A stretch of DNA of 63,484 bases, counting the filler, from Rhabdomonas costata (Eukaryota): assembly GCA_019059605.1 (NCBI GenBank). It is 43 parts of 43 records of this genome, joined end to end, with 100 filler letters (N's around TTAATTAATTAA, not from the genome) between each part and the next. Parts side by side here need not be neighbours in the genome. Positions count along the whole stretch, not along the records: positions 13,320 to 14,698 come from JAHMHO010017681.1; positions 14,799 to 16,178 come from JAHMHO010017682.1; positions 16,279 to 17,655 come from JAHMHO010017683.1; 40 more parts are not named here. One strand, given 5' to 3'. Below are positions 1-63,484 of the stretch, in pieces. Position 1 is the first letter of the stretch, and each line of letters begins with the position of its first letter. Under the pieces are notes generated by a model. The model searched no databases and had not been told where the DNA came from. It worked only from the letters and a program-made list of their open reading frames with translations. The translations under genes were made by a program, and so were the position numbers.

Positions 1-1380
1 AAAGGGTTTTGAAGAAGTCGCGGACGTTGGCGTTCACTCAGCTTGTGATTGGACTTTTGCAGGGTGTAATGCTGGAGGCGGAAATGGACAGGACACATCG
101 GGAGCAGCTTTTGGGGGCCTTCTTCAAAACAGTTAAGGTACCCGTGTGGTGCAGCGCTGTCGTGTTCTTGCTATGTCCTTGGGGGGAGGTGCCTTGTGTT
201 CAAGTCAAACTTTGTCGTTGGTTCACAGATTCTCTCACGTATTCCTTTTACAATTGTTTACAATTGTAAAAAAAAAAAAGACTGTAAAAAAAGGCTTAGA
301 AAATCGAACTCTTTTGTTCATAGTCCCAACAAACTTGCTTTTTCCAAATACGAAATTCCAAATCTGGTGTCTTCACATCCTCCAAAATTTGATTGCAAAA
401 ATTTTAGCCGAAAAAAGGAATCCTGATATTCTTGTTTAAAGGTCAAGAAAAGCTCCGAAAATGATGCACTTTTAGGACTGTTCCATAAGTCTTTGAGGTC
501 GGAGGTGACACCTTTGTTGCAACCCAACATTCCTTGTACTCTTCGACATGTGATTTGGTTATGTTTTGGGTGAGAGAAGGGGGATGCGTTCATCCCCCCT
601 CCCCGTTTTTATGTGTCCGGAGGGGGGATCATCATCCTCTTTTGGGGGTGAGTTTTCGCATATGTTCAGGTTTGCACAGAGCTGCTCAGTCAGCCCCAGC
701 AGGAGTGGCTCGACACCAACCTCGACCTAACCGCGTGGTTTCACAAGGAGTTCCCTTCCCTGAACTGGGCCCTAGCTCCTGTTTCAAAACAGGTGGCGTG
801 AGCCTGCGACCAGGACCTTTTGTTTGCTGCTCGAAAGGTCGCCGGTCTGGTCTCTAAACCCCTTCTACCCTTGCACTTTTTTTTCTGAGCCTTTAGTATG
901 GCCACATAAAAGCACGTTGTATTCATTGTACTTTTTTCATTTCGGGCACCCCACTCATCCGAATTCGCACGTTTTTGGTTGAGGATAATTGCAAATGGAA
1001 CAAGCTTACCTCCCACTTTCTATCGTTTTTTGAACGTAAATTCAATGGGCTTTGACAGCCCACTATGTTGCGCACACCAAGTTGTGCATAAGTTTCGACT
1101 GAACAGCATGTGCCTTCTTGTCACTTTGTCACCCTGTCCTTCCTCTCGATTTCATAACCCACTGTGGGAAAGGGGCTCGGGACACTCCCGGAACTCCTAT
1201 GATCCGCTCTGGATTCCGTTTTATACCTTTCCGTTTCTGACGTTTCCACCAGGATGACCAGTACGTCTCACTGCATGCCCTGGAAGGGGGCTGTCTAATT
1301 TGCCCTACTCTTTTCGTATTCGTAGTTTATTGACGAAGTGGAGCAGCGCATTGAGTCGTTCCGGAAACTCCCCACACAAC

Positions 1381-1480
1381 NNNNNNNNNNNNNNNNNNNN
1401 NNNNNNNNNNNNNNNNNNNNNNNNTTAATTAATTAANNNNNNNNNNNNNNNNNNNNNNNNNNNNNNNNNNNNNNNNNNNN
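1381..1480. other. Artificial contig linker (first of 42; recurs about every 1.48 kb, last at 62008-62107)
   Basis: Invariant 44 N + TTAATTAATTAA + 44 N with stops in six frames; unrelated content on either side. Confidence 0.99.
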
Positions 1481-1924
1481 TTGTTTTGGTCCTTGGGAAG
1501 GTGGAAGGTGAGAAAAGTCTGGCTATGTGCAGCCCGACTCTGCCAGTTTGCTCAAACAAACACACGCCACATGATGAGCTCCCGTGGAGTTTGACTGTCA
1601 GCGAATGCATAACTGACATTTGGAACTTTGGTTCAGTATGTGGACTGGTTCGGCGGAAAAATTTGCGTAACAAGATGCTTGTTCGCTGTCAGTTACCGAG
1701 TGCCAGGGCATCCTGTGGTGAGGTTTAGTACTGATGCTTGTTTGTCTGTGTTCCTTCACCATTTTTTGTCCACAAAATAACGGCACTGCGTCACAATAGC
1801 TCAGTTGCACAGACACAAAAAGAAACGCACGCAACAGTGGAACGAAACGGGCACAAGATACCGAGGTACCCAGACAGCCGCATAAAGAAAAATTTACAAA
1901 GGACAAGTGACAAGGGAGCGAGCA

Positions 1925-1946
1925 AGAGAGAGAGAGAGAGAGAGAG
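1925..1946. repeat. (AG)n microsatellite; similar (AG/CT)n tracts near 6369-6392, 45603-45620 and 55888-55909
   Basis: Seen directly. Confidence 0.9.
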
Positions 1947-4900
1947 GAGGTACACACAGCCCAGTGCTTCAAAGGCAAAAGAAGGTAGTGTCTGGGGACC
2001 GAGCACACACTGCCAAGATGTGGATGGGGTAACCTTTACACAAACACACCTGTAGTCTACGTTCTAGTAATCGCAAGGAAGTGAATGCAACACTGCCCAC
2101 CCAAGTTGGCGCCCAAACGCTGCTGCCAAACCTGCCGAGATGCGGCCCCAGAGAGGAGAGAGCGGGGTACAGTTCAGAGGCCGAGCCCCCATTTGGGAAC
2201 GGCTTCTCCATATCAGAGCTAATTTCTTTTTTTTGGATTCCTTCTCGTGATTGTAGTTTGTGACAATGTATTTGGGCCGACTCGCATGTGTTTCGGCTTC
2301 GTTGATAGCAGCCGTGCTACTCCTCTGGTGTCTGCGCTGTTGGTCATTGGCACAATGATGGCGGGATTCGAAAAAGTAGCTGGTCCAATCTCAGTTGCAA
2401 GCTCCGGAACCGCACCCGATTCAGCATTTCGCTGTTGATACCGGCCCCAATCCATCGTGTCGTTGATGAACGTATTCAGGGAAATTTTTGCATCACTGTC
2501 CAGCGCCCAGGCTGTGGGCCAGATTTGATAGCAGTGGCTCCCTGATAATCCACCTGCCCAATGCTTTCATTTCACTGCAATTTGACCTCTCGCACACTTT
2601 TTTGTTCTGAACGTTGGTATTGTGTCAAAATACAATAATAATATACTGACGAGTGGGTTTTGTGATACTGCTATGCTCAGGGCGCCTTCATGCGACCAGC
2701 AGCAGGCGTCTTCAGCGTTCAGGAATGTCCTTCAGCAGACAGAGTTTCTGAGGTAACTGCGTTTTCTGCCGACGGGGAGGGGAGGGGACACGTTACGAGC
2801 TGCTGCGAGATCAGAAGGCTGCTCCTGTGTAACTCCAACCCAACTTGTTAAAACCCCCCCNNNNNNNNNNNNNNNNNNNNNNNNNNNNNNNNNNNNNNNN
2901 NNNNTTAATTAATTAANNNNNNNNNNNNNNNNNNNNNNNNNNNNNNNNNNNNNNNNNNNNCCCCACCCCGGTCCCAGACCTCAGATCATACATTCCCAGG
3001 AGATGGACTCAACTTCTGACGGGTCAACAAGTTCCCCCAGCCCCCCAGCCGACAACCAAAAACCCCGCATTGTGGTGTGAAATAGGTATGGATGCCTAGG
3101 GCTCTGCGGAGTGAGTATGGCCAACAGACAGCTCGAGCCTGGACTTTCAGACGCCCCAGCGGCAAGCAAACGACGACATCCATCGTTTATTTGACAAGAC
3201 TGGCGCACACTTCGGAGCACGTTGGAGCAATTCCGTGCATCCGTCAACCAGGGAGCTGAGGCAGGTGAAAGAGCATCAGAGGACGTATCGCACATCACGT
3301 GGTAGCGCTCTATATGGAACCAGTGCGAGGACACACAACAAATGTTCGCAACTCCGCGAATCCTGCAAACGATGTCTGGATGTCTCATCCCAACCTCCTT
3401 CTACCCAGCCCCAACCGTGCATTGGCTTGCCCAATCCGATGCCGCAGAGGGTTCGAATGCGTCCCCCAACTTGTCGCGCCAGTGTCGCGCCATACCCACG
3501 TCGCGAGAGTATCGCCACAGAGCCGTCCAATAGTGTCGACATCCCCGTAGGCGTGCGCGTACTTGAACCTTAGGTACATCAGCGCAAGGTCGTTGAGATC
3601 CATTGACGGCATCACCTAAGGTGGAGAGGAAGCCTCCCAAAATGGAGAAGAGGCATTACTTACCCTTTTTGGGGGGGGGGGGGGGGGTCCGAAAAAACCA
3701 GAAGCCAAGTGTGAGACTTGCTCCGCCCAGCCCAAAGGTCCTGCATCCGCAGAGTCACCGAAAACGATCGGGAAACCGAGAGAAAACAACAAGAGGACCC
3801 AACAAACCTCAATCGACATAAGTCGTAACGGTTGCCAGTGATGATAGAAATAAAAAATAAAAAGACCTATGACACTTTAACAACAAAAAGGACTGGAAAA
3901 ATGTCTGAGACATTCTTTCGCTGAGACAGACACAGCTCCCAAAGGGAGGGAGGGGGGGGCGGTAAGGATGTGACAAGCGGCTCCCGCCGATCTGCGCCTC
4001 TATCCAAAGGGTATTGTGCTTTTCGTAGGACATATGACCGCCGGCGCAAGAAGGCCACAACCCCTGACAGACTTAGATACCGCGTAGGGACCACCCATTC
4101 CCAGGCGAATGGGAAGGATGCGAAGCTGGCGCCACGCGAAGTGGAGGCGTTCTCGAAGCCTGCAGAGCAAAAATGAGGAAACGGGAAAGCCTCAGCTAAA
4201 AACAAAACAAGGCAGCACTTGAAATAATACTTTGACCTTCATCTTCCCGCGAATGAAGGACCCTTTGAACAAATGCGTATGACAGACAAACTTTCCCAGG
4301 CGACGGTTTGTTTCCCTACTGCACTTAGAGACAACCCACANNNNNNNNNNNNNNNNNNNNNNNNNNNNNNNNNNNNNNNNNNNNTTAATTAATTAANNNN
4401 NNNNNNNNNNNNNNNNNNNNNNNNNNNNNNNNNNNNNNNNGTTTGGGTAATCTGGTGTTCTTTGGGCGCATTTGCGAGTGAACGGGGGTGGCGTTGCAGC
4501 TACACCTCAAAGTGTATCTGCAAATTGGGTGTGTACGCTGTGCCTTTTCTTTTGGAGGTATGCCCTGGAACACACGCTGTGTTCTTTTTTTCAAGTTTTT
4601 CCACCCGTCACAACCGGTTGGTGCGCTCTGCAGGCATGTGCCCCTGTCTGCCTGCTTTGTTCACTCACTTTTGGTCCTTATCCCATGGGGACGAGTACCC
4701 TCCCCTCTGCATGTGCGCTAATTTTCGCTCTCGTGGACGTGCTTGATGAAAAGGGTAAGTGAATAAGTGCAGCATCTGTGATGAGTAGTGTATCTTCCCC
4801 CCTGGTCACATGTTCCCCTTCAGTCCCAACGTCGAGACGAAGAGAGAGAGAGAGAGCCGGGTTGCAGGCACACCGTAGTTATGCCCTAGCGCGGTTTGGT

Positions 4901-7400
4901 TAAGCTCCTTGGATGTGCAAAGTGCTGAAAACAAAATGTGTTGCGACACATGCTTTGAAATGAAATTGTGTGAGTTTGCGTCTGTACCGCTAGAGCGCCC
5001 TTGTCCCTGTGTCTGCTGGGGACACTGTCGGTGCAGGTTTTGGAACGGAGAGGTCAGCTCTGCTATGACACACGTTCCCAACACGATCCCATACCTTGCT
5101 TTTTCTTTGTGTTAGTGTGTGTGCTTTGTGCTTTGTGTGCGTGGGTGAGAGAGAGAGCTTCTGCTTTTTTTTTTTTTGCGTCTTTGTATGCACTGTATTC
5201 CCAGCAAAGAGCTTTTGAGGGTTCGCGTTTCAGGTGGACACGAGTCAGCAGCACGATTGTGCAGAAGTTAGATGCGATCACAGTTGTAAAAGCCTCTCGT
5301 TTCCCACTGAAAACCACTGACGCCATGCATATTTCACTTCCGCATGGCGTTCATGATTCCTTGGCTGCAAGTACGAATGAGTGCGTTTTGTGAATTTTTA
5401 TTAGCGTCCAATTTAGTGGGTAGTTGTGCAAGTTGCCCGAGTTCTGCTTCAATTATTCTTATTTACATTCGGCTGAAATTGGTGTGTAATAGAGCATACC
5501 ATTCCAAAGTATCTGAGATGCGCGCATCAAATTCCGGTATGAAGGTTTGGCATAGCTTTCCTTTTGTACTCCACCTCGAGCATGGCTCCCTAATCCGTGT
5601 AAGTTGCGGGGGGGGGGCTCCCCCCTCCCGTACCTCCCCCCCGCAAATGAACCGCTGGGGAGCGTGTATGGCGACCTAACCCTGTGCAAATCTTCTATTA
5701 TCATAAAGCGTCCTCTAAATCTCTGGGGGAGTACAACAGGAAAGCTGTGCCGAAGTTTTTTCTGCGTGACTTCCAAATGCTATCTATTTTGGAATTGTTA
5801 TCTTCTTTTGCCGCAAAAACNNNNNNNNNNNNNNNNNNNNNNNNNNNNNNNNNNNNNNNNNNNNTTAATTAATTAANNNNNNNNNNNNNNNNNNNNNNNN
5901 NNNNNNNNNNNNNNNNNNNNGTTTTGGAGTTGAAGCTGGCGCGCCCGCGCACCCTCGTAGCCCCGCCACCCCAGCAGGAAGAGAAAGCACCACAACCGTC
6001 AGGTCACCGAAGAGAAGCGGGAGTCGCGAAGGACCCCGCCCCGCGCCGCGCAAGGCGGCTGAGTGAGATTAAAGCCAGGTACTTGGTGTATACCAAGGTA
6101 AGCCCCGGCAGCGCCCAACGCGCGTCACAGGCGTTCGGGAAGCGGTGGGTCCGAAGCCGGTCCGCAGTCCTTTGAACCCAAAGGTAAGTGGCCAGGCAGA
6201 AGGCAGGGCCGTCACACAGCCTCTTTTGGGGGGGGACTCTCTTGCGGGGGCGCGGACAGTTACTCTGCCCACGCGTTGCTTGATCACCGGGATCGTAAGG
6301 TTCGGTAGCCACCTGCGCCGCAATCTTGATGGAAAGGCGCCCGAAGGACGCGCGCGCTGTCGGAGGCATCTCTCTCTCTCTCTCTCTCTCTCCCTCCCTC
6401 GCTCGCTCGCTCGCTCGCACTAGAATTTTACACCTGAGGGGGGGAAATGAAGGCATGGCGTCGATTGATGTCCAGGCTTTCCGCAAAATTTCCCATCCAA
6501 AAATTCCAAAAAAACTATTTTTATCCCTTCCGGCTCCTTTTCCCGAATTCGCGCATTTTTGTAAGGTTGATCGCCCATCGGAAATGCACCAATCCCAATA
6601 TTTCGGACCTCTCGTCCTCGTTGTTGGGCCCGGTGTGGCCGAAGGCAGTACCGATCAGGAAACCGGGCCTGCTGGGCCTTGCTTTTGGGTGGTTGTCCGT
6701 GGTGGTCTCCGAGTATCCTTGCGACCGGAACTCTCGGACCAACCTTCTCGGTGCCTCCCCTCCCTGGAGCCGTCCATTGCCCCACTCCGCAACACCAGAA
6801 GTGCTGCGCTCGGGAAGGGCTGAACGGCCCCCACCCTCTTCCACACTTCACCGCATTGCCAAAATAAAAGATAATGTCAAAATAAAAACAACAATAACCT
6901 GCAATATAAATATATGGGTGCTGCCTGCTCCCTGGCCCCAAAACCCCCCCCAAATTCTTAAATGGAGGATCACCCAAGCGCAGTAATCTCAGGTTCAGGA
7001 ATAGCTTTTTTCTAATTTTATCACAAAAAGGAAAATGCCTCAATTGAAATGGGACACCTGGTCGTTCACACCGGCTGTCCTGCGCGCCCATACAGTTGCA
7101 AGGGGGAACCAGTTTCAACCATTACCTGACCTTAAGTGTTTCTCTGCTTATAAAAACTATGCGTGCTCATTTGAATAAAACACCACGCGATACAGGAAAG
7201 ATGAATGAAAAATGCAGTTTATCGATCCAAGCGCATGTAAAACGAAAATGTACACCAATACGACACTACAAACAGATTGATTAACGGCACCCGCCAAAGG
7301 NNNNNNNNNNNNNNNNNNNNNNNNNNNNNNNNNNNNNNNNNNNNTTAATTAATTAANNNNNNNNNNNNNNNNNNNNNNNNNNNNNNNNNNNNNNNNNNNN

Positions 7401-7740
7401 TTTGGTGGGCGCGGGGGACGGGGGGCGCTCCCCGGCTTCGGCGATGCGGCCTGCGAGCTCGCTGTAGGCGGACTGCAGGATCGACCCGTCAACCTCCGGG
7501 GTGAGGAGCTGGTGAGCCAGGCGCAGGACTTTCGCGTACAGCTGGTCCTGGTCGGAGAGGAACGGGTGGCCCAGCAGGAGCTCCAGAGAAGCAGAAGAGA
7601 GGGTGTCAGGGAGAGTGGGCGGAGGCTGCGGGGCGAGGCTGAGACTAAGAGCTGCGAATTTGGCCTCCAGGTCGGTTTTGGACGCTGCAACCTGGGACTG
7701 TAGCGCCAGGTGTTTGTTCCAGGCTTTGCTGGGAGGCCTG
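7401..7740 (-). CDS. Exon of a hypothetical protein (boundaries approximate)
   Basis: Open GC3-rich frame KAWNKHLALQSQVAASKTDLEAKF...LLLGHPFLSDQDQLYAKVLRLAHQLL running off the contig; family not recognised. Confidence 0.4.
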
Positions 7741-10026
7741 GATCTGCTGTACCGCCGACAGCAGTTGTTGGAGCAAGGCAGTGGGATGTAAAGAGTGAAC
7801 ACGTGCCACACAAACAAAAAAGTGAGTCTAGAATGAGGTGGGTGGAAAAACAGCAGTGAAAATCTTTTGCGAAAATGGGAAGGTTGCGCCAAGAGTTGGG
7901 TAAGTCAACGACCGGAGAAGGGTTTTTGATTTTTTCATGAAGTAACTCTTTGGCTAAGCTTCCCTTTAATTATGGTCGTGCATCACTTCAATCCCGACGT
8001 AATACCAAACAAGCCCATTTGTGAACGGGTATTGAAAGAAATGGAAGTCTGTAAACGCTTTTGAGTAATGCGGCTGCAGTAACGCAATGATGCGTGTCTT
8101 AGAAGCCGGTGAATGTAAAATTGCGGGCATTTCTTATTTCAATTATACACAATCACTCAGATGTTCAGATGTCAGATGGTCAAATTTTTAAATTTTGGAG
8201 TAGTATTCTTATTGTTTAAGAAAATGGTTTCAGGTTTCATTCTTCTTTAGCAGTTGTGGGATCTGCAAACTGGACATTTGTCATCAGTTGGTTTAAGACG
8301 GAGCGACCACACATCTGCTGTTGTGCCGTATGTTATATCACATAATCCCTCCAAAACGAGGCTACAATAAAATTTATAAACTTTAAAAAAGTCCGTTTCT
8401 GAAGACCAAGAATGATGAACCACAGGCACGAATGTGTAGCGCACAGTCGAAGGGGAAGAGATGATAGAGGAGTAGGTGGAGGACTTGTTGCAGGGGTAAT
8501 GGAACATGACCACAAAGGCGGGATCTGTGCTGGAGAGGACGTCATCGTACTACTGCCAGTGCTCGAGTGCACCGAAGGCACGAAGTGGGGTCGCTCCGTG
8601 CGGACCTGTGTTGCAGCAGTGACCTGATGCTTTGGTTTGTCCAAACACTATCCAAACACTAATCCGATTAATGATTAATTATTGGTCAGGGGTCGGTTCC
8701 CGTGTGCTCTGCTCCCGGCTCCTCTCCATCGGACTACTGACGCCCGCAAGGGTGAAACGAGCACATGGGAACCAACCCCCNNNNNNNNNNNNNNNNNNNN
8801 NNNNNNNNNNNNNNNNNNNNNNNNTTAATTAATTAANNNNNNNNNNNNNNNNNNNNNNNNNNNNNNNNNNNNNNNNNNNNATTAGGAAATTTTTCTTTTG
8901 GCCATCGTTCACACCTTTCATATTGTAGTTTTGGTTATTAGCACTGTTGCAACACATTTCCAGTGTCATGTGTAAATTGTCGTGGTGAATAATATCAGCT
9001 GATGGTGCTGCATTTTATAAAAATTATAAAATATTACAAAAAAATTTCCAACGCAGCAACAGTGTTGTCTCATATGGGAGAATTGTTGTATGGGTTCGTC
9101 CTCTTCCTCCGTCTTATGAAACAAATGTGGATTGTGTTTCCACCTCCGACTGAAAGTTTTCTCTTCATCCATCGCTGGCCCCCTTCTCCCTTCTTCGTGT
9201 TTGCGGACTTCCGAAAAAATGACTACACTCAGTAATTTAACGCAAGGCTGGGAGGAAACCCCTCTGGTCATCTGGTCAGAGTCAGGTGATGCCAATTCCC
9301 TGTCGCTCGGTGGCTTCGGGCCACGTACCCCGCAATGACAGTTGTATTCAGGTCCATGATTAGGCAATCCTGTGGGATTTGAGGGTGGCGATTACATGGT
9401 TCAACGTACCTTATCGGCGCCTGTCCTACAAATCGGCGACCTCCCGTTGGGCGACCGCGCTGATGTGCAGATCGACTAATCCTATGCACGAAAGTCTGGA
9501 AGCAGCGCCGCATCTTGGCCTCGGTACGTCTCGAATGCCCCCTCGACTCCGATCGCATTGTAGTCGTCCCGGTGGCACCTGCCCATCCTACCCACCCCCA
9601 CGACCCAATCTCCACCACGCCCATCCATCATAACTTTACGTCAGCAATCACAGCAGACATGCAAGCATTGCAGGCACTGCACCGCCAATATGCGGCGGAG
9701 GGAGCGGACCCTACTTAACACGCCGGCTGCCTTCGGACGGGACATGCCTCGGCATACGCGAACATTGTTTGAATTGTGCTGGAAACACCACGTGCAATTG
9801 TGATGACGGAAGTGGCATAACAACAATCTTTTTCGGCCTCATTCTCCGTTGCTCGAGTTGTGAAACACGTATCATACTTGTGGCTTGTTTGCTTTCTAAG
9901 GGACGCTCTTGAACTCCCTTCTTTTTGCGCTTTCTCCTTCATTTTCCTTTGCTTTCACTTTCGCCTTGACTTCTTATCGAACTTGCTGCTGCCGCTTCGC
10001 GGGCGTTCATCACGAGGGTGTTCGAT

Positions 10027-10213
10027 ATGTCCTGCCCAACTCCTGCGGAAGTCTACGTCAAGGTCCTTACCCACGTGCTCTCCCTGAAGGTCCTCCTGAC
10101 GGTTTTCTTCATTGCTCTGATGGTCATCGCGGGCTTCCTGGGGTTCTACCTTACCTACGTGCAGAGCCAGCAGAGCCTGCGGGACATTGCGGAGGTGGAT
10201 ATGCAGGAGGCCG
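10027..10213 (+). CDS. N-terminal fragment of a membrane sensor (TM helix plus start of an extracellular helix; receptor adenylate cyclase/Cache-like)
   Basis: LSLKVLLTVFFIALMVIAGFLGFYLTYVQSQQSLRDIAEVDMQEAA; bases after about 10213 are a fold-back copy. Confidence 0.5.
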
Positions 10214-10359
10214 CGCAGGCTCTGCTGGCTCTGCACGTATGTAAGGTAGAACCCCAACCNNNNNNNNNNNNNNNNNNNNNNNNNNNNNNNNNNNNNNNNN
10301 NNNTTAATTAATTAANNNNNNNNNNNNNNNNNNNNNNNNNNNNNNNNNNNNNNNNNNNN

Positions 10360-11465
10360 TTTTGGTGGTGGAGGGCAGGGGGAGGCTCCGGGCATGAGTC
10401 CGAGCAGAGGGAAGGATGCCGTGGTCTGAGGAGAACAGCCGGGACTGCTCCCAGTTCGCGGAGTAGGCTTCGGGGGAGACCCGCTGCGAGGCAAACGCGA
10501 CGCAGGAGACAATCTGCTGGTGGCCCTTGAGGACATGATGGGGCTCGCCAGTGCTGATGTTCCACACGATCACCGTACGGTCCCAGCTGTGTACGGGGTG
10601 CGGACAGGGGACGGGATGTGAATAGAAAAGGGTTAAGCACGAGGGTGTGAACATTAATAACACAAAAAACAATCAAGTAGCTACTCGTAATCGCTGAAGC
10701 GCAGAAGGATCTGCTTGCGTGTCATCATCTCGTCAAGAAGACAAAAACCAAGGAGGGCGGCTAAAATGCAGCACAGACCTGCAGGAGGCCAGCAGAGTGT
10801 CGTCGGAGTTAAAGCACACCCCACTGACCCAGTAGCGGTGCCTTGCCAGCGAGCGGAACACGGTTCCATCGATCAACATAAAGGTGGAAGGCGACTTCTG
10901 CAGCTTCATGCTTGGAAGCGAGCAGAACGTCCCCTTCGCCGACTGCGCACACCAAATCAAGACGAACTGCCATACGCGGCCCTCCTATATTGCCGACATC
11001 AATTTCTACTGCAATTTCTGTGAAATATCGATGCGAGTGCACGGTGAAGCACAGCGCTCAAGCAGGCCTGGGTAGCTGGTAATAGAGTTGCGCAACACTG
11101 AAAGCGGTTTCGACATCTTGCCCAAAATCCTCTGAAAACGCCTCCAATATTCAGGGCCCCACATATGCTCACTCTACCCCCCGCGCATGTGCTTCGGTTG
11201 CCCTCCCCTTCTGAGATCTTCGCCCTATTGTGCGGCGCACTGCGATCCAAAAAACACTCCATGGGAGGAGGGGTATGCCACGGGTAGGTGCGGGGAAAGG
11301 GCACACTTTGGTGTGGTCGCGGTAAATGGTGGAGGCGCGCTTGTGTAGCGGGCGAGGCCGGTCGGGGTCCCCACACTCCGAGCCTGGGAGGATGTCCCCG
11401 GAGTCACTCATCCACATCCGCTCCACCAGTAGGTCGTACATCGGAGCCTCCGCCAGCATGTGGGC
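10360..11465 (-). CDS. WD40-repeat protein, three exons (11465-11307, 10942-10779, 10586-10360)
   Basis: Phase-compatible GT-AG introns give LARHRYWVSGVCFNSDDTLLASCS/WDRTVIVWNISTGEPHHVLKGHQQIVSCVAF. Confidence 0.85.
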
Positions 11466-12994
11466 CTGCGCTCTGCGTTCATAGGGAGAACCTTAATCAC
11501 AGCTGCATCGGCACAGGAAGACAATTACAGAGACAGCGTTTTCTTTTATCTCTGGGATTTCGAAGAACTGTCAGCTGAATACGGGGTGCTTGCGCCAACC
11601 ACGTGTGGCGGCGGCCATTCAGGGAAAATTTCGGTCTTGGACAAAGTCCGACGACTCACCTGGCGAAGCTCCCCAGGGAGCCCAGGCAGCGCGCCTGGAA
11701 GGTGCTGCGAATGTCCTCGAGATGGAACCCCAAAAAAACNNNNNNNNNNNNNNNNNNNNNNNNNNNNNNNNNNNNNNNNNNNNTTAATTAATTAANNNNN
11801 NNNNNNNNNNNNNNNNNNNNNNNNNNNNNNNNNNNNNNNTGTTGTGGTGGGCTACCAGGCTGCCAAGGTCCAGCCACCCTGGCGAGGATGGATTGCCCTG
11901 CGGACAGCCCTCAAACGGGCACCGAAAGACGGACGAAGGCCCATCTGGTGCTGCCGAGGGTTCATTTTGCGTTGGCCAAGCCAGCCCGTTTTGCTAGGCT
12001 TTGGTGGACTTGTTAAGTTAATTGTTACCACTGGCAACCATTGCCAGCCCCAACGTGAAGAGTGCGCAGTTTGGGTTGCAGGCATGGTGTCAATCAGGGG
12101 GGGTTAATTGAAACAGAGTTGGAATAGCAGGTGGAGGAAACCACCCTCCTGGTCGAGAGGAAGTGGATCCCGACAAAAGAGTTGAAGCCCGAACCGCACG
12201 AGGGGCAGCCCACAATAAGAAAAACGGGAAGGTGAGGAACTTTTCCGGGCTTGTGACCCTTGTCTTCCCGAGTACATTTGTTCCTTTAAACCACGCCACA
12301 CCTGTGTTCTACACTCTTTCTTGACATTTCCCCTCTTTTACTTACTGGAATTGAACTTCACTTCTCAAGTCCCGTTTCTTGCCTTTCTTTCCAAAAACCA
12401 CGCGAACTTAATGACCTGACCCTGACCTGTGCTGCTCTTTGATAAAGAAGAAAACTATACGCAACAAAAACAAACCTGCAAATTAGGATGCAAAAGAAAT
12501 GGACTAGAGGGCCACCCCAACGCCGGAACAAACGAGCTTTTGCCGAGAGGAGCCCAAACGAAACGGCAAACAGCAGGGCATAAGAATATGGGGCACAATT
12601 TTTTTTGGCCAAATGGGGCATGCCCGCACAAAGGTGCTTACAGATCACGCCACTGCGCTATTTTTCGACCAGATTATTGCCCTTGTGTTAGGAGAGTAAA
12701 CAGGTAAAAAGAGGACAAACAAAACGGGCACTACACAATTCTACAATGCAGGCGGGTAAAAAGCGCGGCACAACTGTTTCCCTACTGTTTTTTCCTTAGT
12801 ACCTTTGAGGTGCAATGTGAGTTAAAATTTGTTCTAGGAAGGGAATAAATTGTTTAACAATTTAATTTTATCCCCTTTTGACCATAAAAGAGAACCAGAG
12901 CATGGACAGTGTCCTAAAAGGTGCTACAAACGCAAGAAAAGCAGCTGCAAAGCTCGATAGATAAAATACTTTTGTGAGAAACTTGTGCTTGTGC

Positions 12995-13219
12995 TGCTTG
13001 GCGAGAGAGCATTTCCTCCCTGAAGTGCGGACGCGAGCTCCGTCCTCTTCACACGGCATCATTTCTTCTGCACAGGGCGTCCAGCAGGGCGACCCACTTG
13101 GACCTGCCCTCTTCTCTGTCGGAACACTCGCAGCAGTGGAGTTGGCTCGGCATTTCGTGAGCTGGGGAGTTTGGTTTTTGCTTGGCACACCACACCAGTT
13201 GTCCCAGGCACACAACACC
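12995..13219 (+). mobile_element. Degenerate non-LTR retrotransposon reverse transcriptase fragment (CRE/RLE-type)
   Basis: IISSAQGVQQGDPLGPALF (RT QGxPL motif) followed by VWFL-LGTP, where the catalytic DD is missing. Confidence 0.8.
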
Positions 13220-14815
13220 NNNNNNNNNNNNNNNNNNNNNNNNNNNNNNNNNNNNNNNNNNNNTTAATTAATTAANNNNNNNNNNNNNNNNNNNNNNNNN
13301 NNNNNNNNNNNNNNNNNNNGTTGGGTGAACAGGATGTGGGGAGTGTGGAGGGTGGGCTGCGTCCCTGGCTCCGGCACGATCAGCTTGTTAGAGTCAAATC
13401 GCGTCAAACTTATGTAAATCATTTGAACCAGGTCTTCTCATTGACCCTGAACAACTGCCATCGTCTTTTGACGGCTGATTATATGATCTCACGATCCCGG
13501 CCGCCCTTTCCGTTATCGCTCACTTAAAACAGAGGTCATGTTTTCCGTTGCTACGCGCCAAAGGAGCGAGAAAAGTTTCGAGTTTTGAAGCCATATGGAA
13601 TGGTACCCGACGGTACGAGAAGGTTTTGTTTTGTAAGAAGCTCGCAAGGGAGGTCTTTTAGACAATCACAAAACATGTGAAAAGACAAAGGCAAGAATTC
13701 TTTGGTTCTTAGCTTTATCCTACTGGACTTGTTGTTGAACGCGCCAGGTGAACCCTTCGGCCCTGGTTTGGGGAGGATCGTTTCACCCCAAAAACTCAGT
13801 TAATTTTCAGACTCATTTTCTCTCTGTTTTTGTTTATTTTATCACTTATAAGTTAGCCTTCGTTTCTATGTTCTTTCTTTATTCTTAGTTTCTATTTGCG
13901 CTGACCGACTGACCGCCCTGACCGACCGCCACCAGCAATGCACTGTCCAAAACAAAGTTATAACCATGCCCATACCTCAACTCTTACCTCTGACCGATCG
14001 GTAACCGCGGCTCCAGGATCCTCGGGACGTGCTTCACAGCCACCAAAACCAATTTTCCGAAATTTTTCTAGTGTGATCAAATATAAATATTTGGTCTGCG
14101 CGCGGAGCTGGGGCTGCAGGCCGCTGTGGGGCGTGCACGTGGGTCCGCGCGTGCGGTTTCGGTGGCGCTGGTGACGTCCTCGGTAATGGATGCATGCCAG
14201 CCTGCCCTGTGTGGTGCTGGCCCCACTTAAAAGGGCAAGGAAATTAAAACTGGGCGAATGCTAACGGGTTGAGGTTTGTGCGCGGCGTCGCGAGGGGCGA
14301 GGTGGGTGTCTTGTGCCTGAATGTGGTCTGATTTTGGTTCGCCTGTGCCAACACGCAGCTTGCTGGGATCGTCCTTTGATATGCGTCTGTGCATTTGATT
14401 GTGTGTGCGTGTGTGAAAGAAGGGTATGATTGTGCGGGGGAAAGTGTTGGCGCGGGTGCAGATGTGGGCTTGTGCTTGAGTTTGCGTGGGTTCGCAGGTT
14501 ATGGGCTGTGGTTCTGCTGCCGAACCGGAGGACTAACACAGACGTTGCCTTACGGTGGCTGTGTGCGTCTGCTTGATATTCCCATCTGGTTTTTCCCCTC
14601 TCAACTTTTCGGGAGGCTGTGTGGTGCGTCACCCAGGTTTTCCGCATACTTCTTCACCCCCGTCTCTTTCTCGTTAGCTTCTAGCCCCCCCCCACACANN
14701 NNNNNNNNNNNNNNNNNNNNNNNNNNNNNNNNNNNNNNNNNNTTAATTAATTAANNNNNNNNNNNNNNNNNNNNNNNNNNNNNNNNNNNNNNNNNNNNGT
14801 GGTTGTTTTTAAAAT

Positions 14816-14823
14816 AAAATTGA
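14816..14823 (+). promoter_or_regulatory. AAAATTGA, identical to the Mimiviridae early-promoter octamer
   Basis: Exact motif in an AT-rich intergenic stretch 83 nt upstream of the ATG at 14899; could arise by chance in AT-rich DNA. Confidence 0.45.
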
Positions 14824-14898
14824 AATAAAAATGTTTGTATAATGCAATAATACATACATTTGTACATTACAATTTGTAGATGTTTTGTTCATAACAAA

Positions 14899-15309
14899 AT
14901 GGTGCGTTGTCCTCTTTGTCAGGATTTTTGCGTCCGAATGAAGAAAAATCATTACAAATGTTCTCAACATGGAACAATCGTTCCAAGAGTAGGAGGATAT
15001 TACCAACAGACGCAAGTCTCTGCTTTGATGTTTCCGGCATCAACGGATGCATTCTTGATGACGTTGGCCTCTCTTTCGCACACCCAGCTGAAGACTGCAA
15101 GCATTGAGATTTGCAGCAAAATCGGGCCACAGGGGGAGTACATGAAACTGTTAGATTGTCTTCTGAACTTGTACTCCATAAAGGAGGGCACCGACAAGTT
15201 GAACGAGCTGCTCACGTACCTGATCACGATGGTCAGTGCTCGGAACGAATCCCACCGAAAGTCGGCATGTGCTGGAAGCCCACGCGTACTGGAAGCGATG
15301 ATCAACTAG
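14899..15309 (+). CDS. Intronless 136-aa hypothetical protein with an N-terminal Cys/His cluster
   Basis: AAAATG start; MVRCPLCQDFC...HYKCSQH then a helical region; ends in TAG. Confidence 0.55.
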   Translation: MVRCPLCQDFCVRMKKNHYKCSQHGTIVPRVGGYYQQTQVSALMFPASTDAFLMTLASLSHTQLKTASIEICSKIGPQGEYMKLLDCLLNLYSIKEGTDKLNELLTYLITMVSARNESHRKSACAGSPRVLEAMIN

Positions 15310-15395
15310 CAATTATATATTTCGAATATAATTTGAGATATATAATTCAAAAATTATATAAAGAAACAAAAGAATTAGAGAAAAAAACAATAAAA

Positions 15396-16044
15396 ATGCA
15401 CATATTATTTCAAGTAAATTATTTTAAAAAAAATATAAAACATGTATTTGGTTATACGGGAGGATCAGTTATAGCATTATATCAACGATGTTATAAAGAC
15501 AAGATTAATTTTTACATAACAACAAATGAGTTATCCGCATGTCATGCTGCTTCAGGTTATGCAAAATCAACATGTTTAACAGGAATAGGGGTTGTAACAA
15601 GTGGCCCGGGTTTAACAAATTCAATAACAGCATTAATGGATTGTACAAATGATTCAAAACCATTTATTTTATTATCTGGTCAAGTTCCAACAAAAATGTA
15701 AAATAAAGGAGCTTTTCAATCATGTGATGCTGTAGCAATAACAAAACCAATAACAAATTGGAGTTATCAAGTACAATCTGCAAATGAAATGTCATATTGC
15801 ATTGATAAAGCATTTTATATAGCAAATGACAAAAAAAAAAAGGAAGTGTTTTATTAGATATACCAAAGGATGTATTACATTCAATAGTTACATCAAAACA
15901 AATATTTTTGATGATGAAACAGCATATAATTGTAGTGATATAGAAAATGAAAAATGTTTATATGTTAATAATAAAAGTGAAATAAATTATACAAGAATAC
16001 AATCTATAGATGTTATACAAAAATCAAAAATGATTTATGGGTAG
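15396..16044 (+). pseudogene. ilvB: Acetolactate synthase large subunit (ilvB/ilvI family), N-terminal part, disrupted
   Basis: VFGYTGG, NELSACHAASGYAK, VVTSGPGLTNSITALMD, LSGQVP, then TAA at 15699-15701, AFQSCD..ITKPITNWSYQV, frameshift in the A11 run at 15831-15841, GSVLLDIPKDV, a second frameshift and truncation. Confidence 0.92.
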
Positions 16045-16844
16045 TAATTGAAAGAAATGCTGTACCAGATAATATAAATGATACATATGCTGGTTCAATG
16101 ATTGTAACACAAATTAAAGGACAATATATAAAATGGTGTAATGGAGCTCATATAAGTTGTTTTTAAAAACAACCACAANNNNNNNNNNNNNNNNNNNNNN
16201 NNNNNNNNNNNNNNNNNNNNNNTTAATTAATTAANNNNNNNNNNNNNNNNNNNNNNNNNNNNNNNNNNNNNNNNNNNNGTTGGTTTTGTCTTCCTTTTCC
16301 TTTGCGGGGTGGAGGATCCGGCCGGGTGGTGGAGGATCGGGCAAGAGGGGGCATGTCCTGCGGTTGATACACGTTGCTTTCTGAAATGCTAAGCGGTTGG
16401 GTCATAATTTTCTTGAGTGTAGCAGCGTTCTGGGTTGACTGTCTTTTTCACTCCACAATAATCGGTTTTCATTTCTGGTCCGACACCTGAAATTTGCCAG
16501 CAGCACTTGCGCCGTATAAAACGCTTTTTTCGCAAACGTTTTGTTTCACCTGGGAAGAAAACAGAAAGGGACACTCGCCTCATGATCAGAGGCTCCGGGG
16601 GCCAGGTCGTGGTACAGCTCAAATTGGTGCCATGACGGCGTGTCCGCAAAAAGTTTTCGTTGACAACACGGAAAACGTGTCATAGACAGTGTTCTTTGCA
16701 AGCTAGTGACGTGGGAAGCAAAGAAAGGTTGAGTGCATCTACAGAGAACAAGTGTGTAATGTTTCTGAAGAGGCAACAGGAAAGCGAAAAACATCAAATA
16801 TCGACACAGTGCTTCCAACATCGCATTTACTCTGCACTCTTCAG

Positions 16845-17655
16845 GTCCACTATTCACGTAAGGGCCTCGTACAAGGATGAAGTCATGGCATTGGTTGCAT
16901 ATTTTGTCCTTGTTCGGCATTTTGCTCGAGTGGGATACCTCTCGCTGGAACCCGAGCAGGGCACCTTGGTGGGCAGCGCCGTGGAGGGTGCGCTGGGGAA
17001 CTTCCAGCTGCGCCCTTTGGTTGTCGCGAGCAGTGTGGAGGAGCTGCTGAGCAGCGCCACAGGGTGGACACTGCAGGCGGTGGTGGTTTGGGGGTTGGCG
17101 GAGGCTGCGTGGGAGGCGGTGGCTGCGCTGCGGGCAGCTCAGAGTGAGGTTTGGGTGGGGCTGCTTTCTGGCACAGGGCCGATGATCTTTCAGCAGCGAA
17201 TGGTGGCTCAGGGGACCCCGATGATTAATGTAGTGATGACCCAGGCATGGTTTTCTCTTCGGCATCCCTTTGTGCCGTGCCTGGGCCCCACGGGTTGCAT
17301 CTACCCACCCTCTGACTAGTGGCGCATTTCTGTGTGTGTACACGTTTTATGTCTCTTCCTAACTCTCTGCAACACGGGCGCTTGCTCGGAAACCGTACTG
17401 GGCAACATCTCGCGCAGGATTCCCCACTTACTCGTCTCCGAAAGCAAGGGCAAAAAAGAAAAAAAATTGCTGCGCATCGATATCGAATCCGCCGTTGTCC
17501 CATATCCACATACACTGCCTGTCGAAGGTAAACAGTGTGGTGCATATTTACGATGCTGCTTTGCTCAGCGTACCCACGCTGACATTGCGCCCCACAGGTG
17601 GTCCCGTTGCCCACCAGCAACAGCTCCTATGGCCTGGTCCGGGACTTCGCCAAAC
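16845..17655 (+). CDS. Periplasmic-binding-protein type 1 (Venus flytrap) domain, probably the ectodomain of a receptor adenylate cyclase; exons 16845-17244 and 17598-17655
   Basis: IHVRASYKDEVMALVAYF..R.FARVG and VVMTQ/VVPLP...LVRDF match ABC ligand-binding-like PBP1 motifs (VRASYxDE; TQVVP...VREY). Confidence 0.75.
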
Positions 17656-20039
17656 NNNNNNNNNNNNNNNNNNNNNNNNNNNNNNNNNNNNNNNNNNNNT
17701 TAATTAATTAANNNNNNNNNNNNNNNNNNNNNNNNNNNNNNNNNNNNNNNNNNNNCAGGGGGAGGACTGTGCATTGGGGTCAAAAAGAGCCCTTGGGCAG
17801 GGAGTGGCAGACAGTTTCGGAATTATTTGCCACTTCTTTACTATGGAGAGGATCCTACATTGAGTTTTGCCAGATGTACAAGAGAACCGAGCAGGAACTT
17901 TTACGCCTCACATTTCTACAGGTAACATAAACGAGTGAGTGTGAGGTGAAAGGAAATCACACACATGCACGAGGCAGCAACATGCGCACTCTACCCAATG
18001 GATACCTTCGAGCTTCTCAACAATCATCAGCTCAAGCTTCTCACGGAATTCCTGGATGTCGCCCTTGTTTCCCTAAGCACAAAAAAGTCAGAGCAGCGAC
18101 ACAGACGTCATGTGGACCCCTCCATTAGGAACCGCAGCAGATGCCCAATTAATGCAAAGAAAACTGAGAGAAGAGCTAGAAATAAGTGTAAGGGCAAGCA
18201 TGTCATGATAGCAAATAATCGCACACTGTGTACTTCTGCCAGACCTACACCCCCGGGTTCAAGAGCAACGTCAGCAATTTTAGGCGCAATATCTCACTGT
18301 CCAGAGTTAAGCGGGACAGCCTATATACACTCTACCACTCTCTACCACTCCCACTCTCCACTCTATCCACCCAGCTACCCACGCCCACCCCTGGCCCACT
18401 CAAACGACAACCGATATGGAACACATCAGAAGGAGGACTTCCAGGGGTACCAACCACCTCACCCATGCACCCACAACCTCTCTGCGCTTTCCTGATTATC
18501 TCTTCCGTATAACTAAAACACATCCCCTGTCGGATGTGGAACTAGGAATGTCCAAACGTTCGTCCCATCCGCGCCACAGCTCTCACCAAGCACACCATGG
18601 TCGCAGTGCGGTCGAACTGTGTCAAAGCCTTCGCGAGAGTAGCCTCATGCGCGACCTGGATCTTCGTGGGGTCTACGTAAGGCCGCAGGCTGCCACAAAC
18701 CTGCAAAGCGCAGCAGCCCCCTGACAGGAAAGGTTGCACCGGTCCGGAGGGATCACACATGTACACATGCATTCTCAACTTTTCTTCGATTGTTTGTCTT
18801 CACGGTCGATCCTTTTAAGCCCAACACTCTCCTCTTATAACTGTTCTCATTCTTCTCAGTGTTGTCCTTATGCTGCTGTGGCCCTTCCAGCTTTGCCTGC
18901 ACGCACCCGCCCTCACTTTGGGGTGCGACTTTCACCCCGTTCCAGCCCACACGCCTTCTTGATCGTGTTGTCCACTTCTGTCTCGTTGTCTGACAACTTG
19001 CCTAGAACCTGCGAACAGTGTTCTGACATGCCTGCGCTGTTTTAAAAAGAGAGAAAAAATGATAGAAACATATAAGCTTGAATTGCGACTCATTTTTCCT
19101 AAATTTCTTCTCTCGCACTTCGTTGCGACACAGNNNNNNNNNNNNNNNNNNNNNNNNNNNNNNNNNNNNNNNNNNNNTTAATTAATTAANNNNNNNNNNN
19201 NNNNNNNNNNNNNNNNNNNNNNNNNNNNNNNNNTGTGTACTTTGCGTTTGCCGTATTTCTCGGGGTGTGTGGGTACATATTACGCCGACGAGTGTTTCAC
19301 TTCGTGTGAGATTCGCGTACGATGGGGTCTTCACGGCAACTGTGGTAACTCTGGCACTACTTAGCCTTTAAAGTTGTGGTTTTATGCAGTGTGTGGGGTC
19401 CTTCTCAAAATGAAGAGAATTTGTATTGCTTTGGAGAATACGGAGATCCAGTTCCGCTGCAAGCACAGCATTCCAGATTGGCGCGTGGAAGTCAAGTATG
19501 TCCTTCACCGGGTTCACTGGGATTCCGCCCGACGGGGTGGGCGGCTGCCTACAAATCCGGACTTTCTGGGAGGTCGAGGGGAGAGGGATGCAGTGTTGCC
19601 AGGTGCCATGGGTTATGTAATGGTTTGCTAGGCTTTGGTTGAGCCCAACTGTTTCTGCTTTGGAGGTGGTGTTGAGTGCTCGGTGGCATCGCAAGAATGA
19701 GCAAGCTGGCTATGAACAGGCGTCCTAAGCTCCGATTTCCGCGATTTTTCAGCTTGCCTCTTCTTCGTCTTTCTCGTCACAGCCTTCTCTTATTCCTCCT
19801 CTTTGAAGATGGTGTTGCTTTCCGCGGACACATGGATTTGCAGCTTTCAATTTCTGGAGCGAAAACCGCAGCTGAGCCTTTGGCTTGTTTGCTGGCAGTT
19901 TCGAATCCTGGTTGATGACCTTCTCGTCCCGACGTGGACGGTTGTGCTCCGCACGACCCTTAACGACCTCACGGATGGGCAAAGCACGGCTCAGAGCTTG
20001 CGGCTTGCTTGCTCTGCCGCGATGATTTTGTTGAGAAAC

Positions 20040-20352
20040 AAAAAGCTCTTTGAGCGCTTGCTGGGGATCGGAGCTGAAATGGCTGCGCTGCATTCCTCGT
20101 TCTTGTTTCTCAACCTCCCATCTTTGGATGTCCAAGGCAATATTATCGGAGATGCGGGAGTGCAAGCATTTGCAGCTTCCTTCCCTAAACTTTCCTCCGT
20201 GAATATGAGCAAAAAAACAGATCAGAGAAGCGGGAATGCAAGCTTTAGCAACCTCGTCTTTCTTCCCCAACCTTTCTTCCTTGAATGTGAGCGAAAATCA
20301 GATCGGAGCAGCAGGCATGCAAGCATTAGCAGCGTCGTCTTTCTTCCCTAAC
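20040..20352 (+). pseudogene. Leucine-rich repeats (about 28-aa units, ribonuclease-inhibitor-like), frameshifted
   Basis: NLPSLDVQGNIIGDAGVQAFAASFP / KLSSVNMS..QIREAGMQALATSSFFP / NLSSLNVSENQIGAAGMQALAASSFFPN; frameshift in the A-run at 20211-20217. Confidence 0.8.
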
Positions 20353-20611
20353 CCGGCCTTCGGGGTACGCTGGGGCTGGCGACCTCCTGGCCCTCACGAG
20401 CGCTTCGCGGTGGACCTGCCCGACCTGCCCTTCCTCAGAAGTTGTACAGCGTCTGCACGCACACCCACACCTACGCTGCCCTGTACGCCTACCTGTACGA
20501 GCTGGAGTGGCCCCACCTGACGCTCTCCGAGCAGGCTCGCGCGGACCACAACATCACCTTCGTGGAGCTGGCGATCGACTTCGAGCTCTACTCGGGGTTG
20601 GACCACCCCAC
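20353..20611 (+). mobile_element. Probable C-terminal fragment of a LINE ORF, frameshifted
   Basis: YAALYAYLYELEWP...ITFVELAIDFELYSG resembles the post-RNase H tail of protist LINEs (recognised from memory); abrupt junction with the LRR sequence. Confidence 0.45.
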
Positions 20612-21738
20612 NNNNNNNNNNNNNNNNNNNNNNNNNNNNNNNNNNNNNNNNNNNNTTAATTAATTAANNNNNNNNNNNNNNNNNNNNNNNNNNNNNNNNN
20701 NNNNNNNNNNNGGGGGTGGGTGGCGCTGATCATCCTCTTGGTTGTGTTCGTTCCGCGGCTGTTCACGCTAGCCTGCAGAGTCCTGGCGTTCTTCCTGGAG
20801 CTCCTGCTGTACCTGCTGCCCAAGTAGGCCAGAGGCCCAGTCACTTGTCGTGGCCTTTTGAGGGAGTTGTGATGCTTTGTTCTCGTTTGTACAGTTCAGC
20901 TGTGAGGATGTGTCTTCTTTCTATATTTTTGATTCCTCGGATCGACTCGCATTCACTCACCGGGCATTTTTGCTCTGCGCAGTATCACTTTTTCTCTACA
21001 CCAACGGGAGGAGGGTGCTTCTGGACAGCTGGTTTGATTGGGGACCGTTACCAATTTTAATGAACCTGAGAATTTTCGTTGCCTCAAGTCTCCCTCTGAA
21101 TTTTGGAACTTCATCTGAGCTGGATGAGACTGTTGGGGAGCTTATAGGATTTTCGGTGTTTGGGGTTTTGGCGATACTCCGGTCATGCCCCATGCTTACC
21201 CCAGACGTCAGCACCTTAGATGTAGGGCCGCTCCTCGGCGCTCCGTGGCCTAAGGAAGACACGTCAGGAGAACCTTCGAGTAGCCCTCTGTCAAAAAGTT
21301 CGCTTGGGGGGGGGGATGCTCTGCCTCCCATACCCCGACCCCTGTTTGCGCGTCTTGCCCGTCGCCCTTAAACCTTACACCATCGGGTTTTGTGGAATTC
21401 ATTGAGAGGACCTCAAACACTTATTTCGGTGAAGGAAGGCGATGTGAGTGTAAGGGGGGTAAGTGGTATGCAGTTTTGCCTTGCCCGTCACAAGTCACCA
21501 TTCGCTTTTTCATGACTGCTACTGCTGCGTGCACCCTTGTAGTGACCTTCCACCCGTTCGTTGCCGATAGAGCGTGCCCTCTAACAAGGGTCTGGAGGCT
21601 TCATGGCTCCATGGCGTCTGCAGCAGCGTATAATCACACAAAATGCTATAAATCATCGGAAGCAGGCCTTGGGTCTTGTCTGCGTGCTGACGACCTTCCA
21701 GGGTTCGGCCCTCTCTCGGCGAATTAAAAAAACCACAC

Positions 21739-22023
21739 CTTCAGACCATCGGGGCTGACCCGCACTGACCACACCCAGTCCCTGTGGCCCTCAAGCCGAG
21801 CGACCTCACGAAGGGTCGACCATTCCGAAACTCTGACGGAATTGTCCGCGGAGCCCGTCAACAGCCGTGACCCATCCCAGCTAAAGGCCACACTGGTGAC
21901 CGTCGCATAGCTGCGGAGTACGGCAAGGGGCTGCCCGCCTCCCACCTCCCAAACCCGAGCAGTGCGGTCGTCTGAAGCAGTGGCGACATGCTCAAAAGTC
22001 GGAGAGAAGGCCACCGAACGAAC
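21739..22023 (-). CDS. WD40-repeat protein exon (95 codons)
   Basis: VRSVAFSP..VATASDDRTARVWE / VTSVAFSWDGSRLLTGSADNSVRV / LEGHRDWVWSVRVSPDG; bounded by CAG and GT. Confidence 0.92.
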
Positions 22024-25000
22024 CTGATTGAGCACAAAAAAAAACCAAGCTTCTTCACCATTCCACAAGTGATAGAATAGCCACAAAAAANNNNNNNNNN
22101 NNNNNNNNNNNNNNNNNNNNNNNNNNNNNNNNNNTTAATTAATTAANNNNNNNNNNNNNNNNNNNNNNNNNNNNNNNNNNNNNNNNNNNNTGTATTGGGC
22201 GTGTTTGGGGTTGGTGGTCGGGGGTCTGCTGGCGGCCGCGGCGCTGTGGTGGTGGCCCCGCCGTGGCAGTACGTTTCTCTGTTTGCGTGGCGACAGCACC
22301 CCTCCTGCCCCTTCCTTCCTCCACATACTTCTGCGTGTATGTCAAAGGTGTAAATGCAGAAAGGACACTTAAGAAAGAGGTCTGCTTAACTACAATTTCG
22401 GGGAAGTTGGCGGGAAGAAAGGACATTGAAATGGGGAGGATGTTGGGGGCTCTCCAGTTTTTCCCGATTTTACAGAGCGTCTCCTTCTACAGTTTGCTGC
22501 ACTCTGTTCTCTTCCCGTCATTTGTGCTGCTGCTGTGCAATGGCTGGGCACTCACCGGTTTTGATATCTTTTTGCAAAAAAGAAATTTATGGAGGACTTG
22601 AGTGAGGGCCCGTTGACGTTGTGGGGACGGAAGGTCCCTAAAACTGACATTAGTCGGCAACTGGCAACTGTTACCAGTGTTAACCGTTACCTCCCCGCCC
22701 CCCTCTTACTTTAAACGTCAATTGCACCTGAGGCGAACGAGCAGTCACCACAGGAAAAGCGAGGGCGGCAAAGTATGCAGTATAGCAGTACTTCAGAGGA
22801 GTCATCCTGCCCCTCATAAAGCCACCCTAACCTGACTGCGGCGTCGGAAGCGTGGAATATGGGACGCAATAGCGGCGTCCAATAGTCCTCTCCCGTTAAC
22901 CCGATGCCCTCGGTTTTGCCCAGGTTGCCCGCACGGCTTCTACAGCTCAACGGGCCAATCTCCTACTCGAAGGTGCTCCGCGCGTGTTCCTTTTTGTCTT
23001 TGTCCCTTCCTCTTTGTCCCTCACTTGACTTCCAAAAAAACCTGCGCATCCTCGGAGGACTCTTTGGTATTTGTCTTTTGAGCGTGTTAAGTCGTCGCAC
23101 CTTCTCTCTCTCTTTCTCTGTCTGTCTGTCTGTCTGCACACAGTGGGCGATGTGAGCAGGTCGGCAGTGGGGTTATAGAGGGCTTCCAGCTGACCCTGAG
23201 CCCGCAGGAGCTGTCCCCCGCCCGCCCGGCAGCAACAGTGACGGTTCGTGTGTGTACGCTTTTGTATGTCTTCTGCAATGCTGCTGCCATGATATCGTGT
23301 TTCGTGGAAGTTCGTCGTCGTTGTCTAGCTTCCCCAACTTCCCATCAAGAATAAACCCCGCTCATAAATTCGTTTCATTCTCTATCATACGAAGCATTTT
23401 ATTTTGGCATAGCATCGCTTCATGAAGTCGTGTTTGCTCCATCATGCGATTCCAACTGCTCTCCTAGAGACACTCTCACCATCTCTTTGACTGCGCCTGC
23501 CGTTTTGTGCGCTCTTCTGTGACCTTAAAAAAGGTTCCTTGCCCCCCCACCCCCAACCACACCCAACACNNNNNNNNNNNNNNNNNNNNNNNNNNNNNNN
23601 NNNNNNNNNNNNNTTAATTAATTAANNNNNNNNNNNNNNNNNNNNNNNNNNNNNNNNNNNNNNNNNNNNAAAATGACAGATGGGACGGGGGGTGCTTACG
23701 CAACTCTGGTAGTATTGCTTACAGTGACCGTCGTCTTTTACTCCCCCAATGAAGCTGCATGTGAGGATTTTTTGAAGTTGTTGTTGTTTTTTTTTGCAAC
23801 TTTTTGCCGGTCATCGCAATGTCAATGACAAGTGTCCAGGTTTTTCACATAGCTCAACGACAAACTTTGTTTTCCGTCTCAATGTGCTCTTGTTTTCCTA
23901 GGGACTTGTCAGAGCCGCAGCTAAATGTTTCCCCATTTCTCCCTTTGTGCCTCTATTTTTTTTGCCTGTTGGTCTTCCCCCCCTCCCTCTCTTCCATGTT
24001 TGCCCTTCTGTTAGTTGCTGTTTTCATGGCGGGCTATTGTATCCTTTTCCCATTTTTGCGTACTGGTTGTGAACGGTTTGAGACCTGCGGTGAAATAAAA
24101 TGAGAGATTGGGTGTCTGGTTTTCACCTTTGGCTTGTGCCTTCACCCCAATGGTTCGTCCTGTCCTCAGGCAGGGCCTCTGAGACTTCATCCGAAACGGC
24201 GCTTCTCTCTCGTCCGCGTTCCAGAGCGTTCTATTCCAGCTGCTCCTATGTGAGCTTAGAGCCTGCAGCGTACGCCTTCTCCCGGCCTATGCGCGCACAC
24301 TGACCCATCTGGATACACTCGGTTAGCTGCAATCACAACCTGTGCCTGTGCGGGGCATCCTTCCAGGTTCACATGGGCTTGCAGCCCCCACCCCCACCGC
24401 CCCCTGGGTGCCTCTGCCTCCCTCAGAGGTCTCTATTCCTAACTCCGGAGCTCTTCTGCAGGCCGGTTTTTCCCTTTTCCCTTTTTTCATTTTCTTTTAC
24501 GCGGCAGCAAGCTCTCCACCTTTATAGCCCGTTTTCATTCTCTCGCTCCCCGACCCTTCCTGAGTTCCCGGAGCCAACGCGGCTGTGTTTCCGGTGGGCA
24601 TTTTGTTGAGCGGCAGAGCACACGATTGCGACGAGGGTGGAGAAGAGGTCCGCCGCTGAGCTTGGGTCTCTCTGTTGGCATGGCTCTTGCTGTGCCACGT
24701 GCAGCGCAAGCTGAGTCTGTCGGAGACGGGGGACCGGGAATGGGGTCTGTGCAGAGCAGAAGGCCCTTCTTTGTTCACCCCTCTTCCCTGTAGGTCTGCC
24801 AGTGTGCCGCCCCGCACGATGAAGTCCCGTCGGTGTCCTGTCACGTTGGGTTCTGCAGTATTTGCCGTCTTGATGTTTTGATTTTCGGTGGGAGAGGGAC
24901 TCCTCAATTCGATGTGGGTGTTTGCGCATCGCGCCTTCACCATTTGCTTGGTTGGTCTTTGTTTTGGGCTTCGTCTTAGGTTTGGAGAACTTCCCTCTTT

Positions 25001-25813
25001 TGCTCGGTAAGGGCGTTCGCCTGATGTTAGGCTCGAAGCAATGAGCGGNNNNNNNNNNNNNNNNNNNNNNNNNNNNNNNNNNNNNNNNNNNNTTAATTAA
25101 TTAANNNNNNNNNNNNNNNNNNNNNNNNNNNNNNNNNNNNNNNNNNNNGGTGGTGTGGAACCACACACCCAGGCCCTGTTCTGGACTGACCTGAAGCGCA
25201 GGGCCTGGGTGTGTGGTTTCACGCCAACTAGCTTCAAACGCAGCTGGAACTTTGCGTTCAGTTAAGAAAACCCATCGTTATTATGTCTCCTGACGTGAAG
25301 CCAGGACGTTGCAGTAGGAATGTCTCCCCATGGATCGCCAACAGGTTGTGGTCCATGCACGCGCTAAAGACGTCTTGTAGTTAGCAAAATTGACTCATTC
25401 GAAACCATCCAAAAGAAAGTGCAGTCAATTTACGTGGACTACCGTCAATCTGTCTTCATACAGCTGAAAGCAGGGCGCGTTTTTACATCATATTTTGGCC
25501 CCTCTGCTGCTCTGCCCGACATTGCTGGCAGTTGATCCTTTGAGGGCACGAGGGTATGTTATCCTGACATGGGCGCGGGTCTTTTTGGAGTAAGAGGTGG
25601 TGTTGGGGTTGGAGCAGAAGCTCGTGCCACGTCCAAAAAAGAAGCATGCGCACCCGCATCGAAAGTGAACCTTTTCCCCTCGCGAATCGGAGCTTCAGAG
25701 CTCTGCAAGCCCGCATTGGCACAAGGGACTCTTCGGTTGACATGATGACGTTTCGGTTTTGCTCATGTACGCACGGATGCTGTTTTTCGAAGTTTGCTGT
25801 TGTTTTCTTCTAG

Positions 25814-26122
25814 CCTATGGCGTTGTGCCTGTTCGGGGGCGAGTTGGCGGCGGGTGAGGCCCCGTTGGCCGAGGCCTTCCTGTTCCACTGCGCCTCGCGA
25901 GTTTGGCGGAGGCTGTCATGCACCGGCCTTCCCGGCCGCGCCGGGCACACCGCGCACGTGCACCAGGGCTCGGTGGTAGTGATCTTCGGGGGCCTGGGCT
26001 TGGAATCTAGTGAAGACGAAGCAGGAGGAAGAGGGGTTGTGGTGAAGAACACGCTGCTGCAGATCGAGCCTGGGGAGGACACCTGGACGGTTCTGTCACC
26101 CCAAGGCACTGTCTTGCCTGAG
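25814..26122 (+). CDS. Kelch-repeat protein exon
   Basis: LCLFGG...W...PGRAGHTAHVHQGSVVVIFGG...DTW; polypyrimidine-TAG acceptor and GT donor. Confidence 0.85.
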
Positions 26123-29100
26123 GTGTGAAGGGCTAAGCGGTGGGGGTGGCTGGAAGTCTGCTGGAGCCAGGAACAGGTGAAATGCTTCTCATGTTTTGTG
26201 GCTTTAAAAGTTTTTTAGAGTCTTTTAGAGTTTCAGTCTGGGAGCAGAGAAACATGTTTCCTTCATGCGAGGGGAGGGGGCATCCTGTGGCCTGTTATGA
26301 GGTGAGCTGGCACCCCTCTCATGATGCTCTATTTTTATGAGGAGCTATCGCTAACTCGAAACCAGCGTTTAGTGCCAGACAGTATCCGTACCATTGTTTA
26401 CCATTCGCACCCAGCTCAGTGTGTGCGTCTGTGCGTGTCCGTGTATGTGTGTGCGTGTATGTGTGTCGTGAAACCCAAGGCACGTGAAGCGTCACACCCA
26501 ATGGCGTCGCGCTTCTTACCAAACCCCNNNNNNNNNNNNNNNNNNNNNNNNNNNNNNNNNNNNNNNNNNNNTTAATTAATTAANNNNNNNNNNNNNNNNN
26601 NNNNNNNNNNNNNNNNNNNNNNNNNNNTGTGTTGGGTAATGCACCTTTGTTGTTGTACTGCCTGGTTTTGGCACTGCATTCGGTGACTTGTCAGCCTCGC
26701 GGGCATTAGATTCAACCCTGCGTAGGTTTAGGAGCTTACACAGCAGATTATGTTCTTTCAGTCTTTCGGCTTCCGTTTACTACTTTTGCGCCTCTGTCTA
26801 CCCTCTGTCTTTATGTGCTGAAACGTCGCGGGTTGGCACCCCTTTTGTGCTGGCATACCCTGTGTTGTCTTTCAACCTTGGTGCCTGCCACCTGGACTAC
26901 CTTGTGCGTGAGTCATGGCTTCATTCACAGCATCGTTGTAATTCCGCTGACAGGATGTTTTGATGGCCGTTCTTGATGCCGTGATGGCGCTTGTTTCATG
27001 ACATGTCGATTCCTCACATGGCCTCCCGAACGGTGAGCGGCACACGGGCTGGTGGACTGGAGCCTGCTTGTACGCTGAAGCTGTTCGACGTCGGCGAGCT
27101 GCACAAGATTACCGCAGAACTGGAGTCGCAGCAGCACCAGGTGGATGAGTTTCGAGCAAACGTCCTCCAAGTTAGTACAGAAGAAGCCGACGCTCGGTGG
27201 CGAATTGAGGTTTGCGCTCCTTGGATTGGCCCCGGTCAAACTGGGGGGGGGGGCACCAGTGGGGTTGTGCATTTCCCAGGGATGAGTTGAGAAAGGCGAA
27301 AGGTTTTGGGATGCGATGCCCGTGTGGTGCGAACAGATGATTTGCAGGCGGGTTCTGCTCAGAGGATTCACACACGTGCATGTGCGATGCTCGGCAACAT
27401 CAGCGCCCGTCAATGGACAGCGGTCACCTACAGCCAGTCAGGCAACAGCCAGCGCGCTATGCGCCCAACCCACACAACTCACCCTCCTCTAAATCGCATT
27501 GCTTTACAAGCACCCTGTTGGCTTTTGTGGCATAGAATGGCGGTTTGCAGTGAGCAGCAGCAGCGCAAGCACTCACCATGATTAACCTGCTTGGATGGTT
27601 CAGCAGGCTGAAATGATAAGCCCCCCTATCCCTTTCCCCCTATCCCTTTCACAATCCACCCCTTCGGTTCGAACGTTTTCGACAGGCAACTGAGGCCAGT
27701 GCCTTGCTTGAGCTTCGCCAATTCCAGTCTTCCGCGCTTCCCGAGGCACGCTCTGCAGAGCAAATGTCACAGTGGTACGCGGAGATGGCTAAGCGTGCAT
27801 GGCAGCAGGTTAAGTACTAGCGTGTGCTCATGTTTTTTTCTTGCTTTGACTTGCTGCTCCCCGCCGATGGACGCATGGGTACTTTCTTTTTCCTAGGGCA
27901 CCTTTTTTTTCTTGCCCTTCTCTTTCCCGTTTTTCCACTTCTCCTCCGTCTTTTTCTTTTGCGCACAGCATATACAAACATATACAAACTTATACACTGT
28001 CCCAGTNNNNNNNNNNNNNNNNNNNNNNNNNNNNNNNNNNNNNNNNNNNNTTAATTAATTAANNNNNNNNNNNNNNNNNNNNNNNNNNNNNNNNNNNNNN
28101 NNNNNNGTTTGTGTTGATTCGATAGATTTCCGGAACGGGGGCAGTGCTTCTGTAAATGCTTTCTTTTTGTTTGCTTTCAGCAGATTATCGACGTGAGCTG
28201 TGGCTGGGATTGCGTTTCCAATTTGTTTGTCAATCTCGTGAATGGACTGAGATTATGGTTTCCGGTAGCAGATGATACTAGTCATCGGTTGAGGCATTGG
28301 GGTCATTGCAAATTGCAAGGTGTCGGGGTCAGAGCACGTGATAAAACTGGGGGATTAAACAGAAGCAGAACTGTGTCCTCTCGACAAACCCAGCGTTTGT
28401 TTTCCTTCTTCAAAGGTTCATCGCTAGTCCATGAGATGTCGTGACACACATGGGTTCAGCTGTCCTTTTGTATTCACTTCGATTTGGATTTGCTCAGTTG
28501 GTGACGAGGAATTACTCTGCGCTGCAACTCTTATTTCTAATGGTGGGCAACGTTTGAAGGCAGGGACTAGAGGACTTCTTCTTGTTCACAGGAAGTTGGG
28601 ATTTTTATATAAGCTCTCTCCTTCCATTTTGTCTGGAACTTTTCTTGTCTTGTGTGTTGCATTCCGTGAAAAATCCCTCTGTGTGTTCCGTGAAAAATAG
28701 ACGATGCCTCCCACTACCACAGTTCAAGTGTCGAAAAGTGGGGCCCACGAATACCACGAAGTGGTGATCGTAGGTCTGTCTTTCTCAGCCAAGGCCATTT
28801 CTCATTTGTCTCATTTTGTCAGACCACCAGCGGAGAACCAACATCTTTTGGAAATCACTTGTCACATATTGAAAAGAACAAGAATGAAAAACTTAGATTA
28901 ACAAAAAGGGGGATGCCTGAGTGGTTTTTGCAGAAGGGCCGCCGAGCAAGTGTTGCACCACACGCATTGGGTTTGGTGGAAGAATTTCAGCTTCGTTGAC
29001 AAATTACAGTCATTTTGTGAAACTTTGGAGACATCCCACCTTTAGGTTTTTGACAGAGGTGTCTTGTGTTGGCTTTGAAAAAAGGACCCAGCCCAGCTCT

Positions 29101-29185
29101 CCTTCGGCTTTGGTCTTGACTTTTGCGTTTGGACTCCTTGTATAACCGCTCCCTCGCCGATCTGATGCTGCTCGTACTTCGATAG

Positions 29186-29289
29186 GGGACAATGGAGGGC
29201 AGGAGATGGAGAATGCGTGCGTGCTGCTGCACGATGCGATTCAGCTGCGGGCGAAGTACAAGCCGATCTCTCCCCTTGCGGAAGACGAG
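29186..29289 (+). CDS. Probable AMP deaminase N-terminal exon
   Basis: GDNGGQEMENACVLLHDAIQLRAKYKP resembles the AMPD helix ending in LRxKY; strong GAG/GTAAG donor; short match only. Confidence 0.45.
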
Positions 29290-29725
29290 GTAAGGAAACA
29301 CATCCACAACCCACCTCCATTGGTTTTTGCTGCGTTTAAGGTTCGAGGTTTACTAATTTCCCATTCCATCATCAGAACACCGTTACCGCAAAAAGGAATA
29401 CCCTGGATGAGTGGATGAGGGTACGATTTTGTTGGAGGGGGGGCAGGTAGGTGCTTGAGTTTATGGGAAATTTTAGGGGCGTGATNNNNNNNNNNNNNNN
29501 NNNNNNNNNNNNNNNNNNNNNNNNNNNNNTTAATTAATTAANNNNNNNNNNNNNNNNNNNNNNNNNNNNNNNNNNNNNNNNNNNNCCAGTGCTCCCTTCG
29601 GTGTTGCCTTTTCGAGAATCCACGTCACCGCACCTATTTTGCAGTCCTATTGCAGCTTCTGATCAAGTCCCAGGGTGAGGGTGCTTCTACACGCTCCTCC
29701 TCTTCCCCTCCCTAAAAACTCTCAA

Positions 29726-30552
29726 ATGGGCCTTCCCAAATGGCTGATGCTCGCCTTTTTGTTTGCCATGCTGGCGGCCGCTGAGCAGCTACCACGGTGC
29801 TACCGTGGAGTAGTAATCCACTTAGCGATGTCCCCAATCGAGGACTATACCACGCCCTCCGGGGAGGTGATCCCGGGATTCAAGAGTTGCGTCCGGCTGG
29901 GGGACGACGTGGAGGCCGACGCCATCCGCAACTGTTTCGACAAGGCCCAGGTCGGACCGCCTCACCCGCGTGTACTTCCTTCTAATCAACTGCTTGCAGG
30001 GGGCGATGGCCATGACCTGCGCCACACGCATGCCCACCCTATCGCACAACATTTCCTTGGTTCAGGCCAAGTTTCCTGCATCGAGGCCCAGGGTTACAGC
30101 GGACGTTTTTTCGGATCTGTCTTGGCTCGAATACTAGAAGTTTTTTGGAGGCCCCAAAGTTGCTCTGTGTTGGTCTTTTCGGGAGGTGGAGGTGCCCGTT
30201 TCTGACAGCGCCCCCTCTCGTGCCTTGAAACAAGTCCCTATTTGTCAAGGACCGTGTGGTTTTCCTCCACTCTTCTCAGACTAACGCGGTCCGGCTGTAC
30301 AAGGACGGGCTACTGATAGTCAATGCCTCCGGTCTAATCGCTGGAGCGGTGCGCTACAGCGCCGCCGCCGCGGCGGGGTGTGCCAGCGTTGCGGACTACT
30401 CCGGGAAGCTGATCCTGCCCGGGCTAATGGACTGCCACAACCACTTCCCTCAGATTGACATGGAGGGAGCCTTTGGGGGCGACCTAGTGGGGTGGCTGAC
30501 GGGGTTCACCTTCAAGACAGAGGCCCGATACATCGACCCCAACTACGCCAAG
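29726..30552 (+). CDS. guaD: Guanine deaminase (amidohydrolase family) with N-terminal signal peptide; exons 29726-29950, possibly 30000-30065, and 30280-30552; 3' part absent
   Basis: YRGVVIH..SP; VRLYKDGLLIV; DYSGKLILPGLMDCHNHFPQ (metal-binding HxH); GAFGGDLVGWLTGFTFKTEARYIDPNYA. Confidence 0.85.
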
Positions 30553-31199
30553 GCATTGCCCACTGTGAAGGCGGGGGGAGGGGAGGGGAGTGGTGTTCCA
30601 AAGGTGCTTTGGATTTATGCCACAAAGCTGCCAGCAGTGTCAAGACAACTGGTACATCCTCCAAGAGAATCCAACCATGTAGTGTATAATAACGTGCAGT
30701 CCTAACGTTTCCATTTGTCGAAGTGGGTGTTGCAGAAGTGATGTACTTCCGGGAGGTGCTTGTTGCTTGCAACCTGGAAACTTGCCGTGAATTGCTTGGG
30801 AGGCAAAAAAAAAAGATTCGAGAAGTTTCTGGCAGTTCGACCAGCAGTTGGGATTGTGTCGGCGTCAGAAGTTGGTGAAAGGGAGTGCTGCCTTGGTTCT
30901 GGTGGTTTAAGCGGTTCAGGAACACCGCGAGCCAAGGCAGCACTCCCTTTCACCAACNNNNNNNNNNNNNNNNNNNNNNNNNNNNNNNNNNNNNNNNNNN
31001 NTTAATTAATTAANNNNNNNNNNNNNNNNNNNNNNNNNNNNNNNNNNNNNNNNNNNNTGTGGGGTGTGACCCGATAGGTTTGGGCTCGCGTGCGCGTTTA
31101 TTCCCGTTTACTCTGCCTGTGCATTAATAGCGCGCGCTAATGTGTCTTTTCCATCCCTTAAGTGTGTGTGGGCAACGCTGGTGTTTTTTGTCCTCGCAG

Positions 31200-31744
31200 T
31201 TTCTCAGGATGGTCCGGATGGTTGTGGTGGACGAGGCCGATGAGCTCCTCGGTATCGAGTATTGAAGGAAGGGGGGAAGCTGAAGCTGACTTTAGAGAGA
31301 AAGGGGGAAAAGCGACCTGGAGGAGACGTCACCCCAATGATGGGTTCGCCATTTTATAAAAAAGTACCGTGACTGTGCGTGCGAATGCAGCGGGGTTCTA
31401 AGCGTTTTTTTTCGGCCAAGAAGTACAATCATCCAGGGAGGGGGGCCTCTGTGTGGAATTCGTGATTACCACGGGCTGCACTAGACTGTGTTTCGATTTT
31501 TCAAAAAAGAGTAAAATACCAAAAATATACTAAAAAAAAAAAGAGTAAATAAAGGCTTGAACGTCACGTATATGCGTATATGTAGTGATCTGACTCGGCA
31601 CTCTCAGGACGGAAGGAGTCTCAGGCGTTCGAGGTGCTCACGAGGGCGTGTCCGAAAGAGGCCCAGGTGGTCTTCGCCTCCGCGACGTGGGCCTACCCTC
31701 GCAGCAACGAGAGAGCGCGGGAGCTGTGCGGAAGCCTTTATCAG
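31200..31744 (+). CDS. DEAD-box RNA helicase, exons 31200-31251 and 31608-31744
   Basis: VRMVVVDEADELL (motif II) splices in phase to ..CPKEAQVVFASATW (motif III); not recovered in the ORF track. Confidence 0.88.
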
Positions 31745-32533
31745 GTCTGCAGTACGCACACATGCACACACACATGTTATGGAATGTGACTTTCGAATCG
31801 CTCACCGTTCTTGGAAAAGCTAACAAACGCTCACGGTACACACACATACAGACATCTGTCCAGCAGCCTTCCACCCAGTCATCCATATATCATTCGTTCA
31901 CCAACCAAAACTTGGCGATGCTCCAGACAGATCTTCGATGAACGCTGTCCTTCCGGAAGGGCAGTGAACGGCAAATGGGCAATGGGTCTAAGCACCTCTT
32001 TTGCCAAGCAGACAAGTCGCAAGCACTTCTTGCAGAGATATGAGGTAATAGCTCCGTCACAGCCGCCGCCACGGCATCTTTGCACACGTCCGATGAACAC
32101 ACATCGGTCAGCATGATGGACCAGAAGGGTTGGGAATTTGGGAGGGAGTGGGGGACTCCTCGGCACTGACTGAGTGTAGGAGGGTGTGTGAGGGCAATGG
32201 GCGATGAGGGCCAAGCGTGGCGGTGAATGGCCCCAGAGCAGAATGAACAGTCCTTTTATGGTACTCAGATGCTGGAGTGGAAAGCTAAGCTTAGCTTAGT
32301 AGTATGAGGCTCGATCCGCAACCACCGCAAAAACAAAGTTGTACTCAAACCTCCCCCCACCCTTACGCACTGACCGCCGGGGGGATAAGGTCTTCGTCCG
32401 GAGCTGTGGGCAAGGGGTGACGGCACCAACAACNNNNNNNNNNNNNNNNNNNNNNNNNNNNNNNNNNNNNNNNNNNNTTAATTAATTAANNNNNNNNNNN
32501 NNNNNNNNNNNNNNNNNNNNNNNNNNNNNNNNN

Positions 32534-33361
32534 GATGGGGAATGCCTTGGTGGCGGGGCATTGGTCCCGGCGAACGCACTCCACGCCTTTGGCGTCCAGC
32601 CTGGGGGCATCCTTCTGGTCCGGGGAGTCCCATGCATAGCCCACGTAGCGCTTCTTCGTGACCAGGAAACACGGCTGAAAGACCTTCTCGAGCTTCAGCC
32701 GCAGCGGGGTAGGGTTGGCCGCGGTCACCGCGGCGGCGATCTGCTTGCCCACGGCAAAGGCCCTGACATGCCGCCACCAGATCCCCCCCCCTCTATCACA
32801 TTGCCCGTTGTCTTTCGATGCCCGGTGCCCTTCCCGTCGTCACATCAACTTCCCCTAAAGAAAACTCGTTTCGTAGGGACTGCGGGCAAACACTGCATTT
32901 TGGGGGCACACGGCACATCCCTTCCAACACAAAAAGAAGCGCTCCGCAGGTCTGTATTATTGGGCCCTATTGCCGTTTTATTGCCGTTATATTGCCGTTT
33001 TATTGCCGTTCTATTGCCGTTCTATTGCCGTTTTCCACTCTCCCCGCTCTTTGAGCACAGGACGATGAGAACCCTGGAGCATAAAGAAAGCACGAGCGGA
33101 AAGGAAGAATGAACATTCGCACAACAGCGTCGGTGAGTGAATGAGTAAGTGAGCGAGTGTGTACGTGAAGGGATAGGAGTTGTTGCAGCGACCTCTGGCG
33201 TGTGGGGAAACCCCGCAGGTGGACAAACAGGGAGTCCGTGTCGCCGTAGACCACCTCAGCGTCCCACTCCGGAGTGTGCCCCACCAGGGCCATCGCGCGC
33301 TCCAAGGTGTTGCGCGCAAACAGCACAATCGCGTCCGCAATATCCGAGCACGGCATCCGTC
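32534..33361 (-). CDS. REV3: DNA polymerase zeta catalytic subunit, exons 33361-33193 and 32762-32534
   Basis: GRMPCSDIADAIV..ARNTLERA, VVYGDTDSLFV, LKLEKVFQPCFLVTKKRYVG, LDAKGVECVRRDQCPAT; GRMPC and NPxPxxLKxEK are zeta-type; phase-2 GT-AG intron. Confidence 0.95.
32968..33033. repeat. Minisatellite TATTGCCGTT(T/A/C) x6 in the REV3 intron
   Basis: Six consecutive 11-nt units. Confidence 0.95.
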
Positions 33362-35834
33362 CTAAAGAATCACAACAAGAGCAGAACTAAAGCCGAAGAA
33401 GAACAAGATCCGCCGTCGACTTTGCTTTGTTTTTATAATTTTGCTTTTTCCGGCCGAGGTCTGATGAGGTTCTTGAGATCCCTAGAATCACACATTGAAG
33501 CGCAGTTTCAATGCCTTAAGTGGCCCTTCCGCTCTGCGGTCACGCACTCTGGCTCTTTTTCTGCCTCACATCACGCAAATACACATGTCTCCGGAGAGAA
33601 AGGAGGATTGGGCGGGAATGGGAGGTGGCCCGCAGACCTCAGACATTATCCATCCATCCACCGCACTGAGCTGGGTGTGAAGAGTGAACAATGGAACGGA
33701 TACTATCAGGCACCGAAGTCGGCTCGAATCCATATCATGGCCTAACACGCGGGTCTCGATTAGGCGTTAGAATGAAGGCAACTCTATGGCCCCCAACCCC
33801 TGCGGAACATGGGGGCCAGCATGCCTGGAGATGACGGAGTCTCGAGCAGTCGCGAGATTTAAGACTTAAGATGATGACTGAGGAAGGTCTATCTCTCTCC
33901 CACAAAACCCCCNNNNNNNNNNNNNNNNNNNNNNNNNNNNNNNNNNNNNNNNNNNNTTAATTAATTAANNNNNNNNNNNNNNNNNNNNNNNNNNNNNNNN
34001 NNNNNNNNNNNNGGGTTGTTGGGAAAGTTGGAAGGCATCTGCTCTTCTCAAACTTGCCCAACACCGTCTCTCAAACACACTCCCAATCGCCTTCGTTACA
34101 GATGGGCGGGTACGGTGAGAACGCTGCACGAGAAGGGGTTGGGGGGTGACGAAAAAGAAGAAGTAGAGGGGGAAGAACATTATCAAATGACACCGAACCG
34201 TGCCACCATCCACAGTCATGGTGGACATGAAGGGGTGGGTCATGATGTCACCGTGTTGGTGCTCGAGTTGTTCTTCTGCTGTCCGGCATCAAACCCCACG
34301 TGCTCCCGCCTGTTCTGACATTGGTGTGGGTCTTCTCGACCCTCCCTCATTCTTGAGCTGAATGACAGGTGGTGGCGGTCAGCGGTGGGTCACATTTTGA
34401 GCGGCATCAGGAAAAACTTCAATATTATGAAAAAAAAAAAAGCCCCTCCCCCAGGGGGCGGGGAATTCCCCAAGTTGGATGGCATCACTACCGCATTGTG
34501 AGCGAATCTACCGGATCGCCAGCACTCACCGACCGCCACATTAATACCGATACTCGCAAGGAAAAAGGATAAGAAAAGAAAAGACGTCAATGACGACTTT
34601 CACGGCTTCGGCCCCACTTGGCATTTCCCAACTGCTTCGGCCAAGTGCGCCCGCGAAGAGCCAGAGGTAGCATCCCCAAAGCTGAAAGTTCACGACACAC
34701 AAACCAGCAATTATGTACACAGTGCCGTGAATCGTTTTTTCGCCTATTCTTTTCTCTCTCGTCTTTTTGAGAAATAAAAAGGAGGCCGATCCTCTCCACC
34801 CATTCCCTCAGCACATTGCTGAGGACCACCAGCGCGCGGTTGCGGACTGGGTTGTCGACGGGTGCAGACGCGCAAACATGTGCACCACGAAAAAACTTGA
34901 TAATGGGCACTGCACCAGGGGAGAGTGGCGGGGAAATGGAGAAGGGGGGATTCCCGCAACCCCGAGAACAACAACAGGAGCACGCACCCCTCTGAAGGTC
35001 AAAAGTTGTGGCATCCCCCGCGGGGAGAGGATCCGGAGCCAGACACCTGCACGAGCTTCAAACGATAGTGAACTCAACGTACGTGCTCACGGGTGAGCAG
35101 AGTCGGGCTTGAGTCCTGTGGTTGCAGGAAACGTTTTGCTGGACTTGGGGGTAGTTATGTATGCTCGACCTTTTTTTAGACTCCAAAGACAAATTGCTGA
35201 GGTCCTGATTTTGATTTCTTCGTTTGATGGGGAGAATGGGGGGAGGATGGTCTCTCGGGGTAGTGCGGGCAGTGCGGGGTAGTGCACCAACTAATGCAAC
35301 TTTTCCGATCAAGTTACTCACGCAGGTGACTGGGCTCACATCTCCCTTGGCTTCGCTGACCCTTCACACCTCGAAAAAATAAACAAACACANNNNNNNNN
35401 NNNNNNNNNNNNNNNNNNNNNNNNNNNNNNNNNNNTTAATTAATTAANNNNNNNNNNNNNNNNNNNNNNNNNNNNNNNNNNNNNNNNNNNNTTTGTTTGG
35501 GTGTGGTGTGTTTGGTTTGGGTTGTTTGAAGTGGGTGAGAAGGAGGGGGTTGGGGTGGACGAGGGAGTATTAGTCGCCGCGGATGCGGATCGCTGTGGAC
35601 GGGGCTGAGGGTGAAGCCAACATGCATTGCCTGAGAAAAAATGCGACCATCGTTCTTGTAGGCCGAGACAGAATGCCGAAGAAAGAATCCTGCAAAACAG
35701 AATCAGGGAATCTGCTTCAGCCCGAGGATTTGCTCTTTTTCCCGATGCACCACCCGTCGTTGTCATCTATGAGGAATATCCTTTCCTGCGCACACTTAAA
35801 AAAAAACACGCGAGCACCACCTAGCAAAACTCGT

Positions 35835-35965
35835 CCTCCGTGACCATGAAAGCCTCGGTGGGGTCCAGGGGTATCGTCTTCAACAACGGAATGGACTCGG
35901 GGGGGTGCATAGGGGTGCGTGGGGGTGCATAGCACACCCAGCAAGATAAGGAGAGCCCACTTCAT
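35835..35965 (-). CDS. Possible first exon of a secreted protein (3' end approximate)
   Basis: AAAATG start; MKWALLILLGVLCTPTHP is signal-peptide-like; no family recognised. Confidence 0.35.
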
Positions 35966-37315
35966 TTTGGAGGAGAGCACAAAAAAGAAAACCACACAGC
36001 CTTTCGGTCACCCACCGAGCACGTACATTAAGAAAAACCGCAACAAGAAACACACATACACACAATAACAAACAACTAGAACTGAGTGGAGGAAACACTG
36101 GATGGGCATTTGAAAATGGGATTCGCATTCAACAGCGGACGCTGGGCAACAGTAATTCTCCGGCAGGGCGTCTAGCTTCTCACAGAATAGGGTAGAACAC
36201 ACCTGCATACTCAGAAAAGGGTATGCGAGCAGTTTTCCATTCGGAGTCTTTTTACCCTATAAATTTATGTGGTCTGGGCACATTATGTGCAATAACCCGA
36301 AAGGTTTCCCGGGGTGGAGGACGACCTAATGGAGAAGTGAAGAAATGAAAAGAAAACGAATACGCCAACGGCAAGGATTTTTTTTTTGATAGTTCCATAT
36401 TTCGGCTTGTTGTTTGTGTGGATTCTGTGGCCGGCTGCTTTTGGAAAGGGAATGAAATGTTCAGATTTGAACCCAGCCATATGTTGTGGTGCACATTCGG
36501 GCACTGCACTTTAAACAGCACGATGCACCGTGCTGTAGCACTCTTACCCTGCGGTAAAGAGGATGTTGCCTGTGAAAGAAAGGCGTGCATGCAACGGAAG
36601 CTTCTGATGGAGAAGAAGACGGGCGTGCACCCAAACAGATGACCGAGCGTAGGCAGATGTGCAGTATACGAGGGCCGTTCATGCGTGACTTGGCATATGT
36701 CAATGTTATGCTGCGATCACGTCGGTCCGTGGCCACAAGTCGGCGAAGTTTTGTGAACCACCCAAATTCACTCCCTGGGTATGCCTAATTTTTTTTAATT
36801 TGGCTAAGTTATCGGATGGGATTAGGTGCGTACTGCCCGTCACCCCTTCCGCATACCCCAAACCNNNNNNNNNNNNNNNNNNNNNNNNNNNNNNNNNNNN
36901 NNNNNNNNTTAATTAATTAANNNNNNNNNNNNNNNNNNNNNNNNNNNNNNNNNNNNNNNNNNNNGGTGTGTGTTACCGTATTACCGTGTTACCGTTTATC
37001 CTAATAAAATGCAGTTTTCTGGGCTGCTGTTTTGCATTTACCCAGGAAAGTTTTTGGGTTGCTCAATGGTCGGATTTCCCCCACCCTCGCTCTAAGTTCA
37101 CCGTGACTTTAATTTGCAGAAGCAACCCATCACACCAAGGAGAATGGTGGTGTTAAAGAAGGCGTTCAAGTCCTGTAGAAGGCGGGCACGGGCCCACACC
37201 TGTCCCACAACCTGAAACACACACACACATAGTTTGGTGGCGAAACTTTGAATGGCTCCTGGGGACACGCACACACACACACATTCACTCAATCACTCGT
37301 TCGCTCACACGCATT

Positions 37316-37396
37316 CTGCACTTGGCCAGGGTGAGTTTTTTCCCAGGAACACTCGCAGTCCACTTCCCCCTGTAGACTCCTACCCTCGATGGGGAG
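37316..37396 (+). repeat. Dispersed repeat, copy 1 (copy 2 at 46910-46990)
   Basis: 57/81 nt ungapped identity by manual alignment. Confidence 0.75.
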
Positions 37397-39163
37397 GTCT
37401 CACTTCCTGCTATGTCCGCTCTGCGCCTCACTATCTCACGATGCTCTCCCCTGCGTTTCAGGGTTGGCACTAGAAGAGGCAAGTGCTGCGCCCGACTCCT
37501 TCCAAGCGTGCATAAATAGCTCCAACAAAAACCAAGGAACCGGAGATGCACCCGACACATACCGAAATCGAGGACAGAGCCTGGCACCCGATAGTGCCGT
37601 ACAGGGACATCCCGTGGGCCAGCCCGACCTCCACTGTAAATTGGTGGCGGCCCGCCAGACTGGTCAGCCGTACCGCCGTCTCGCAGGCCTGCAGCACAGG
37701 ACGGCAGAGCAGAAGGTGTGGCTGGTTGCTCGACGCCAATCCCCACCCACAGGCATCCAACGTTCAGGTGGATGCCTGTGGGTGCTGACCCGGGGTTCAC
37801 ATCGGAGAAATATCACAGACAATACAGAAAGGTCGTCGAGGGAGGCTCTTTTGCATATCAGCAGTCCTACCGAGAGGATGCGCAGCCGGTCCTTGGCCTC
37901 AGGATTTCCTGACCAATCACCCTCCGCCGTTGGTGGTGTCCCGCAGACAACTGCAGGGGGTCAATCAAGCTCTGGCCGGCGACTAAAGGGGATAAGGTGA
38001 CAACGTACTGGTGTGTTTCGAGCATTTCCCTTCCGAGCATTCCCGCACGCCATTCACCCCTCTCCGCAGCCCTCCAACAAACATCTCATGATGGGCGTGA
38101 ACCCCATGGACTCCACACCGCTCATGCATGACCGCGCCGCACCTGCTCGCTACCATAGGTCTTCTTAAATCCTCAGAACGGTCAGAAAGGTGAAAGAAAA
38201 CAAAGGTGCCATCCACAGCCAACCACCCAAAACCACCACCATACCGCACAGTGGAAGAAAAGCCCCAACCTTTCCCAACTTTCCCAACCCACCACTCTCT
38301 GACTCACCCGCAGGCGGGACCCACACACCCACACACACCCACCACNNNNNNNNNNNNNNNNNNNNNNNNNNNNNNNNNNNNNNNNNNNNTTAATTAATTA
38401 ANNNNNNNNNNNNNNNNNNNNNNNNNNNNNNNNNNNNNNNNNNNNGGGTTGTTGGTTTCTCCGGGTCGAGAAAATCTGCTAAGTGGGCACGCCCCCAGAA
38501 GATCTGCCTGCTCATTTCGGGACTCTCTTCGACCATCCAGTGGCCTCTTTTTTGATATGGGTGCCCAACGTTCCCGAGGTTCTCAGTTGTTGCTTGTGCG
38601 CGAAACGTCCCGTGCCGTCTTTTGTTTCACACACACACACTCTCACTCTCCATCTGCTCTGGTCCACATCGGTGATGTGGCATGCTTGGACGCAGCTATA
38701 GAGTCTTTCTTCTCAACGGCGTTTCCCCATTCCCTGCTAAATACGTCCCATCCCATCATATCCCAACTCACACGTCGGCTTTGATACTGTAAGATTCTGC
38801 AGACCCCGCCCATCCTTTGTTCCCTTTCTTGCTGCAAACTCGAACCGAAGTGCTGAGCCCTGTTGCGATTGTGCCTTGCCAAGACTTGCCCATCCTTTAT
38901 GCAGGCGACTCCCTTTGCTAGGAAGACGCTTTGTTTCTGCGCTTCAACCCGGGCGCTGCGATCATTCATCCAGTCTGGTTTCGGGTCAAGACCGCCTCAG
39001 AGCTGTAGATATTGGAAGATGGGCGGGGGGGGGGGGATCGGCGAACGGTTTTTGCTAACAAAGGCCAGCTCGGTGCTGCTCCTGCCAAGACAGGCTCAAC
39101 AAATGATGAGGTTGGTGGTTGGCTTCCGTGTGTGGTTGGCAGGGGCTTTGGGAAGACAAAACA

Positions 39164-39824
39164 ATGGCTGTGGCAAGCAAAGACGCGATGCAGCGCCGAC
39201 TGGACGAGAACGTGGAGCGGCTTTTGAAGGGGTTTTCTTCCCTCCTCCAACATGCCCAGGTGCATGCGACCTTAGTCATCAGCAATGCTGGAATCGGCTA
39301 AAGGGCATTATTATGGGCTGAAATGGGTTGGTTTAGCATTTCTATCTCCTCGTATCCATTGGCTTCCGGTGGCGAGGTGGTGATGATGTTTTCAACAGTG
39401 CAAGATTGAAATGCGACAGGCATGATCCCCTTGCTCCTCAAGAAAATGGCTGGGGTCTGGACGATGAATCGTTGAATCGTTTGTCGCTGTCAAGAACCGA
39501 ACGTTCTTCGATCGTTCGCTTAAAAGCAGAGACAACAATTCTACCGGCATTCAAGGAGTCAGTAATTTGGTGGTGGTGATGTTAAGACATCAGTTATGTC
39601 GCGGCTGTCGTGCATTTATACCATCCCCCAGCCCTCTAGCTTCATATGCCGGCTGCACTCGTGGTTTTGTGGAAAATTGGCATTTGTCGTCATTGTAGCA
39701 GCGACATAGCTAGCTGTCTTGCTGGGCCATTGGCGCAGGTGAAAGAGCACCCTGATACGGGAACTGTGGCCTCGCAGGCTGCCTCCGACAGCCTTGTTGT
39801 GCAAGTCAGCTGCCAGCAGCTGTC
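39164..39824 (+). CDS. MED22: Probable Mediator subunit 22, exons 39164-39259 and 39739-contig end
   Basis: MAVASKDAMQRRLDENVERLLKGFSSLLQHAQ/VKEHPDTGTVASQAASDSLVVQVSCQQL fits the Med22 two-helix pattern; phase-0 GT-AG intron. Confidence 0.55.
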
Positions 39825-40660
39825 NNNNNNNNNNNNNNNNNNNNNNNNNNNNNNNNNNNNNNNNNNNNTTAATTAATTAANNNNNNNNNNNNNNNNNNNN
39901 NNNNNNNNNNNNNNNNNNNNNNNNGTGTGGTTTGACATGCTATCGTTCGAGCCCCGATGACGGTTCCTGGTTGCGGACAGAAACTGTTGATGCCTCAGTG
40001 GGGGTAATATTGCGCTCAACATTCTACATAGCTTTGTCTGCAGAGCTTCCTTCCAGTTAGGTTCCTTCCACAAAAGCGAAACAATGAAATCGATGAAAAA
40101 GTTTCCAGAGGGGGGCCTCTTATTAGAAAAACGTCGCGGGGCCAGGTCCGCCATTGCCAAGGCAAAACACCTAGGTTGGGGTGTGACGGAAGTACTTTCA
40201 ACAAGCACAGTGCATTCCCAGATGGAATTACGGTCAGCAGAGGCCACCCGCTGGTTATTCCGTTGGAAAGTGCCTCCATCCGAAGATCCTGCACCAACCG
40301 GCAATGGCATGCAACATATGACTACATTTTGCACACCCACCACACCAATTTTACCGAAAAAATAAACAAACCGGGGCACCCGTAAATCACCCCCTGCACA
40401 TTGCCATTTGCATTTCAAGGGCACGGGAATCACCTCATAACACCAAGGAGAGATCGGGGCGCACAAAAAGGAAGCCCCCAAAACCAAATTCCTTCATAAC
40501 ATAATCGCAGAGGTCTAGGCATCCCGAATCCCGAGTAGTGAGAAGGTGTCAGTCTCAGTGCAAACCGGAAACACCGGCGCCAACGCAAAGCTTGAAGGAA
40601 ACCCCAAGGGCACACGACGCTGAACGGGCAAAGCAAGATGAGGATAAACGGAATGCAAAC

Positions 40661-41025
40661 CTCTGCAGCAGTCCGACTGGACGCAAACCGACGAAGCGCA
40701 CACTGTGGATGGGCTGTTCGGAGTGGTTCCCCGGGGGCAAATGAAGCTCGCGCTGGCGCATGTCGGCAATGACGACGACGATGCTGTGCAGGATGCACGG
40801 AAACCCAGCATGCACAGAAACCAGGGTTTTGCTTTTTTCTCATTTATTGGGGTCGAATTCTATCGTTTTGTTTTTTCTTTCTTTCGTTTCGAGAAACTTC
40901 TTTTGTGGACACAACCGTGCAGCAGTCCGTCTGGTTGCATCCGGGCGCGAGGCAGCGCGTGCTGGCAGCCCTTGCAGTGTACCCACTGGGGCAGGTGAAG
41001 CTCACGCTGCCGCACGTCACCACAG
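40661..41025 (-). CDS. Cys-rich repeat protein, one repeat per exon (about 41025-40916 and 40783-40661)
   Basis: TCGSVSFTCPSGYTARAASTRCLAPGCNQTDCC and TCASASFICPRGTTPNSPSTVCASSVCVQSDCC share six-Cys spacing. Confidence 0.75.
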
Positions 41026-41472
41026 CTGGAGCCATTCAAAACACAGAGCAAAAGGGTAAATTAATCACCAGGCAATGGAAAATGCAACTATAGTGAGCCA
41101 ACTTTCGCAGGTAAGGTAAGCTGGAAGGATGGATAGATGCAACTCAGCTACAGTCCCTCCGGCGTTGGGACGGACCTTATCGTTAGTTAAAATTCCGACT
41201 TTTCAAGATTTCAGGAATTCGGAAAAGGTCACAACCCAACGGAGTGTCAACATCCATTTACCAGTTACCACCAACCATGTGTCACTAATGCTAAACCACA
41301 ACCNNNNNNNNNNNNNNNNNNNNNNNNNNNNNNNNNNNNNNNNNNNNTTAATTAATTAANNNNNNNNNNNNNNNNNNNNNNNNNNNNNNNNNNNNNNNNN
41401 NNNGAGCCCATCAAGAGAGCTAACCCCTTGCTCATGATCGGATTCTGGACCAGACCTCTGATGTGTAAGAGC

Positions 41473-41632
41473 TATTTTGCGCACTGCATTTTCGCGCTGC
41501 AATTTTTGCTTTAAATGTGTTTATTGCCCAGGTATGGTGGTGGTAGTGGTAGTATTTTGCGCACTGCATTTTCGCGCTGCAATTTTTGCTTTAAATGTGT
41601 TTATTGCCCAGGTATGGTGGTGGTAGTGGTAG
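41473..41632. repeat. Perfect 80-bp tandem duplication
   Basis: 41473-41552 equals 41553-41632. Confidence 0.95.
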
Positions 41633-41942
41633 TTTGTGCACTGCCCGCCCCAGAGCTGCAGCCCCCTTTGTGTTTCCGGTTTTCTGTGGATGGTAACACC
41701 ACGCCCAAGCACGCACGCTGGGTGAGACAAATTAGGAACGTCGTCACCGACCTACAAACCTGCACACCACCGCAACACAGTAGCGGTGCAAAGCCTCACG
41801 GGCGGCCGGTTTCTGTCTCCGGTACACCCGCCCACCCACACATACACCAGCGCGCAACGCGCCCAAAACACACACACATACCAGAAGTTTACTTCGGAGA
41901 TTCTTACCTCTCTTCCTTTCGTTTTGGAAATTGCCTTTACAG

Positions 41943-42427
41943 GGGAGAGCTACAGGCAGGCCTTGGTGGCGGTGGACTTTGAGGGGGCGCTGTTTGACTG
42001 CTCGCTTCGGTACCCTACCTCAACAGACCTGGTCTCTGCCGTGGTCAGGGCCTACCTCGCCGTGGGAGTGGACCCAGCCGAGAAATGTATTTTTCCTTCC
42101 GATTTTTCAGTGCTGCTTTTTCCGGGTGGGCAGTAGACGTGAGACATGCTCGAAAAGGGGGACTGCGGAAATGTCGGGGAGAGGAGGATAATGGTAAGAC
42201 CCAACCCCTCCTTGTTAGCCCAGCACAGCACAGCACATTCTCAGCTGGGCGAACTCGCAAGGAACTCAGCCTCGAAGGGGTCAGGGAAAGTAATTCCTCC
42301 CGCCCCTCTCTCTTTCACGCAACGCACCTGTCACACAGTTGACAAAAACCCAATCGCGGACGAGACCTTGCAGAGCCTTCTGGCGGACCCTGCCCAGGGC
42401 CCAGCTCCGGCCCCTCCGCCGCAGTAG
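41943..42427 (+). CDS. Last two exons of a hypothetical protein (41943-42086, 42339-42427)
   Basis: In-phase GT-AG splice: ESYRQALVAVDFEGALFDCSLRYP...DPAEK/FDKNPIADETLQSLLADP...stop. Confidence 0.6.
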
Positions 42428-45400
42428 CTGTAGCTTTGCGCCGTTCCCTTCTGTTTGGAAAGATCGGCCTTCACAGTGGAGGAGGGGATTGAGCTCCCTC
42501 CCGCTTCAGTTGTGTGTGTAGTGCATGGATATTTTTCGGGGATGTGACTGAAACTCGTCTTTTTGGAGCAGCTTGCATTATGCTGTTGTGAAGTCTGCTT
42601 TTAGTGTAGTTCGGACGGTTCTAACAGTTTGCCAACTTTTTTGATATTCTTGAAAGCAGAACAGGGTGCGCGTCATTCGTAATGTAACGCGTTCGGCTCA
42701 ACCCAGGGCTACAGGGCTACACCCACACGTTGATAGTGATGTGTCACAGAGTGCAGCATTATTGAAATTATTGAGTCATCGNNNNNNNNNNNNNNNNNNN
42801 NNNNNNNNNNNNNNNNNNNNNNNNNTTAATTAATTAANNNNNNNNNNNNNNNNNNNNNNNNNNNNNNNNNNNNNNNNNNNNGTGTTGTGGTCCCTGGTTC
42901 CTTCATTTGGTTTGGTGAAATGCGGCACAATTATGACGAAACCAATGTTCAAAATGACTTGTTAGGTTCGAACGACGGCACTCGCAGACACTGCCCCTCC
43001 CCCTTGAGCTTTCGAACCCGTGTACCTGCCATGCTGGAGGGAGCTGAGTCTCCGCCAGTCTCCACTGAAGCGCTGGACTCGGGTAAGGTACCTACGCCTT
43101 CGGTCGCCAGCTCGCGCTGCTCGGCCTGAGAGTCCTCGACCTCGGACGGCATCATAAATACCCCACTGCCAGAGCCATGTCCATGACACACCTATGCAAC
43201 GACGGCAGCATAAGATAACACAAAGACTCTTGATACCTACATCCTCATAACATTTAGGCCAAACTCTTCGGAACGCGGGCAGATGTGAGAAGCTCTTTTC
43301 GCTGTGACGCGAAGAAGCTTCGAACTGACCGATTCTCTTTGATATCGCACCCCTACTTCCAGGATGCAGGATGAAGCATGGGGGATTGTCAAGCTCACGC
43401 ACGCGCACACGCTCGTACTGAAGTGGCTGTCTCCATAACTTTCACCACCCATAGTATCGAACACTCCAAGCAGCACAGAAGACGCCTGACCACCCACGCA
43501 CACACAACCACAACAACCACAACCAGCAACATCGACACCACAACGTGCAGCAGCCACCACCTCGTCTTCAATGACTGGGGGTTTGCTGAACATGCTATTC
43601 CCAATGGCCACAACTAGTAATTGCGTTATCAAGAAGGAGAAAGTTATTAGAATGTATGTTTTTGTTTTTATTTGAAGAGTTTGAGTTGTGCAGTGTTAAC
43701 AAAGGCATTTTAATAAATATAAGGAAGGAAAATATAAGCGTATGCAATAACAATCCTCATCCATTGTACTTTTTCCAAACCCAACCACCACAGAGAAACC
43801 CAAAGCACTGTCAGACAGAACGTCGTTGAATAATGCCAGAACGAGAACGCAGGAAGGCCCATACAACACCACAAGCACACCACTACAGCCCCTTGCATAG
43901 ATCGCCCACACCACCTCACAACACCCGCGCACACCATCCCACCAAGCACACTCCACTCCACCAACGTCACTTCCCACCTCATCATACATCTGAAGAGAGT
44001 TCCACCTGGTTAGTCATGCAAGCCCAATCATCAAGCACCATACCTACAAACCCCACAACGCCTTGATCAACTTCTGGCCCACATCCCATCACACACGAAA
44101 CCACTTCGACACACCGTCCAATACTACCCACGTCGACACCACGTCAAAGCACCCCATCCAATCCAAGACAAGGGCACCATTTGGCACACCAAACACAGTA
44201 CCAGCACCAACCCTGCACGCAACCCACCCAACACCGTATATGCTTCCCCGACACCCTGCCNNNNNNNNNNNNNNNNNNNNNNNNNNNNNNNNNNNNNNNN
44301 NNNNTTAATTAATTAANNNNNNNNNNNNNNNNNNNNNNNNNNNNNNNNNNNNNNNNNNNNTGTATGTGTGTGTTGGAGGGGGGGGGATGATAAACTATGC
44401 CGGTGCTCTCCACATGAGTATTTAGGTTGGTACCTCAGGAATTGATGCTGGCTAAGGACTAGCCCGTGGCAGCGATTTGGGCGGACGAGCGGGACAGCAT
44501 TATTGTAGGGGCGCAGCAGGCCTGGGAGGTGGTTCGTTCAGATGAAGTGCCGGTGCTTTCACCCTTCGGCAGGTGCGTGTGCTAACTTTTGGATTTATCT
44601 TCACCCTGAAGCATGCCACACTCAGCTAACAGCCAGCGTCTTAGCAGATGGCTCGCTCTGGGAGGGGGGGAGAATACAAAGGACGTACGAGGAGAGGTTA
44701 AAAAAGCTGATGATTTCGCTTGGCGGATCCCACACTCGGCTAACAGCAAGCGCGGGGTGGCGATGTTGCCTTTCCCGCCACAAGATCGCAGGTCTCATCC
44801 CTAACTTGCGAATTGGCTTATCCCACACACCGCTGGACCTCTTTTGTCGTGACAGAACTGTAACGATTGTCGAGGTTTACGACATCGGACGACTGCTTGA
44901 CTCTCATTGGGATGGAGGGTCCACCAGAATAGTGATCTGTCAATATGCTCAGCCCACTCTCCCCGGGAACAGCAAAAACCCCACTAGAACAACAAACGAA
45001 CACAACTCTTGCAAAGCAGAACATCGGATGTCTCAAACCGCTGTATCGTGGACATTAAAGGCAGCAAAACACGATGCAAAGAAAAAACACAGAGGAGGAG
45101 GCGTTACAACGTTACATCGTTACCGTACAATTGGGGGAAGCTGGCAGTAGTGCCGTTGTGTGTTGTAATAACCATGTCGACGAAACAGTAGCACAGAGAA
45201 AGTCAAAATGGCCACAAGGCCGTTTTTTCTTTGCGGGGCAAGGCGGCCATCTCAGTGCAGCACGCATTGCACCCCGACAACCCGAATCAACACAAAACCA
45301 CCTTCACAGAGTTTCCGCTTATGCCGCTCGCTATATTTTCCACAAAGTGACACAGGCCGACTGACTCACTGGTTGGGTGGCCAACAGCCCCCCACGGTCA

Positions 45401-45839
45401 GCCGTACCTGTACAGTGCAAACACTACACAGGGGAAGAGAGAGAGTGTGTGGAGAGTGTTCGTGCGTGGAAGAAACCGCTGCCTACTCCAATCCCTTACA
45501 GGCGGTACGACCCTCAGCCTCCCTCGCAACCAAGGTCGAAAGGCAGACGGAGGGAAGAGAGCAATACCCATTCCGCAAGAGGGCTGGTATGGAAACAGAC
45601 ATAGAGAGAGAGAGAGAGAGGAAGGAAGGCCACAAAACATTCCGCCAGTCTCCATGTACACCGGATGCACGGCAGCAGAGCAAGTGGTACTTACAGGGCA
45701 GGAGGAGGGACCGATGGTTGCCCACACGCTCCCACAGAANNNNNNNNNNNNNNNNNNNNNNNNNNNNNNNNNNNNNNNNNNNNTTAATTAATTAANNNNN
45801 NNNNNNNNNNNNNNNNNNNNNNNNNNNNNNNNNNNNNNN

Positions 45840-46187
45840 GGGGGTGTACCTGTCCTGCCCACGGCAGGCCCTGACGCAGCAGCCACCGCACTGATCGGGG
45901 CCAGGGGTAGGGGCCACAGCCCCGTCCCTTGTCCCAGAGTTGTGCGCAGAAGTAACGGTGGGCGTTGGGCGGGTGCCCCACCGCCCAAAGGAGGGACCTT
46001 GGCCTGCGGCGGCAGCGGCAGCGAAGGGGTCTGCTGCAATTGCTGCTGCTGTTGCTGTTGCTGGAGTTGCTGCAGCTCAGAAGGAGCCGCGGTGATGGGG
46101 AAGAGAGAGAGGCGGGGGGGGTGAGAAAGGCGGCTGCGACTGCCGGAGGAGTCGGTGGCGAGCAGGGAAGGGAGCCGGGAAGGCGCC
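45840..46187 (-). CDS. Low-complexity Pro/Gln-rich exon with a polyQ tract
   Basis: TAG acceptor; open frame with ELQQLQQQQQQQQLQQ encoded by mixed CAG/CAA. Confidence 0.5.
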
Positions 46188-46909
46188 CTAGGGAGTGGGA
46201 GAGGAGTGTGCGTTGAGATTTTAGACGAAAAGGATAAGAAAATTGGAAAAAGGAAGCACTGGACTTTTGTCCGACAGAACTCCCGGCATGGCAACCCCAA
46301 CTCCACACTTAATGTACAGAGAACCTACTGCCCCACTTCTGGCTGTCCATATTTGCCTGCCCTTTTCTGTGTGGTGCAAGGAAAGGGGCAATGACACACA
46401 CTGTTATGAAGGTTGCTTGTCTTCGGCGGGGCCTTTCACATGTTCTCCTGCAGCCAAGCTGCTTTTTTGGGGTTAAGAACACCTGAGGAAATACCTCAGT
46501 GGTGCATTGAATGGCAATACGAAGCCCTGACTTTCTGCGCTCAACCAACCTACCAGCAGACACTGCAGCCCCACCAACACCACCTCCAAAAAAGGAGCAC
46601 CCAACAGCCTTTGTTAGAATTCCTTTTTTTTGGCCTGACAAACACTTCGTGGACAAGGGTTTTTGGTCGAGGTCATATCTGCCAAGGAGGGCTTTCTGTA
46701 GCTCTCCCGCTGCCTGGCCGCTGCTCGGGGTATGGATCACCACTCTGCTGCTGGGATGAGATTCCTGGGAAACCTCAATGGCGACCTTGAGTTCTAGGGA
46801 GCCCCCACCCTCTGCACTCGTCCATTCTTCATACCGCTCGGTGGCCTCACTTTGACAATCTTCTGCCTGAGGTCCTTAGGTCATCTTTACACACGCACAC
46901 GCACACTTG

Positions 46910-46990
46910 GTGCACTTGGCAAGGATGAATTTTTTCTGGGGAGGACTCGAGGTCCACTTCCCCCCTGGGCTCCCACCTATCGATGGGGCA
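46910..46990 (+). repeat. Dispersed repeat, copy 2
   Basis: Aligns without gaps to 37316-37396. Confidence 0.75.
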
Positions 46991-48918
46991 TGGGCCCATC
47001 GGGCCTCACACCCTTGTCAGCCTATGGTACCTTGTCCCGCTGTCTTGTCACGTAGGGTTGGTTTACCCCATGTGACCCCCGACCCACAGTGTACGCGGGG
47101 CCTTGGGAACCCCGATTGGCGCGTTTAGAGATATCTTTGTGGGTACCCAACCTTCCGCGCTCGTACACTTCCCTTTGGGCCCTATTGCCCTTCTGGGTTT
47201 GGGTCCTCCACCCCACCACNNNNNNNNNNNNNNNNNNNNNNNNNNNNNNNNNNNNNNNNNNNNTTAATTAATTAANNNNNNNNNNNNNNNNNNNNNNNNN
47301 NNNNNNNNNNNNNNNNNNNACATTAGCGGTGGTGGACATAAATAAACGTGGCAGCGGATATGCCATAAACGTATGCACTGTCCAAGTCACCCAAACCAAA
47401 TGCGGTGGTGTGAGTTTGTGGGGGGGTAGGCAATTTGCAACCCGAGGTGAGGGAACCAGAGCATTTCCCGATTGCTTCTGAGGGAGCTGCGGAGGAGTGC
47501 AAGGCGGAGAATCCAGCGCAGACCATTCCCTGTGCAGATGGACCACAAAAGACTCGCATCAAAATCTGCTCCCGCGAGGTTTGACGCCCTCGAGGAACCG
47601 CAAATCGCAACTACAAACTGAGAAAGTAGCAGAAAGAAAAAAAGTTACGGAGAGTACCCAACAGGAGAGGATGAACACGTCGAAGCGGAGCAAAAAAAAC
47701 ATGAAGGTATGGGAAAATGGGGATATTGTGGGCACGCTGAAGTCACACCCCAGGCACGAGGGCTGAGCTTCTGGGGTGAGCGGCAAGGGAGCGCTTGCTG
47801 CTTGGCGTGATGGCGGTGAAGTGTAGTGGATCGATGCGTGGTACCACTCCCCACGGCCAGTGCCACCCCAGGAACGCCCGCTGAGGCTTGGGGTGGACGG
47901 GGCAAGGGACCTGCCATCGGTACTCATCGGCATTAGTCTATGTCAGTCTCAAAAAGACAACCTCCCCATCCCAAAAACCCAAACATTGCGACAACAGAGT
48001 CTCTGCAAAGAACCGAGGCAAAACACACAGCTGGTCCTCCAGCTTCCCCAAATGCAGAGGCTACTTTTTTTTGGTAGGGCCCGTGTCATATCAAAAATGA
48101 GAAGCGAGAAATCAATCACAGATTATGTTCTGTTACTGGAACATCTGAAAAACGTCGCTACATCCATGAAAAACATGAATTTAGCAGCTTGCAATGCATA
48201 CGAAACAACTGAGCTGACATGGTTTCCAAAGTGAGACTTTTTTCCTTCCCAAAACCCCTGTAAGGCCAAAAGGTAACATTTGCGTAACACTTTTTTTACC
48301 TCTCAGTTTTCACTTTTGAGGTGTAATGGGCTATGTAACTAGCAAAGTCAGTAGGCGGCATTGCAGCGGTTTGGATAAAGCAGCCGGAAAGCAAGGGTTA
48401 TCAATCTATTCTTGCAAGCGGCAATGCAATGCTGCATAAGGCCTTTGTTGCTGAAACGAACCGAAGTGAGGTACGAATGTAGTGGAGCGTAGGGTCCAGC
48501 AGAAATTTTTCTCGTTCGTAAACTTGGCGATTTTTTCAACCCGATCCGATAATGGGATATAAAACGAAGCTGACGTGGAGTCGAAAAATACCCCCCCCCC
48601 CTTAATTGGGACTAAGCACCACGATTTGAGCTTTGATTCGACCTCCGGTAAGTGGTCGTTTTTTGGGGGGAGGGGGGGGACGGGAAACCCGACTTTTTNN
48701 NNNNNNNNNNNNNNNNNNNNNNNNNNNNNNNNNNNNNNNNNNTTAATTAATTAANNNNNNNNNNNNNNNNNNNNNNNNNNNNNNNNNNNNNNNNNNNNGG
48801 TGTGGCTGCAATTTCCAGTGCACTGAAAATTGCAGCCACACCTGGTCAGTACCAGGACATGTAAAACACAACGCGAACATCTTGAAATGCACTTTTTCAT
48901 CAACCACCGTCGCCATGC

Positions 48919-49999
48919 TTGCAAAGCGTAGCACAGGAACCTCACTCCCTCATGCTGACGGAAGTGCTCAACGTAGGTCTTGCTCTGGTCGGGAATGAAC
49001 GCGTAGGCCAAAGGCTCCGGCTCAGGAGTCTGGATGGGACTCCCTTTGCTCACTCTCATGGCCATCACCTCGCTGCGAATCTGCCCCGTTTTGCAAAAAA
49101 TCGAATGTAGGTGGAGGTGGAGGGTGGATCAGGGAGGACGAGATTAAGTTAGACAACCAAAACTTCATCGGCTTGGGACGGCAAACAAAACAAAAGGTTC
49201 TTTTCGAAGTCCAAAAAGTCCAAAAAGCTTCAAACATGAACCTCATAAAATCAGCCAAACGCTCCTTTGCTGCCATTTTTGCAGGCCACAGGTGGGTTAC
49301 GTGTGAAAGCAACGCGAAGCTTCAGGAAAGAGAAGACAGTTACAAGGAAAAATGAGACAGTTAACAAAGGCGAACAGTAGTCCTCGGCAGCTGCGATAAG
49401 AATGAGATAATTGACAAAAGTGCCAAGGACACTTCCATGCCCACCTGATTCAGATAATCGTCAGTGAAGCTAAAACCCACGTACAGGATAGTCCGGCAGG
49501 ACATCAAGCTCTTCAAAAAGGTAGGATAGGCTGGGCACTTGTGCAGCAGCTTGCGGTAGCCCTCGCTGGAGAGCACAAGCCGGGCGTTATCGCAGCCATT
49601 TGGAGCCAGCCCAGTTTCCCTCACGCTGCCGTGAAGCTGGAGAATGGGTCGGGGCTTCCTTCCGTCGGGGCGAAACCGGAGAATGTCCAAGTAGGATGGC
49701 CCTTTTTCCATCAAAGGCGTTGGCCAAGCACAGAGACTGCACACGAGGTTGCGCGGGCTACCACGTAAGTCAGATGCCATAGCCTGAACCGAGCCCTCCA
49801 AAGCGAAGCAGCCTCCCCCCATGCACCGGCACAGCTCTTGGGAGTAATTCGTGGTAAGCACAGCGTTGAATTTGATGCACTCGACATGCTCCAGTCGGGA
49901 GGCCATAACTGGAAACTTGGCTCGCTTTTCGCGGATTTTGGAGCCCTTCTCAACGGACTTTAGATGTTCCACAATAAACTCCTGCAGGTCGATCTTGTC
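48919..49999 (-). CDS. SIR2-like domain protein (SIR2_2/PF13289 type), exons 49999-49445 and 49080 to about 48919
   Basis: AVLTTNYS, ILQLHGS, LVLSSEGY, FLKSLMSCRTILYVGFSFTDDYLNQ/IRSEV; phase-0 GT-AG intron 49444-49081. Confidence 0.88.
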
Positions 50000-50287
50000 C
50001 TGTGTCATAGAAACACATTAGAAATGCAATTTCAGCTGAACACAGGGGCGAGGGGCATTATCCTCCCCGTCAGCATTTGGCCAGTTCGGGGCGAAGACAG
50101 GACTAAATACAATGTTCAATACTCCGAGATCAGACAACCAACAGACCCTGAAACCGATACGCCACGCCAATCCAGTTAANNNNNNNNNNNNNNNNNNNNN
50201 NNNNNNNNNNNNNNNNNNNNNNNTTAATTAATTAANNNNNNNNNNNNNNNNNNNNNNNNNNNNNNNNNNNNNNNNNNNNGGTTTGGG

Positions 50288-50423
50288 GTGATCGCCCGAA
50301 TTTTTTGCCTTTAGCAGTAGGTATGAGCATCTTAATGATTCGCACGTCCGGTTGAACGACGGGACGTGCGAATCATTAAGATGCTCATACCTACTGCTAA
50401 AGGCAAAAAATTCGGGCGATCAC
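50288..50423. repeat. 62-bp perfect inverted repeat at a contig start (probably a fold-back artefact)
   Basis: 50288-50349 is the reverse complement of 50362-50423; 12-nt loop. Confidence 0.9.
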
Positions 50424-50558
50424 TCAAAACCGTGACATGTTCCAAGATTTACTTCTGAATTTCAACCCGTAAGGAGTGGAAAAGCAGGGATCAACCAGAA
50501 AGGATTGTCGCTGGCAGCAATGAAGAATCCCTTCACAATAACAAAGGCGAACACTGAC

Positions 50559-50867
50559 ACTCCCCTTCACGTAGCGCACCCACAACGACGTCGGGCTGAA
50601 GCTGCGCCAACGCTGCCACACTGCCGCTGCTGTACTCCACCGTACCCACCACAGTCAACCCGTACCGCACCGCCAGCTCCCGCGCAGCCTCGCAAACCTC
50701 CCGCCCGAACGTGGTGTTCTCCAGCAGTAGGGCGATCCTCGCCCGCCGGAACCGCGCCAGCTGCATCGCCAGGTCAGGGTAGTGTGCGGCCGGGGCCAGG
50801 GTGCCAAAGAGGTTGCGGAACCTCCGGCGGGAGGTCTGGTTGAAGCATTTCCCAGCGCCTATCACCG
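50559..50867 (-). CDS. PBP type 1 / branched-chain amino-acid-binding-like receptor ectodomain exon
   Basis: RRFRNLFGTLAPA..Y, RIALLLENTTFGREVCEAARELAVRYGLTVV, LAQLQPDVVVG; CAG acceptor and GTCAGT donor. Confidence 0.75.
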
Positions 50868-53800
50868 CTGCGAGGGGTATGGAAAGGAGAGTATCAATTG
50901 GACCAATCAGATTGTATTTCTTTGGAAGGGGTGTCAACGCTCAACCGTGTTGACATTCAAACGTCGAAAGAATAACAAGAGCAAAGATTTAAATCATTAT
51001 TAAAATATATAAACATATAAGTCTTAACATATAACGCCCCCCCCCCTTCACCACAAAACACTGGCTGGGCGTGCGCCTTTCTGCTTAACTGCTCCACAAA
51101 ATTTTGGCCATGCAACTCGGGGGAAACGAAGGCTCAAGGCGACCTTTCCATGACAACACCATTTGCTGTGCGAGTTCCTATTTTTTTTGAAACAATGGAG
51201 TGGGTTCCTTCAGCTGCGAGAAATGAAAGAGCTTTGACAAACAACAAAACGAGTGAAGAGGATGGCGGGCGAAACAGGAAAACAGTTACGTTTTGAAAGT
51301 CCCGGTGCCTAAGATATAAGGTTACTTAGGTTACAGAACAGGAACCGATGCAGGCAACTATAGGATCCAATTTGCACATGGCAAAGCCTCTTCGATTGAC
51401 CTTTGCATCCACACAGGAGGAATCAGAGCGAACGCAACAGCAGACAGGAGAGGGGGGGGGGTTGCCTGTAAAAAGAACGCTTGCTTGCCATATGAAATGC
51501 GCTTGACATTTAGCGGCACACCAATGCGGTCTGTGCAACGCGCCCGCATCGTTTCATATCGCCCTTTTAATTCTAAGATGCAAAAATACAGCAACAAGTG
51601 GCCACACACGAACGCAACGGCACACAGAGGGGTCGCCACACCGTCGTCACACAAACCCNNNNNNNNNNNNNNNNNNNNNNNNNNNNNNNNNNNNNNNNNN
51701 NNTTAATTAATTAANNNNNNNNNNNNNNNNNNNNNNNNNNNNNNNNNNNNNNNNNNNNTCCTGGGGGTAAATGACTTCCTTCGGTCTCGCATGTCGTGGA
51801 CGCACTGATGAAAGGGACCTTTCTGGAATTGTTGAATGACCTGATATAGCTCAAGGACAATTAGAGGTAAGATGACTCCAGTTCCAGAGATAGGAGCATT
51901 GTACCACATCCTTTACTTTCTATCGGTATCAGGTAAGCACCTTGGGCATTTGTGTGAGACTCGCTGTGCTCTTTTCTGGTCTATTTTTCAGCTGATTGCC
52001 CCCCCCCGTCCCTTCCCGTCTTGTTCTTCAGCCCAAAATGTCCTGCAGTTGTCCCGAGCATTTGGAACACAGCGGTTTGTCGTGCCACCAACAATCGCAC
52101 ACGTTCATTGAGCTCCTTGAATCAGAGAAAGTGAGGCAGTAAAATCAAAGAGTTGGAAATTATACGGCAGCGTCACGTTAAAACTGTGAGTTACAGCCGG
52201 AACGATAGTTCAGCAAAAACTCACCTCGGAACTTCAAAGGTAAGTTGTGATGACACTCATAAGATGTCACTACGTGGCCTTTTCAGCGTGTCGTTTGCGA
52301 AGATGCCTTTTTTCACCGAAGCTGGAACATTTCAACAGAAATTTCACAGCAGACCTTTTTCTTTGTACACACCGGTAAAAACTTCAACTTTAGATTCCAT
52401 TTCTCTAACTTTCAAGGTGGCGCGGACAATATTTTAAGTTAAAAAAAATGGATTGAGATTTCCCACTCTTGAGCTCAGGAAATAACCGCCAAGATCATGG
52501 GAAAGCGGGACGGACTCGGGACTCTTGTGAGGGCCCAAGCATCGGGCGTCGGGGTGGGCAGGGAGCGGCAGTTACCTTAAAATCAGGTGGAGGTTGCTGT
52601 CAGTGAAGGGGGCCTGCCCGTAACCTTCCAATACTATGCAGGATAGATATTGGGTTGGACCCACGTCGTGTTATTGTAAGGGCCCGCTGCTGAGGAGAAG
52701 GACTCGTCCGACGACGAGGGCGGCGCGCCCGCTGCCCCTGCAGAGCCTGAGGATGAGGATAAGGTTCTGGTGGTGATTCAAGCCGACTCCGGTTTATCCC
52801 CTCCCTCCCATCAGAACCCTCCCCCCGTGGGTTTTTTTCATTCCATCCGGCGTCAAACGCCAAACGGTGATACCGGGCCAGACACATGTGAATGGAACGT
52901 AAAGAAAAGAGAGAAATCCAGGGCTTCCGAAAAGGCTAACCTAATTTATTCATCATTATGAGTGGATCTCCCAAAACGCTGCGTAAGCCGGTCCTTGCCC
53001 CTCAGGCCGGTCCCCATTCGCGATCCCTTTTTTCTTAAACGTTACTCCACTTCATTTCCCACCCAACGTTTCCGCGCAACCTACCTGCCTTTGTCCGGGC
53101 GAAAGGTACCCGGCAAATGGCTCGTTGCACCACCCACNNNNNNNNNNNNNNNNNNNNNNNNNNNNNNNNNNNNNNNNNNNNTTAATTAATTAANNNNNNN
53201 NNNNNNNNNNNNNNNNNNNNNNNNNNNNNNNNNNNNNTTGTTTGGTTTACTGCCGGCCCTCTCTCTCTAGCTCAGGCTCGCTCCCTCGCTCCCGATCTCG
53301 AACCTCGACCCGATTGGCCCACCACCCAGTTCCGCCGATGTGCGCCGTGTGCTGATTAGCACGTGAGCAGGCAAAGCCCCATAAGTAACAGTCTGACATT
53401 CTCGTGCTCATCATCAACACCACCATTGTCATCTCCGGAACAATTATTTGTTTTTTTTTTTCTCCTTTGAATACCATTACTTACCCCCATCCACCCTAAA
53501 ATGATTTGATGGTCACATGCTTCACTTTCTCCGTCCTTCTCATGGAAAATGCGTAAATGCCTAGAAACCAGTTGCGCCGATAAACGTGGCTTTCAGTTTG
53601 CTTCTGTTTTGTATTTACCGTATCCTCCACTCAATTCGTACTCTCTCTCCATTCACCACCCCACCAACCCGAACCTGGCCTTCCCGGTTCCTCGTTGAGC
53701 CCCCCCTTCCACCCAAGCCACAAATATTACATAGCAGGCTTCTGACCTCTGTTGTCTTCCTCACCTCTTCGCCACAAGGGCAAAGGCTTGCGGGTTTGAG

Positions 53801-54739
53801 GTGCACTTTTAACGCGCAACTCTGTCTGTCCCTTTTAATCCACATCCACCTGGTGGTTGCGTTGTCTCCATCGTTAAACAAGGCAAGGTGCTAACATGCT
53901 GGAACCCACTGCAGCTCTTGGTGGTGCAGAAATCGAAAATATCGAAGTATGTCAATAGGGTACGATGAGATTTCTTTTGTAGTAAAGGGGGCTTCCCAAC
54001 TGGGCGATATGGGGAGCAGGGAGGGGGGGAGGCTCTTCCTGGCGTCATGGATTTGGTTCGTTCTTCCCGCAGCAACGGTTTTGAGCATTTGCTTAAATTT
54101 CTCACCCATCCGCTCTCTCTGCGTTGGCTTCCCTGTGGCTTTCCTTCTGGATATGAGCTCCTCCTCGGCTTCTGCTCGGGCGCCCTGGGCGGCGCGGGCG
54201 CTTGGGCTGGTGAAAGGCGCAGCCGAGAGGCTAGGCGTGGCCCGGCCTTGGGTCGCGCCCTCTGCAGTGCTCTCTGTGCGGCGGAGAGCGCCCCAGGCCT
54301 GTTCCCCTTGTGCTTCCCCCTCCGCCGGGTTCGACGTGGGGATTCCCTCCTTCTCCACCTCCCCGGCTGCCGGGGACACAGTCCCGGCTGTGAGGTGGGT
54401 GGCCGTACCCTTTGCGCTGCCATCCAATGAAATTGATGGATAATTCTTGAAATAAAGATTTGAAGAAAATATTAAAAACTTCGGATTGAAAAAATTCCCT
54501 GGAACCTGTCGCTGAGACAGTATACGTCAGATTTGATATTCCGAGTAGATAAGGGAAACGCAACACACTACACACACGCACATCCGGGCCACATTACATT
54601 GTGAGAACACCAACANNNNNNNNNNNNNNNNNNNNNNNNNNNNNNNNNNNNNNNNNNNNTTAATTAATTAANNNNNNNNNNNNNNNNNNNNNNNNNNNNN
54701 NNNNNNNNNNNNNNNGGGGGTTTTGTAAACATCACTGAA

Positions 54740-55739
54740 TGCGCGGGAACAGTTGTCGCCAACTGTGGTCCAGTTGTTGACATTGCCGAAAAGAGATTTG
54801 GAATTCCAGGAATCACTGAGCTGCTCACAGAACCGTACGAAAACTTCGGAGCTGACTGGTCTCTGCTACCTGATGTCAAAAACGCCGTGCTTCATGAGAA
54901 TGGAGTATAACCATACCTCATTGTATCAAACTCCATTCCTGTTCCCTCAGCTGCGACGGACTTTTTCAGCGACTCTTCTGGCACTGCTACAATCACTTGG
55001 GGCGGGTCTCGGCTTGCGATAATAATCCCAGGCTTTTTCAATTGCTTCTTCCAAAGATTGCGGATCATCCGCCATCACCTTTGCCTGGATGTAACCCTCC
55101 AATCCCCTCACAAACAAGTACTGCAGCTGCGCGTCACCGTCAAATCTCGTACCCTTCAAAAGTCCTAAACCCGTCACAAACTTCTGGTGATAATCTTGGA
55201 AATCCCCATTCTTCATTCGCAAGTTCTCCAACCTCCAAACCACATTGTAGTCCCACGTTGAAGGGAAAAACCGCTTCCGCAAAGTTTTAGTAAAATTCGC
55301 CCAATCTGCGAAAGTCTGCTCTGGAGCGATAATTCTCCTTGCGAACGAACTGAGCGCTCCTGGTGCATACACAATGGCAATTTGATTTGGGACCCTACGA
55401 AAGTCCTTCAGCTCCTCCACTGCCATCAACCGAGGGAGGAAATTAGCTGCGTTCCCGTCGTATCTGGGAAACTCGGGGTCCTTTTCCTGCAGTTTACGAA
55501 GCGCTCCACTCACTGACTCAGCCTGATTTGGCACAACTGTTACGGGTACTGCTGCTCTTCCGGCTCCTGGGCCCTCTTCACCACTTGGCAGTCCACCCGT
55601 TACTCTTAATCTATGAACCAGACTGCTGTGTCGCCCTCTGCTGCTCTTCAAGCTGTCGAAACAGCGACGCTGAGTGAGTCAGGAAAGATTGAAATGTCTG
55701 CTCCATGCATTGCGCTGGGGGTGTGCCTTCTTCTGACAT
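54740..55739 (-). mobile_element. Ty3/gypsy-type LTR retrotransposon Gag, disrupted
   Basis: FPRYDG, DWANFTKTLRKRFFP, LENLRM..GDFQDYHQKF, LFVRGL..YIQAKV, PQSLEEAIEKA; ATG at 55739 joins via a frameshift near 55620; decayed zinc knuckle near 54745-54795. Confidence 0.85.
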
Positions 55740-56016
55740 CACTGCTGCTCAATCAATCAATACGACACAGCTCACCACCAAATCAAGCTCGTATCAATCA
55801 CACACCGGGTGCGACGAAAGACTATTTCTGCTCTGCCCGATGATTCGAGCCAGGGACACAACACACACTCTGTACGAGCAGGTCCTATCTCTCTCTCTCT
55901 CTCTCTCTCCGCCTTATACCAAACAATGCGACCAACGCCTTGCGTGTCGCGGGCAAACTCCCTGCCTCAGGCGGTCTTATACCAAACTGACTCGTACGAA
56001 ACTTCTCCCCAATAGA

Positions 56017-56027
56017 CTCTGCTACCA
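56017..56027 (-). promoter_or_regulatory. Primer-binding site TGGTAGCAGAG
   Basis: Complementary to the 3' end (CUCUGCUACCA) of AGCAGAG-type eukaryotic initiator tRNA-Met; same strand as gag and about 280 nt upstream of its ATG. Confidence 0.65.
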
Positions 56028-57235
56028 CGCGACGACTTGTCGCGACAAAAAGCGCTACGCGCTTTGCACCACACAGGGTGTTTACCAACCCCCCNNNNNN
56101 NNNNNNNNNNNNNNNNNNNNNNNNNNNNNNNNNNNNNNTTAATTAATTAANNNNNNNNNNNNNNNNNNNNNNNNNNNNNNNNNNNNNNNNNNNNGTTTGC
56201 ATGGAAATTATAAGGCCGATGTGCAAAATGAGACTGAAAAAATGTGTCTCACTCGGCCATTTGTTAGGGGTCAGAGATGGATCATGTTGAGGTGGATCCG
56301 CGAGGGAGGGGGAGGGAGGCGGACACCTCGGGGTCGTTTTGGGTTAGAAGTCGATGCAAGCGCGCTGTGCTGAATTTGAGCTTTGAGCAGTGGGCGGTAC
56401 GGATGCTCGAAAAACCTAACGCATTCCCAGTTTCCTATCCATCACTGAACATGTCTCATGGATCTCCCAAGCCTCCGCTCTGCAGCGCTAAATATGACTG
56501 CCACCGAACCCCACCCCTTGCACACATGCGGGAAATCCGGTCTTCCAGTTTTGGATGTCAACCTCAGCGGAGTGCTGCAAAGTGCCGGCCATCCCGACTT
56601 CATTCCCCGCACAGAACCCCGAAGGGAGTAGCGTGTCCGAGCGTCGCCCGTGGATTTATGGTATCGCGGTGGACGCATTGCTTGGCGAACTCGTAGGATT
56701 GTAGCCAATCTACTGCACACCAAACGCCAATTGCTCTGCCGGAAAACCCCTGAAACCCGAAATTCAGAAGGTGAAAACCTGGCTTGAAAAGAGACTCAAA
56801 CCAAAATACGGCGAAGTTCAGGTGCTTTGGGATGCCAACGAGCTCGATTGTTTTTGGTGGATGCTTTTCAGAAAAGAGAGGTCACCGCCATTTTGCACGA
56901 CAGTGCAGATTTTTCACCCCCTGAAAACCCTAAAATGTCTCCTTTCTTGGGCAAAAAGGCACATCAATTGAGAGTTTCAAAAAAAATCCTTCGCCAAATA
57001 CAAATAGTTTCCACCGCAATATTCTGCCGACGCTCTTGAGAAGGTGTTGGCTTCTGCGCTGCATCGCAGCCCATCGTGTAACCCCGTCCTCCTGCAGTGC
57101 TGATCGGGATTACCTCTGCAATCGCCTCGGCTCGCCTCCCCCCACCCCACAGTTGCGTTGGGTCAGCACACCGGTACAATGCATCCCTTTGTTCCGGAGG
57201 CTTCCTTTCCCTGTTTTTTTTGGCTCACCGCTCAG

Positions 57236-57545
57236 GTGTGGAGCAGCCCTGACGGAGCGGCGTGGACCCAGTTGCTCGCCCAGGCGCCCTTCGGGGGGCG
57301 CCAAGATCCCGTTATGGTGGCGTATTACGGGCAGCTGTGGTTCCTCGGCGGGGACATGGTGTGGTCTGGGGACTTCGCGGACGTGTGGAGCAGCTACGAC
57401 GGGGTGACGTGGACCAACCAGCCGGGGATGCCGGGGACGGACACCCTGTTCGGGGCCGCGATCATGGGCAACACCTTATTTCTCACCGGGGGGATCAGCC
57501 CGTGCTGCTACAACCCCCCCCTCACCGTGGTGTACGCCCTCTCTC
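57236..57545 (+). CDS. Kelch-like beta-propeller exon of the DVWSSxDGxxW type
   Basis: VWSSPDGAAWTQ..APFGGR...LWFLGG...ADVWSSYDGVTWT...LFLTGG; bounded by CAG and GTATG. Confidence 0.85.
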
Positions 57546-60500
57546 GTATGCCGTTCAGAGCATGGGGAAGAAANNNNNNNNNNNNNNNNNNNNNNNNNNN
57601 NNNNNNNNNNNNNNNNNTTAATTAATTAANNNNNNNNNNNNNNNNNNNNNNNNNNNNNNNNNNNNNNNNNNNNGTGTATTCGTAGGCTGGCCCGCAAGCA
57701 GCCTTGGTGAAGCCTTGGAGCCTGTGTCCAAGACACGGTGCAAAGGAAGGCTTCTTTGACTTCCTTCCTTCGCTCCTTCACCACCACCGTCTCCCGATCT
57801 TTCAAGCCTATATAGAAAACTGTTTATTTTTAAAATTCCTGTAATCCAATGTATCTCTAATTTTATCTCTAATTAACTTTGAAATCAAACCAATTAAAAA
57901 TTTGTTTTCCAAAAGGAAAATTCTATTGTGAAGCAAATATCCCAAGTTCATTTTGTTTTGGGAAAGGTTTGAATCAACCTTGTAAAGGGAAATGGCAAAT
58001 ACGCCGGCAGATGACGGTGACTTGGCGTGTTTTTCAAAAAAGTTTCATAGGCGCCTGGGGCACTTGGCGAAATAATCACCACCCACTCACCATCCATTAG
58101 TACCCAAGTACGGGCTTGGGTAGAGCTGTTGGTGCATTTATTCCGCATAACAGCTGGGTGTTGGTGGGCCTCGGCTTACATTGCTCGTTAGCTTAGTTGT
58201 CGCGCCATTTTTTCTCTGGGTGAATCGTCCGAACTCAGCGTTTACCGCACAAACCCGACAATTTACCTAATCTGCTTTCAGATGGGTTATGGTTCTGTCA
58301 AACACAAAAGTACTTTGTCAACCCTGAAACAGGTGTGCACACGAACCACGCTGAGGGATTTGGGGAAATGTAAAGAAGACGTATCGCGCTCGCGGGCAGA
58401 GTTTTCAGGGTGACATGTACACCATTCAAGAAAGAGTGGTGCTCTGCCTGTTTATGTTTCTGGCTGACCCACCACATTCACATACTTCCAGCATCCAGGA
58501 GCTTGTCAAAGTCGGTGTGATTCTGTGAACTCTTCCGTGTTCTTCCTGGACTTTCTGAACTGAAATAGGGGGTTAGGTGAGCTTTGCCACCTTCCTTCTA
58601 GGACACGTTACTTTGAAAGCAGGGGGTTATGCAATTTCCCGATTTCTCGTCGAAGATCTCTTGTCTCTGCCCCCCCCCCCCGAGGCTAAGCCCAATGCCA
58701 AGCCGAAGTCAAAGGCGAGGGCACATTTCTGGAAGCGTCCCCTCGAATTTCGAATGGCGTGCCCTTCCGCGAATATCACGAAGTAAAGAACAAGCTCAGT
58801 TGTGTCGGTGCGGCTGAGTTGCTGCAGTTGCGGCTGGGCTGCCGGATGGCTGCAACGCTGTGCTGCAGTGTGGCGTGTGATTGGTGCGTGCTGTGGTGAA
58901 GTGCCTGCGCCCCCAGCAGAATTCGTGCTGGGTGACAGTGCAACGGTTGCTGAGCGTGCGGCTCGGTTCGTCCTGTTGAGCTGAGAAGGGAGTCTGGACC
59001 TCCCACTCGCGAAATGGAAGCTTCGATTGAATACGTTCCAAAAAACCACNNNNNNNNNNNNNNNNNNNNNNNNNNNNNNNNNNNNNNNNNNNNTTAATTA
59101 ATTAANNNNNNNNNNNNNNNNNNNNNNNNNNNNNNNNNNNNNNNNNNNNGCACAAAAACATGAATGGGGGCACGCGACCGCGCGCACACACACACTGTCG
59201 TGTGTTCACGCACTTGCACGCCACGCCCATTTACCACCATCTTCCACTCTTCTGGTGCATCGTGTCTCCGCGGCTCTCGCCTTTGATTCCGCTGTGGTTC
59301 TGATGCGGCACATCCTATTTGAAAACACTATTAAAGGCGCAAAAGCAACACAAATTGAAATAAAAAGCGACATTTTCGATTAAATTCCGCATTCACGGAC
59401 CCAAACAAGTTTTAAGAACCTAATCAATGACATATCTCTGTAATTTTTGTAGTTTTTGGCGTTCAGTGGCACCAGGGAAGTCAGGACGAATTCTTGAAAT
59501 ATTCCTGATCTGTGAAAACTCTTGTGAGAGGTGAAAATGCAACCTTATTTCTCAGAAACCATGGAACACAGCCTGTGTATTTCTAATGTGGTTGTGTCGT
59601 GTGCTGGCTACCTCCTTCCACGCGACGTCCCTCCATTGTACTGGATATAAGCCTCGCCCGGGGTCTTCTTCACTGTCTCTCCGCTTGAATTCCAACTCTC
59701 ACCTGGCCCTGCTCTGATCGCCTTCTCGACAAGCTGATTGATATATAGCATGAACCATTGCCTGGCCAGGAGCTGTCTCACAATGGTCTGAGCGTCAACT
59801 TCTGCCACAGCTGACTCTTGAACTTCTCGGCACTATGGAAAACCTCTGAAAAATGTCTGTCCAACGAACGTGATTTTTCTCCTCCGTCTCTGGATGTGGA
59901 ACACCTGTGTGATTTGGACCGTTACACTCTACTCTGCTAGGACTGTGGACGTATCCAGAAGACGTTCGACGGCCTATAACCCAAACGGTCAGTCTGAAAG
60001 ACTCTGAAAGCTCCTTTCCCCTTTCTTTAAGCACACGTGTACATGGTATGTGTGTGTATAACTGGCTCGTCTTCATGAAAACATGACGTAAATCTACACC
60101 AAATTTGGATGAAATGACACACCAGCTGGAGCATCAGCACAACAGTTTGTGAAAATGCTCCTTACCAATCCACAATCAAATCCACAAACCTCACACATCT
60201 GGATGTTAAGCTGTGAAAACACACCACACACGCTCTGGAAACACGACACACTCTCACATCATCATAAATCCGATCAACGACATTCGAAATCTGACTCTTT
60301 ATCTCTGGATCATTAACCCTGTGGTGTCAAAAATATCTACTGTACTTCGAAAGCAGGTCTTCTTATTTGACTGAAATCTCTGGAATGTATCTTCTCTCGT
60401 CGAATGCAAAATGCCTCACAAGCGTCGTGTGCCTGTCATTGAAGAAACTCCACACTCTGGAACCTGACATACCATTCCCACTATATTTTTTCAACCCTCC

Positions 60501-61361
60501 ACTGGATCGCACATCACCACCACACTTANNNNNNNNNNNNNNNNNNNNNNNNNNNNNNNNNNNNNNNNNNNNTTAATTAATTAANNNNNNNNNNNNNNNN
60601 NNNNNNNNNNNNNNNNNNNNNNNNNNNNCTGTGATGGGTGGCAATGTGAAAGTCTTCAACGATTTCCAGAATTACTGTGAACAGGTCCCCCTTTCCCCTT
60701 CAAAATCAATGTTGAACTCGCAAAGGCCATGGGCCAGTGAGGAAAAACCCGTTACCAAAAACCCAAAACCCAAAGCCCCAGGTGAACCACATCACAACGC
60801 CCCTGAGCGCGGGCAGGTGGTGGAAAGGACGCGAAGCACCGCAGCATGAACCGCACGAATTTGGCGGGCAATGGCGGTGGAAAGCCATACACCTGGGCCC
60901 CCCTTAGCGGGTATACAGGTGTGTGTGTGTGTGGATTTTTTTGCACATACATTGCAGATGCCATCGATAAACCCTCCGCTGCGATGGAAAATCACGCCGC
61001 ACAACATCAAAAAAAGAAAGACGCGCAAAAAGGCAACGGGTAGCTCCCCGCTGGAGGGTGCATGGACCGGCCACGTAGCGTTTCAGGAGGCCCACTGTAC
61101 TTAGAAAAGTGGACAAACATACAGGAACTCACATGACAACAGTGCTTGCAGGGTTTCGATCAAGCAGCAAACAGCAAACAGCAAACACTTAGAAACGACC
61201 CCAGGCTTGCTTCATCTGCTCTCTCCTGAACTGCAGGAAACCCTTTTCACAACCTCAAACTGCATTGGATAACTTCGCAAAATAGCCACACAGAAACCTC
61301 CGAATTTGTCCATTGGTTTTATCATGGCGTTGCATTGCTTGGAAGAGCGCGTAAAACATAC

Positions 61362-61722
61362 CTGCATCTTCTGCTCAAGCTGTCCTTGATTGCAGTTGTC
61401 CTGGCCATCAGAGATAAATAGTACTGTCACAAAGCAGTCCATCGGCTCTTTCTCAATGTACTCATCCATGAGTTGAAAAGCCCTGAAAAAATGCAACAGG
61501 CTTGCCCATTGTCCATCACAGTTATCTTGGGCATCAAGAACACAAAGCTAATGATACTACGACGCACTTGAGAATGTCTGTGGTGCCACCTCCGTGAGCG
61601 CCAAGGCTGCTGGTCAGAACGTTGGTCTCGCACACCCTGGGCCGGGAGTCGAAGGTGATCGTAGTAAGATCGGTCTTCGGCATGTACTGGTTGTACATCG
61701 CGGCAACGTCTTTCCAGTAGGA
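61362..61722 (-). CDS. von Willebrand factor A domain protein, exons 61722-61568 and 61482-61362
   Basis: ITFDS, HGGGTTDILK/AF, VTVLFISDGQDN (MIDAS Thr and Asp elements); phase-2 GT-AG intron of 85 nt. Confidence 0.8.
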
Positions 61723-62107
61723 CTAAATGGGAAAAGTATGGTTAGTTAAAATGGCATGCATGCATACACACAGAGTTGACCTCAGTTATTGAGCTCTGCA
61801 TTACCTGGGGAAACAGAAGCAACAATCAAGGGCGCAACGATTTTCATCCCCATTCCTTGTTCAGTCCACACGTTGCCTCGGATCCCATTCTCTCTTGCCT
61901 TCGAACTCGACTGGCGCCATTGATTATCGCTTTCTGGGCGCCAGCCCAAGCTTTCACAGTTGTACAGAGTTTCTTGAGCCGCTCTGTCCTTGTAGACGGG
62001 ATTATTGNNNNNNNNNNNNNNNNNNNNNNNNNNNNNNNNNNNNNNNNNNNNTTAATTAATTAANNNNNNNNNNNNNNNNNNNNNNNNNNNNNNNNNNNNN
62101 NNNNNNN

Positions 62108-62440
62108 GTGTGTGGGTATTTCTGAGGCGGCCACGTACTCCGCAAGCTTTCGGGTCACCACACTCATCATACTGAGGTAACTCACCACCTCATTCTCGAC
62201 CACGGTGCAGGCCAAGCTGCGGTAGCTGTGGCCAACGCGGTCGAGTGCCGCCTGTGCGTGGTTGCGGGTGAGGACAAACGTCATCGTTCCGACCGTCAGT
62301 AGAGATAAGACGGTGAGGGCCAAGGGCAAGACCCGGATCGGAACCCGCGGACACCGCGGGAAACGAGCGTTCTCGGGAGCGAGGGGCCTGCGCTGGTGTG
62401 CAGGACTGGGGGTTTCCGTGGGCATCTCCACTCGCCTCAT
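62108..62440 (-). CDS. N-terminal fragment of a membrane sensor (TM helix plus long extracellular helix; receptor adenylate cyclase/Cache-like)
   Basis: VPIRVLPLALTVLSLLTVGTMTFVLTRNHAQAALDRVG...VENEVVSYLS; same layout as 10027-10213. Confidence 0.5.
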
Positions 62441-63484
62441 TCCTTGAGGGGAAGGAAAAGCTATGACCGGGAGCCAAAGGTAAAAAGTCGTAAGGAGAGA
62501 AAAAACACGGCAGCGAGCTCTGGGAGTAAATTTCAGATCGAACTGCCTGCATTGAGGAATGAGTTACACTTCAAGGCATCTTCGGGTACCCAAAAACCTT
62601 GGTTGTGGAGCGCGTTTATCTTTCCTGCTCCCCTAACTGGTCTCTAACGTCATCTTACCTGTTAATTGCCACATTCATTTCGGTTTGCCGTCCTCCAACC
62701 GGGGTACGCTTTTTCTCTCTTTTGGGCCTGGTCCCTTCCTCTTGACGTTGTTTGCCATGTTCGTTAGAAAAACAATCTTCCCCGGTTCTCTTCCTCAACC
62801 TGGCTGACTAGTCAACTGCCGCCCTCCCCCCGTTGCTGTGCGGTGAGTGATGCCGCGGTCAGGGAGTGGTAGAAGTCAGTTCCGTTGGAGCCGGATCCTA
62901 CAGCGTGGTCAGAGGATGTTTGTCCTCCACATCACGAGAGGGAGACGACCACTGGAAACAGCCTCCCCTCAACTGGGCTCGACACTATCGGTCTTCGCAG
63001 CCACAGTAAGACTGGCAGATCGTTCTGTCCTTCCTTTGAACAGCTTTTCTGACCAGGTCGCACCAGCAACTTCGGAGGAGCAGGGTATAGTTTAAGTATT
63101 GACGAGGGGGAGCATCTGGTGATAAGAACCGGAGCAGGGAGGAGAATCATTTTTCGGGCGAACATCGACTCGGAGCACTCCGAGCACTTCAGCACCTGAA
63201 TAAACGCGGATTCCACTGCAATCAGGGGAACAGTGGGCATGTGCTTCAGCCCGGAACGAATGCCCAACGCAGATGGCACGGGAAGGAGAGCTAGAGTAAT
63301 CGCAGAGAGAGCTGCAAACGGTTCTCAGCAAAGGACTTTTCTCGGTGCGGGAAAGGGTGAAAAAAAAAAGGGAGACAGCAATAATTCGAAATCGGACTCG
63401 CCGTCGTCCCACAAAACCCGACCACATCGAGAAGCAGCTCCTCCGGCGCAGCACAGGCGGGTCCAAAAAGGGGGGGGGGGGGAA

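Follow-up and report, generated by a model that had tools for sequence, protein, structure and literature searches.

An early-gene unit of the Mimiviridae type and an acetolactate synthase pseudogene on an AT-rich contig of the Rhabdomonas costata assembly

Positions 14799-16178 of the window under study (43 contigs of the Rhabdomonas costata assembly GCA_019059605.1 joined end to end, 63,484 nucleotides with spacers) are one entire contig of 1,380 bp (G000:C17682), bounded by N44-TTAATTAATTAA-N44 spacers. It holds a complete transcription unit of the Mimiviridae type, i.e. the AAAATTGA motif, an orphan ORF of 136 codons and a 17-bp hairpin, and a remnant of an acetolactate synthase (ALS), comprising the N-terminal third, which runs on into part of another viral gene (Table 1). 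The region 15310-16168 has a GC content of 25.0%, as against a minimum of 43.0% for any 859-nt stretch on the other contigs of the window, in agreement with the sequence-only reading that the segment from about 15310 onward is far richer in AT than its neighbors. No host DNA is present on C17682, and its CpG observed/expected ratio of 0.78 indicates no depletion (47 AT-rich contigs span 0.29-1.47). A terminal inverted repeat, which the two ends of the contig seem to form, was ruled out because both are G/T-only primer remnants: of the window's 86 contig ends, 54 open with six bases that are all G or T, against an expectation of 1.3. The library is thus an amplified and chimera-prone one, with fold-back arms at 9 ends among 32 loci.

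Table 1. Features of contig C17682, in positions of the window
Feature	Position	Strand	Remarks
G/T-only contig end	14799..14808	+	amplification primer remnant, not a viral terminus
AAAATTGA early-promoter motif	14816..14823	+	within a leader of 18% GC, 75 nt upstream of the ATG
Orphan ORF	14899..15309	+	136 aa; 48% GC; GC3 0.57; belongs to the GC-rich early-gene class
3' hairpin, 17-bp stem and 3-nt loop	15311..15347	+	directly after the stop codon of the orphan ORF; Mimiviridae-type
Frame-3 piece similar to the first ALS helix	15362..15424	+	without an ATG; probable extra frameshift at a T4/A8 run
ALS PYR domain, first open piece	15396..15698	+	PF02776, E 4.6e-24
In-frame TAA within the PYR domain	15699..15701	+	nonsense lesion
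ALS second piece	15702..15841	+	iE 3.3e-19; its end is the A11 run 15831-15841, the site of a frame change
ALS third piece (GSVLLDIPKD), with a probable linker reaching the start of the central domain	15842..16023	+	profile positions 161-218
Point at which ALS passes into a different viral-type gene	16017..16024	+	the partner contig is also identical at 6 of the 7 bases preceding the perfect match
AT-rich gene fragment, family unknown (WVVIERN...)	16020..16166	+	94 bp 99% identical to C26836
G/T-only contig end	16169..16178	-	primer remnant

The AAAATTGA motif does lie upstream of an ORF, as had been claimed, but a single copy on this contig is at the level of chance, since 82 of 200 shuffles hold one or more. 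Across the assembly the motif is enriched (103 occurrences versus 16 for a reversed control), with those on C131 and several other contigs being chance occurrences in host DNA. The product of the orphan ORF has an N-terminal Cys/His cluster, possibly a zinc ribbon, and a C-terminus predicted to be helical; neither Pfam nor the assembly nor the Atlas (best 0.81) yielded a homolog, a search of near lengths in a set of 5.8 billion gave two candidates and no matches, and the fold model (pLDDT 41) was uninformative. That this ORF is itself 48% GC went unnoticed in the earlier reading, as did the hairpin. The latter has a folding energy of -13.3 kcal/mol (z -6.2), with none of 200 shuffles being equally stable; of the 24 ORFs scored, only 11 are followed by 3' hairpins with a z of -2 or lower, one of which is probably a fold-back artefact. 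The arrangement of a motif upstream and a hairpin downstream of an orphan gene is comparable to that of the AAAATTGA-driven early genes in the available accounts of mimivirus (PMC6163669, PMC2211322).

The orphan is a member of an unusual group of early viral genes whose base composition is near that of the host. The ORFs driven by the motif form two classes, an AT class and one with a GC3 of 0.35-0.67 and longer leaders. GC3 is at least 0.35 in 22 of 49 such ORFs here, as against 6 of 92 from other giant viruses; the core genes have a GC3s of 0.08. Within the assembly, a first, crude comparison of GC3 between ORFs with and without the motif was negative (18 of 40 versus 26 of 72, the latter including host contigs and antisense frames). 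The two composition classes set these ORFs apart from those of mimivirus, where, in the data accessible from the published accounts, genes with the motif are not compositionally different (anomalous in 43/402 versus 40/508, p 0.16; PMC6163669, PMC2211322).

The homology of the downstream segment to ALS is genuine (PF02776, E 1.3e-26), with TIGR00118 being the best family match, and the alignment shows that its PYR domain retains the invariant catalytic Glu. The sequence-only reading had counted one nonsense codon and two frameshifts. Of these, the TAA stands, as does the A11 frameshift, which is well supported (piece iE 7.8e-6); support is weak for that at the T5 run 15905-15909 (linker region, piece score 1.7). 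A probable third frame change at a T4/A8 run, 15422-15433, had been overlooked: it is suggested by the conserved first helix of ALS, which scores 8.8 in frame 3 versus -9.2 in frame 1, the top value among 828 ten-mers with the next best close behind (8.3). All the frame changes fall in homopolymers. The homology stops near profile position 218, leaving about 218 of some 600 positions, and a single open frame of about 560-600 aa with the central FAD-binding and C-terminal ThDP-binding domains is absent. Thus, owing to the stop, the frame changes and the loss of both these domains, the remnant cannot make an enzyme, and is correctly labeled an ALS pseudogene fragment rather than a working member of TIGR00118. 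Substitutions at conserved sites were rejected as signs of decay: 7 of 39 sites deviate, and in intact relatives the number is similar, up to 8 (6 of 47 in P0162). Two of the deviations are shared with the intact 607-aa P0162, as is the AFQSCDAV variant, whose substitutions are hence lineage traits. A long frame-1 extension upstream of the ALS ATG was likewise dismissed as a transit peptide, as it passes through the hairpin. The assembly has no second copy of the ALS region, in contrast to RPB5 (below).

In a quick tree of 127 rows, with prasinovirus ALS not among them, the ALS piece falls in a 30-row clade (SH-aLRT 99) with all five ALS from giant-virus contigs and a second, open ALS of the assembly, separate from the five named bacterial rows. 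The best matches are GVMAG records, at 56-58% identity versus 41-47% for bacterial-type proteins. Together with hallmark genes on contigs of like composition, this upholds the giant-virus origin proposed earlier. The accompanying link to prasinoviruses proves not to be specific: AT-rich GVMAG and unnamed proteins make up the nearest rows. Giant-virus ALS are described, in the parts of the literature at hand, from prasinoviruses and asfarvirus MAGs (PMC8005611, PMC5454428). The ALS here resembles giant-virus versions in being a TIGR00118-type catalytic subunit in the same clade as GVMAG proteins (records L003-L009), and differs from them in its truncation, stop, frame changes and lack of function.

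Beyond the junction, the claim that ALS is truncated into unrelated sequence does not hold, as the tail (16020-16113) matches the AT-rich contig C26836. The gene on that contig is itself frameshifted, with open paralogs on C66996 and C54760, and the Atlas feature search relates the tail gene, at 0.92-0.94 and with a low recognition score, to clusters that are unnamed and in part viral. There is an appreciable, if lesser, chance that the junction taken alone is an artefact.

Other contigs of like composition carry five matches to the NCLDV capsid, one to VLTF3, an intein-like RPB2 piece, TFIIB, an NAD ligase and RPB5; Nucleocytoviricota hallmarks (double jelly-roll capsid, VLTF3, RNA polymerase subunits) are thus present in the assembly, and none lies on C17682. 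The hallmark search proposed with the sequence-only reading is hence answered for capsid and VLTF3, and not for two others in this fragmentary assembly: the A32 packaging ATPase has no candidates and viral PolB was not found, all 13 PolB matches being on contigs of 46-56% GC. The best of the latter is a fungal Pol alpha, whereby the PolB of C60993 was rejected as viral; this contig also marks the sample as mixed. A fold search with a capsid piece had Klosneuvirus KNV1 as its top row (53% identity; low-confidence model, pLDDT 48). RPB5 is represented by one open copy and five variant copies (86-96% identity), of which one is 5'-truncated and the other four carry stops or indels that break the frame. 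Since the changes among them (52 synonymous versus 43 non-synonymous) exceed the synonymous share of 19% expected under neutrality, these copies diverged while still working and were broken later. The sole viral RPB2 piece found and one capsid paralog are likewise broken, and the erosion seen in the assembly accordingly takes in RPB5, RPB2, a capsid paralog and ALS. Much of the virus is nevertheless intact, with 23,292 bp in 28 open viral ORFs, among them the ligase, VLTF3, capsid paralogs and the second ALS. Variant copies of viral genes at 96-99% show mostly purifying patterns; the ligase, in contrast to RPB5, has no second copy in the assembly, and searching the viral contigs with the second ALS, the tail-gene paralog and the RPB5 N-terminus turned up no close relative. 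The virus is not the dominant DNA, because the first 20 contigs are all host-like.

Two high-copy host repeats have precise insertion sites in viral-type DNA. On C7272, a 343-bp inverted-repeat element with TA flanks lies inside DNA of 24% GC; it has 43 scored matches from 248 candidates in the assembly, and all 18 other loci fetched have flanks of 44-59% GC with no motif. The other repeat, with 45 scored matches from 332 candidates, ends at the same base and TA in five loci and on C24281 passes straight into viral promoter DNA. Both contigs are assigned to the same virus as C17682 by composition and promoter context only. No viral contig examined has a long host flank, and the host contig C22914, with a viral end of 62 nt, looks chimeric. 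GC-rich segments of viral contigs were mostly rejected as host junctions, belonging to their own class in 16 of 22 cases versus 2 of 126 host pieces, a contrast that is partly one of coding versus non-coding, as the host pieces are largely non-coding; the host-like segment of C10388 is single-copy and provides no evidence. Host MITEs also enter free viral genomes, as reported in the accessible part of a study of pandoraviruses (PMC6004678).

Two systems offer precedents. The giant endogenous viral elements of Euglena gracilis, which belong to Asfuvirales and were shown on chromosomes, likewise combine AT-rich viral DNA (25-37% GC) with a host of about 51% GC, several related inserts, duplicated or missing markers and invasion by transposable elements; they differ in that their duplicated markers are, according to the portion available, not pseudogenised, while here the virus is Mimiviridae-like, core genes are frameshifted and integration is deduced from short contigs (PMC12455990). 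According to the same paper, Bodo saltans virus (BsV) is the sole virus isolate known from Discoba. BsV and the klosneuviruses share with the present case a GC content of about 25% in a host of about 50%, the AAAAATTGA early motif and 3' hairpins, and BsV has duplicated genes and pseudogenes with nonsense changes and rearrangements. BsV is, however, a free lytic isolate of uniformly AT-rich codon bias, for which the available text describes neither a GC-rich early class nor the breakage of RNA polymerase subunits and the insertion of host transposons seen here (PMC5871332).

Given such pseudogenes in BsV, the confinement of the frame changes to homopolymers and the chimera-making library, the lesions of C17682 do not prove endogeny. 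The notion of a decaying endogenous segment nevertheless stands as the most likely reading by virtue of the RPB5 copies and host repeats on other contigs, whose analysis makes it likely that C17682 is a fragment of Mimiviridae type (Imitervirales, klosneuvirus-like) in host chromosomes, one of several related decaying copies. The degenerating AT-rich endosymbiont previously seen as the main alternative, or organelle DNA, would fit an AT-rich, intronless pseudogene of a family common in bacteria, and is rendered extremely improbable by the grouping of ALS with giant-virus rows away from the named bacterial ones, the Mimiviridae-type promoter and hairpin, and the NCLDV genes on companion contigs. 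An ALS intact in life, with the stop, slips and junction created by whole-genome amplification and assembly, would be consistent with the primer-tagged and fold-back ends, the homopolymer positions of the frame changes, the short similarity at the junction and the chimeras documented for such amplification in the part of the source at hand (PMC9102663). We consider this improbable: four or five lesions lie within about 630 bp, one of them a substitution, 43 A/T runs of 7-9 nt are unslipped in the 28 open viral ORFs (which, being chosen as open, give no true rate), and the broken RPB5 copies have indels of 4-7 nt and 4-14% divergence, beyond what amplification makes.

A more serious contender, though still rather unlikely, is that several close strains of a mimivirid, whether replicating, infecting or ingested, were co-amplified with the cell as a population; a dispensable ALS would then have been lost in the virus itself, and host transposons would have hitch-hiked into its genome during infection. 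The pseudogenes of the replicating BsV (PMC5871332, as far as the text at hand goes) speak for it, as do the many open core ORFs, the second ALS, the purifying patterns of the close variants and the foreign fungal DNA. Against it stand the breakage of essential genes (several RPB5 copies and the one RPB2 piece), the insertion of two different host repeats at TA in viral-type DNA, and the shortness of the viral contigs and their absence from the first 20. Mimivirids, moreover, replicate in cytoplasmic factories, apart from host transposases.

Under integration, the viral RNA polymerase of a free ancestor would have transcribed the orphan gene early, with the hairpin fixing its 3' end, and an intact ALS may have supplied branched-chain amino-acid synthesis for virion production. 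Upon integration of related strains selection would have ceased, with homopolymer slips and the stop building up, a deletion bringing ALS and another viral gene together, and TA-targeting transposons of the host entering other parts of the insert. More tentatively, we propose a new mimivirid lineage with a two-tier genome, of which several strains integrated in a euglenid-like host. In such a genome about half of the AAAATTGA-driven genes, including the orphan, would have near host-like synonymous codons and long leaders, letting the unmodified host cytosolic tRNA pool translate GC-rich early genes in the first hour, and core and late genes would be kept at a GC3 of about 0.1 for factory-local translation.

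The broken ALS is in itself ordinary. Hosts are unknown for most klosneuvirus-like genomes, and host transposons in viral DNA link the virus to the cell of the assembly in a way that is not possible from capsid genes alone. Beside the Asfuvirales inserts reported in the available text (PMC12455990), an insert of Mimiviridae in a euglenid-like host would be a second lineage and, if true, provide a fossil record of Mimiviridae in a lineage where our literature search found only asfuvirus inserts. The AT and GC-rich early classes bear on how AT-rich mimivirids cope with GC-rich hosts, a question raised in the accessible parts of recent work (PMC12872441, PMC11702301), and their split offers a within-genome test.

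C17682, one entire contig among the 104,289 of the 97-Mb assembly, is a decayed Mimiviridae-type fragment, and the function of its acetolactate synthase (ALS) is lost. Of the lesions listed in the sequence-only reading, the stop, the frame change in the A11 run and the truncation stand, that in the T5 run less firmly, and a probable frame change in a T4/A8 run is added. ALS homology stops near profile position 218; the tail, there called unrelated, is 99% identical over 94 bp from 16020 on to C26836, an AT-rich, frameshifted gene whose paralogues on other contigs of this assembly are open. Odd ALS residues, e.g. AFQSCDAV, are also found in an intact relative (P0162).

Features located in the window and on other contigs of the assembly
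Feature	Contig	Position	Remark
AAAATTGA motif	C17682	14816-14823	inside 18% GC leader
Orphan ORF, 136 codons, 48% GC	C17682	14899-15309	starts 75 nt after AAAATTGA
Hairpin, 17 bp	C17682	15311-15347	
ALS, biosynthetic type, PYR domain	C17682	15396-16023	probably extends into linker
Frame change, T4/A8 run	C17682	15422-15433	probable
TAA stop	C17682	15699-15701	
Frame change, A11 run	C17682	15831-15841	
Frame change, T5 run	C17682	15905-15909	weakly supported
Exon of host-type family B DNA polymerase	C17694	33003-33386 (-)	
ORF with SIR2-like domain (PF13289, E 6e-12)		49364-50017 (-)	218 open codons
Piece of Ty3/gypsy gag (PF19259, PF03732)		54950-55678 (-)	
343-bp element, terminal inverted repeats	C7272	L252:1258-1600	TA at either end; set into viral-type DNA of 24% GC
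High-copy host repeat, internal tandem units	C24281	L202:1-468	exact end plus TA joined to viral promoter DNA
Second giant-virus-clade ALS	C18515	L015:1-1350	~430 open codons
Repeated element	L186, L239	L186:1278-1713	copies 95% identical

The best matches of the C17682 ALS are giant-virus MAG proteins (56-58% identity) and one unnamed protein (60%), the other listed rows reaching 41-47%. A quick tree of the domain only, with its stop coded as X, has 127 rows; of 162 candidate proteins, 113 passed on length. There it belongs to a clade of 30 rows (SH-aLRT 99; 23 rows unnamed) that takes in each of the five ALS found on giant-virus contigs as well as a second ALS of this assembly (C18515), and the five named bacterial rows fall outside; the rows include no named eukaryotic, plastid or prasinovirus ALS. 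This placement agrees with the viral origin proposed earlier and leaves the AT-rich endosymbiont, then the main alternative, scarcely credible. The C18515 gene, whose contig ends in a fold-back artefact, is only 40% identical to the first, which suggests two viral lineages or paralogues. Several giant-virus ALS (L003-L009) have basic N-terminal extensions of 20-35 residues with RY/RNY motifs; these look like mitochondrial targeting peptides and are candidates for that role. Prasinoviruses and asfarvirus MAGs carry ALS, according to passages of PMC8005611 and PMC5454428. The ancestral enzyme would have supplied branched-chain amino acids.

The motif reported upstream of an ORFan is present, with a hairpin immediately 3' of the stop codon (z -6.2; none of 200 shuffles as stable), but taken alone it is at chance level on this contig, being found in 82 of 200 shuffles. 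Across the assembly it occurs in A/T context 103 times, vs 16 for the reversed control. Excerpts of PMC6163669 and PMC5871332 count motif and hairpin among Mimiviridae signatures. The ORF end coincides exactly with a drop to 25% GC, and no search run returned a homologue. The orphan gene would have been transcribed early, its 3' end set by the hairpin.

Contigs of 19-40% GC also encode NCLDV capsid (five matches), VLTF3 (one), an RPB2 piece, RPB5, TFIIB and NAD ligase; the hallmark search succeeded for capsid and VLTF3, but gave zero A32 candidates, and all 13 PolB matches in the assembly lay outside AT-rich contigs. Klosneuvirus KNV1 was the top match for a capsid model of low confidence, and klosneuvirus subfamily placement is a lead. 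The RPB2 piece (L265, C32684) carries an insertion that resembles an intein, and its reading frame changes within a run of AT dinucleotides. L013 (C6302) is a mosaic of broken pieces: a capsid paralogue, a NifS-like aminotransferase, a nuclease-like piece and RPB5.

The bulk of the assembly is eukaryotic, at ~52% GC (50-57% in the first 20 contigs), and the host ALS (C34496) has a GT-AG intron. The window is made of 43 unlinked contigs of ~1,380 bp, and six G/T-only bases open 54 of its 86 contig ends (1.3 expected), a signature of primer-based whole-genome amplification, for which there are kits with G/T-only primers. At most ends ~10 bases are G/T-only and able to mimic terminal repeats or telomeres. 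Non-self-complementary primers and chimeras are mentioned in part of PMC9102663. Fold-back arms occur at nine ends among 32 loci, and C60993 is contaminant DNA that encodes a fungal polymerase alpha of the Sordariomycete type (96% to fungal proteins with names), so the sample is mixed. An amplified library, fold-back arms and mixed DNA call for caution over junctions and homopolymer slips; that the ALS lesions are artefacts is improbable. In its final 62 bases, host contig C22914 agrees with a viral gene of C516; an amplification chimera is the probable cause. The repeated element of L186 and L239, host-like and grading into AT-rich coding DNA, is possibly polinton-like or another mobile element.

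As for the decaying endogenous segment proposed earlier, its giant-virus origin is upheld by the ALS clade, capsid and VLTF3, and endogeny is probable, through broken core genes and host repeats on other contigs; C17682 itself lacks host flank. A free or ingested multi-strain virus, an unlikely source, would accord with that missing flank and with 28 viral ORFs (23 kb in all) still open. Counting likewise against integration, no second copy of the ALS or ligase regions was found in the assembly, and CpG loss was not seen. Moreover, Bodo saltans virus replicates with similar pseudogenes (portions of PMC5871332), and pandoravirus genomes receive host MITEs (portions of PMC6004678). Against a free virus stand the broken core genes: besides the sole RPB2 piece and one capsid paralogue, four RPB5 variants carry frame-breaking indels or stops (that of C50005, near a contig end, may be artefactual), and one lacks its 5' part. 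One open RPB5 copy and five variants (L235, L193, L232, L013, L254, L255, L258) share 86-96% identity; their changes, whose counts overlap through a common reference, are 52 synonymous vs 43 non-synonymous, and since 19% synonymous is expected, the copies diverged under selection and broke afterwards. Three RPB5 copies are each followed by a different GC-rich, Cys-rich early ORF.

Also against a free virus are two host repeats with TA at their ends within viral-type DNA. The 343-bp element, presumably a Tc1/mariner-like MITE, is high-copy in host DNA (248 candidates yielded 43 scored matches), and at each of the other 18 loci fetched the flanks have 44-59% GC and are free of the motif. The C24281 repeat (45 scored matches, 332 candidates) has the identical end base plus TA in four other loci. 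Because element ends are respected, these joins are unlike random amplification chimeras; C17682 is tied to both contigs via composition and promoter type only. Under endogeny, several related strains would have integrated and then decayed. Amoebae are known to have integrated capsid genes that are pseudogenised (part of PMC11702301), and the giant endogenous elements of Euglena gracilis are Asfuvirales (part of PMC12455990), whereas the C17682 fragment is Mimiviridae-type.

DNA downstream of A/T-context motifs is bimodal, with at least 38% GC at 28 of 63 sites. In IMG/VR records that level is reached at 1 of 39 sites close to capsid or ALS genes, and at 10 of 119 sites in 109 loci chosen by the motif (80 of 122 stretches, those with full flanks, entered). 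ORFs with GC3 of at least 0.35 number 22 of 49 here vs 6 of 92 in the comparison set (p 1e-7), and they lie farther from the motif (median motif-to-ATG distance 94 vs 59 nt), under thresholds chosen after data inspection and with contigs sampled through the motif. GC3s is 0.08 in core genes, 0.45 in the GC-selected early set, 0.54 in the orphan ORF and 0.58 in four long putative host ORFs. Several GC-rich ORFs are real genes, matching dual-specificity phosphatases (E 1e-22 to 1e-25); they adjoin AT-rich genes within one contig, the open RPB5 copy among them. That this class is tuned for translation is doubtful: its codon use correlates with that of the host at no more than 0.28, some GC-rich ORFs lack the motif over a distance of 160 nt, and a rough test inside the assembly came out negative (18/40 vs 26/72). 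Mimivirus shows no motif-composition link (43/402 vs 40/508; PMC2211322, in part), whereas motif ORFs here split by GC; giant-virus islands are higher in GC by about 2% only (PMC13620141, in part). No description of such a class was found in the literature consulted, mostly main texts outside subscription. Giant endogenous elements are already known; what is new is the evidence from transposons and from RPB5, together with the GC-rich class of early ORFs.
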